A DNA stretch of 64,000 nt from Octopus sinensis (taxonomy: Eukaryota): assembly GCF_006345805.1 (NCBI RefSeq), contig NC_043011.1, positions 4,278,001 through 4,342,000 of the forward strand, written 5' to 3'. Of the stretch, positions 1 to 64,000 are shown in pieces (the stretch's first letter is position 1; every line of letters starts with the position of its first letter). The notes under the pieces were generated by a model. It saw only the letters and a list, made by a program, of their open reading frames with translations. It had not been told where the DNA came from and ran no database searches. The position numbers and the translations under genes are program-made.

Positions 1-81
1 TTTTCACTAGACCACTGGTAACTAAGAATTTTTCGATGAATATTCTTGCTACCCTAAGATTTTATCATATATATATATAAT

Positions 82-125
<44 letters not shown>

Positions 126-686
126 ATAATAATATTAGGGAGTATGGTTCCAAACTTACAGGGAAAAATTAGATTTAGTATATATGTATGTATGTTATTA
201 AATGCTCAAAATGAGGAGTAGATGTACAGCCGACTACTGATGAAGTGTCATTCTTTATGTTCCTTTTCTTGTTTTCCTTTTGTTTCTTTTGTCATTTGCA
301 TACCCAAGTTTATCTTCGTATTTCATGTTATTTACATTTTGTGACATGCTGTACCCATATATGCATATATTTATACAGATATATGTACGTATGTACATAT
401 ATGTATGTATATGTGCATATATATATTTTTTAGTTAAATTATGTATATATATATATATATATCATATATCTATGTATATATATATATATATAGATATATA
501 TTATATAACATACATACATATATCTACATACATATATATATCTACATACATATATATATATCTACGTACATATATATATATATATGTATATGTACATATA
601 TATGTGTGTGTGTGTGTGTTTAAAGAATAAAGAGAAAATGAAGAGGTAATTAATAATATTCTTTATCAATTATAAAATATGACATC

Positions 687-772
687 ATCTCTGACAGCTG
701 TTTCACTTCAGATATTTTTAGATGATTAATTTGTAAAATTAATATCATTATAAGATGAATCTCTTCAGAGAT
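687..772 (-). ncRNA. Candidate type I hammerhead ribozyme with long AT-rich stem II, in a PLE-like terminus
   Basis: Minus strand: (a)tct-CTGAAGA-gattca...tgaagt-GAAA-CAGCTG-TC-aga. Palindromic stem III, GUC triplet, short stem I. Confidence 0.5.
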
Positions 773-1042
773 AAAGAGGATATACTGATTAGAAATAGCT
801 GTTGAGATAACGGCTATGAAACCATTAACTGATAGCAAAAAAAAAAATATACAAAAAAGAAAAATATACAAAAAGGAAAGAACAGATTAATACAATATCA
901 TAGGGTATTGGGAAAGAGAAAAGAAGAAGAGAAGGAAGTTTGGTAACTAACCGGTATTTTCATTGGATTTATGATCTCTTAATGAGGTTTATTACCTTGA
1001 TATATATATATATATATAGTATATATATATATATTATATATA

Positions 1043-1082
<40 letters not shown>

Positions 1083-1083
1083 C

Positions 1084-1145
<62 letters not shown>

Positions 1146-1149
1146 TAGG

Positions 1150-1207
<58 letters not shown>

Positions 1208-1294
1208 ATATGTATGCATGTATATATATGTATATTATATATATATATATAAATGTATGCATAATATATGTATGTAAATATTTATATATATATA

Positions 1295-1326
<32 letters not shown>

Positions 1327-2400
1327 TTAAGTAGTTGAATGAATTATCTTAGTATGGATAATTCGGTTAACCGATACCTGGGTAGCAAATTCACGTCAGA
1401 AAAACACGGTTGAAGCTACTTGCCAAGGGCAGAGATCACATGCTTTCGAAATTAGGAATATGCAGCCTTCGAAACATATGTCGAGAATAAAGGAATTTTG
1501 TTAAAATCGTCGTTCAACTCCATTCTTTCATTTATATATATATATATATATATCATCATCATGATCATCATATATATATGTAATGTATATATGTATGCAT
1601 TTATATATCTATGTATATATATATATGTGTGTGTGTGTATATATGTGAGTATATTTACGTATGTGTATATATATATATATATGAATATATAATACAAATA
1701 AGAAAATGGAGAAACAAATTTTGTTTGTTCATCAACTTACGGATATTATAATGCTGGATTATTTATTCATTTTACAAATGAGAACATCAAAAGCATACAA
1801 AAATATTATATAAATCAATAGACAAGATAATAATACAAATACAGATTTTAAAAGTCATGTATCTACATATATGTAAATTTATATATATATATATATATAT
1901 AATAACAAAATAATAAATAAAATATATGCATATATACATACATATATGTACCTACCTACATCTATATGTATATATACATGCATATACGGTTACAGGACAC
2001 CAAAAAAACACAGAATACAACGAGAAACGAAAACATAAAAACAAAAACATGGAAATGGACTTTTTCAAACAACGAAAAAACAGAGTACAAGACATACAAC
2101 ACAAGGAATATTCCCCTTCTTCAGTTGCCCCTGTTTTGACTACTCTGTGTTTCGAAGGTAAGGGCAAAACACGACTTTGTTGAAACAGTCCTTCCCGCAA
2201 AGCAAATTAAATAAAATTTGGGATTTTTTGCGGAGGGGTAAAAGTGGTAACAAGAACAGGACAATAAAAACAAAACAAGACAGAAAAAACAATACAAATA
2301 AAAACAGTAAAAGACAAGACAAGGAGAATAACACCATAAAAACAAATAAGGGCTGTTAAGCCGAGACAATGGAAAAATTATATATATATATTTATATATA

Positions 2401-2843
2401 TGTAGGTCCCGGGTTGAGTCGGGGTTAACCACAGTAAATAAGGTACTCAATACATAGCAGAGTAAATTAATTTATTATATAGAAGGAGCTTCTACAGGAC
2501 TAGAACTGTTTCATTCAAAAGAAATCATCAGGAAGCTAGTAGACAAGGGTTGTTTTGGCATTTATACATTTAGGCAGGTTTAAATGGGTGGTGGTGGGGG
2601 ACTTTTTTGGAGGTAGGCATGGCGCAAAAAACCTCACTTTATTACCCGTACCACAAACCAAATGAATCCCTTAGATATATAGACATTAATTCCAACCACC
2701 CCAAAAATATATTAGACAACCTAGTAAAAAGTGTCTCAATTAGAATATCTAGCCTGTCCGCTACTGAAGATATCTTTAATGCCGCAGCCCCCTATTACAA
2801 CGAGGCCCTGGCCCACAGTGGCTTTAAAGATAAGATCACCTAT
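2401..2843. mobile_element. Penelope-like element fragment: inverted pseudo-LTR (2401-~2640, -) joined to an RT C-terminal fragment (~2640-2843, +)
   Basis: + frame [62 protein letters not shown] resembles the PLE RT thumb region. The adjacent inverted segment carries a hammerhead. Confidence 0.8.
2487..2537 (-). ncRNA. Type I hammerhead ribozyme
   Basis: Minus strand: AGCTTC-CTGATGA-tTTCttttGAAt-GAAA-CAG ttctagtc CTG-TA-GAAGCT. Stem I 6 bp, stem III 4 bp, GUA triplet, weak stem II. Confidence 0.75.
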
Positions 2844-3132
2844 ATACATGTATGTATATATGTATATTATATATATATATACATGTATGTATATATGTGT
2901 ATATATATATATATATATGTATTTGTGTGTGTATATATATATATATACATGTATGTATATATGTATATGTGTGTATATGTATATATATATATACATGTAT
3001 GTATATATGTATGTATATATATATATATATATAATATATATGTATTTGTGTGTGTATATATATATATATACATGTATGTATATATGTATATGTGTGTATA
3101 TGTATATATATATATACATGTATGTATATATG

Positions 3133-3163
<31 letters not shown>

Positions 3164-3599
3164 GGATGTTAAATGTTGGTTGTATATATATATATATATG
3201 TATGTATGTAGGTAGGTAGGCAGGTACATGCATGCATGTGTATGTCAGACAGGTTTCCATACAGTTTACTAAATTTTAAGCTCATAGCATTGCTTAACTT
3301 GGGCTGTGTTAGAATACCTAAGGTACCATACACTAAACTGAAACAAAGCACTATATAGTTGTTAAATGAACTTTGTAACCATACAGCTATGCTTGAGTTT
3401 CTCAAAACAAATATATTTGTTGTTTTATCATGTTTTAAACACGATGTACACATATACATATACACACAAACACACTCTCTTTTTTTCTTGATGATAAGAT
3501 GTAAAGAAATTAAGTGGAAGTGCTTCTACATATAAGTATGTGTATGTGAATGCATATATATGTGCATGTGCATGTATATATAGACACACACAAACACAT

Positions 3600-3635
<36 letters not shown>

Positions 3636-4132
3636 GTGCAAAGATACATGTATATAAAAGTATGTTATACATACGCATATATACACATATTTATATTTTC
3701 AATTCCATTCAATTTGTTCAAATCTAGAGAAGAATACTTTTGCCCAACTAAGCCGCTGGTCCAATTATACAAAGATTTTATGTAAAGAATTAATGAGAGA
3801 TAATGCTAGAATCAATCTTTTGTTTACTGAGCAATAAGCACACTTAGAAACAATATAAATTTGGACAAGAATATTTTCTCAAAAAACATTTCGCATATTT
3901 ATGAATCATACAAATATTTAATTTAATGATAAAGAAGGAATTTATCATTTGTAGCAGCCTGTATATTCTTTATTTTGTTTGTAAATGAATAAAACCATTA
4001 TTAATATATCCAGATCAGATAAATAACTGCCTTCATTATCTTGCTGAAAAGAAAAGCTTGAATTTCCAGGTATTTTGTTGGTATTGTTGTTATTTAGTTT
4101 CAGGTTAGCTTTTATCTAGTAGACTTATATTA

Positions 4133-4421
4133 CAGTTGTACACTGTCAACTTAATGTGACAGTCCCATAAAGGGAATCACACCACTGCTATTTAGCCCTA
4201 GCAGGCCTTGCTGCTCCAGACTGATGACGAGCAAAGACTCAGAAACATGTCTCTGGTTGCAGGCTTAGCTGGGTGGGGGTACTTGTAACCCCCTTGTAAA
4301 CATAAGGACACAAGAAACATGTCAAGGCTGACAGGAAGCGTTGATGCTTCCTAGGGCTAAATAGCGGTTGTGTGACAGTCCCCCTATGGGACTGTCATGT
4401 TAAGTTGACAGTATACAACTG
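4133..4421. mobile_element. Fold-back element with ~75-bp imperfect terminal inverted arms and a central hammerhead
   Basis: CAGTTGTACACTGTCAACTTAA...GCTATTTAGCCCTAG (4133-~4206) is mirrored at ~4345-4421. Confidence 0.75.
4216..4256 (+). ncRNA. Minimal type I hammerhead (PLE-type, palindromic stem III)
   Basis: CCAGA-CTGATGA-cGAGcaaagaCTCa-GAAA-CATG-TC-TCTGG. Stem I CCAGA/TCTGG is perfect, stem III is ACATGT, triplet GUC. Confidence 0.7.
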
Positions 4422-4678
4422 CTCTATCGTTCCACCACTGCTTATATCTCCCTGAGATATTTAGAAATTTAATATTTCTACTTATATTATAGTTTGTCTG
4501 TTAATACATTTTTCAATGAGCCTGTCCTATTTTGTCTTGGGGGTATGAAATTTTAGGGAGATTGGCTCATTTCTTTTTCATCTTGTCCCTTGACTTCCAG
4601 TGACTATTTTCTATGATACATCTGTCTGTTTGATAATTACATTCGTCCTCAGGAGTTCCATTCTCATTCTAACATTAA

Positions 4679-4897
4679 CCTTTCATTACCGTATTTATTT
4701 TGAGATGATCTGTGTTTCTTTGAATTACTTAAAATGTAATAAAGAATTTAGTTAAATAACTTAGTTATCATTCAGCTAGTGTTAGGAACATAAATTGTGA
4801 CTAAGGTTTGGTGGAAGATTTTAATTCAAAACTTACAAAAACAAGACATTTGTACTTAGAGCCAGAGCCGGTTTCAGCCGGGTTGGTAACGAAAGGG
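4679..4897 (+). mobile_element. piggyBac-type MITE, family 1
   Basis: TTAA on both sides (4675-78, 4898-4901); TIR CC(C)TTTCRTTACC / GGTAACGAAAGGG; same body at 50885 and 61797. Confidence 0.85.
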
Positions 4898-6412
4898 TTA
4901 AAGATTATTATTAAATCATACAGAATCCTTGCTAATCTCTGATGAGGAGCTGCAGTTTCCGAATATTATCATTTCCCCCATCAGCCATGTCTAACATCTT
5001 CATACATAAATATATACAAACTAGCAAGAATGAAGCTGTTCTGAAATAGTCTGGCTAATTTCTCACCAACGCTGACGAACTTGCTTGTAAAAGTTGAAAC
5101 CTGTTAAGATAGGTATGTTGATGAGAATAATGCTGGAAGATTTCCTTCAGCTGCTTCAAGGTTATAATTTGTTGTTTGATTCATGGATGTACCAAACATA
5201 TTATTATGATAAACATAGGAACAATCATATTGTCTTAACATTCATTGTAGTTTCATGTCTCAGTTTATTTGCCAGTTGTTTAAAATATGTTAACACAGCA
5301 TTCTTGTTAGCAAAATAGACAACTTGTAAATTAGCGACTTCTTGTTCTCCTAAGGCATCAAATCTTAATGCATCTCTCAATATATAATAACTCCTATTTA
5401 TTATTATATGATATATTTCATGAACATAGCACATTTCTGTTAATGACCTGCATTTTCATGACATTTTGTGTCATTTTAAAACAAACTGTCTACATGTCAT
5501 CTAGATGGCATTCTTGATGTCATTTTTTGGCACTTTGTTGATGTCATCTACATCAAAGGTTCTCAACCCATTTTGGCCAAAGGCCTCCTTTTGGAGTCAC
5601 AAATGCCCCCCCCCCCCCCACCCGAACATATTTTTATTTTTCAGTATACTACTTATTTTGATATCAGCAGATATTGTTTTACATATGCGCTTGTATGCAG
5701 TCGAGAGTACAGATGTACAAATTGAAATGCAAAAAAGAAAAAAAACAAATAAGGAATTGAAAGTTTGGTAATTGAGTTTATTAGCACCACGTGACACTTA
5801 TGAGATCAACATGTTGTCTATCGAAAGAGTGCTCTTTGGTACAAGTAAATGCCTATAAAATCACTTCAAACCTTTCCGATTTCCCTTATCAAAATACCTG
5901 GAATTTGACACGCACAATTTTTTTTTTTAATTTGTGGTTTTAAAATATGGAGTCTGAATCGACCATTACTTCCTCTTTATAATTTCTAAATAACACTATA
6001 CTTCTGTGTACCAGACATTTAGCTGTTATTTTTAGCATAACGAGTTTTCTGGTGAGATCTTCATTTGCCTTCATTGCCTGTTTGTTGCTTCTGTAGAAAT
6101 CTACGGATACACAAATGCAGATAATGGAGAAAATGAAAGAAACGTGGGCAACTTGTTCCAAAACACCCCTATCCATTTTCTTGAAAGTTAAGACGAACTT
6201 GAAGTGAACTTCGGTGAATTTTTGGAAATCCCCCACCCCCCAAAATTTTTTTTGTATATTTGGAATCTGTATGATATAACACTTATTCATAGAAAATTTC
6301 ATTAAAAAACATCCATTTTTCTGAAAGTTATGATGATCCAATGTCGGAGATGGTGGGGTGGGGGGACAGAAATCTGTATTTATGTCATATGTATGTATGT
6401 ATGTATGTATGT

Positions 6413-6606
6413 ATCACGTGTGTACCGTTGGCAATTTTTTTTCCTCTGTCTTCCCTTCTCTGGATCTTTCCTTCTCCTATGTTTCTGACGAAGAGCTCCG
6501 CTCGAACCGTTAAACCCTCCTTCTTTCCTGAGCATCCAATAATACTATATTTGTTCCACGTCCTCGCATCGTGTTTTTTTGTGCTTTCTTGTTTGGATTA
6601 ACTCTA
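6413..6606 (+). mobile_element. PLE pseudo-LTR remnant with minimal hammerhead at 6481-6515 (GAAA changed to GAAC)
   Basis: GTTT-CTGACGA-a-GAGC tcc GCTC-GAAC-CGTT-AAAC; sister copy at 8600-8790. Confidence 0.65.
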
Positions 6607-6663
6607 TGTAATATATATATATATATATAATATATATATATATATACACATACATATGCATAT

Positions 6664-6695
<32 letters not shown>

Positions 6696-6705
6696 CACAT
6701 ACATA

Positions 6706-6747
<42 letters not shown>

Positions 6748-7378
6748 CATACATGCACACACACACATGTGTGTGTTTGCTAGTGTCTGTTTTTGTTTTA
6801 GTTTTTGTTGATTTATATGCATCCACAAACAAGCCAATGAGGCACTCTCTGTATGGTTGTTCAGTTTGCTAGTTAAAACACCCAAATCTCCCTCATACTA
6901 TGCTCTTGTTAGTATTAAGGAAAGGGAAAATGTTTACTCCTTTCCATCAGTACGATTAAAATTAGTACTTTTGATTTTGTTCGACTCTATGAATTTAATA
7001 CTTTTTTAAAGCTTCTGTCCATTGCGTGATACAGGAAATTGGAAAATCCTGACCAAAACAGAGAAATTCTAACTTAACAAAAAATATAGAAAGTGAAAGA
7101 AAAAGTTCTGTTTTCCAAAAGCCAAAAGATGTTTTTTAGCTGACGTGTAATTTTATAATTAAAGCAAATTCAAAATTTAAACTTCAAAACATAAAACTTA
7201 CCATGTTATCTGGTGTATGGGTCCCAGTTCAAATGGGTACAAAACGTAAAACAAATGTGTGTGTGTGTGTGTGTATTATTGGTTGGCTTTCTGATAGCCA
7301 GGGGTCAGTTTAAGTTCAATCGCAGAAAGGGATTCAAAATGGCAACACACGCAATCATATACATACAAACATACCTAT

Positions 7379-7597
7379 TTCTTTACTACCCACAAGGGGC
7401 TAAACACAGAGAGGACAAACAAACAGATTAAGTCGATTATATCGACCCCAGTGTGTAACTGGTACTTATTTAATCGACTCCGAAAAGATGAAAGGCAAAG
7501 TCGACCTCGGCGGAATTTGAACTCAGAACGTAACGGCAGACGAAATACCGCTCAGCATTTCACCCGGCATGCTAGCAACTCTGCCAGCTTGCCACCT
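7379..7597 (-). mobile_element. tRNA-headed SINE family B, monomer
   Basis: Head GGTGGCAAGCTGGCAGA, B-box-like GAGTTCAAATTCC, central GCCTTTCATC..GTCGATTAAATAAGTACCAG. TSD ATACAAAYATACCTAT at 7363-78 and 7598-7613. Confidence 0.85.
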
Positions 7598-8529
7598 ATA
7601 CAAATATACCTATACATACACACACATACACAAATACATACCTATCAGCCACTCCCAAAAGCCAGTTTTGGCAACCATTCTTTATATATTTGCACACAAA
7701 CACACACATACTCAGTCATTCAGCTTTATGCTTCTATACATTACTTTTTTCTTGTTGTCATCTTGTTTTTAGCTTTTATTTTTGTTTTGGGAGTTTCACT
7801 TTAGCGACACCAGTTACACATGGTACCAGGAATTTGCTTGGTGTCACTAAAGTGGAAAAAGTGTCTTAAGTTTTTGATAATTTGAAACAAAAAGACATGT
7901 TGTTTTTAAACTGTCACAGAGATGTGAAAATATGGCCTCTCTTCGTTAATTTCAAATTAAACTTACTACAGTTGAGGGTCTTCCAGCACCCCACTAGTGC
8001 CCCCAAGTCTTTTAACGCCCCCCACCCCCGTGCTCCTTTGCTCCTGGCCCCCATTGAGAACCTTTGAGCTAAATGGTTTTTAGTCAGTATAGCAGTTGTC
8101 ATCTATAGCAATTTAAAACAATCATTCTTCATGTGACACTTAAACAGCTTGCATGACAGATTCTTGGTGGCATTCTAAGAATCATCTGTACCTCTTTAAA
8201 ACTGGTTGCCTAAATATTGTCTCGAGAGTTTTCTACATAGCATTTTAAATGTAATCTGTGACATTAAATCAAGTCTTCTAGAATTCAATGTTCGTGACTT
8301 GTCGTATTCTAGAGAAGCCAGTAAACCTTAAATTATTTATCATTTTGTAATGACTTCCATTTGACATTCCACAAGTGTGACATCCAATAGTAACTGACTC
8401 ACTTAAATGACACTAAGTGTCTCCAATAAGCAATACAGGTTGTGACAATTATTCATTTGTATTTGAATTAATAAAGGCTTGTAAACTGATTATCTGCCTG
8501 GAATATACTGTGCTGTGTGTGTGTGTGTG

Positions 8530-8572
<43 letters not shown>

Positions 8573-8599
8573 ATGTGTATGTGTGTGTGTGTGTGTGTG

Positions 8600-8790
8600 T
8601 GACCACATGTGTATCGTTGGCGATTTTTTTCCTCCATCTTCTCTTCCTTGGATCTTTCCTTTTCCTCTGTTTCTGACGAAGAGCTCCGCTTGAAATGTTA
8701 AATACTCCTTCTTTCTTTCCTTTCCTGAACATCCAATAACACTATACTTGTTCCACATTCTCGCGTTGTGTTTTCATGTTTGAATTAACT
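8600..8790 (+). mobile_element. PLE pseudo-LTR remnant with degenerate minimal hammerhead at 8669-8703
   Basis: GTTT-CTGACGA-a-GAGC tcc GCTT-GAAA-TGTT-AAAT; homologous to 6413-6606. Confidence 0.6.
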
Positions 8791-9560
8791 ACATATATAT
8801 ATATATATATATGCACGAGTCATCTAAAAGTCCATAAGTCAGTTACCATATTCCCTTCCATATCAGCTAACTCTGATGAGTGTAAGGTTATAGAATTGGA
8901 TTGTTACCTAGCACTCCATTGTATTCCTAGTGCGAAACTGATTGATATGATCAGCTATGATGGATACATAATACTGTACGTTTTTGATAATATATTATAG
9001 TAAAAAAGAATTTTGATAAGAGGATTTTCCCCACATGGTGATTTGTAGTGAAAAAATATATAAATAAAGAGGGAAAATTCACACAGTTTATATATTTTTG
9101 ATTTTTTAAAGGATGCTTGTTTGTATGTTTGTATGTGTGTATGCATGCACACGTGCACGTGCACACACACACATGTGCATATATACATGTATGATGGCTT
9201 CGTCTGTATTTCAAACCAATGCCATTGCTTGGCTGTTCCCTTAAAGCAGTATGAATGTGGCTTTTCAGTCTTGCTAGGGACCTATACTCTTTTGCTCAGA
9301 TATGACAATAATGGGTGCCTCTTGCAGCAGGTGTTCAGAGAGCTTACCACTCATGCTAACTTTCATTCCATCATGGAATTTTTCATTGAATGTTTTACCT
9401 TTTCCAACTACAATAAGGCATAGCATGCCAAACATTATAGAGATGCAAAAATCAAGCAATATCTGTGATAAAAAGCCTTGTGCAGTGATGAAAGGCTTTG
9501 CACAGTAGCAATTCTATTCTCTAAATAATGCATGCCTTTACCCCAAACAAAGAACTAGTC

Positions 9561-9878
9561 TACACACACACATATACATACATACATACATACATGCATA
9601 CATACATACATACACATATACATACATACATACATACATACATACATACATACATACATACATACATACACATATACATACATACATACATACACATACA
9701 TACACATATACATACATACATACATACATACATACACATATACATACATACATACATACATACATACATACATACATACATACACATATACATACATACA
9801 TACATACATACATACACATATACATACATACATACACATATATATACATACATACATACACATATACATACATACATA
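9561..9878. repeat. (TACA)n compound microsatellite
   Basis: Directly visible; source of the HTYI/MYVC pseudo-ORFs. Confidence 0.95.
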
Positions 9879-9982
9879 CTTTTTTCTCTCTCACATATTC
9901 TTACTCACACAGAAAACTCATGTGAGAGAATGACATGGAGATTTTGCAAATTGAATATTTGCATCTGAATTATTATTACATA

Positions 9983-10709
9983 CAAGCAGTATAGTCCAGC
10001 GTTGCTCGGGTTTGTTTTTTAGTTGCGCTTAAAACGGCAGACTTTGATGTTGCGTTAACAAAGTTTTGACATAGTTTCAATCTATGAATAAAAGTATAGT
10101 GTGGTGATGCTCGAATTAGCTCTGAATGTGCTGCAAATGTGTAATGCCGAAAATCTATTAAGAAGTTAACACTGCAACAGTCTTCATTAAGATAAAGGAC
10201 AGGAAAATCCCAAACGTTAGCAAGAACAGTTTGTGGCTACAAAGATCCCAAAAGATGTTATTTTGTAGTCAAACGGGTGGGCAACATGAATTGTGGTTGT
10301 ACCTGTAAAATGAATAAAATCGATACTTTTACATCACGTATAAGTAAAAAAAAATCTGTAAAATCAAAACATAATCATTGAAGGTTTGACTTGAATATCG
10401 TAAATAGTAACAGCATGCAGATCACACTTTTTCTGGTTGAAATACACAAAAAAACTGCGACACAGCAGTCAAAATATCGTAAAAAATATGGATTTTCATA
10501 GAAAAAAAGTACCTTTTTGATGTAAATAATTTTTGGTTTTAACATAGTCTGGTTTGAATTTTTTCTTCTACGGAATGAAGAGCAAGCCTTCTATCATACT
10601 CTCAATTTTGGTCAACTTGTGCCATAGTGTCTCCAAGGAGATACTGTTAGTTGAAGGCTACCAAACCTGCCACACACACACACAGACAACTTCAGTTTAT
10701 ATATATAGA
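9983..10709 (-). mobile_element. Non-autonomous Helitron
   Basis: Minus strand starts A|TCTATATATATAAA and ends with a decayed hairpin CCCGAGCAACGCTGGA plus CTTG|T (CTAG variant). Termini are shared with the 34330 and 42819 copies; the interior differs. Confidence 0.7.
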
Positions 10710-11974
10710 TTTGCTTTCTCCTCCTACATGCCTTTCAACCACAATATGTAGTGGAAGTGTAATAAATGTTGTGTAATTAATTCATACACACAACGCTACT
10801 TCGTGCACACCAACATTGGTACATATCATCATTTTTTTTTCTGTGATCTTTCAACCAGCTTGAAATAGCACACAAATCTCCCTCACTTTATACATTACTT
10901 AAAAAAAAAAAACTGACACACAGCTTCAGAGCTGAAATGGCCATAGTGGGAGTAAATGTCTTTGAACCTTATTCTGCTTATTCAGATTTTATGTGAGGCT
11001 AAACCATAACAAAATTATTTATTACTTTATGAATAAGAATTACTCTCCTTATTCATAGAAGAATTTTTGGTGAAGAGGTGTAATCAATTTAATACCATCC
11101 CTTGGTACTTGACTATCGCTGATTCTGTCATCTGATTCAGTCATAATTTATTTTATTTTAAATCAATCAACATACATAATGTGTATATATTTATATGAAT
11201 ACAGGTATTGTATTTTTTTCTTTATTCAAATAGGCGAGACTATTGGTTATTTACTATCACTAGAAGCATTACACCACTGACATACTAATGCCGCTATTCA
11301 CTGTCTTACACTAGCTTTCAGTAGTTCTTAAAGTATTGCTTTATCAAGTGCTATAACTTCCAGAATCTTTTGGATTTTTATGGCTCTGAGATTTTGTCTG
11401 CTTATCAAAAATATCCAAGTTCTGTAAGAAAGATGAATGTGCTGCTATCATCAAGGGATGCTGGTCAAACATTACTTCCATACATTGAATTTAGTTTCAC
11501 ACATTGAATACAGTTTCATAGATTCAATGAAGTTCCATAGATTGAAATGCTGTTCTATGGCTGAGGAATTTCTCTTTCACTAAATCTGATTACCATTCTC
11601 CATTGGTCTGCCTGTACTGTTTCTATTTCTCTCAGAATGTAGATATTTCAACCAACTTCTTCAACTCTTTCTCCTTCTTTGTCTATCTATCTGACTCTGT
11701 CTGTCTGTCTGTCTCTCTCATACACACACACATATATAAGAGTAGGCATGTCTGTATGGTAAGAAATTTGCTTCCCAACTGTACAGTTTTGAGTTCACTT
11801 CCATTCCATGGCAATTTGGGCAAGTGTCTTCTATTATAGCTTTGGGTTGACCTGAATGGGTTTGGTAGACAGAAACTAAAAGAAGTACACAGATGTATAG
11901 GTCGAACCGTTTGACCCATGCTAGCATGGAAAACGGACGTTAAACGATGATGTTGATGATGATGATATATATAT

Positions 11975-12385
11975 CGCAGGAGTGGCTGTGTGGTAAGTAG
12001 CTTGCTAACCAACCACATGGTTCTGGGTTCAGTCCCACTGCGTGGCATCTTGGGCAAGTGTCTTCTGCTATAGCCGCGGGCTGACCAATGCCTTGTGAGT
12101 GGATTTGGTAGACGGAAACTGAAAGAAGCCTGTCGTATATATGTATATATATATGTATGTGTGTGTATGTGTTTGTGTGTCTGTGTTTGTCCCCCTAGCA
12201 TTGCTTGACAACCGATGCTGGTGTGTTTATGTCCCCGTAACTTAGCGGTTCGGCAAAAGAGACCGATAGAATAAGTACTGGGCTTACAAAAGAATAAGTC
12301 CCGGGGTCGAGTTGCTCGACTAAAGGCAGTACTCCAGCATGGCCGCAATCAAATGACTGAAACGAGTAAAAGAGTAAAAGAGTAT
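11975..12385 (+). mobile_element. tRNA-headed SINE family A with CORE-like block
   Basis: GCAGGAGTGGCTGTGTGGTAAG (A box), GGTTCAGTCCC (B box), CTTGGGCAAGTGTCTT, internal (TA/TG)n, (GAGTAAAA)n tail; more than 12 copies in the window. Confidence 0.9.
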
Positions 12386-12663
12386 CCATATGTAAACCTA
12401 CTCTTGTGTGTCTTTGTCTTTGTCTCCTTCCATTTGACAACTGGTGTTGGTGTGTTTATGTCCTTGCAATTTCACAGTTTGGCAGAAGAGACTGCTGTCA
12501 CTTTGTGGATGTTCCACTGGGTTAAAGGTGAGAGGGCCAAGTGGTATCTATGCTTGTTTGTTACTATGTAGGCACCTAAACAACTAGCGAAAGCTTGGTA
12601 CATGCTACAAAGCCAGGCTCACTCACATATACACTGTAGTAGTAGTAGTAGTAGCAGTAGTAG

Positions 12664-14090
12664 TGTTGCATTATTGTAGTTTGCGTTTTACATGACAGTG
12701 TCATGTGACCCAATCCAGTGGTCGTGCGATGAAGACTAGGCTGCTAGATATGTGATGCATGTGACTGCAGTTTTATTTCATTATTCATTTCAGGCCGGTG
12801 GAAGCAAGGGGATTTGAGTCTATTGTATTATTTTGATAAACACTTTGCTCTGCGATTACTTTAATGTTCTTGAAGAAGCCCTCCTCCTTTCTGGGAAAAT
12901 ATACATTTACAGTCTATTTGGCAATAACAATTTTCTTTAATTGATAATATAACAATGGTGTTAGCAATAGGATATTAGGATTTAGAAAATTAATGCTGTC
13001 TGATCTCGAGATGTTAAGATGCCTGATCTGAAGATGCTTAAGATGTCTATTAGCTAGCCTGTACTAGAACAAAGAAGCTCAAAAGTTCTACTGATAGTAA
13101 AGTAATAACTGATCTCTTCTTATCTAAAGCAAGGACTCAGAATATTAGAAGTGTCTTTGTGATGGAGAAAATGAACTTCTCAGAGACTATAATGTTCTCA
13201 ATGAGACCAAAAGAAGAAGATTATTATTGTTGAAAGGCATATTTTCTGACTCTGAAGCAAAACTCACTGGAGTTAATACAATGATATAATGAAAGATTAT
13301 ATTAATGGTTTAAAAACAATTTTACATTAATCTGATGGTTTTTGGAATGCAACACCCTTGATAGTCAAGGGATTATTGTAAGTTCTGATTCTCAGCCTAC
13401 GTCAGATACTGAGACAGGATCACACAAGCTGACTGATTTGGTTTGAGCTAACCATCAAATCCCAAGTTCTGTTAAAGCTCAGAAAATGACAACAGTGAAT
13501 ACTCCTCTTGGATTCAGGTATCAGATGTATTGCCATACTGTATAAAAACAGTAAGCACTGTATTTCTGTGTGCCATGAAAAATACATTAGATGCCACCAC
13601 TATAATTGTTTTAGATATCACTGTTTAACTAATTTGGTAAAATGAGATTTGCTTTGATGGCTGCACCACTGATGCCCTGGAACACAAAAATTAAAGGCAT
13701 TTTGTAAGAAACTCACCTCCCGTCATTTGGCTACTAGTGACATGTGGAATATCTTTTGTACTGAAGATTTGACCTTTCTAGGATATAATGTCTCCAAACA
13801 GGGTATTCAACCAAAGGATACGTTTGTGAAGAAAATATTGGAAGTAATATTCGTGTCAGTGGCATGTAAATGCACCCACTACACTCTCAGAATGGTTGGT
13901 GATAGGAAGAGCATCCAGCTGTAGAAACTCTGCAAGATCAAATCGGAGTCTGGTGCAGCCATCTGGTTCACCAGACCTCAGTTAAATCGTCCAACCCATG
14001 CTAGCATGGAAAACGGACGTTAAATGATGATGATGATTCCCAGAGAGTAAAAAAGAACTAGAATCACTTTAAGAAATAGCTAATAGACAT
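12664..14090 (+). mobile_element. Heavily decayed Ty3/Gypsy LTR retrotransposon: putative 5' LTR 12664-12954, PBS 12956-12973, RT remnants ~13430-14090
   Basis: TGTTG...TAACA is followed by TGGTGTTAGCAATAGGAT (14/18 match to the tRNA-Leu PBS TGGTGTCAGAAGTGGGAT). Broken frames give HQIP..KMTTVNTPLG, LPYCIKTVSTVF, FCTEDLTFLGYNVSKQGIQPKD and IPESKKELESL, which are Gypsy RT motifs. Confidence 0.7.
13852..14037 (+). mobile_element. RTE-type 3' UTR fragment with (GAT)n tail, inserted into the Gypsy RT
   Basis: GGTTGGTGATAGGAAGAGCATCCAGCTGTAGAAA...CCAACCCATGCTAGCATGGAAAACGGACGTTAAATGATGATG; the Gypsy frame resumes after it. Confidence 0.8.
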
Positions 14091-14479
14091 TGCAACTCTT
14101 GTTGTAACTACAATGTCTTTTACTCATGCCTAGCGTATGAAATTGTGTTGTTGTTAATGTCACCTTCCTCCTTCTACTCTTCCTCCAGCAGTTTGCTGGT
14201 GTCACTTTTCCTGGTGATTTGTGTTTACTGTCTATGTAGGTCTCTCAGACTAAAAACATTAAAGAGAAAATATTTGTATTTGGGAGGAGGTGTCATAAGA
14301 GACCAAAACAACAGCATTAATCTTAAGAAGTGCTCTAGACTAGAGAAATTTTGTTGAAGGGTATTTTCCTAGTCAGAATTGAATGCACTTCTAAATTTGA
14401 ACAATGAACAATAGACAAAGGATTCTAGCAAGTTGCTAATCAAATCATACCAAATCATTTATCAAAAGTAGACAAAATA

Positions 14480-14880
14480 GGTGCAGGAGTGGCTGTGTGG
14501 AAAGTAGCTTGCTAACCAACCACATGGTTCCGGGTTCAGTCCCACTGCGTGGCATCTTGGGCAGGTGTCTTCTGCTATAGCCCCGGGCCGACCAATGCCT
14601 TGTGAGTGGATTTGGTAGATGGAAACTGAAAGAAGCCTGTCGTATATATGTATATATATATATGTGTGTGTGTATGTGTTTGTCTCCTTAGCATTGCTTG
14701 ATAACCGATGCTGGTGTGTTTGCATCCCCGTCACTTAGCGGTTCGGCAAAAGAGACCGATAGAATAAGTACTGGGCTTACAAAGAAAAGTCCCGGGGTCG
14801 ATTTGCCCGACTAAAGGCGATGCTCCAGCATGGCCGCAGTCAAATGACTGAAACAAGTAAAAGAGTAAAAGAGTAAGAGT
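14480..14880 (+). mobile_element. SINE family A
   Basis: Same head, body and tail as 11975-12385. Confidence 0.9.
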
Positions 14881-16499
14881 AATATAGGTGTTAGAAGTTA
14901 CTTAGTGCATACACTGACACAAGCAGTACCTAAGAATAATTAATATAGATTGAAAAAAGAATTGTTACCATTGAGTTTGTGATCAACGAGAATGTAGATT
15001 AAGGAAGCAATGAGATTTTAAGCAATTGATTGCTAAAACAACAATGATGCAAAGAGGTAAGAAAAGATAAGAAGCCAGTTGTAAAGAATTTGAATTATAG
15101 AAAGATAGCTCTATGCTGTATGTAATCAAGATAGGAAGTTGTGTAAGGAGAACTCATTGAATAAATTAGGATATAGAAAAATAGTATTAGTGAAGTAGAA
15201 AAGTAAGGACCAATTGATGGTCTCTGAGAATGGAATCAATGTCTGTTATGAATGGAAGGCAGCCAAACAGTTAATTGATAAGTTTGTTGAACTGGTTTGT
15301 AAGAAACGGTAGTCATAAAAGCAAGTTTAGATGTGATTGAGTAAGATTGTCGAGAAGTTGGTGAAGAGAACTTTTTACCTACACCAAATTAATTAATCGT
15401 TTCCAGGAATATTGGGATTGAGGAGAATTAAACTCTACATGGAAACCAAACAGGAAGCATGTAAAAAATTGTAACTAACCTCATAATGTTGGGAGCTAAA
15501 TTAGATTGAATCAGTTCTTGTATGTTAATAGTGTTTATATCTCAAATTATGGGAGAATAAAAGGCAATGGTGTCTTCTGTCTCCAAGGTGTGAAAGAATT
15601 TAAATTCAGAATAGTGACAATGAACAGAATAGTGGTAATGAACTTTAGAAAGATGGTTGCAGTCGGTAAAATTAACCCTGCCACTAGATTATTAGTTATT
15701 TTATTGAGCCTGGAATATTGGTTTCAAATTTTGATACAGCTATTTCTGAGCAGGGGTTCAAGTTGATTACATTGGCTGCAATACTGCAATACTTTATTAG
15801 TGCTAGAGTTGATGTAATCGACTGAGAAGTTGAAAGGCAAAGTTGACCTTAGCAAAATTTGAACTCGGAGCATAAAAAGATGGACAAAATGCCATGAAGC
15901 ACTATTCCCAGAAGGCTAAGAATTCTGCCTGCTAAAACATTTTGTCCACTCATACTCAAACTATAGAAGGATATAAGTAGATACTGCAATAATGAATATT
16001 ATCATAATTTCAGTAAACATTGAAAGAGCAGTCAAATATAATTAGCTTGCAATCACAGATCCTCCAATAATCACTTTTATTTAATTAACTCATTCTTCCA
16101 GCATTCATTTAGACATTATGAATTCTCTTACTTATTCATGTTTAACATAGTCTTATAAAGCTTTTCTAAATTGACTAACTGAATAGTCTAACAAAATAGT
16201 CTCATGGAATTATCTGTCTAAATACCTTAGCTGCTGAAGTTTGAAGCTGATATAAATTGTGTTGTAATTATGCTTATCATTCATCATAATGATTTCTTAC
16301 TATGGCATTATGTCATAGATTTACAGGTGTGGTATAGTATATGTGATTAAATCAACTAGCTATATAATTGATGAAAACCAGTTTCCTACTGTGACCGCAG
16401 TGGTATTTGAACTTGGAATGTCAAAAGCCAGAACAAGTAACACGAAGAACTTTTCTGAAGCTTTGATTATTTGGCAAGCTTATCACTACCACCACCACC

Positions 16500-17160
16500 A
16501 CCAAAGAGATGGCTAGATGACTACATTGACCCCAGAGTTCAGCTGCTGCTTATTTTATTGATCCCAAAAAGATGAAAAGTATAGTCGACCTCAGCAAAAT
16601 TTAAAGACGGACAAAATGTAAAGACGGACAAAATGCTGCTGAGTATTTTACCCAGCATGCTACCAATTCTTCCAGCTCACCTATCTTAATGATAATATCT
16701 GTAATAATAATCCTTTCTAATATAGGCACAAGGCCTGAAATTTGCATGGAAATGGGTAAGTCAATCACATTGACCTCCCCTTCCCCAGTCCTCAGCTGGT
16801 ACTTATTTTATTGACCCTGAAAGGATGAAAGACAAAGCCGCCCCTGGTAGCATTTGAACTCAGAATGTGATGATGGACAAAATACTGCAAGGCATTTTGC
16901 CCTGCATGCTAACGATTCTGCCAACTCACCACTTTCATGATAATAATAATGGATTTCAAATCTTAGTACAAGACCAGTAATATTGGGGGAGGAGGTGCCA
17001 AACTGGTACTTATTCTATGTACTCCTAAAGGATGAGAGGCAGAATTTAAACTCAGAACATGATGATTGACAAAATGACACTAAGTATTTTGCCTGACATT
17101 CTAATGATTCTACCAGCTCACCGGCTTAAAAAATAATAGTAATGATAATAATAATAATAA

Positions 17161-17221
<61 letters not shown>

Positions 17222-17255
17222 GATAATAATAATAATAATGATAATAATAATAATG

Positions 17256-17308
<53 letters not shown>

Positions 17309-17750
17309 TTTGCCGCAAGGGCAATAATTTTGGGGGAGGGGATGAGTCGATTACATCGACCCTAGTGTTCAAATGGTTACCTATTTTATCAACCCCAGAA
17401 GGATGAAAGACAAAGTTGACCTCAGCAGAATTTGAACTTAGAATGGAATGACGAATGAAATACCACTAAGCATTTCGTCTGCCATGCTAATGATTCTGCC
17501 AGCTTGCTGCCTTAATAATAATAATAATCCTTTTTATTACAGCTGCAAGGGGGTAAGTTGATCACATCAACCCCAGTACATGACTGGTAATTTATCGATC
17601 CCAGAAGGATGAAAGGCAAAGTTGACCCTTGATAGAATTTGAACTCAGAATTTAGTGACAGGCAAAATACCGCTAAGCACTTTGTCCAGCATGCTAACGA
17701 TTCTGCCAGCTCACCACCTTAATACTGCTACTACTAATAATAATAATAAT
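16500..17750 (-). mobile_element. Cluster of ~5 older SINE family B-related copies separated by (TAA)n tracts (longest 17137-17308)
   Basis: Repeated AAGGATGAAAG.CAAAGT.GACCT...TTTGAACTCAGAA...GATTCTGCCAGCTCACC blocks, all in the same orientation. Confidence 0.8.
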
Positions 17751-18105
17751 ACCTTGAGATGGTTTAGGACAGTTTTACATTCTAAATATTTTTGCATTTT
17801 TGTAGCTGAATAAGAGTTCAGTAAACCTTAACATGTTTAGCTTTCATGTTTTTGCTTGTATTTTCTCTCAGTTATGTAATTCCATATGCTTGACTAGTGT
17901 ATATACTTTTGTACCAAGTAATCTTTCACAGATCAATAAAATAAAAATGCAACTATTTATCCATCTGTAACTGCCCGGTTATTTATCTTACCATCTATAA
18001 ATCTGTAAATGTATATCTATCTATATACCAGATTTCTTTGTGTATTGAATTGTGTATCTATTTGTGTATGTGTATATATACATATATCTAATGGTATGCT
18101 TTGAT

Positions 18106-18350
18106 GTGGAGATGTGTGGCTTAGTGGTTAGGGTGTTGCACTTGTGATCATAAGATTGTAATGTCAGTTTCTGGACTTAGCAGTTTTGTGTTCCTGAGCA
18201 AAGCACTTTACTTCATGTAGTTCCAGTCCACTCGGCTAAAATGAGTCACCCTGCAACAGGCTGGCATCCTCATCCAGAGAGATTAATATATATGCTGCAG
18301 AATCCGGGAAATCGACTTCCTTGTGAGCCTATAGTTCAGGAAGGACCTTT
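18106..18350 (+). mobile_element. tRNA-headed SINE family C, degenerate
   Basis: GTGGAGATGTGTGGCTTAGTGGTTAGGGTG head; homologous to 26238-26490. Confidence 0.7.
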
Positions 18351-18359
18351 GATTTTTTA

Positions 18360-18875
18360 TTTTTTTTATTTTTTACGTGGCACCAGCACTTACAAGCCTG
18401 CAAGATTAGGGATATTCAGCTGGAGAGGGTTGCAAGCCTGTATGTGAAGGCAACCACGCTTTTACATAGCTTGTCTTTTCAAGCACAGCAAACCACCAGG
18501 AATCTCGATCCCCTGTCATCCCCTCAGTGAGTTCCAACGTTTCTCACCACTTCGTTACACATCTTTCTGGGTCTACCCCTTACACATGTTCCCTCTACAA
18601 TTAGAAATCAGCACCTTTTGATGCAACTGTCCTCATTCATACACATTACATACTAGTGCAGTCTTTTCTCTTGCACACTACATCTGATGCTATATATACC
18701 CAGCTTTTCTCTCAAATCATTTACACTCTATCATGTATGCACACTGACATTACCCATCCAGTGAAGCATACTGGCTTCATTTTTTTCAGGTCTTCACATA
18801 TCCTCAGTAGTCACAGCCCATGCAGTGTAGTTGTCCGTATACAGGCATCATAAAATCTGCCTTCCATTCCAGATA
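18360..18875 (-). mobile_element. RTE-clade LINE 3' ORF fragment, decayed
   Basis: Minus frame MNEDSCIKRC*FLIVEGTCVRGRPRKMCNEVVR matches the RTE C-terminal GRPRKTW motif. Confidence 0.7.
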
Positions 18876-18910
18876 TTCTCTGTCTTCCATATATATATAT
18901 ATATATATAT

Positions 18911-19255
18911 TCTCTCTTTTACTTGTTTCAGTCATTTGACTGCGGCCATGCTGGAGCAAGTCAACCCCAGGATTTATTCTTTGTAAGCCTAGTACTTATT
19001 CTATCAGTCTCTTTTGCCAAACTGCTAAGTTATGGGGACAAACACAGATACACAAACATATACACACACATACATATATATACACATATATATGACAGGC
19101 TTCTTTCAGTTTCCGTCTACCAAATCCACTCACAAGGCTTTGGTTGGCCTGAGGCTATAGTAGAAGACACTTGCCCAAGATGCCATGTAGTGGGACTGAA
19201 CCCAGAACCATGTGATTGGTAAGCAAGCTACTTATCACACAGCCACTCCTGCGCC
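18911..19255 (-). mobile_element. SINE family A, internally deleted
   Basis: Reverse complement of family A. Confidence 0.85.
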
Positions 19256-19984
19256 TATATACATGTTTGTATATTTATATATATATATAGTAAAACAGGG
19301 GAGCTTAATTAGAGCTAGGCAAGTTAACATTTCAGCACCTCTGTGTATTTTTGACTAAACAGATTATTCTGAAAATACCAAGTAATTCAACTGCTCAGAT
19401 TAGCAGGCAATACTGAGTTGAAACAGTAATTCACTGGTGCTGGGTATTCTGCTAATCCATGTTTGTATCAAAAGAATAAGTGTTACATTTCCTGTAGAGA
19501 AATTTACCGTATACAAGAATAAAAAGAATGGATATTTTATCCTTCCCAGAACATGTTTCAATAGTATATTTATTCAAAATACAGGTACAATTGCATCACA
19601 TGATTGGTTATATTATGTAAGTTTGTATTTTTACAAATTGCCATTTCTTCAAGTGATTCACCAACAAATATTTTAGAGACAATTCTATGAAGAAAGCAGA
19701 GGTTTATAGAAAAAAACTAACAAATGAGAAGAATTCAACAGGGGACGAAGATATTTAAGCCAACAACCAATCAGACTTCTTGTTTCATGGTCAGCCAAGT
19801 TAATGCATGCATTCGTTAAATGGCAGAGAGTGTCTGATATTTTAGTTCCTTATCTAAGCAGAAGTTAACGACTGTGAGGGAATTTTTTTGCCACTATCAA
19901 CAAAGCCAGCAAGTTACCCTAAAACAAGTTTTTCAAAATCTGGAGCTACTGCAAGATATTAGTATATTTAATCTTATGGTTTTA

Positions 19985-20245
19985 TTGTGTCTGGGGAGAG
20001 TCATTTTCTTTTTGTGCCTTATTATGTAACACACTCACCGGTAAAATTTCCACGTTTTTCTTTTTTTTTTATTGTCCTAAAATTTTCGTTGTGTCTTGTA
20101 ACCTTTTCAATAGTTTTGACTCAAAACTATTGAAAAGGTTGCAAGAAAATTTTAGGAAAATAAAAATATGAAAAAAGTGGAAATTTTACCAGTGAGTGTG
20201 TTACATTATAAGGCACAAAAAGAAAATGACTCTCCCCAGACACAA
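19985..20245. mobile_element. Palindromic fold-back MITE
   Basis: TTGTGTCTGGGGAGAGTCATTTTCTTTTTGTGCCTTAT... is mirrored across the centre TTTTGA-C-TCAAAA (20120). Confidence 0.85.
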
Positions 20246-22268
20246 CAGAATATGCTTCAACACACAAACTCATATAAAGAATCTTGCAAAGCAAATTCAA
20301 AAACGAAATAATCTTATGGTAATATACATGAAAGATAATGTTTTTCTTAAATTGATGTGTGGACAAGTGCATGCATGCTAAAGTGTGCCTGCACTATAAA
20401 TCTCTACTTCCCTCATGGAGTTGTCACATGTTGCTAAAATATATGGTGGTGTATGACTTGAAAATATTCAGCAGTGTATCACCTCAAGGTATGGCAGCTT
20501 GAGAAAATAGAAACTTACATAATGTTGTTACCTTTTTCAAGTTATCCAACTATATTCATATTTTGAAGAAATTTGTTATGGAAACGTGTAGTGATAACCT
20601 GAAATATCAATTTGTTTTATTCTTGTTTACTAGATATGTGTTTGTTTGTGTGTGTGTGTGTGTATGTATATGTGTGTGTGTGTGTGTATAAAAATGCACG
20701 CACACACATCCATATGCTGAGCACATAGGTGCAAAAACAAGGTGGAGAATATAGTTTTCAAATGCCAAAGGTAGAATAAAATGTAGTGTTTTTATTAAAG
20801 CTAAAAATTCCTGTAACCAATCACCAGACAGAAGTGAATTTTTCAAACAATACAGTGGTTAACTGTTTATAAAATTTTATGAAACATTTATAGACACAGC
20901 ATAATAATCTGTGATGTTTTTTAGCTCTAAAAAAACAATACATGTGCGCACATATACACAGACTTGTTCGCACATGTACTTGCCTCTCTCTCTCTTTCTC
21001 TCTCTGTATACATGTGTACACACACACACACACACACACACATACACACGCACTCAGGTTAGGAGAAGCAGTGAGAAATGTATCTTAATACTCTGCATGT
21101 ATAGTCTTAGAACAGAATTAAAGTAAAATCGGAATCTCTCAGTGCGTCTCACTGTTCACTGTATTTCTTTTCAATTAAATTGACAAGTGTTATGATGCCA
21201 AAGGGATTTAGACAATGTTAGTACACTGCAATACTTATATTTCTGTCACTGGCAAGAGGAGCTTTACAAATGAGATATGTGAAAGTTTTACATTCAGCCA
21301 CCTTTTTATACAAATGCAATAGAATTTATCTCTTACTCTTGCCAACTTCTTGCATTGTAAACATCAGTAAACTGTTTAGTAGCACTGTATCACTGACTGC
21401 ATATAACCATGTTATATATCTGTTATATTTTTCAATTTTTCTCGGCAAAGATGGAACAAATGGTATTTTAAAAAGATATCTCAGTTATTCGAATTTTATG
21501 AATGCAAAATAAGAAGTAAAAACGATTATGATTTTGACAGAAGAACCGGGAGGTAAACTCTGTGACTTGTGTCCAAAATTTAAATTGGTTCTCTTTGAAA
21601 AATATCATCATATCTCTCTTCACATGAAATCAACTTGCAGAATAACAATCTAGGGCTGAGATTTGTGTGATGCTCAATCATTCTGTCAGATTTAATCTTT
21701 GCGTGCACGAATTGTTGAACCTAGTATGTCATTCCATGAAGACGTCCCTTCAAACATATTTATCAGATTGGGCTTCAAATTATTATTGCTTGGTTTGAAA
21801 ATTGAAAGCAATTGAACAAAGTGCAGTTGCACAAAATACCACTTGGCAAACAAAAATCATGCAAATTGGAACTTACGGAGAAAGGATGGAGTAAGGTTAA
21901 TCACTGGGAAGTCTTTTAACCCAGAAATTGCATGCCATGATTGTGATAAATTATATAAAAGGGATTGGGTGGTAGAAATGATAAATGGGTTATTGTTTGG
22001 CTTGGCAGAGAGGATACAGGTGAAAGATTAATATATAGTTATATTAGCTTGACCACTATTTTCAGCATTTTAACTGGCTATTGGTCAGTAATGGTGGTTT
22101 TCTGGACAGATATTTATCACTTCTGATTCAATGTTTTGTATTGCTTAATAAGAAATATATTTTAAAAGTTTGGAATAATACTATGATATTTCACCTTGAT
22201 GCCACAACATGTCAGTGAACACAATATGTTAAACATACATACACCTACACCTTATTATATATACACCT

Positions 22269-22308
<40 letters not shown>

Positions 22309-23035
22309 CTACTGCACATAAATGTCACACATACATAGATACATGTACACATACATTTTACACATTCATGCCAAAAAGGGAGAGACAGCAGCCAAATTTA
22401 TCTGAAATCATATCTGACAACTTTCATTCAAAAAGAAAATGGTAAAAATCTAATGTTGTCCTTGATGGGCTGCTTACAGATGGAATGTTTTTTGATCATA
22501 AGGGGGCTCAATGGATGTTGATTTCAGAGCTTCACAATAACAACAACAGCAAAGACAACATGCACACACATACACATCCCATTGTTAAACATGTGCACAT
22601 ATGCGACATATTATAAAGATACTCATCAAAAGAGCTAAAGAGGAGACATCTTTGTGGTCACCCACCTTGCTAGAAATAACAACTTAATCATCCTCAAATC
22701 ACATATTATCTGTCTTAAAGATGGGTTGGTCCAACTTAACATGCTTTGATGAATGGTTTGCTTGATCAGGGCTGACATGGGGCTAAGCAATACAAGGCAT
22801 GGCATAAATATTCATCACAAAACTCCTACAAATGTACACTTTACATATACATTTGTATCTCATACATTTAACAAGCATTTAACACGTATACACTTTTACA
22901 CATCAACACATGCATCATTTACACATTCAAACATATACATCTCTCTCAGACATATTTGTTAAGCATTCACATACACACATACACATACACATGCATGCAC
23001 AAATACATAACTTATACATACCTCACACACATATA

Positions 23036-23823
23036 GGCGCAGGAGTGGCTGTGTGGTAAGTAGCTTGATTACCAACCACATGGTTCCAGGTTCAGTCCCA
23101 CTGCGTGGCACCTTGGGCAAGTGTCTTCTACTATAGTCTCGGGCCTTGTGAGTGGATTTGGTAGACGGAAACTGAAAGAAGCCCGTCGTATATATGTATA
23201 TATATGTATGTGTTTGTATGTCTGTGTTTGTCCCCCTAGTATTGCTTGACAACCGATGCTGGTGTGTTTATGTCCCCGTCACTAAGCGGTTCGGCAAAAG
23301 AGACCGATAGAATAAGTACTGGGCTTACAAAGAATAAGTCCCGGATTGAGTTGCTTGATTAAAGGTGGTGCTCCAGCATGGCCGCAGTCAAATGACTGAA
23401 ACAAGTAAAAGAGTAAAGAGTATATACACTAGCATGTGCATACATCACTTACCTTTTATCTTTTACTTGTTTCAATAATTTGACTGTGGACATGCTGGGG
23501 CCTTAAGGGTTTTACTCAAACAAATTGACACCAGGACATATTTTTTTTAGACCTAGTCTTCTATCAGTCTTTTTTTTTTGCCAAATCACTAAGTTACAGA
23601 AATGGAGGACAAAATCAGACACAAACAGGCACACATAGATATAGATACAAACATATGTATATGATGGGCTTCTTTCAGTTTCCATCTACCAAATCCACTC
23701 ACAAGGCTTTGGTTGGCCCAAGACTATAGTAGAAGATATTTACCCAAGTTGCTATTCAGTAGGACTGAACCCAGAACCATGTGGTTGGAAAGCAAGCTTC
23801 TCACCACACAGCCACAGCTGCAC
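23036..23823. mobile_element. Tail-to-tail pair of SINE family A copies (23036-23422 +; ~23455-23823 -, older)
   Basis: Family A sequence on opposite strands about 30 bp apart. Confidence 0.8.
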
Positions 23824-24022
23824 TTATTTCTCACAGAATGTCTAAGTCAACCTGAGGCTACAGCAGACGGCACTTACCTAAAATACCACACAGTGTGATC
23901 AAACCTGAAACCAGTGTGGATGCAGGGCAAACATTTTAACCATGTCCTTCTGTATCAATATTATCATATTCACTCATTTCCTGTAAAATTAACTGGTTTG
24001 CTTTGGCCATTGAGGTAATTAA

Positions 24023-24243
24023 CCCTTTAGCATTTAAACCGACCATATCCGGCCAAAATATTCTCCCCTGTTTTATGTTCAAATTGGCCAGATCTGGTCT
24101 CTCACACCAGCCCTACCATATAATTCTAAAAATGAATAGTTACTTCATCAAAATCTCAAAGCTACAAGATAATGCAGGATTAATTCAAAACAAGGTGAAT
24201 AAATAAGCATTACTTTTGATAGAATAACATGAATACTAAAGGG
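24023..24243 (+). mobile_element. piggyBac-type MITE, family 2
   Basis: TTAA flanks; TIR CCCTTTAG / CTAAAGGG; second copy at 49102-49322. Confidence 0.85.
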
Positions 24244-24644
24244 TTAAGATGAATATAATCCATGGTACAAACCATTTTTCCTAATTACTTGTATGTACAC
24301 CTGGATTAGCAGTAACTTAAATGAAAATTTAACCACAAATTGAGATACTGACAGGACATCAAAGGTGTGTACACAAGAGATGACTATGTTGGTATGAACT
24401 GATGAGGGGTCAGTATGTAGTATTCATTAAGGTGGCGAGCTGGCAGAATCATTAGCAGCATTTCATCCATCCTTTTGTTCTAAGTTCAAATTCTGCCAAG
24501 GTCAGCTTTGCGTTTCATCATTTCGGGGTCAATATAATAAGTACCATTTTGTGCCAAAATTTGAAAAAGGTATGTAGTATACATTAATATAGGGTGGACA
24601 TTTAATTATAGTGACACCTAATTAGACCAGGCTATAGTAGAAGA

Positions 24645-24815
24645 TAGGGAGAGTTTACAAAAAAAGCAAAAGACGAAGACAGGTGGTGTACAAAACAAAC
24701 AGATGTATTAGTATAACGCTCAGGAATAGAAAAAATCTTTTACGTTTAGAGCCTACGCTCTTCTACAGAAAGGGACACAGAAAAAACAAGGAGGGAAAAA
24801 AAAGGAGAGAAAAGA
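24645..24815 (-). mobile_element. PLE pseudo-LTR remnant with variant hammerhead at 24737-24772
   Basis: Minus strand: CTTT-CTGTAGA-a-GAGC gtag GCTC-TAAA-CGTA-AAAG; homologous to ~30950-31110. Confidence 0.65.
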
Positions 24816-26237
24816 AGATACTTGGACACAGTGTTGTACATTTTTTTTAGCTAGTTGCTAGAGATGCCCCAGTGTTAAATATTAGATGTGTTGTGAGCCA
24901 TTACTGAAATGTATGTGAGATTTTTGTGGACCAAGAAACTCTGTAAAATAAGCAACAGACAGTGGGTGATAAGTGCACAAAACAATAGGCAAGGGAGTGG
25001 TTCAAGCCCTGTTCCTCTATCTCAACTGGTACTTTGCAAACTTACACCAAAAGTTGCATCTTCTGCAGTACTGCATATCACCAGGCGACATATTCCTGTG
25101 TCATCTCCTTCATCAGATTTATGCATTTAAACAATATACACAAGCACACACATACATACACATAAATATGTGTTTGTATGCTTGTGTGCATCTGTGTATA
25201 TATGTATATATATATATATATATATAAATAATAAAGGGTGAAATTAATTAATTTAGAAATAATCATTAATTTCACCAAGTAGAGTTCGGCATGTAAAAGC
25301 CCCATTCGAGGAAGGTTTAAGTAATACTAAGTAATTAAGGGTTTAGCAACGATTTACCTCACCACACACTGAATTTAGAAATAGCAGTCAAAAAGTTTTG
25401 GCTATTCTTTCTACTTAAAAGGGAGATCCCAGTAAAACCAAAGCACTTAAAAAGCAAACGACGCAGACAAAAGAGAAAGAAATGACGAAAATCATTCTAT
25501 ATTAAATCACCTACGGACGTACGTTTCGGAATTATATATATACTCATAAATATTTAGGCCTAACACAGTATTTATTAGTTAAATTTGAAGTATTTATGCT
25601 ATAGTTGTTAAATCTTTAGAATGTTAAAACCGATGTGAATTCAGCTTTTTACTTTCTTCGTACACAGAAAAATAAAGGAAAATTGTTGTGACATGTTTCA
25701 CAGTTCATTGACCTCTCATCAGAGGAGAAGTACACCATCATTCTTTTTCCCAAGGAAAGAACTTATAGCCTATAGCTATTTATTCAGAAGACAACCTAGA
25801 ACTTAGCTGCAGTAGCTAAACTAATCTGCATACTGCACAATTGCTGGCGGCATATTTATATAGTTAAATTTATCTATGTACAACACAGCGTGGATTAGAA
25901 AACCTGAAATGTATTCAGAGTTGTTAAACTGCAGTTTTTAAGCGTATCTCTGTGGCACTTTATACAGATGTGAATACAACTGCTTGCTTCTGTTGTAGAT
26001 AGACAAATAAAGCTAGTTTATCCTGACATGTTTCATAGTCTCTGATTTTTTGTCTGTGCAAAGAGAATATTTGTTTACTTTCCAAAGCTTTCCATAGTGA
26101 AGTTGTTACAAACTGTAGTCTAGCTACTTTGATTTTAATACTGATTTCCTAATACATGCTGGTTTTATATAAAAATAGTTAGTAAATAATTCATCATGCC
26201 GTCAGTTAATTATATGTGTGTGTGTGTGTGTGTGTAT

Positions 26238-26490
26238 GTGGAGGCATGTGACTTAGTGGTTAGGGTGTCAGCATCATGATCATAAGATTGTGGTTTCGAT
26301 TCCTGGACTGGGTGTCGCGTTGTATTCTTGAGCAAAACACTTCATTTCACGTTGCTCCAGTCCACTCAGCTGGCAAAAATTAGTAATGCTGCGATGGACT
26401 GGCGTCCTGTCCAGCTGGGGAACATATACACCATTGAAACCGGGAAACCAGGCCCATGAGCCTGGCTAGGCTTTAAAAGGGCGCATTTAT
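26238..26490 (+). mobile_element. tRNA-headed SINE family C
   Basis: A box TGACTTAGTGG, B box GGTTTCGATTCC, CORE-like TTGAGCAAAACACTT, then CTGCGATGGACTGGCGTCCTGTCCAG. Confidence 0.8.
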
Positions 26491-26513
26491 TTTATTTTTA
26501 CATATATATATAT

Positions 26514-26790
26514 GTCTGCCAGCCTCGTCTGGCACCTGTGTCGGTGGCACATAAAAAACACCATCCGAGCGTGGCCGTCTGCCAGCCTCGTCTGGCACCT
26601 GTGTCGGTGGCACATAAAATCACCCACTACACTCTCGGAGTGGTTGGCGTTAGGAAGGGCATCCAGCTGTAGAAACACTGCCAGATCTGACTGGCCTGGT
26701 GCAGCCTTCGGGCTTGCCAGACCCCAGTTGAACCGTCCAACCCATGCTAGCATGGAAAGCGGACGTTAAACGATGATGATGATGATGATG
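26514..26790 (+). mobile_element. RTE-type 3' UTR fragment with internal ~63-bp tandem duplication and (GAT)n tail
   Basis: GTCTGCCAGCCTCGTCTGGCACCTGTGTCGGTGGCACATAAAA occurs twice; tail AAACGATGATG. Confidence 0.8.
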
Positions 26791-28449
26791 ATATATATAT
26801 TGTATGTGCAGGTGAGGTTGTGTGAAGTTTGCTTTCTACCCACAGGGTTCCTGGTTCAGTCCCACTGCGTGGAACCTTGGGCAAGTGTATTCTACTGTAG
26901 CCTTGGGCTGACCAAAGCCTTGTGAGTGGATTCGGTAGATAGAAACTGAAAGAATCTCCTCGTATATGCGTGTGTGTGTATGAGTATGTTGTGTCTGTGT
27001 TTGTATCCCACCACCACTTGACAACTGGTGTTGGTATATTTACATCACTGTAACTTAGCGGTTCAGCAAAAGTGACAGATAGAATTAGTACCAGCCTTTA
27101 AAAACGTAGCTTCTACTACAGCCTTGGGTTGATGGAAGCCTTATGTATGGATTTTATATACAGGAACTGAAAAATTCATTGTGTGTGTGCATGCATGCGT
27201 GTGTGTGTGTGTGTGAGTGCTTTTGTGCATGCTTCTGTCTATGTGTGTGTGTTTACATCCGCTTCTCGTTTATCCGAAAGCCATGATTTTGTGCAGTGTT
27301 CCGTTAGCATTTCTTCTTCCAATAGATTCATACTTTTGAAAACATTTCAAATAAGGGACCCCTTACTCGACAAACTGGTTAGCATTAGGAACAACATTAA
27401 ACTGTAAATCAATACCACAATAATACATTTGTCTCTCCCATGATAGCATGGGAAATGGATTTAAAAGAAATGAATGACAAACAAACATGTTTCTATGTAC
27501 ATGTGTGAACGTATGCATGACTATACATGTCACATGTGTTTATTCGCATTAGTATTCTATGAAAGCTGCAATTTACAAGTTGTATTTTCGTTGCTATTTC
27601 TATCAATAAATCATCTGCTTACTTTGTGCCTTCGAGGATGTATGCAATATAAGATCCCTTATCTAAAAAAAAAATGTAAGGATGCCTGGCTGTAAATCTG
27701 TGCCTTCATAATACATAATTCATGCCAGCATAGAGAAACAGTGAATGATATTCAAATGATATAATATAAGCAAACTTGGTCATGGAATATCATGGACTGA
27801 GAATCTATGAAAAATCCTTTAAAATATTTGGTTTGGGAGTTCCAGGGTTTTTTGGTGAGTGTGGAACTACCTCTTAGCCACAATTATTCCCAAGTCTACT
27901 CTGACCCAGAATAGTAACCCCTATCAGGATCCCAGCTGTAGGTTAACTAGTATACAGGAGGACAATCCATCTGAATGTAGGGATGCAGAAATGCTCTTGG
28001 TTGGAATCAGGGCATGCAGTAAAACCATCAGGAGTGAGGGCCCTAGCTTTTGTCGCTACATTCTTCTAAGAGAGAGAGATAGGCACTCTAATGTAAAGCC
28101 TGCAGTCTTACATTATTATTGGTCATCTTGTTTTGGATTGTCACTGAACACAGATCACAGCGCCTCAGAGAGTAATACTCATGCTGCACAAGCATTTATC
28201 ACTCTAATCCAATGGCATACAGATGTCTCTTTATGGTAACCTCTTTTGTCATTCCATCTGCTGAAAGTCTTATGGCATTAGAAGAGTAGCAATATATACT
28301 GACCTAACCATTTTGAAGTACCCAGTAAGTTACAAATTTTATCTGTCATCTATGCTTCAAACCATACACATCTGTAGCACTAGAAAATAGCTGTCATTTG
28401 TGAAGAAAGAACAATTGCCATATATGTATGTGAGAAGGTATATAGGTGT

Positions 28450-29290
28450 GTCATCATCATCATCATTTAACGTCTGTTGTCCATGCTGGCATGGGTTGGA
28501 CAGTTTGACCAGGGCTGGCAAGCTGGAAGGCTGCACCAGGCTCCAGTCTGTTTTGGTATGGTTTCTATGGCTGGATACCCTTCCTAATGCCAACCACTCC
28601 AAGAGTGTAATAGGTGCCTTTATATGCCACCGGCACAGGTGCCATTTGCATAACACCAGTATCTGCCACAACTACGGTTTTACTTGTCTTAATGGGTCTT
28701 CTCAAGCATGGCATAATGCCAAATGGACTCGGTCATTGCCTCCATGTGGCCCAACTCATGAAGCCTGGCATAATGCCAAATGGTCTTGGTCCTTGCTTCC
28801 ATGAGGTCCAATGCTCAAAGGTACTTTTACATACCACCAGCACAGGTGTCATTTGCATGACACCAGTGTCTGCTATGACTGTGATTTTACTTGGCTTGAT
28901 GGGTCTTTTTCTCAAGCACAACATAATACCAAAGGTCTCAGTCAGTGCCTCTATGAGGCCCAACATTCGAAAGGAGCTCAACCACATTGCCTCCATGAGG
29001 CTCAATGCTCGAAATGTGCTTTTTACATGCCACCTGCATGGGTGCTGGTTATGTGACACCTGCATCAGCCATGAATGGGATTTCACTTGGCTTCATGGGT
29101 CTTCGCAAACACAGCATATCACCAAAGGTCTTGGTCACTAGTCATTGCCTCTGTGAGGCCCGAAGTTTGGAGATCATGCTTTACCACCTCATCCAATGTC
29201 TTCCTGGGTCTACCTCCACATTTAGGGATTGCACTTCTATACAGCTGTCCTCATCCATATATATGTATATATTATGTGTATGCATATATA
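28450..29290 (-). mobile_element. RTE-clade LINE 3' end: ORF C-terminus, repetitive 3' UTR and (GAT)n tail
   Basis: Minus frame GGRPRKTLDEVVKHDLQTSGLTEAMTSDQDLW (~29120-29220) runs into the UTR shared by all the (GAT)n-tailed fragments. Confidence 0.75.
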
Positions 29291-29309
29291 CATAAGTGGT
29301 GGAGTGTAC

Positions 29310-29850
29310 ATGTCTTAACTGCACTATTGTATGGATGCAACACCTAGACAACCTACTGCAGGCATATCCAACATCTTGAATGACTCTGCCAGTGATGCTT
29401 GGATAATATCCTGAAAATGTCATGGCAACCTTGTGTCTAATGCACAACTACTGCAGCTGGCAAAGTCATTTTTTATAAAACACCACCTTAGATGATCTGG
29501 TCATCTTGTCCATTTTCGAGGACACTCACATTCTAAAACAGGTGTTTATGGTGAGCTGGAGCAAGAAAAATGTCCCCAGTGCAAGCCACATGAGCATTTC
29601 AAAGATCAATATTGATACTAACACCTGAGATGATCTTGCATCAAACTGGAAGCTGTGGAAGAATCTGATTGCTACTGCTGTTAAATAATTTAGGGCAACC
29701 GGGTTGCTTACATCAAGTTGAAATGTGCTGGTAAATATATGGTGGATGTGAACTCTCACCCTGAGAAGGGCAAACAAGAGTCTTTTCATGTGACCAGTGT
29801 GATCATGTTTGCTTCTTAAAAGGAAGCCTACTCAGCCACAGGTGTAGTGA
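29310..29850 (+). mobile_element. RTE/BovB-like LINE 3' ORF remnant
   Basis: Broken frames HLR*SGHLVH, YGELEQEKCPQCKPHEHFKD, NIDTNT*DDLASNWKLWK and CDQCDHVCFLKGSLLSHRC. Confidence 0.7.
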
Positions 29851-30139
29851 TAGAGGCACCCTCATCTACCACTGTGATATCCAGCAGATTCTCTCAAGCA
29901 CATTGTATAGCAGACTGTGTGGGTTGGCTGGTGACTCATTTGGCGTTGTAGGTCCCAACATCCAAATGGCCTGGCTGTTGTTAGAAGGATAACTAGTAGT
30001 AAGTGTGGAATGACTTGTAGGTCCCTTGCAGGCCTTAAGAGTCATATGAGATGCCATCAGCAATGAGGAAACCATACGTGAGATGTTTCTTGGAGTAGAA
30101 TGTCTTTAAGAAGTGGTATTACTGAGTTATGAGATGATT

Positions 30140-31110
30140 TCCTCTTGTCCTTCTCTATACATCCGGCAAACGGGATGCCACTTGGCTGACTTGGCAATGA
30201 CACCCCGGTCTCACACCATTTCCACTCTACTGGTCACTCTGTGCAACACCTGTCGAATTGTCCTTGCACAGGGGCCATCCAGACTCCCGTATGCGCTCTG
30301 AACAGGGATTAATCTTCTCTCTTCACTTCTTTGCACCACATGGGCTCAACTCTCCTCCCCTCTTCACCTAACAGCCTCCCCTCTCCTCTCTCCTCCTCAC
30401 ACCTACTTCCTCCAACTCCTACTTCTTCTTATCACTCTTACTCTCCTGTCTTCTACTCACTCCTACCTACCTTCTCCCTTCATCATCACACCTCCCTCGT
30501 AACCCCACCCCACCCAATCCAACCCCACCTTCCCAATCCATCCCACCCTACTCCATTCCTAACACCCACTCCCACATACCCCACCTCTACCTCCCCCTCA
30601 GCCTAACCCACTCCACCCTTGCTTTACCCTCTCTTGCCGCCCCACCTCCCAACACCATTACACCACTACACCATACACCAATATACCACACAACACCACA
30701 TCACACCACCACACACACATTAGCACCGACCACTTCCCAGCCCCACATCCACACACCTACACATACACACACGCACATGTCAAGGTCACCAGCCCTCTTC
30801 CACACGCACATACATACTCTCTTATACACATGCACGTGCACTTCGTTTTGGGATTACCACTACTTTATTATCTCCCCTTCTTCCTAGCTCTCCTGTGTGA
30901 CCCCTCTGTCCGGCATTCGCCATGATAGATTGCTAGCCACTACACATTCTTTATTTTCTCTCCTCGTTTCTTTCTGTGTTCCTTTCTGTGGAAGAGCATA
31001 GGCTCGAAACATTAAAGACTTTTTCATTTCCCGAGCGTTAAACTAATTCATCTGTTTGTTGTCTAAACCACCTGTCTTCATCTTTTGTTTTTTTGTGAAT
31101 TCTCCTTTTA
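30140..31110 (+). mobile_element. Penelope-like element 3' end: GIY-YIG endonuclease remnant, C-rich UTR, pseudo-LTR with variant hammerhead at 30982-31017
   Basis: CPSLYIRQTGCHLAD / LGNDTPVSHHFHSTGHS / RSEQGLIFSLHFFAPHGLNS match the YIGQTG, HF..GH and EQ.LI..L...P.GLN motifs. Followed by CTTT-CTGTGGA-a-GAGC atag GCTC-GAAA-CATT-AAAG. Confidence 0.8.
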
Positions 31111-32043
31111 TACACACTAGCCTTGAAGCCGCCCTTTGGGCAGCATTCAGGCTAGCTCCTGTAGGGGCACCTTTGAGGTCTTTGGCCCCATTATCGGGCT
31201 GCTTCACAGCCCTCTACCCTTGTGTAATGTAATGGACTCGGATAGATTCATTGTATATGTATCTCCTTGTATTAATTATTTGATAACCCATTCCAAACCC
31301 CCTTCCCACAATAATAGTGATGGGGGTCAGTGGGACCCCATTTCAGCAGCCCTTCAGAAATTGAGCCTCCTTATGATACTCCCTGGGAGTTCATGGTATG
31401 AAATTCATTGTCATTGCTCTGATTTGGTCACCAATGCTATGTATGTAGTTTAAAATGCAGTAAAAATAGGAGGGTAAGTGGGACCCTAATTAGGCAACCC
31501 TTAAAAAAATAGACCCCCTTAGGACATTCTCTGGGATTAGGAGAGTTGCTGGTTTGAGTTTCGTTATCCTTGCACCAACAGTCTAGGAGGAATTAACGAA
31601 CATAAAAATGTAATGGACAGAGAAACCACTCAAATTTATAATAAGGTATATTTATGTGCCTGTACATATGTGTGTTTGTATATACTGCAGATGCATATAC
31701 ACCCCTGAATACATAATATGGACTGAAGCAGAATTACAAACCTACAATAAGTTCACCACTTCATTGTACTGGATTTGGGATGATAAATAACAAAAATGAC
31801 ATCAACACAAATAACAGCTACAAAAACCTCATAAAAAAAAAGGAACTGGGGAAATATTTTCTGGGGACAGAAAATTCTTCTCTTAAGGTCTCTAGCAATG
31901 ATAAAACACAATCTGAAGTCATATCCTTCCTTTAGGAAATGTCATAAGCAACATTCCTACTTATTCATTTAATCTGCACCTGATTTTCACATATTGAAAA
32001 AATTACCCAAAACTTTGAAAAGCTAAATGTTAGATCTTGGTGA

Positions 32044-32083
<40 letters not shown>

Positions 32084-32494
32084 GTTTAACGTCCACTTTC
32101 CATGATTATTTTTTTCTTCTAGTACGAAACCTTTTTTTAGTCACGATTCACATAAAAATGTATGCACTAAAACCCTTTTCTATACAAGAGACTCAGAGTA
32201 AGAGATGTTCCCTTTTCCTTTTTCCGCCTCTCTTTTTCACTTGTGTTATGTGTCAAGTTTACCTTAAGAATACGTAAATCAGAATATTTTCAGTTAAACT
32301 ATAATACAAAAACACTTATTCTGTAAAGAATATTCTGTAAAGAATATCTTTATTCCTTACATATAAATACATTGACTAAAACTATTCTCCCTTTATGTTA
32401 AAAAGTTACACTTTTTTCAATTAAACAAAAATTATATTGGTATATAAAAATCTGATACATTTTCAACCCTTTCTCTTTATGTTTCATATACATA

Positions 32495-32528
<34 letters not shown>

Positions 32529-33322
32529 CATCTGTACATACATATGTATGTATGTATGTATGTATGTGTGTATGTATGTATGTCTATGTGTGCATGCGTG
32601 TGTGTATGTATGTATGTATGTATGCAATGCATGTATGTATGTATGTATGTTCAAATACTTTCAATGCAAGGCACAGATACATACAGAATCATATTAAGCT
32701 CAAATTTTTAGAGTAAAGAAGTAGACAAGTCTTGATATATTTGCAAAACTCTCGTTAAGAGCAAAATGATATTGGTTTCAACAACATTTTGTGAATACCA
32801 TTATTAAAGGCTGAAATGTCAAAGGAAGGTTTTCTTTAGACCATTTCCTATCATTGACTGTGTCGTGTTTCACTTTGTAAGCTTGCTTTATTCTGTCTTT
32901 AGCTTTTCTTCACATTAATGTGCGTATGTTAGCGTTTAGGTGCTCATGTAGTATATAGATGCTTGCGTGTGTATATATGCTCACCTATATATTTGTGTTT
33001 CGTTTCATTGTGTTTGTTTTAGAAATCATGTCTTTGGCCATGCTGGAACAACATACGTATGCATGCGCATATATATATGTATGCGCACACGCACATATAT
33101 ACACACATACACACACACACACAAACACACATGCATACTGCCACACTCACATGCACACAAACACACATATGTGTGTGTATGTGTGTTTTTGTGTGTGTGT
33201 ATACTCACATAATATACATACACATAGAGAGAAATAGATGCATAGATATAAAGATAGATATCCATATGCATGTATGTATATATATATATGTGTGTCTCTA
33301 TCTCTCTCTTTCTCAAATATAT

Positions 33323-33353
<31 letters not shown>

Positions 33354-34329
33354 CACACACACACACTCACACTTACACTCACTGACAAGAAGATATATAA
33401 ATTATGCATACATATAGTTCTTTTCCTTGCTATATTATACTAGATTTGTTACTTTCTCGTAGCTAAACATACTTCTCTTCCTGCTTAATAAAAGCAAGTT
33501 AGAGCATTTGTTTATGTTTGTTTGATACATCTTGTTTGTATGTTTATGTTTTGTTTATGTGTGTTTTTTGTACCTAAAATTGTATAAATGTTTAATGTTT
33601 CATCATACGGAAAATATTTGCTTAGTGTCACTATATAGTATTTGTATTAACTAAAAGCTGTTATTTCTGGTCATATTTGGTTCTCCCAATGATGATGGTG
33701 ATGATGATGATGATGACGGTTGTTTTCATTCACATTTTAGTTTTACTATTGATTCGTGTTTTCATCATGTTTTGATATCCTCATGCTATATATTTTGGTA
33801 GTTTTCTTTGATTTCTTTATTCTTCTCTTTTTTTTTTTTTTTTGATTTTTCTGATCCATTATTTTAACAATTTAGATGAGTGATGGAACAGCAGAAATGT
33901 TAGAGTGCCATGCCAAGATTCTTGTTTTGTTTGGTTGCATATTAACCACTTCCAGGGTTCAAATTATATTTGTTTTTCATCCACATCTGAGTCAATAAAA
34001 AAAAGTATTACAATAATTTTGGTTACAAATTGGTCAATAAAAGAAGGGCCATTATTCATTATGTTTGTTGGTTCTCCCAGACTGGTGATACTGATATGGT
34101 TGATGCCCTGCCAAAGTCTGCAACAATTATGTCTGAAAGAGAGTGAACTGCATTAGAGATAGCCGAGGACCAGGTGGTGGCATTTTACCAGCTGACACGT
34201 CAATTTAAACAGCCAATTTTCTTCTTGGATTGATAAAATGAATACAATTCTGAACAGAATAAATGAAACAAATACCAGGTTTATATCAGAGATATTATAG
34301 TGTTGATGAATTAAGAATTTTATACATTA

Positions 34330-34724
34330 CTAGCAGTATTGCCCGGCGTTGCTCGGGTTTGTAAGGGAAATAACTATATAATCATTTTTAGAGATGTAAA
34401 GTATAATAGCCATCTCAATATGGCAAACCACAAAGTGGGGTGTTACTGTAGCTTTTTACGTTCTGAGATTTAATAATACATTTTTAAAGAGTTACTTCCC
34501 TTATATATGCCAAAAATGCATGAAAATTGGGAAAAAAGGATGGTAAATTTTTTTTTAAACCGTAGACTCATCGTAGACACGTGCTAATACCCAGAAGGGC
34601 TCAATATGAATCACGACTATAAAATACCCGGTTTTGGTTAAACTGCACCGCAAAATGTGGGAGTAGTTAGGAACCTAAATCGTAGGAGACAGACACCACA
34701 CAACCTCATTTTTATATATATAGA
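34330..34724 (-). mobile_element. Non-autonomous Helitron
   Basis: Minus strand A|TC start, CCCGAGCAACGCCGGG hairpin, CTAG|T end, no TSD. Confidence 0.85.
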
Positions 34725-35756
34725 TTTGTTTCAAGTTTTAGCACTAAGCCAGTAAAGAGTGGATTTATAAGGGAGTGGCATACCAGAGAATGGCAAGAAG
34801 GGTGGCAGATTTGATTTACACCTAGATGACCTTTATTTGTTCCAAAATGTTGCTGATCTTTAGTTTTAAAGCATCTCTAAACCTTTTGCTGAAAAACATG
34901 AAAAGAAACTATAATCAAAGCCTGTCCATTGTGATCATCTCATCTAATTTCCAGAAAATATATCCAGAATTACATTATGCAATGTGATCTTCCTTTAAGG
35001 TGATAAGATGTTATTTGAGGGAAATTGAGCTGTTATTTCATGAAGGTTTTGTGGCTATGCAGTGGCATCCTTTTTTTATGAACAATGATCTACATGAAGG
35101 TGTAGTAACTGCTGTAGCAACTCTTCAAAACTAAAGTTTTTCTCTTGTCTTACTGGATTCAGAATTCCACAATTTGGAAGTGACCTAAGCTCCTAAACAG
35201 AAGCCATGTATCTCTTTCTTCTCTATAAAAACACTTGCTTTATTAATATAAACATTTCCAAGTTACTGAAACCATCCCATTCATATTTCCATTGAAAACT
35301 GAAAAGTAATGTAAAATAGTTATTTCCTTTATTCTTCAAACGTAACCGATATTCTTGAATGGGAATGCTTTTGGCTTTTATATTTTCTTTTGGCTATGTA
35401 TTTCAAACTAAATACAGTCCACTTACAAGAATTTTATAGAATTTTCTTGGTTCCTGCATTGAATTCGTTTTTCCAAAAAATACTTGATATAAAAATTTAC
35501 ATTGTATATACACTCATATATATACACTCACGTATACATAAAAGTACATTATATATGTATGTCTGTCAGCGGGTGTGACTGTGTATGTGTATTGTATGTT
35601 TGTGTGCAGACACATGTATGTGTTATGTTACATTCTTTGATACACAGATAGGGATAGTGGGGGAGGTGGAGGTGCTCTGGTTTTGTTGAACCTTTTGTGT
35701 TGAAATAAGAAATTTGCCGATGTACAAGCTACTGCTATCAGTTTGAGTTTGCTTTA

Positions 35757-36166
35757 TACTCTTTACTCTTTTACTTGTTTCAGTCATTTGACTGTGGCCA
35801 TGCTGGAGCATCGCCTTTAGTCGAGCAAATCAACCCAGGGACTTATTCTTTGGAAGCTCAGTACTTATTCTATCAGTCTCTTTTGCCAAATCGCTAAGTG
35901 ACGGGGACGTAAACACACCAGCATCGGTTGTCAAGCAATGCTGGGGAGACGAACACAGAAACACAAACACACAGACGCATACATATATACATATACATAT
36001 ATACGACGGGCTTCTTTCAGTTTCCGTCTATCAAATCCACTCACAAGGCATTGGTCGGCCCGAGGCTATAGTAGAAGACACTTGTCCAAGATGCCACACA
36101 GTAGGACTGAACCCGGAACCATGTGGTTGGTTAGCAAGCTACTTACCACACAGCCACTCCTGCGCC
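35757..36166 (-). mobile_element. SINE family A
   Basis: Full-length reverse copy. Confidence 0.9.
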
Positions 36167-36935
36167 TATTTATATTTATATAAAAAAAATCACGGGGCCT
36201 CATAAAAAACATTGGTGTGGATGCTGGTGCCACGTAAAAAGTACTATTGATGGTTTCACATTAAAAGCCTCCAGTACACTCTGTGGAGTGAGTAGTTGGT
36301 GTTAGGAAGGGCATCCAGCCATAAATACCAAACCAAACCAGACTATGGAATATGATGTGGCCCCCTGGCCTTGCCAGTTCCTGTCAAGTTGTCCAACCCA
36401 TGCCAGCATCGTAAACGGATGTTAAATGATGACGATGATGTACGTCTGTTGTTGTTGGTTGAGGAGGACTATTGTAGAAGTCTTTCCAATTGTGACCATC
36501 CCTGTTTTGTATAACATACTGTATTTAAAACAACTTTAGCTAATGTATCAGTTGATTGGTGCGTGATTTGTTGGAGATTTGGCTGCTATTTTTAGCAGAT
36601 TGTGTGACTATGTGTAGACTGTCTCATTACTATGTGTGTGTGGTTATGTGTGTAATGGTGTGTGTGTATGAGTGCACGTGTGTGTGTGTGTGGTATATAT
36701 GTGTGTATGTATGGTAAACAGTTTTCAATCTTCTGTAAAAGCATGTCCAGCCATAGGAAAATATTACCATACATGGAAACAAGTGAGGGTTGGTGACAGG
36801 AAGAGCATCCGACTGTGGAAAATTTGCCTCAACAAATTCCATCTGACCTATGTAAGGATGAAAAGGGAAGCGGAAAATGACAATGGCAACAACAACAACA
36901 ATAATGATGATGATGCGGTGGAGGAGGATATATAT

Positions 36936-38265
36936 ATTTCTTTATTACCCGCAAGGGGCTACACACAGAGGGGACAAACAAGGACAGACAAAGGGATTAA
37001 GTTGATTACATCGACCCCAGTGCGTAACTGGTACTTATTTAATCGACCCCGAAAGGATGAAAGGCAAAGTCGACCTCGGCGGAATTTGAACTCAGGATGT
37101 AACGGCAGACGAAATACTTATTTCCTTACTGCCCACAAGGGGCTAAACACAGAAAGGACAACAAGGACAGACAAATGGATTAAGTCGATTATATCGACCC
37201 CAGTGCATAACTGGTACTTATTTAATCGACCCCGAAAGGATGAAAGGCAAAGTCGACCTCGGCGGAATTTGAACTCAGGATGTAACGGCAGACGAAATAC
37301 TTATTTCCTTACTGCCCACAAGGGGCTAAACACAGAAAGGACAAACAAGGACAGACAAATGGATTAAGTCGATTATATCGACCCCAGTGCATAACTGGTA
37401 CTTATTAATCGACCCCGAAGGATGAAAGGCAAAGTCGACCTCGGCGGAATTTGAACTCAGGATGTAACGGCAGACGAAATACTTATTTCCTTACTGCCCA
37501 CAAGGGGCTAAACACAGAAAGGACAAACAAGGACAGACAAATGGATTAAGTCGATTATATCGACCCCAGTGCATAACTGGTACTTATTTAATCGACCCCG
37601 AAAGGATGAAAGGCAAAGTCGACCTCGGCGGAATTTGAACTCAGGATGTAACGGCAGACGAAATACTTATTTCCTTACTGCCCACAAGGGGCTAAACACA
37701 GAAAGGACAAACAAGGACAGACAAATGGATTAAGTCGATTATATCGACCCCAGTGCATAACTGGTACTTATTTAATCGACCCCGAAAGGATGAAAGGCAA
37801 AGTCGACCTCGGCGGAATTTGAACTCAGGATGTAACGGCAGACGAAATACTTATTTCCTTACTGCCCACAAGGGGCTAAACACAGAAAGGACAAACAAGG
37901 ACAGACAAATGGATTAAGTCGATTATATCGACCCCAGTGCATAACTGGTACTTATTTAATCGACCCCGAAAGGATGAAAGGCAAGTCGACCTCGGCGGAA
38001 TTTGAACTCAGGATGTAACGGCAGACGAAATACTTATTTCCTTACTGCCCACAAGGGGCTAAACACAGAAAGGACAACAAGGACAGACAAATGGATTAAG
38101 TCGATTATATCGACCCCAGTGCATAACTGGTACTTATTTAATCGACCCCGAAAGGATGAAAGGCAAAGTCGACCTCGGCGGAATTTGAACTCAGGACGTA
38201 ACAGCAAACGAAATATGGCTACACATTTCGCCTGGCATGCTAACGTTTTTGCCAGCTCACCGCCT
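36936..38265 (-). mobile_element. SINE family B heptamer: 7 head-to-tail ~183-bp units, one complete head
   Basis: Seven units counted; enclosing TSD TGGAGGAGGATATATAT at 36919-35 and 38266-82. Confidence 0.9.
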
Positions 38266-38419
38266 TGGAGGAGGATATATATTTAAACATATATATATGC
38301 ATATAAATAAATATACACTTATACAGATATATGCAAATCTGCATGTGTGTACATAAGGACGTTCGTATGGAATGTATGAGCTTCATGCTCAGTGAAGGTG
38401 GAAAAAGAGTGGATTTTTT

Positions 38420-38452
38420 TTTTACGTTTCAAGCATAGCTCTTCATCAGAAA
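38420..38452 (-). ncRNA. Minimal type I hammerhead (PLE-type) with intact core
   Basis: Minus strand: TTT-CTGATGA-a-GAGC tat GCTT-GAAA-CG-TA-AAA. Palindromic ACGT stem III, GUA triplet. Confidence 0.65.
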
Positions 38453-38544
38453 GAGGAGAAAGAAAATTCTAGAGAAGGGAAAAGCACGTGTAGCACACAC
38501 ACACACACACACATATGTATGGCTCGTAGTTCAATTAATTAGGA

Positions 38545-38610
38545 AGAGATGAGATGCAGTTTGGTTTCATGCCAAGAAGAAGCATTACTGATGCTATCTT
38601 CCTGGTGAGG
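38545..38610 (+). mobile_element. Tiny RTE-type reverse transcriptase fragment
   Basis: DEMQFGFMPRRSITDAIFLVR matches the QFGF...STTDAIF motif. Confidence 0.65.
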
Positions 38611-39216
38611 TAGCTTTTTGCATGTGTGTTTACTGTTGTTAAGGTAAGATCAAAAAAATTATTCCGTCTAGTGAAAGATATCATTTAATGTACACAGTAT
38701 TAAAATAAGAACTACTAATAGTTTTTTGCCATAAAGATACTTTACTTTTCTTTTTCCATTCTTATTTATCCTTTGTCTTCTCATGTACCAATGTCTTGGT
38801 TTTCAAATAGAAGTGACCATGTGTCCTGAGCCTTAAGATTGCTGGAAGACTCAAGGCACATTATATATACAGTCAAAGGATCATATATCTGAAAAAGAAG
38901 CATGCTCTAAAAGTTAGAACAGTAATGTATTTACATGAATTTGAATTGGTCACTCCATGCATAGAGTGACCAATGGTTTCACATCCATAAAGCATTTTGT
39001 TTTGTAAATGACATGTGAGACTCCTATGGCCATGGGCACATAACCTCTCTTCAAACTGGAAGTAGAAAACCATTATGGTCAGTAAATTTGTCAACAAAAG
39101 AATACTATACACTGTCAGAACCTTAAACAGAACAAGATATCTCCCTTAGACTGATCTGGTTGGCAAATCTTATGGACCTAAAGAGCAAACGGGGAATCTC
39201 TGCCATTAGGCTGGTT

Positions 39217-40203
39217 CTGGTCTGCAAATACTTTTTACAGCCCTAATCGATGAACAGGTAATCTCACACCTACAGCAGGTGGTGTTTGAAATAGGGACAG
39301 GAGTTATAGATTTCATGTCTTGAGTTTAAGAGAGATTCCAGATCCAGGGAGTCTTTAAGGCTCCTTGCCTGCCCTGCTATGTAAAGCTTGCATCATCTGC
39401 TCCCATTTGTGTAGGACTGCAGCTGCTCTATGATCTCCATTTAATTTCTTATGGAGTTCTTTAATCCTTAAGGTGCCACATATGGCTAGCCAGGGATATG
39501 ATGTAATGTCTTTCTGGAACCCTAAAAGAGGACCTGTGGTTGCACAGGCATATATACATATACATGAATACATACACACACAAGCACATTTATATAATGA
39601 ATAAAAGCATAATTTCACTAATAAATCTCTCCCATTCTAAAGAGAGAATTCACTGGGTGATATCGATGCTGCTGTGAGAATATTTCTCAACACTTCCTTC
39701 TTTTTCATGGTAGGATTTTGTTGGTTAATTAGCATCTGTAGATAAGATAGAATGCATCTATGATACATCTCAACATCCTCCTCTCTGAGCTGCAGCATTC
39801 CCTCCCATTCATTGATGACTGTGTTGCTAGTAAGGAACATTGGGACAGAATTTCATGAAAAGATAGGAGATGTAAACACTTGTCACAACCTGATCATATA
39901 ACATCTTCATCTTTAGTAACCTTACAGGGTTAGCCATGTGTGGCACCTTAAGGATTAAAGAACTCCATAAGAAATTAAATGGAGGATCATAGAGCAGCTG
40001 CAGTCCTACACAAATGGGAGCAGATGATGCAAGCTTTACATAGCACGGCAGGCAAGGAGCCTTAAAGACTCCCTGGATCTGGAATCTCTCTTAAACTCAA
40101 GACATGAGATATATAACTCCTGTCCCCATTTCAAACACTACCTGTTGTAGGTGTGTGATTCCCTGTTCATCGATTAGGGCTGTAAAAAGTACTTGCAGAC
40201 CAG
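39217..40203. repeat. ~275-bp inverted repeat (39217-39491 / 39928-40203) with ~435-bp spacer
   Basis: Arms are reverse complements with only scattered substitutions. Confidence 0.92.
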
Positions 40204-40938
40204 TTTTACATTGTCCAGTTGCTTATAGTTTTCTAGTTAATGTGAGGTATTTGCAACATCACATATAATGTTCTGAAACCTCCACCTAGAGCAGGGTGAA
40301 ATTACATCTGTGTAATAGTCACATCTATCCTTCGGGGGATTTCTCCTTCTAATGGTTCAGTAAAGACAGTGCTAAATGCTGTGCCCCCTGGGTCACACTC
40401 TTTAATTGCTCACAACTATAATGGTTCAACCACTTCCCTACTGAAAGTTCTAATCAACAACAAAATATATTTTCAATTATTATATTATTTTAGATTCCAA
40501 ATAAATTGGTAAAATTTTTCTTTATTTTGGCCTTGTTTCTTTTTCATTTTTGTCAAAGAAAAAAATTTCTAGAAAAGAAAAAAAAAATATCAGTTAACAC
40601 ATTCAGACAAAATTAAAAACGTGAGAAGCTCAGCAGGCAGCCTTGTGTGTTGTGCCATCTCTTGCCACCTCTTTTATATTACATCTGCATTTCTTCTACT
40701 ACCTATCAGCTAAATAATCAGAGAAAGTGTGTGCGTGAGAGAGAGAGAGAGTTATGGAGAGAGATGGTGAAAGCATTCAGTTGTGTCAGATCATTGTTGA
40801 CAAACAAAGAACTTATTTGATGGATGTCTATAATGTCTATTGGCAATTCAATCTAAGTAATTGAAGTAAAGAAAAAGAATGTGTGTATAAACATACATAT
40901 ACACACATATATTTCTATTCATATATATAATTACATAC

Positions 40939-40987
<49 letters not shown>

Positions 40988-42818
40988 AACTCATACCCAC
41001 ACACACACACACATATATATATATACATATGTACATACATACATACATACACACACTCATTTAGTAATGTATATTAAAATTGTTTTACCTTGTGAAAACA
41101 TCTAACAGAGGACACAATATGTTGGGTATAGTAGATAGATATGTTTATTTGAAAATTTAGCTGTCTACTTTACATTTTGCTCCAGGCTGGGCTGTCTACA
41201 GCTGTCAGTCAATGAAAGTGGAGATAATTTCAATAAATCAAGAATTTATTTGGTATTTAATATGCTCTTATTCATCTTTGCTGTTCAAATACATGCCACT
41301 GGCTACTCTGAGTTATTTCTCTTCCTTCATTTTTGTTTCGTTTATGCAAATTTTGCATACGTCTATGTGTCCAGCCTGTTACAGATCAGGTAGGTCAGCT
41401 ACTGTGCTGATGATGGCTATTGAGGTAGAAAGAGATCATTTTCATTATATAGTATGTGTTATGGAAATGCCTTCCTTGGGCCCATTAGACCCTGATGATC
41501 ACACACATACATGCATATGCATATACATGTATATATCATCATCATCACCATTATCATCATCATCAGCTTCATCATTTAATGTCTATTTTCCAGCTGGTAT
41601 GGGTTGGATGGTTTGATTTGATCCACGAGCCAGAGGACAGTGTTGAGCCTCAATGTCTATGGTTTATATGGCTGGATGCCCTCCTTAGTATCAACCAGTT
41701 TACAGAGTGTACTTGGTGTTTTATTCTTGAAACTAGCATGAGTGAGGTTGCCTAGAAAAAGAAGAAGGCTCTTCAACTGATTAAATTTGTAGTAGAGAAG
41801 GACGTGGCTGTATGCTGGGTGTTGAGAGGTTAAAGTATGATTGAAGGACAGGTATAAGTGTCTTACTATAAAAGAGATAGATGGCTACCTTGCATTATAT
41901 AGACGTAAGCAAAAGTAGCTGGAAAGATTGTGAGAGGAGAGTAACAGATGGTTAGGGACGAGAGAAGAGGTTAATGTAATAAATGATATACATTGGTAGA
42001 GGTGTGGTTGGTAGTAAATATCAGTATGAAGAAGAAGGTTAAAAAAATAGTTCAGGATGAAGAGGGATAAGTGGCAGTATAGGATGGGGTGGAAAGCAGC
42101 CTATAGAAAGATCTAAAAGGAGAGATAGAGAGAGATATACAGGAACAGAGATGACTGACACAGGTAGAAGATACTGACAACAGATTTGGGGAAGCATAAG
42201 GGGGTGATTGCAGACATGAGATGGTGTAGCTTAGAAGAGAGAAAGAGTTAACTGGAGGCACAGAATGGCATAATCAGAGGAAAATGAAGTGTAAAGAAAT
42301 TATATTGAGTACGAGGGATGAGACATATGGAGCATGAAAGAGGGAATTAAATATGTGAAGATTCTACTTTCATATGATAACAGCAGCTGGAAATGGCAAT
42401 TGTTAGAGATTCTATGGAGGGATGTGTGTTAGAAAGATGAGATGTAGGGAAAATCTGATGGTGACAGACCAGATGAGGGGCAAGGAGCCATTGTCTGTAG
42501 AGACATGAACCTAATGCTTTTAAGAACTCCCTTTCACTATGATGGCCAGATCTTATTAAGCTCAACAAAATGCCAATCATCTCAGTTCTTGTCTGTCTAT
42601 GACTGCATTCTGTGATGTGTCCTTCCATATTCTAAATGTTAAGATTGAATTTGAGAACAACTTCAATATTTTTATCAAATCAAGTGACTCCTTGTTTGCT
42701 TGTGAAAATCGCATTATGCTTAATTGAGATAACTATTTACAGCTAGATCATTTGACTGAGTATTTTATAGTTAACCCTCTCTGCCTCAGATGCTGAATAT
42801 TGCAAGTCATCTGTTATA

Positions 42819-43215
42819 TCTTTATATATAAAAGAGAGGTTGTGTGTCTGTCTCCTACGATTTAGATTCCTAACTACTCCCACATTTTGCAGTGCAGTTT
42901 AACCAAAACCGGGTATCTTATAGTCGTGATTCATATCGAGCCCTTCTGAGTATTAGCGCGCATCTACGATGAGTCTACGATTTAAAAAAAAATTTACCAT
43001 CATTTTTTCCATTTTAATGCATTTTTTCGCTATTATATAAGGGAAGTAACTCTCTAAAAATGTCTACGATGAGTCAACGATTTAAAAAAAATTTACCATC
43101 ATTTTTTTTCCATTTTTAATGCATTTTTTGGCTTTCTTTTTGGCTATAACTCTCTAAAAATGCTTATATAGTTATTTCCCTTACAAACCCAAACAACGCC
43201 GGGCGATACTGCTAG
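42819..43215 (+). mobile_element. Non-autonomous Helitron with internal ~100-bp tandem duplication
   Basis: A|TC start, CCC..CAACGCCGGG hairpin, CTAG|T end; the TCTACGATGAGTC.ACGATTTAAAAAAA block is duplicated. Confidence 0.85.
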
Positions 43216-43953
43216 TATGCAACAAATTAGTATTGTTTTCCCATTAAACTTACCATTTCTCTCAGCTTTGCTATATATATTGTGTCAGATCTAGTTTACA
43301 TGAAACATTATTGCTGAAACATAAGCTACAGGAAATGGCAAAGGTCAGGTCATTACAATATATGAAGAAAAGTAAAGCATTCATTTTCTTCATCTCTGAT
43401 TATGGAATGAATTATTCAAAATGAAACCTTAAATGCAAACAATATCATGTTTAACAAAGGTCAATGTATCTAGTGGAAAAACCAGGAAATTACTCATTAG
43501 AGAACTCTTCTAATCAAACATTTAAATCTGGTAATGAGCTTTTAAACTGACAAAAGATTATTAGCTTATTTCAGTAACACATTCCCCCAATCCTAGTTAC
43601 TGCTCTGTTCCTATTTGCATATCATAATGATTTCCTTATTCTCTACACTTGTTGTTTGATTTAAAACTTTTTATTTAATGATTTGAGTTCATATATCTGA
43701 GACAGTGCAGAAGCTACTTTCTCCCCCCCCCCTCTCACACACACATATTCTAGATTATTTTAGATTATGTCCAGACACAGGTGCAGCCATGGCTGTGTGG
43801 TAGACGCTTGATTCCAATCATGATTATAGTTCTAACTCCACTGTATGACACCTTGGGCAAAAGTCTTTTTCTGTAGCCCCAGGCTGACCCAAGCCTGTGA
43901 GTGGATTTGATAAATGAAAATTGAAAGAAACCTCTCAGATATATATATATATG

Positions 43954-44016
<63 letters not shown>

Positions 44017-44203
44017 GTATATATGTATATGTATATATGTATATATATATGTATATGTCATCATCATCATCATCATCATCAATTAACGTCCGCTTTCCAT
44101 GCTAGCATGGGTTGGACGGTTCAACTGGGGTCTGGGGAGCCCGAAAGCTGCAATATATATATATATATATACATATGTATATATATATATATATATATAT
44201 ATG

Positions 44204-44571
44204 TACTTTACTTTGATACTTTGATAGGTTTCGGTCATTATTGGCCCAGGCCATGTCTAACTTAATAGCACCACCTGGTGAAGTCTTTCAAGTCAGAATT
44301 TGGGCACTATGGCCCACTCAAGTAGAGAGTTATTGTTTACAGAGACATATCCGGGTGTAGGGGGTTTATCCGGGATTTCTTGAAGGAATCTGTCCAAAGA
44401 CTTCTTGAACCCTATAGGGTCAGTTTCTGTTTTAATGTGTTTTGGTGTAATGTTAAAGAGAGCGGGGCCAATTGAGGTGAAATAATTGTGCCGTATTGTT
44501 GTTATGAGATGAGAGTGCGATTTTTGTTTTGGGCGGATGGCACAGGGCCCAAGCCTTGGATGTACCTTAAA
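44204..44571 (-). mobile_element. CR1-group LINE 3' end, 5'-truncated, with ORF2 C-terminus still open
   Basis: FKVHPRLGPCAIRPKQKSHSHLITTIRHNYFTSIGPALFNITPKHIKTETDPIGFKKSLDRFLQEIPDKPPTPGYVSVNNNSLLEWAIVPKF* (stop 44293-95); short UTR; (ATCAAAGT)n tail. Confidence 0.8.
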
Positions 44572-44586
44572 GGATGTACCTTAATG

Positions 44587-44645
<59 letters not shown>

Positions 44646-44906
44646 ATATATATATATATTAATTTATATATATTGAGGGCATTATTACACATACATGCCA
44701 CACGCTAAGAGGGACATTAGTCATTTCTACCAAAAAATTTTACTAATCATACCCAATGCAATTTTTCCAAACCTAAGATTCCTTATTAAGAAGTTATCCT
44801 TAATTGTTAAATAATTTTATATATATATATATATACATATGTATATATATATATACAACTAGCGTGGAAAACGGACGTTAAACGATGATGATGATGATGA
44901 TATATG

Positions 44907-44952
<46 letters not shown>

Positions 44953-44986
44953 CATATATATATACATATATATATGTGTGTGTGTA

Positions 44987-45036
<50 letters not shown>

Positions 45037-45451
45037 ATATATGTATATTTGTATGTGTGTGTTTGTGTTTGACCCACCACCACCACTGCTTTGCAACTGG
45101 TGCTAGTTTGTTTATATCCTGTAACTTAGCTCTTCAGCAAAAGACACTGATAGGATAAGTACCAGGCCTTAAAAAGATATGTGCTGGGGTTCATTCCCTC
45201 AACTAAAACCCTTCAGTGTGCTGCCACAGCATGGCCGCAGTTGAATGCATTCAGTTTATTGGGAAAAAGCAGTTGTCATGAACTCACCGATGTATTATGT
45301 CTTCTTGTCTGTTTTTCCCAAAACTACAATGGTTTCTGCTTTTATGAATTGGTATACACTGTGTACCATCACTATACTATCAGTATTTCAGTTTGATACT
45401 TTTGGTTTGGTCGTTCTCCCAGGTGTTTCAATGATTCCATGTGAGCCCACC

Positions 45452-46054
45452 TATTTCTTTACTACCCACAATGGGCTAAGCACAGAGGGGACAAACAAGG
45501 ACAGACACACAGATTAAGTCGATTACATCGACCTCAGTGCGTAACTGGTACTTATTTAATCAACACCGAAAGGATAAAAAGCAAAGTCGACCTCGGCGGA
45601 ATTTGAACTCAGAACGTAGCGGCAGACGAAATACCTATTTCTTTACTACCCACAAGGGACTAAACACAGAGGGGACAAACAAGGACAGACACACGGATTA
45701 AGTCGATTACATCGACCCCAGTGCGTAACTGGTACTTATTTAATCGACCCCAAAAGGATAAAAGGCAAAGTCGACCTCGGCGGAATTTGAACTCAGAATG
45801 TAGCGGCAGATGAAATACCTATTTCTTTACTACCCACAAGGGGCTAAACACAGAGGGGACAAACAAGGACAGACACACGGATTAAGTCGATTACATCGAC
45901 CCCAGTGCGTAACTGGTACTTATGTAATCGACCTCGAAAGGATACAAGGCAAAGTCGACCTCGGCGGAATTTGAACTCAGAATGTAACGGCAGACGAAAT
46001 ACTGCTAAGCATTTCGCCTGGCATGCTAACGTTTCTACCAGCTCGCCGCCCTAA
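45452..46054 (-). mobile_element. SINE family B trimer
   Basis: Three units, one head; TSD CATGTGAGC(C/A)CACC at 45438-51 and 46055-68. Confidence 0.9.
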
Positions 46055-46286
46055 CATGTGAGCACACCGTCCATCATGGTCCCCCATGAATGTTCATAAT
46101 TTGTCAACATTTGCCATTCCTCTGTCCTGAAGGAAGTTGTCTACATGCATTTGGTTCTTCCTTCAACTGAATGCCATAAGACCATTTGACACACACGTTC
46201 TTCTGGGTGTCTGATGCAGTGACCAGCAGTTCTCAGTCTTCTCTGCTGAATCTTCTCAGTCTCTTGGGTAGATATTGATAAAGCTG

Positions 46287-46663
46287 TTTGTTTGTTTGTT
46301 CATTGTGCTAAGCGGTCTCTGTCCCAGTGGGAGAACTCCGAAATGTGGTCCTTTGCTATTTGTAAGACCCGCAGAAGAGAAAGCCGGTCAACCCCCGACA
46401 CCGAGAGCATCGACAGATGGCTGAATGCTCATCCAGGCTCAGCGGTTGTGTAGGAAGTCGGGGACAAGAAATAGGAGAAAAAGTGAGAGAAAATTGGAGC
46501 GAAAGAGTACAACAGGTGTTGCCACCACCCCACCTCCCGCCGAAGCCTTGTAGAGCTTTAGGTGTTTTCGCTCAATAAACACACACAATACCCGGCCTGG
46601 GAATCGAAACCGCGATCCGACCGTGGGTCTGCTGCCCTTACCACTGGGCCATTGTGCCTCCAC
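46287..46663 (-). mobile_element. tRNA-headed SINE family D with (AAAC)n tail
   Basis: Head GTGGAGGCACAATGGCCCAGTGGTAAGG...GGTTTCGATTCCC; TSD TGATAAAGCTG at 46276-86 and 46664-74. Confidence 0.85.
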
Positions 46664-47792
46664 TGATAAAGCTGCTCATTGGTTAAAGGCACTCTCCATG
46701 TAACATTCAGAGCCATTCTTAACATTCTTGTGTAGCAGCCATCAATTTGTTTTCCAAGTTTCAACACTGTATAACAAAACTGGAGACAAACAACCTAATT
46801 TTCAATTTCATACCATCTTGGAACTCCAGGTTTTGCACATTTTGTGACTCACACTCCAACCCACTCAATAAACCTGCTTCATTTCCTCTTCTCATTCCTT
46901 ACCCCACCCCCACCTCAAAAAATCAGAACTACTGTGCTCTAGACCTCTTTATTTCCTGCCAACACTTACTGACACCCTTCCACAAAATTGCTGCTACATT
47001 ATTCTGTGACTATCTACAAAGGCTGTTTTGAGAGGAAATAAATCAAATAAACATTGTACTTATTTGCCTAATTGTTTATGAATCATATTTTCTAACTGAA
47101 TTCCTTTAAAAATAAAAAAAGCTACATAAAGGATTCCACACAAGTTAGAATCTTATCATCACCCTTAAAACCTCTTCCATACTGATGAATTCTTTTCTCT
47201 CAGATAATTGTAACTCTTGGGAGCATAACTGTTTAGGATCGGATCACCGGGGAAACTTTTGTACATCATTGTTTCTTGACGTTTCATCAAGATCCACTTA
47301 ACTCATCTTCCTAAGATGCTTGGTATATGTATATATATATTTAAGCAGGTGTGTGTGTGTGTGTATGTATGTGTGTGTGTGTAAAGACAGAAGAAAAAGT
47401 CATCATCATCATCATCATTGTTATCATTTAACATCTATTTTCCAAACTGACATGGGTCAGATGGTTTGACATGAGTTGGTAAGGCCAGGGGCTGTACTAT
47501 GTTCCATTATCTGTTTTGGCATGATTTCAACTGCTGAATGCCCTTCCTAGTGCCAACCACTTTACAGAGTGTAGTTGATGCTTTTTATGTGGCACCAGCA
47601 CCAATGCACTTTGTTACTCCTCTAAATTTCCCATTTTGTGTTTTCAGAAAGCCAAATATATTTTTCTTTGGTCAGTGCTACCTCATTGATTAACTGCTGC
47701 TCTGCATTTTGTTAGCCTTAAGGATGTCGTCTCTAATGTAATTTTTAAATATTTTGTATTATATTTGTCTTTCTGTTTTCTTGTTTATCCAG

Positions 47793-47949
47793 AGACTACA
47801 CACAAAAACCTCGTTTAACAGGAACGCCTGGTGAGAAAGAATTAGTGGATAAAATCTTTAACACATGGAAGGAGAATGGCTTGACTGGCGTTGTTATCAC
47901 ACCATATAGAATTCTTATGTCATATCCAAACATAACTCAACCAAATCAG
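47793..47949 (+). CDS. Internal coding exon of a glutamate carboxypeptidase II / NAALADase-like (peptidase M28B, FOLH1/NAALAD2 family) gene
   Basis: Pyrimidine tract plus AG at 47791-92 and GTAAAT donor at 47950. The 157 nt read as 1 nt + DYTQKPRLTGTPGEKELVDKIFNTWKENGLTGVVITPYRILMSYPNITQPNQ, colinear with human GCPII [51 protein letters not shown] (recalled). Paralog cannot be assigned. Confidence 0.88.
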
Positions 47950-48451
47950 GTAAATATTTCTACTTCCATTCAAAAGGCTTTCATTTACTTTAAGCATGAT
48001 TCTTGTAAGATTAAAGAAATGAAGCACTGACTATGTAGTTAGCAGTTGAAATTTTCCTGCATACATTGTAGTAAGCCAAGAGCTTTTAAATAATTAAAAT
48101 TGCATTTTCAATGATGCAACAATAATTTTCTAACTAACTATTTTGAGTTAAAACAAGAGAAACAATTCCAAAATTTCACTTCGTTAAAATGAATTAATTA
48201 TGGAATGCAGTGGAGAGAGAGTTTGATGTTTAGAGTAAGATGACAACTCCAGACATGTTTCAGTGTTATTAAACCTCCTCAGGAAAGCATACTCTAACTG
48301 GAAGATCTTAGATTACTAGAGAAGTAGACATCCTAGAGCTGCAATAATGATTAAACTGTCCTTCAACTAAAAAGTAAAAAATTGATATTCTACACTAATA
48401 GAATATGTCCTACTATACATGGCTAGCAAAAGAAAAGTTTTTGTACAGATA

Positions 48452-48868
48452 GGCGCAGGAGTGGCTGTGTGGTAAGTAGCTTGCTAACCAACCACATGGT
48501 TCTGGGTTCAGTCCCACTGCGTGGCATCTTGGGCAAGTGTCTTCTGCTGTAGCCCCGGGCCGACCAATGCCTTGTGAGTGGATTTGGTAGACGGAAACTG
48601 AAAGAAGCCCGTCGTATATATGTATATAGGTGTATGTATGTGTGTGTGTTTGTGTGTCTGTGTTTGTTCCCCTAGCATTGCTTGACAACCAATGCTGGCG
48701 TGTTTATGTCCCCGTCACTTAGCGGTTCAGCAAAAGAGACCGATAGAATAAGTACTGGGCTTACAAAGAATAAGTCCTTGGGTCTAGTTGCTCGACTAAA
48801 GGTGGTGCTCCAGCATGGCTGCATTCAAATGACTGAAACAAGTAATAGAGAAAAAGAGTAAAAGAGTA
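48452..48868 (+). mobile_element. SINE family A
   Basis: Full-length copy. Confidence 0.9.
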
Positions 48869-49101
48869 TATTCAGCCTGCTAAAAACAGCTGCTATATGC
48901 CCTACCATCTTATTTGGGAAGAACACATTAGATTGGATGATCAAACCTAGAAGGAATTAAATCATAATTCCATTTGATCAAAAGTGACTTGGGGTGGGTG
49001 GTGAGGGTAACAAACAGGGATAATGGGGTAACAACACACTTTCAACCACTGTCTTTCTTGACCAAGCAGATTGATTAATTTGTTAACTTCAGCACTGTTA
49101 A

Positions 49102-49322
49102 CCCTTTAGCATTTAAATCGGCCATATCCGGCCAAAAGTATTCTGCCTGTTTTATGTTCAAACTGGCCAGATCTGGTCTCTCAGACCAACCCTACAATAT
49201 CGTTTTAAAAATTAACAGTTACCTCATCAAAATTTCATAGCTACAAGATAAGACATGATTAGTTCAAAACAATGTGGATAAAAAAGCATTAATTTTGGCA
49301 GAATGATGCGAACACTAAAGGG
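49102..49322 (+). mobile_element. piggyBac-type MITE, family 2
   Basis: TTAA flanks; CCCTTTAG / CTAAAGGG TIR. Confidence 0.85.
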
Positions 49323-49943
49323 TTAATCAAGTTATGAAAGACTTTTGCCTGTGCTTCTCAGAAAGTTGGAGTTGGAGATCATTGTTAGGCTACTGCTCCA
49401 TAACTCAATACCTCCATATATACACAGAAAAATCAGAAATAGCTATTTTACTGTGGCATTATGATTCATGACGGAAAATGTTTAGTGGATGGACTTAATA
49501 TTTGAAAAGCCAGGTTTTACATTTTTTTTGTCGAATGTTGTAGTTGTAGACCCATTCACGTATGTAACCAACATCTAATGTTATGGAAATGAGTTTAAAA
49601 AGAGGAATCAAAGAAAAACAGCAAACCACGCTGTTGTCAACTCATTGAAATATTCTTGATTCGATGACAGCTTAATAAAATTTTTACTTTCCCTTCTAAA
49701 AGCTAAAACAATGAGATATGACATGAAGATAGATAATATCAGTTACTTAGTCATCGTAGTTTTAAATTTGATATGCATTTATTCCAAGACAGACTTATTC
49801 TAATGAAAGATCATAAAAGTAACAATGACTACATAAGAAATAAGATAGAAACACTTCTATGGAGGTGCTTGCAGAGATCACTCTAAGACTGCTGCTCCAT
49901 AATTCAGTATTCTACATAATAAAAGAAATAACTTTAGACCATA

Positions 49944-50355
49944 TTCTTTTACTCTTTTACTTGTTTCAGTCATTTGACTGCAGCCATGCTGGAGCACCGC
50001 TTTTAATCGAGCAACTCGACCCCGGGACTTATTCTTTTTTGTAAGCCCAGTACTTATTCTAGCGGTCTCTTTTGCCGAACCGCTAAGTAACGGGGACATA
50101 AGCACACCATCATCGGTTGTCGAGCAATGCTAGGGGGACAAACACAGGCACACAAGCATATACACCTACATACATATATATACACATATATACGACAGGC
50201 TTCTTTCAATTTTCATCTACCAAATCCACTCACAAGGCATTGGTCGGCCCGAGGCTATAGTAGAAGACACTTGCTCAAGGTGCCACGCAGTGGGACTGAA
50301 CCCGGAACCATGTGGTTGGTAAACAAGCTACTTACCACACAGCCACTCCTGCGCC
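49944..50355 (-). mobile_element. SINE family A
   Basis: Full-length reverse copy. Confidence 0.9.
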
Positions 50356-50884
50356 TGTTTAACCAATATCACTCTGAATGCCACAGTATTCTATGTGCTC
50401 TTCTTTACAATTGTGTCTACATCAATGCATTACTTTTGCTTCCTGTCCCAAAGAGCAGTATCAGGCCTATTTTACTTACATTGGGTTACTATTTTTATTG
50501 AAACATTCCACCATACTGGTTCTAGCACGTCTTTGGTATGGCCATCAAGGCAATCCTTCATATAGCATTGTCTTGGCAACAGTGTAATGTATCAGAGTAA
50601 GGTAGTATCTTGCAAATAGTTTTGGATGGCTGCTGATGACATGGGTGGTATTTTTCACTCTGGTATGGCAAGCTTGACATTTTCTGTCACAATGGGGAGG
50701 TCTAAAAGCAATTGCTCTTGTTGATTAGATATTTAATAGTTATCTCCTGCTCCTGGACAACAAATGTGAGCCTTTTTCAGTAAGATGTGGTATATTTCTC
50801 CAGGAGAAGCTGCTATTCTTGTCAATGTTGTTGGTACTCTCTTGCTTCAAGGGTATATATTTATGCATTCAAGTCTCTGTTTAA

Positions 50885-51105
50885 CCCTTCCATTACCAGC
50901 CTGGCTGAAACCGGCTCTAGTTCTGAGTACAAATGTCTTGTTTTCATAAGTTTTAAATTAAAATCTTCCAACATACCTTAGTCACAATTTATGTTCCTAA
51001 CACTAGCTGAATGATAACTTGAGTTATTTTACTAAATTCTTTGTTATATTTAAAGTAATTGAAAGAAACATGGAGCATCTCAAAATAAATACAGTAACGA
51101 AAGGG
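50885..51105 (-). mobile_element. piggyBac-type MITE, family 1
   Basis: TTAA flanks at 50881-84 and 51106-09; reverse of the 4679 copy. Confidence 0.85.
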
Positions 51106-51772
51106 TTAAGCTGGTCAGTCCAGTAACACTTGGAGTACCTGTCCAGGAGTTTTTTTTTACCTATCTCACCATGTAATTACCTTCATTGTTAAGTGATGTG
51201 ATGCGCTCATTTCTCTCTTTACTGTCCAGTAGGTGTTGTCTAAGTGATAGGATGCAGAATATTGACTGGCTCGGGCTCCTTCCCACACTTGTCCCTTTAA
51301 CATAGATTCTGTGAGTGTCACTGTTGATGTGGAAGTTACAAGTGATTGCTAGTATTTTTCTAGTCTTGATGTCCAAACTGTAGATTTCTTCAAGTGTCTA
51401 ATCACATATCCTAAACGTTGGTACTAGCACAGGCACAGTGAAAGTATTGTAGGATTTCGTTATATTGAATGCAGGCAGCTCTGACTCTCACAGCTTCTGA
51501 AGTAGTGATTTGTCTCTAGTTATACTTACAGCACCAACATATAAAATATTTTCATTTATCCTGAGGTATTTGTACTATTCATCACCAATGATAGGAATGA
51601 AAGCCAAGCCATTGGTATCTATCTCTTTGCTTGCTTAGTAATTTATTCTTTGTTTCAGTATCAAACATGAACACTTACCCTAATCAAATCCCATTCCTTT
51701 GTCCCTTGAAAATGTTGTGACCATTTCTAAATGTCTGTGGAGTCTTGAATGTTAACTGAAGCATAGCTTTAA

Positions 51773-52856
51773 CCCTTTCGTTACTATATTTCTGACCAAA
51801 ATACACCCCTTATGAGTTTCAATTAAATTCTAAAATAATCATGAATCTAGGCTTGTTTCATTAAATAACTGTAACTTTTTTACTTATCAACATATTAATG
51901 TGATATTTGGAACATAATTAAAGAAAGGGTTCTTAATCAATTCTATTGCATAACTTTTGTCTCAAAGTGACTTTAATTACAGGTAAATCCAGGTAAATTG
52001 GGCAAAAGGTAAAAATATTAAAATTTTGTTTAAACATCACCATAGAAAATGAATCATCAACTAATATTCAAATGGGTATGCAACAAAATTTTGATAAAGA
52101 AGAATTGTGCACATCACTATATCATCAGTTGAATTTAATGCACAACAGGTGTACCATAAAGGTGGAATAAAGTGAAATACAGGAATCCACCGTAAGTTTG
52201 ACCGAACTAAAGAAATCGGTCAAAAAATAATATACGGCCCTGGTTATGGTATGGAAGTGATAAATTCCAGACCACATCGTTCCCTAGGCCATGCTGACTA
52301 ACATTATTTTCCCTGTATAAAAACTAAATCCACGCAGTACCCAGTATTTGCTTCACAAATTTTCCGAAATCTGAACCCCCATTTTGTGTTTGTTTACATT
52401 CTGCGTAAGTTTGTTTCCGCATTGATCGCTTCAAACAATAACTTCCAGACCACATCATACCCTAAGCCATGCTGACTAACATTAGTTTCCCTGTATAAAA
52501 GTTAAATCCACAACAGTACCCAGTATTTGCTTCACAAATTTTCCAATTCGGAATCAATGCTTGATAACATGAAACTCCTATCCATTTTCAAAGTTGAAGA
52601 AAAATCAATGCCGAAAAAAATGTGGAAATAAATCTCCCAAAATTCAGGGAATTAAAATTATACGTCGATCGTTGTACAAAACTGTAGATGAATTGTTTAC
52701 GAAGCATAATCACATGTTTTCACGAATGTACTAAAGAGATTTGCTCTGATATTCTCATTTAAATATGAATAGGTAAATTCGGGCGGCTTTGGGCAGTTTG
52801 GTCACATTAACCAAAATTTTTTTCGGGCTGCTTTGGGCAGTTTGGTAACGAAAGGG
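51773..52856. mobile_element. 1.08-kb non-autonomous piggyBac element
   Basis: TTAA TSD (51769-72, 52857-60); TIR CCCTTTCGTTAC / GTAACGAAAGGG; subterminal repeat TCGGGC.GCTTTGGGCAGTTTGGT twice; internal ~105-bp direct repeat (~52265 and ~52443). Confidence 0.88.
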
Positions 52857-52953
52857 TTAAGTCATCAACAAGAAAGATGTTGGTGATTTTAATTTTTTTT
52901 CCTATGCCGATCATATCATATAACCTTTGTATTTACTTAACAGTGCTTACATA

Positions 52954-53805
52954 GGACTCACTGCTAGGATAAAAAGTAATGTAGATGGACTCACTGCTAG
53001 GACAAAAAGTAATATAGATGGACTCACTGCTAGGACAAAATGTAATATAGATGGACTCACTGCTAGGACAAAAAGTAATGTAGATGGACTCACTGCTAGG
53101 ACAAAAAGTAATGTAGATGGACTCACTGCCAGGACAAAAATTAATATAGATGGACTCACTGCTAGGACAAAAAGTAATATAGATGGACTCACTGCTAGGA
53201 CAAAAAGTAATATAGATGGACTCACTGCTAGGACAAAAAGTAATATAGATGGACTCACTGCTAGGACAAAAAGCAATATAGATGGACTCACTGCTAGGAC
53301 AAAAAGTAATGTAGATGGACTCACTGCTAGGACAAAAAGTAGTAGATGGACTCACTGCTAGGACATAATGTAGATGGACTCACTGCTAGGACAAAAAGTA
53401 ATATAGATGGACTCACTGCTAGGACAAAAAGTAATATAGATGGACTCACTGCTAGGACAAAAAGTAATATAGATGGACTCACTGCTAGGACAAAAAGTAA
53501 TGTAGATGGACTCACTGCTAGGACAAAAAGTAATGTAGATGGACTCACTGCTAGGACAAAAAGTAATGTAGATGGACTCACTGCTAGGACAAAAAGCAAT
53601 ATAGATGGACTCACTGCTCGGACAAAAAGTAATATAGATGGACTCACTGCTAGGACAAAAAGCAATATAGATGGACTCACTGCTAGGACAAAAAGTAATA
53701 TAGATGGACTCACTGCTAGGACAAAAAGTAATATAGATGGACTCGCTGCTAGGATAAAAAGTAATATAGATGGACTCACTGCTAGGACAAACAGTAATAT
53801 AGATG
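52954..53805. repeat. 33-bp minisatellite, ~26 copies (GGACTCACTGCTAGGACAAAAAGTAATRTAGAT)
   Basis: Directly visible; two shortened units near 53340-53370. Confidence 0.97.
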
Positions 53806-54020
53806 CGATGTCACTCTGAAATATTCCTGTTGATAGCCTAATTCTGTTACGTGACTTTAGTGGTAGCTTCAGTTCTTATTGGTAGCTCTGTGGACTAGGT
53901 TGTTGTTAGTCTCTTAATGGCATCCTGTATAGCAGTCGGGCCCTTAGTGAGACATTGTGATTCTATTATCCATAAGTAAGGAAGAGTCAAATGCTTTCTT
54001 ATAGTCTAGCTATAAACTAC

Positions 54021-54415
54021 TTACTCTTTTATTTGTTTCAGTCATTTGACTGTGACCATGCTGGAGCACCACCTTTAGTCAAACATATCGACCCCGGGAC
54101 TTATTCTTTGCAAGCCCAGTACTTATTCTATCGGTCTCTTTTGCCGAACCGCCAAGTGACGGGGACGTAAACACACCAGCATCGGTTGTCAGGCGATGTT
54201 GGGGGACACAAAGACACACACACACAAATATATATATACATATACATATATACGGCGGGCTTCTTTCAGTTTCCATCTACCAAATCCACTCACAAGGCTT
54301 TGGTCGGCCCGAGGCTATAGTAGAAGACACTTGCCCAAGGTGCCACGCAGTGGGACTGAACCCAGAACCATGTGGTTGTTAAGCAAGCTACTTACCACAC
54401 AGCCACTCCTGCGCC
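54021..54415 (-). mobile_element. SINE family A
   Basis: Full-length reverse copy nested in the R4-like element. Confidence 0.9.
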
Positions 54416-54709
54416 TATGTTCAAATTTACTTGTTCAAATTTATTCCTTTTCTCCTGCTAGCTCATCTGTCACCACATTCTTTCACTGTGGTCCTGGAGG
54501 AATAAACTCAACCATTCTATGAAGAATCTGCACATCATATTCAAGCACACTGTGGGCCACTTATGTCTCCCGTTAATGTTGTTGTATGTGCAATATCAAC
54601 CACTCTGGCACATGAAGCTCAGCTTTCACTGTTCCTTGAACAGGTTAATGAGGGCTAGTTTGTAGAATGTGAACTTTCTGTACCAATAACCAAATATCAT
54701 ATCTTTTCT

Positions 54710-54935
54710 TATTTCTTTCTTTATTGCCCACAAAGGGCTAAACATAAAGGGGACAGACAAATGATTAAGTCGATTGCATCAACCCCAGTGCATAACTGGT
54801 ACTTAATTTATCGACCCCCGAAAGGATGAAAGGCAAAGTCGACCTCGGTGGAAATTGAACTCAGAACATAACGGTAAACAAAATACCGCTAGGCATTTCG
54901 CCCTGTGTGCTAACATTTCTGCCAACTTGCCGCCT
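54710..54935 (-). mobile_element. SINE family B monomer
   Basis: Family B body and head; ATATCATAT on both flanks. Confidence 0.85.
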
Positions 54936-55470
54936 TTTCATATCATATTTTTTCTTGGTAATTTGCCATTCAGTAGGATTGCCGCAATCATCAGAAAAGT
55001 TTTAACTGTTGTTGTGCAGTTCATTAGTCACACTGCCACTCGGTTGTGTTGTTTGTTTAAATTCCAGTCCCCACCTCAGAATGACTGAAAATTATGCTGG
55101 GAAGGAGACCTTCATTACCTCGATATTATGGCCTTTCCTACTGCAACATACTGCTTGGTTTTTCACACTGCAATATATTGCTTGGCATGTGAGTAAAACT
55201 TGGGATTGATAGCCTTGCATTCTTGTCATTTTTTACAGTAGCCAAGTGTTGCACCTGCCACTGACAGATCCTGTTGAAGTGAAATTAGCTTGCTTGTCTG
55301 TACTTTTTCTCAACATTTCCCATAGGATTTAGATAATCTGTCATGAAATTACAGCTGGAGGTTCATGATCTTATTATTTACTTTGCACTTAATTATAGCG
55401 TCTAACTGTCAAACATTTTTTTCTGTGTCTGTTGATATTTGTCAGAAGAGAGGACATCGCTTTTGGTTGT

Positions 55471-55693
55471 TACTCTCTCTCTTTTACTCTTTTACTTGTT
55501 TCAGTCATTTGACTGCGGCCATGCTGGAGCACCGCCCCCAGTTGAGCAAATCGACCCCGGGACTTATTCTTTGCAAGCCCAGTACTTATTCTATCGGTCT
55601 ATTTTGCCGAACCGCTAAGTGACGGGGACGTAAACACACTAGCATCGGTTGTCAAGCAATGCTAGGGGGACAAACACAGACACACAAACATAT

Positions 55694-55752
<59 letters not shown>

Positions 55753-55916
55753 TACGACAGGCTTCTTTCAGTTTTCCGTCTACCAAATCCACTCACAAGG
55801 CATTGGTCGGCCCGGGGCTATAGCAGAAGACACTTGCCCAAGATGCCACGCAGTGGGACTGAACCCGGAACCATGTGGTTGGTTAGCAAGCTACTTACCA
55901 CACAGCCACTCCTGCG
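55471..55916 (-). mobile_element. SINE family A
   Basis: Full-length reverse copy. Confidence 0.9.
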
Positions 55917-56895
55917 TTCTTTTCTTTCATTTTTTTTTTTTTTTTGCTTGCTACAATCAATCTCTTTTACTCCTATTTGTTGGTAAATGGTAATTGCAGC
56001 ACAGTGTAGAACATTCAATGTCTAAAAGCTGGAATTCTCAGTCACTGCTACTTGTTCCTTAGATTCTTGGTCTATTGTGTATAACATCAGGTCAGTAGCA
56101 TTATTATTGATTAGTGTGGTAATTGTTCTCTCATAGAATTCTTTATTAATGTAGACGGTGAGCTGTACTTTGAGTCGTTTATATTTCTCAATAATTACCA
56201 CAGTTTGTTCTTTATCAGTCACTGCTCATTTGTGTAATTTCAGAATGTTTCTTTCACATTTGTTGTTATTGCATCAGTTGTGGTCTTTGGTGCTTTTGGT
56301 CTTCTCAGGTGAAGAATTTCACTGGCCTAATTTGACTCTTATTTAATGAGCGATTCTAGTAGTTGGTAGGGATAAGAGTAAATTTTCTCTCAATGAAGGT
56401 TGCTTGTTGTCATAGTTGTTTGGTATTGAAGTGTGAATAGTTGGGGTGTTTTAAATCTCAGTCACTTTTTCTCCTTTTCACAGAACTAATTCAGGGATCT
56501 TTCTTAACTATTTTATGGAACTGATAAGAGGTCTTGATTCAATTTAAAAGTCCACCACAAATTTCTCCTTAGTTCTATGACCTGTGAAAGCTGACCCCAA
56601 TTTCCTCTCCAACCATCTTGAGTGTAGTGGTAATTCAATGTGTTGAGTTTCAGTTGATGTTCACTTCTTAATTACTTTTAGAATCTTCCATAAAAAGTTG
56701 CTTCTTTGCATTTTCAGAAGATAACCAATTTTTTTTTTTACTAGACCTGTATCAAAAGCAAAAGCTCTTCTGGATTGTATTCATTACATGGAAAATGAAT
56801 AGACCCTGTTTGTCAATATGACTAACTTCAATGCCATATTATGCATTTATTTATGCATGCATATATATATATATATTATATATATATATATATAT

Positions 56896-57122
56896 ATATC
56901 AAACTAAAGTTATTGAACAAACAAAGGCAAGGTCATCCGTGTATCATTTCATAATTTTTTTTCTTGCACCTTATTATTATTATATGCTTGTATGCTTGTA
57001 CAGATGAATTATGTTCCATCTTGCAGGATGTTTATATGTATATTCTATGATTAAATGTTCGAATTATGAAATGATATGCGGATGACCTTGCATTTGTTTG
57101 TTCAATAACTTTAGTTTGATAT
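56896..57122. repeat. 61-bp inverted repeat (56896-56956 / 57062-57122)
   Basis: ATATCAAACTAAAGTTATTGAACAAACAAA.GCAAGGTCATCCG..TATCATTTCATAATT is mirrored with about 3 mismatches. Confidence 0.9.
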
Positions 57123-57227
57123 TTTTGTCTCTTTCAATAGAGCACTTCTATAGCAGTCCTATTAATCTTTTTGTTACTGACAAGACACAATCACTGTATT
57201 ATTGATATTGATATATATATATATATA

Positions 57228-57548
57228 TATAAAATATTATTCGAGACAAAACCACTATTTTGCAAAACAAACAAGGAAAGACTTAATCAATACATAAAAT
57301 TTTAATAAATAGTCAAAAAAACCGCCACTACAATCGTTTCTTGTCTTGATCGACAATCTTCCGGTGGACTTCCAATAATTCATAATTTGACACTGAATTA
57401 TTGGAAGTCCACCTGAAGATTGTCGATCAAGACAAGAAACGATTGTAGTGGCGGTTTTTTTGACTATTTATTAAAATTTTATGTATTGATTAAGTCTTTC
57501 CTTGTTTGTTTTGCAAAATAGTGGTTTTGTCTCGAATAATATTTTATA
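57228..57548. repeat. 155-bp near-perfect palindrome with 11-nt loop; probably an inverted PLE pseudo-LTR pair
   Basis: Arms 57228-57382 and 57394-57548; one mismatch seen (57362 C opposite 57414 T). Confidence 0.93.
57409..57451 (+). ncRNA. Canonical type I hammerhead ribozyme
   Basis: CCAC-CTGAAGA-TTGTC gatcaa GACAA-GAAA-C gatt G-TA-GTGG. Stem I 4 bp, stem II 5 bp, short stem III, GUA triplet; predicted cut after 57447. Confidence 0.85.
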
Positions 57549-57624
57549 ATATTTTACTATAAAATCGATTTAATCATTAATCTGATTTTTTCCCTGTAAA
57601 TTTGGATTTATTCCCTAATATTTA

Positions 57625-57660
<36 letters not shown>

Positions 57661-57844
57661 GCATATCTGTACATGTATGCGTGTAATGTATGCATGCCTC
57701 GTCATTATTACACTTGCTTTCCATGCTGGCAGAAGTCAGAGGGTCTTCCCAGTGCAGTCAGTTCTTACTTGGAATCACTGCTCTCATTAATTGATGCGTA
57801 TACATGTCATTTTACGTCTGGTTTCTATGGATGCCCTTCCTATC

Positions 57845-58453
57845 TATTTCTTTACTACCCACAAGGGGCTAAACACAGAGAAGACAAACAAGGACAGACA
57901 AACGGATTAAGTCGATTATATCGACCCCAGTGAGTAACTGGTACTTATTTCATCGACCTCAAAAGGATGAAAGGCAAAGTCGACCTCGGCGGAATTTGAA
58001 CTCAGGACGTAACCGCAGACGAAATACCTATTTCTTTACTACCCACAAGGGGCTAAACACAGAGGGGACAAACAAGGATAGACAAACGGATTAAGTCGAT
58101 CACATCGACCCCAGTGAGTAACTGGTACTTATTTCATCGACCTCAAAAGGATGAAAGGCAAAGTCGACCTCGGCGGAATTTGAATTCAGAATGTAACGGC
58201 AGACGAAATACCTATTTCTTTACTACCCACAAGGGACTAAACACAGAGGGGACAAACAAGGACAGACAAACGGATTAAGTCGATTACATCGACCCCAGTG
58301 CGTAACTGGTACTTATTTAATCGACCTCAAAAGGATGAAAGGCAAAGTTAACTTGGTGGAATTTGAACTCAGGACGTAGCAGCAGACAAAATATTGCTAA
58401 GCATTTCACTCGGCGTGCTAACGATTCTGCCAGCTCACCGCCTTATGGTGATA
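57845..58453 (-). mobile_element. SINE family B trimer
   Basis: Three units, one head; TSD GGATGCCCTTCCTATC at 57829-44 and 58454-69. Confidence 0.9.
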
Positions 58454-58914
58454 GGATGCCCTTCCTATCACCAACCACATTACAGTATATATTGGGTGCA
58501 TTTTATCAGCAAGTCAAGACTAGAGGTTTCTCTTGGCCTTTTGCTTTCTTCACTCATTTGCCAAATACTTTACGGTGTATACTGCATGTTTTTTTTCAGT
58601 GAGGCAACAGTACAGGGGTTGTCAAGTCCTCATCAAGACAAGACCTAAGAGACTTTGCAGGAGACTACTTTTCCTCTGCTTGGTTACCAATCACGATAGG
58701 GAATGCCCTAATGAGGAAGGAAGTGTTTCACCATTGCACCAGTAGAGGGAGGGATATCTTGTATATTGTAAGTGTAGAGAGTATGAAGTACCCAAAGCCA
58801 AAGAAAATCTGCCCCAGATAAATTCCATAGGATCCATACAAACATGGAAAAGTGGGCGTTGCATAATGATGATAATGATAAGTGTGTGGGTGGGTGTATG
58901 AGTGTATATATATA

Positions 58915-59290
58915 TTTCGGCACTCTGTCGGTTACGACGACAAGGGTTCTAGTTCATTCGATCAACAGAACAAGTTGCTCGTGAAATTAATGTGCAAGTG
59001 GCTGAGCACTCCACAGACCTTATCATTCCTTCTCGGGGAGATTCAGTGTGACACAGTGTGTGACAAGGCTGGCCCTCTCAAATACTGGTACAACAGAAAC
59101 AGGAAGAAAGAGTGAGAGAAAGTTGGGGTGAAAGAATACAGCAGGATTCGCCACCACCCCCTGCTGGAGCCACGTGGAGATTTAGGTGTTTTTGCTCAAT
59201 AAACACTCACAATGCCCAGTCTGGGTATCGAAACTGTGATCCTATGACCATGCATACGCTGTCCTAACCACTGGGTCATTGCGCCTCACA
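58915..59290 (-). mobile_element. tRNA-headed SINE, family D-like head with a different 3' part
   Basis: GAGGCGCAATGACCCAGTGGTTAGG...TTTATTGAGCAAAAACACCTAAA is shared with 46287-46663. Confidence 0.75.
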
Positions 59291-59340
59291 CACACACATA
59301 TAGATAGATAGATAGTTAGATAGATAAATGGATGGATGGA

Positions 59341-60507
59341 TTTCTTTCTTTCTTTCTTTCTTTATTAGCCATGCAGGGCTGAACACAGAGGGGACAAATT
59401 ACAAAGTAGAGCTCTTCTTTTGGGTAAGAAAAAAGAGTGGTAGGTTTTCGATCAAAAGGGATCGTAAAAAGAAAGAAAGAAAAAAAAAACGATCAATAGG
59501 GATTGTGTATTACAGAAATGTCATAATGTAAAGTATAAAGGGAGAAACAGATAAGGTTTATCCGTGGAAAGAAAAGACTATGGAAAAGACCACGGTAACC
59601 TCAGTCAATAATGTCACATGTTAACATATTTATTTGCAAGTAAGTAACTCTGTTTTAAATTTTTCCGGGTTCATAGGATTATGCTCAAGGTGGCTTAGTC
59701 ATTCATACGTACCATCCTTGCTACATTCACCCATCTTTTTTTGAAACATTCACTATACAAAACTTGCCTCTCTACTCTCACTTTCCTTTCCAAGTGATAC
59801 TTGAAGAAGTTGATGAGAGATTGAACAGTGAGGAAAGTGTTTGTCTCTAATCTTTTCAGATGCATCCACCAGATACATTCTTTCGCCATAGTCACAAATA
59901 TGATGAAAATAGCTCTTCCTTCCCATTTGAAGGAAGGAGGCGTGACAATATTGACGATAGACTTGGCTGATAAACTGACTTGTTCCGCACGTCACAGCAG
60001 TCATTCGACATAAGCCCACGGGTCAGAAATGGTTGGACACTGCACGAGTGTGTGCAAAATGGTTTCGTCACTCTGACCGCATCTCGGGCCGGTCAGCCCC
60101 ATGTTTCTCGAGCCGTGTCTGTAGAGCTTATCCTGAACGAGTAGTGCTTCTCGGTAGCACTGCCAAGCCAGGGATCTCTGGAAGTTGTCCATAGGTCCCG
60201 GCCCAAAAGTCGTCTTGGACAGGCGGGTAAGGTATTCCTTATTGACACCCAGGTTCGACCCGAGATCATCGTCGTACTTCCCCTCCACTAACCCCCTATA
60301 GAATACTTTGGTTGTGTTGAAGTCGCTCAAGGTCGACCCGGGACGGCATAGTTGCTTGAGAGCAATGTGACACTCGCAGTGCCATTCGCCCTTCCTCGGC
60401 CTCTTTTTGATCGACGACTGCCGTTCAGTCATGGAGATGAGCTGCAGGAAAGTGTGCCTCACAAACAGCGACCACACCTGTTCACTGTCATCTAGATAGA
60501 GTCGTAG
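59341..60507 (-). mobile_element. L1/Tx1-clade LINE 3' end, 5'-truncated
   Basis: FQRSLAWQCYREALLVQDKLYRHG...(G)PRCGQSDETILHTLVQCP (zf-RVT-like knuckle), AKECIWW.., UTR, then AATAAA and (AAAG)n tail. Confidence 0.82.
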
Positions 60508-60539
60508 AAATAGATAGAGGGATATATATATATATATAG

Positions 60540-60800
60540 CCAGACTGGCTTCTGTGCTGGTGGCACGTAAAAAGCACCAACCGATCGTGGCCGCTGCTAG
60601 CCTCCCCTGGCACCTGTGCCGGTGGCATGTAAAAAGCACCCACTACACTCACGGAGTGGTTGGCATTAGGAAGGGCATCCAGCTGTAGAAACACTGCAAG
60701 ATCAAACTGGAGCCTGGTGCAGCCTCCTGGTTTCCCAGACCCCGGTTGAACCATCCAACCTGTGCTAGTACGGAGAACGGACGTTAAACGATGATGATGA

Positions 60801-60803
<3 letters not shown>
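60540..60803 (+). mobile_element. RTE-type 3' UTR fragment with (GAT)n tail
   Basis: Same family as the 13852 and 26514 copies. Confidence 0.8.
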
Positions 60804-60843
<40 letters not shown>

Positions 60844-61185
60844 AAGATAGATAGATAGGTATATATATACATGCTTCCCAACTACATGGTTTCATGGTTC
60901 AGTCCCATTGCATGACACCTTGGCCAAGTGTCTTCAATAGAAGTGTCAGCAAGTGTCGACCTTGAGCTGACCAAAATCTTGTGAGTGGATTTGGTAGGTG
61001 CAAACTGAAAGAAGCCTTCATTTATGTATGTATGTATGTATGTATGTGTGTGTGTATGTGTGTGAGTGTGTGCATGTATATGTGTAAAGTGTGTGTGTTT
61101 GTATAGTATGTATGTATAATATATGTATACATGTACATATATTTATATAACAGTTAATATATGTTTATGTGTGTTTGTATATATA

Positions 61186-61560
61186 GGCGCAGGAGTGGCT
61201 GTGTGGTAAGTAGCTTGCTAACCAACCACATGGTTCTGGGTTCAGTCCCACTGCATGGCATCTTAGGCAAGTGTCTTGGGCCGACCAATGCCTTGTGAGT
61301 GGATTTGGTAGACGGAAAACTGAAAGAAGCCTGTCGTATATATGTATAGATATGTTTGTGTGTGTCTGTCTCCCTAGCATTGCTTGACAACCGATGCTGG
61401 TGTGTTTACGTCCCTGTCACTTAGCGGTTCGGCAAAAGAGACCGATAGAATAAGTACTGGGCTTACAAAGAATAAGTCCCGGGGTCGATTTGCTCAACTA
61501 AAGGCGGTGCTCCAGCATGGCCGCAGTCAAATGACTGAAACAAGTAAAAGAGTAAGAGTA
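61186..61560 (+). mobile_element. SINE family A
   Basis: Near full-length copy. Confidence 0.9.
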
Positions 61561-61676
61561 TACATACAGTTAAACGATGATGATGATGATGATGATGATA
61601 CATACATACACACATCTACACACACACACACACACACATATATATGTACGTATATGCATTCACACATAAATACATG

Positions 61677-61722
<46 letters not shown>

Positions 61723-61796
61723 CGTGCATACATACATGCATAATCTCTCTCACACATGTACACAAACATGTTAAATTGATGAGACAATTATTTTAA

Positions 61797-62018
61797 CCCT
61801 TTCATTACCGTATTTATTTTGAGATGCTCTGTGTTTCTTTCAATTAATTTTAAATATAACAAAGAATTTAGCTAAATAAGATAAGTTATCATTCAGCTAG
61901 TGTTAGGAACATAAAGTGTGACTAAGGTTTGGTGGAAGATTTTAATTCAAAACTTATGAAAACAAGACATTTGTACTCAGAGCCAGAGGCGGTTTCAGCC
62001 GGGTTGGTAATGAAAGGG
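61797..62018 (+). mobile_element. piggyBac-type MITE, family 1
   Basis: TTAA flanks at 61793-96 and 62019-22; CCCTTTCATTACC / GGTAATGAAAGGG. Confidence 0.88.
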
Positions 62019-62380
62019 TTAAACGAAGTTTAAGAATAACAGCAGAAAACAATGTTAGGTGTCTCCATAGTGTGAGTTGTTAAATTTATTGTAGTTTATT
62101 TTGACAAGGACCTTGAAGTTTCACCTGACCGTTATTTAATCAGTGAATAAAGTTTCAGTTTTGAAGTTTATGTGGGGAAATAAAGAGGAAAACTGCAGTA
62201 AAAGAAGCAAGGGTTTACGTAGAAGTTTACATTTGTTGAAAAGTTCTGTTATTTCACTGGTGTTTGAAATCTGATAAAATAGTTTGAATGTCAGGTAAAT
62301 ATAAAGACTACCCACACCCCTTACACAATTAATGAGATAAGGTGAGATAGGAAAAGGTAAAGAAAGGGTATGTATTTATT

Positions 62381-62386
62381 TGTCTA

Positions 62387-62430
<44 letters not shown>

Positions 62431-62524
62431 TCTTTCTGTGTGTCTATCTGTCTGTCTGTCCATTTATCTATCTGTGTCTGTCTGTCTGTCTATCTATCTG
62501 TCTGTCTATCTATCTATTTGTCTG

Positions 62525-62563
<39 letters not shown>

Positions 62564-62584
62564 GTCTGTCTATCTAACTATCTA

Positions 62585-62615
<31 letters not shown>

Positions 62616-62640
62616 ATCTATCTATCTATCTATCTATATA
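62381..62640. repeat. (TCTA/TCTG)n microsatellite
   Basis: Directly visible. Confidence 0.95.
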
Positions 62641-63114
62641 CATACATACATAATACTTCATTTAGTAACTATAGATGGGAAAATATATTAAAATAAATGA
62701 AAATGAAAACATAAATATTTATTAATGAATTTAAAAAATAAATAGAAATGATTTGGTTGTGTCTTTGGAGGGTCATTCAAGTGTGAAAAAGAGAACTGGA
62801 GATTGGTATTCAGGCAGCTAATTCAATTGACTGGTTCAACTGAAGTCCCAAAAGGTTTTAATCCTAGATAAGTGTCAAAGTGTGATGAAGTATAAAGGTA
62901 GTTGTTTGTGTAGATGTGTGTGTGTGTGTGTGTGTATGTGTGTGTTTGTAAATATGTGTGGATGTGTATTGTTCACAAACATCACTGTATTGACCAGACT
63001 ATCAGATGATTTTATAAAATGCTGGTCACAATGAGCTTTCAGTTCTTTCTTCATTGCACCTTCTTCTTCCCCTCTTAGCAAAATTGTTCAATTCTTTTCA
63101 TCATCATGGATGCC

Positions 63115-63152
<38 letters not shown>

Positions 63153-63177
63153 ACTTTTTTTTTCTATTTTCTTGGAT

Positions 63178-63610
63178 AGGTGCAGGTGTGGCTGTGTGGT
63201 AAGATAGGTGCTCTGTCTTAAGATGCTTGCTTCCTAACCACATGGTTCCAGGTTCAGTTCCACTGCATAGCACATTATGCAAGTGTCTTCTACTATAACC
63301 TCATTCCAACCAAAGTGTCTTCTCCTATAGCCTCAGGCTGACCAAAGCCTCGTGAGTGGATTTGGTAGATATAAACTGAAAAACACCCTTCATATGTGTG
63401 TGTGTGTATGTCTTTGTGTCTATGTTTGTCCACCCATCACCGTTTGACAACCTGTGTTGGTGTGTTTATTTCCCCATAAAAGACTAATAGAACAAGTACT
63501 AGGCTTAAAAATTAAGTCCTGGAGTTGATTTGTTTGACTAAAATCCTTGAAAGCAGTGCTCCAACATGGCTGCAGTCAAATGCCTGAAACAAGTAAAAGA
63601 ATAAAAGAAT
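63178..63610 (+). mobile_element. SINE family A, older and divergent
   Basis: Degenerate head, body and tail with a small internal duplication. Confidence 0.75.
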
Positions 63611-64000
63611 GCTACTTAACAACTGCATGGTTTCACCTGTTGTCTGTGAACCTTACAACATGTCCAACCCCCACAAAGCATTTGGTAATTTGGTATTCTG
63701 CTATCATGCCATTCACTCTGCTCCGTTCTTGAATAACCAAACCCATCAATCAGTTGCAGACTATGCTGATAGAGCTGAACACTCATAGCTCAGCAGTATA
63801 CCTTGAAGTATACCATTTACAAGTACACCTTGTATTAAAAGCCTACAAAAGAATTTTTCCTAAAATTCTCAGAAAAATTCAAGTTTATGTACTAGTTCAA
63901 AAGAAAAAGTAACAAAGGAAATTCTTAAGTATTAACATAAATGTATTGAGACATCTATTATTGTTAAAATACTAATACTACTAAGTACTGACAAAAAGTG

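Follow-up and report, generated by a model that had tools for sequence, protein, structure and literature searches.

In crocodilians, the SINE SINEU-3 shares the target preference of a Tx1-type LINE, Tx1-Mar, and forms tandems by sequential insertion (Kojima 2015, PMC4494074; here and below, statements on cited papers refer to their accessible parts). Other Tx1-type lineages are also sequence-specific: Tx1L inserts into Tx1D, Keno into U2 genes, and Kibi and Koshi into microsatellites (PMC4494074). In the blood clam Scapharca broughtonii, 64 elements of the form TSD1-(SINE)n-TSD1 comprise arrays of 4-15 units, for which recombination was proposed (PMC11481361), and squamate SINE-derived satellites, tandems of partial SINEs, have been put down to unequal recombination (Vassetzky 2023, PMC10702118). 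As far as the accessible parts of the SINE-satellite literature examined go, recombination alone is invoked. At the 'anneal' 5' junctions of R2, the cDNA pairs with the upstream target sequence, giving a seamless joint with no duplication (PMC11331408). Such annealing occurs when the RNA carries upstream target sequence, and it was not a major determinant of efficiency in assays (PMC11331408). For Octopus vulgaris, the accessible part of a repeat paper reports SINE and L1-Tx1 totals, and we found no analysis of nested or tandem SINEs in it (PMC13282606). In the literature searched, mostly non-subscription papers, we found no account of a SINE that targets its own head or promoter.

We analysed a 64,000-nucleotide stretch of Octopus sinensis DNA (the whole of it is called the window here), in which an earlier note had recognised tandem SINE arrays with a fixed junction and had suggested either repeated reverse transcription of a circular or loop-cleaved SINE RNA or duplication after insertion. 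The arrays were compared with copies of the same SINE elsewhere in the genome. We consider it probable that they grow in place, by site-directed retrotransposition into resident SINE copies followed by local duplication.

Tandem arrays of the window and the recurrent joint

The analysis reproduced the reported arrays of seven, three and three units. TRF identified a 184-bp unit present in 7.0 copies at 36935-38215, 3.0 copies at 45449-46002 and 3.0 copies at 57844-58393. All three arrays lie on the minus strand, each with a single complete head, and each is enclosed by a single TSD of 17, 14 (one mismatch) or 16 bp, in agreement with the 14-17 bp given before. The TSD of the seven-unit array is exact over 17 bp, with the 3'-end copy at 36919-36935 (its last base is common to the SINE end) and the 5'-end copy at 38266-38282. 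Unit 1 (bases 1-231 of the SINE; 38035-38264, minus strand) carries the sole complete head, which is of the variant H2 (G43/C48) and folds into a hairpin (bases 35-56) at 38209-38230 on the minus strand. Units 2-6 (bases 48-231; 37119-38034, minus strand) show zero substitutions and differ by single-base gaps only, which are probably sequencing errors. Unit 7 (bases 48-231; 36935-37118, minus strand) shows 11 differences from units 1-6, all of them at base 142 or beyond. Seven variants from base 142 on are common to units 1-6 and absent in unit 7, and 48A and 68A are common to units 2-7 and absent in unit 1. The repeated piece is therefore composed of the 3' part of unit 1, the joint and the 5' part of unit 7, and the array is thus a dimer expanded at the DNA level. 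Unit 7 would be the 3' portion of a resident copy, units 2-6 would derive from local DNA duplication of the dimer joint, and the 7-mer may have arisen by unequal exchange or slippage.

The 45-kb trimer (head and three units with joints at base 48; 45452-46050, minus strand) is flanked by 14-bp TSD copies with one mismatch at 45438-45451 and 46055-46068. The variants 107T and 175G occur in all three of its units, and it could be either an aged duplication or a composite moved whole. The 57-kb trimer (head and three units; 57845-58442, minus strand) lies between 16-bp TSD copies, exact and recognised by eye, at 57829-57844 and, on the head side, 58454-58469. Eleven extra bases (58443-58453), read as an inverted copy of the adjoining flank, separate its head from the TSD, which was therefore missed by automated TSD detection. 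In this trimer 115T and 117A are found in all three units, and 125G and 143T in units 2 and 3 only, a nested sharing of the same kind as in the 37-kb array. The window also contains two monomers of the same SINE on the minus strand, one at approximately 7376-7596, with the GGTA motif within its TSD, and a more diverged one at approximately 54714-54934. Five old SINE relatives stand in a row at 16519-17718 (minus strand) with (ATT)n runs between them, and a similar cluster was seen in L080; the window cluster looks like the result of serial insertions into each other's microsatellite tail. A minisatellite with 26 copies of a 33-bp unit (95% matches) occupies 52954-53805.

The element is 231 bp long, and a TSD (mean about 15 bp) was detected in 54 of 73 monomers. 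Exact head matches genome-wide numbered 32,958 for the variant H1 and 17,974 for H2. Being short, high-copy, dispersed and flanked by TSDs, it belongs to the SINE class. No tRNA was recognised in it by ARAGORN, nor by Rfam at E of at most 5, and a search for its motifs in two of the three supplements of PMC4824008, made with the named cephalopod SINEs (OK, OR1 and OR2) and the CORE/Meta superfamily in view, gave no match. Members of the family have the head and core in common (bases 1-165) and carry one of two tails: A, which is found in the window arrays, and B, whose copies are older (divergence of 0.072 versus 0.034 over bases 65-139). In its head we read an A-box-like motif (bases 11-21) and a B-box-like motif (bases 73-85), which presumably function as such, and the head hairpin lies between them. 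The H2 head changes T43-G48 to G43-C48, with the stem kept and GGTA lost (68 + 16 versus 58 of 155 heads).

A copies terminate at ...AAAGAAATA, and the TSD starts exactly there in 34 of the 68 detected TSDs and one base earlier in 14. The joint is accordingly placed between head bases 47 and 48, one base before the point given in the earlier note. When the landing sites of 95 SINE ends were collected, GGTA was the most frequent (25), followed by TATA (21), AGAA (9) and GATA (9). Two of these motifs occur in the SINE head itself, GGTA at base 48 and AGAA at base 15. Among 283 joints, a sample enriched for those at base 48, 236 fell at base 48, a further 10 at base 48 with a 6-nt stutter and 26 at base 15. 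The two recurrent joints correspond to these two motifs; the joint thus coincides with a landing motif that the element carries internally. The joint pattern had 34,631 exact matches in the 2.72-Gb assembly, about the H1 head count and twice the H2 head count, and the reversed control had 0. The claim of a fixed junction therefore holds genome-wide, with the corrections that the point lies one base earlier and that a second recurrent joint exists at base 15. Folding also supported the claim that the joint sits at the 3' edge of the head-hairpin loop, as the 47/48 site borders a 4-nt loop. No TTTT terminator was present across the joint. The 6-nt stutter of the SINE end was seen at the independent loci L105, L131, L134, L138, L147 and L217 and may result from slippage of the reverse transcriptase at priming or be inherited from the source. 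Multimers made up 6 of 26 A-tailed elements (23%) in 400 kb of contiguous sequence taken from elsewhere in the genome, and 3 of 5 within the window. More than 20% of insertions thus lie at one repeat target, as for SINEU, in a small sample and at a value near that threshold.

Origin and age order of the units

About 340 loci were collected by pattern searches and as fetched stretches, giving 546 SINE-like elements after removal of duplicates; elements touching a locus edge were dropped. The contiguous, unselected DNA comprises only the window, L061-L080 and L081-L100. The loci were mostly chosen by exact patterns, at the start of contig C1, and the divergence values are therefore biased to young copies and the loci lean to base-48 joints. 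A set of 67 clean arrays was defined by three features: the head begins no later than base 10, every joint lies near base 48, and the last unit extends to base 140.

The units of one element usually do not resemble each other more than they resemble other copies. Adjacent units of two-piece elements were 9.9% apart, in comparison to 10.3% for random pairs, and the concordance of dimer units at 8 subfamily sites was 77/150, about chance. The units are therefore not copies of one RNA, contrary to the proposal that a single circular or loop-cleaved RNA was reverse transcribed repeatedly. The private variants shared by the units of an array, which the earlier note had reported, were confirmed for the three arrays of the window and are not a property of the family, since 15 of 20 adjacent unit pairs of two-piece elements had no rare variant in common. 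Near-identical units occurred in a minority of arrays. Duplication after insertion, the other route proposed before, is borne out in part, by units 2-6 of the 37-kb array and not by the dimers of the family, which are mostly not clonal. The longest array seen had 10 units, and arrays of 9 and 10 units were found at L117 and L030.

The first and last units also differ in age. Over bases 65-139, the last unit was more diverged than the first in 47 of the 67 clean arrays and less diverged in 16 (0.071 versus 0.040, p 1.5e-6), and the same tendency was observed in dimers (31 versus 12 of 44) and in A-ended arrays (23 versus 10 of 36). The divergence of array heads was 0.094, between the values for monomers with an A tail (0.060) and those with a B tail (0.126). 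The older B-tail subfamily formed the array end in 31 of the 67 clean arrays, and a B tail was joined to base 48 in none of 12 joints. B-type bases 63-64 were found in the first units of 7 of 67 arrays and in none of 88 A monomers (p 0.002). An old head and an old last unit around a younger middle, together with the B-tail ends, indicate a young insert within an old copy.

Several observations complicate this order. The A-specific H2 head was present on 4 of 31 B-ended arrays, so the heads are not simply resident, and the correlation between head age and last-unit age was weak (rho 0.27, p 0.057, n=51). At L007, L125 and L019, the first unit carried B-type bases and the last unit was A-type, an order that implies a crossover past base 64 and hence a multimeric template or gene conversion. 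The first and last units of dimers had non-consensus bases at positions 65-100 in common more often than controls did (13 of 101 versus 3%). One dimer (L137; 1 of the 16 truncated arrays listed) was 5'-truncated, started at base 72 and had its own 18-bp TSD, from which it follows that dimers also move whole.

Insertions into resident copies and the candidate LINE

At L217, three tandem paralogues have the same flanks: a B monomer, a second copy in which there are two A units, and a third with a single A unit. All three heads carry G7T, and seven variants are common to copy 1 and to the last unit of copy 2. They are paralogues of one old copy with 0, 2 and 1 added units. Here, among paralogues, a monomer expanded later, an outcome that the earlier note had itself named, for orthologous loci, as speaking against its idea.

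Insertions at base 48 that kept a target duplication were searched for as full-length heads starting 0-16 bases after the base-48 motif GGTATTTCGTCTG. This pattern had 109 exact matches, in comparison to 4 at a control SINE site whose motif is present in only part of the SINE family. The 30 matches fetched represented 23 distinct loci, and the host SINE resumed at base 48 in 15 of them and not in the other 8. Duplications of 13-25 bp flanked the nested full-length SINEs as well as a single complete LINE located at base 48; copies of this kind, like the age order and the L217 paralogues, contradict an origin of the arrays from a circular or loop-cleaved RNA. Antisense insertions at another GGTA, in the SINE core, gave 780 matches, with a TSD beside the insert in 13 of the 20 fetched. 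Scaled by target counts, they are near the background for any GGTA (an estimated 0.3% or so per site). The seamless joints (34,631) exceeded the nested copies with a duplication (109) about 300-fold and the antisense insertions (780) about 45-fold. In view of the 45-fold excess of seamless joints, a preference for GGTA is not enough, and either an endonuclease or pairing of a read-through RNA must add specificity.

Head-only tandem repeats of SINE bases 1-63 or 1-74, with a period of 65-76 bp and at least 8 copies, were seen at L145-L152, L163-L165 and G000:C3430:1639-2141. They are a second satellite seed arising from the base-48 site. At L154:1560-1800 (minus strand), a different short element with a related tail was located at base 15 of a SINE head.

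The complete LINE at base 48 (L341) is 5.4 kb long, frameshifted, and contains zf-CCHC, Exo_endo_phos and RVT_1 domains. It occupies an H2 (C48) head, with head base 63 on one side and base 48 on the other, has a duplication of 16 bp, and ends in a tail that matches SINE bases 197-230 at 82%. We class it as an L1/Tx1-type LINE; its endonuclease is closest to that of L1 in the PDB and scores alike with the L1 and TX1 clusters in the Atlas (0.96 each). The SINE tail (bases 185-231) is common to three L1/Tx1-type LINE families, in line with a 3' tail shared between SINE and LINE. One of these LINE types is represented in the window by a broken 3' fragment at 59357-60495 (minus strand; zf-RVT, E 2e-5, below the Pfam cut-off), the last 42 bases of which match SINE bases 188-229 at 83%. 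Its family is very abundant (22,314 first-look candidates), and among 30 loci the 20 readable 3' ends were mostly in (ATCT)n and none in the SINE. Given this landing preference, we do not regard the family of the window fragment as the direct partner of the SINE; it is a relative of the likely partner. Sister LINE lineages have fixed 3' flanks, one common to 15 of 30 copies (L292-L296, L300-L303, L305-L307, L309 and L310 among the copies with fixed flanks) and another to 3 copies (L284, L285 and L298).

The L341 LINE was the only copy found at base 48, with none among 30 sister-LINE loci. Of three pattern searches for a LINE tail at base 48, two gave 0 matches (the first, whose pattern opened with degenerate letters, may carry no information). 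The third, for a tail variant, had 55 matches; 30 of these were fetched, and every one proved to be a SINE. An RTE-type LINE was also considered as the partner and set aside, since the 850 bases that follow the ORF of the RTE-like copy at L078 contain nothing that resembles the SINE tail. This copy (L078:7346-9250, plus strand) has an RTE-like ORF with a PHD-like finger (below the cut-off) after the RT domain, followed by a tandemly repeated 3' region.

Probable growth of the arrays in place and comparison with known systems

In the mechanism that we consider probable, a young SINE copy would likely be reverse transcribed by an enzyme that likely comes from an L1/Tx1-type LINE, and it would land at GGTA, base 48, in the head of a genomic copy older than itself. 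The 5' end would then likely be joined seamlessly through homology with the resident head. Once base 48 had been nicked, synthesis of the cDNA would proceed into bases 63-1. Given the homology of these bases to the resident head, the cDNA could anneal there and leave no duplication. The seamless joint might alternatively form when a head-head intermediate collapses by recombination, and the head-only tandem repeats of bases 1-63 indicate that head-head intermediates do recombine. Both annealing and collapse would yield mixed heads, such as those seen. Repeated rounds, together with local DNA duplication, would likely produce the longer arrays. The site has the A-box-like motif on one side and the B-box-like motif on the other. 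A seamless insertion there would consequently leave the promoter intact, and the composite could be transcribed and sometimes moved as a whole.

The site may be chosen by a sequence-specific endonuclease, by pairing of a read-through RNA with the target, or by both, and we give these options about even weight. The LINE in a C48 head at L341 and the fixed targets of the sister lineages argue for the endonuclease. Guidance by RNA is favoured by the G found nearly always at base 48 in joints, though H2 heads are common (C at base 48 occurred in none of 211 joints by pattern, and in one, at L217, by eye), and by some crossovers past base 64. Tail variants were associated with the landing site: tails ending in C-A-A were found on AG in 7 of 15 cases, in comparison to 6 of 70, p 0.001, and 219C was present in 81% of 16 units before a base-15 joint and in 3% of 106 before base 48. 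The targets of monomers matched the start of the next unit beyond GGTA, reading GGTAT in 16 of 25 cases against a background of 27%. These observations are hints at a self-homing SINE, a tentative idea that we think somewhat doubtful, in which a read-through multimer RNA containing the start of the next unit pairs with any genomic head and guides its own insertion. Under such self-homing, the H2 head, with G43/C48, hairpin kept and GGTA lost, would be an escape variant. If self-homing is true, each insertion would keep the promoter and give more guide-bearing RNA, a feedback that would lead to tens of thousands of satellite seeds.

Other origins of the arrays can be set against the same data. 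Multimeric source genes read through by Pol III could be retrotransposed whole, so that the fixed joint would be inherited from a few founder multimers. The lack of TTTT across the joint would permit such read-through, and the truncated L137 dimer with its own TSD, the stutter at several loci (10 of 283 joints) and the two variants common to all three 45-kb units agree with it. It gives no account of the age order, in which a younger middle is enclosed by a head and a last unit that are both older, of 0, 1 or 2 units in the L217 paralogues or of discordant dimer units, and we judge it highly unlikely as the general origin; as a route it is likely real but minor. An origin at the DNA level only, in which ectopic gene conversion or unequal exchange copies the joint into a monomer, or a monomer duplicates by microhomology, would fit the identical units at 37 kb, the crossovers past base 64, the non-consensus bases shared by first and last dimer units, and the head-only repeats, which show recombination at SINE loci. 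Duplication in place predicts clonal dimers, contrary to the unit pairs described above, and neither the target duplications at base 48 nor the match of the joint to the landing motif of monomers is explained. The DNA-only route explains growth and not seeding, and as a full account it seems very improbable.

The remaining two alternatives place the repetition within reverse transcription. If the reverse transcriptase, in the course of a single insertion, left one SINE RNA at its base 48 and jumped to a second SINE RNA at its 3' end, through GAAAUA/UAUUUC pairing or a cleaved loop, a single TSD, mixed units and a donor head would be produced, in agreement with the H2 heads of B-ended arrays and with the folding of the joint as a small stem. 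Such a jump predicts parts of one age, contrary to the observed age order, and could produce neither the LINE nor the full-length SINEs with duplications at base 48. It would also leave no resident variants in the head and last unit of paralogues, and L217 largely refutes it; we hold out very little prospect for it. Rolling-circle reverse transcription of a 184-nt circular SINE RNA would account for a fixed joint at the hairpin loop and for the near-identical units in a minority of arrays. The units usually differ in source and age, though, and the arrays open with a head and close in a true tail, which often belongs to another subfamily. In line with the earlier observation that no ribozyme is evident, none was found by Rfam, and no CTGANGA hammerhead core was present on either strand across the joint. 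We regard this origin as extremely unlikely. Circular RNA does not appear to be needed for the arrays, a circular-RNA reading is not supported by the sequences compared, and the arrays provide no evidence for a ribozyme-free circular RNA.

Growth in place, the probable reading, describes a route from a dispersed SINE to tandem repeats, in which the 184-bp dimer joint would be seeded by retrotransposition, at tens of thousands of loci, and then expanded through recombination. In the LINE-SINE pair, the SINE would be both passenger and landing pad; the safe-harbour strategy is known for rDNA, snRNA genes and DNA transposons. A composite 'element' holds parts of different age, and SINE copy counts and age estimates break down as a consequence.

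Non-LTR retrozymes also form tandems of short units in animal genomes; as described in the accessible parts of the reports, they contain hammerhead ribozymes and have a link to Penelope-like elements, and neither feature was seen here (bioRxiv 10.64898/2026.07.22.740005; PMC4918200). The octopus arrays, in which no ribozyme was found and whose units do not come from one template, were therefore not assigned to them. The blood clam arrays are alike in their one complete head, head-truncated repeats and one TSD. They differ in that their internal units also lack part of the tail and in being far fewer, and we found no self-targeting described in the accessible part of that paper (PMC11481361). 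The resemblance to the squamate satellites concerns the longer terminal unit, the homogeneous long arrays and the unit of nucleosomal length (PMC10702118); the 37-kb array and those at L117 and L030 are likewise partial-SINE tandems with a longer terminal unit and homogenised long arrays. The squamate units vary between taxa and loci, whereas in the octopus one joint has been seeded independently at tens of thousands of dispersed loci (PMC10702118 for the squamates, accessible part). The seamless joints recall those of R2, whose target is 28S rDNA and whose endonuclease is restriction-like, whereas the homology used by the octopus SINE is its own head (PMC11331408). As in Tx1-type lineages, the related LINEs are found here in (ATCT)n, at other fixed flanks and once in a SINE head; unlike the targets of Tx1L, Keno, Kibi and Koshi, the target here is a SINE that apparently depends on the same machinery. 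The likeness to SINEU-3 and Tx1-Mar lies in a SINE that, in the octopus probably, is steered into a repeat by a Tx1-type LINE, and in tandem formation (PMC4494074). For SINEU the target is a Mariner DNA transposon and the TSD is kept between tandem copies (PMC4494074), whereas the octopus SINE targets its own head and nearly all of its joints are seamless and head-less. In its probable mode of action the octopus SINE thus resembles SINEU with Tx1-Mar, and in its outcome a SINE-derived satellite; it is not a retrozyme.
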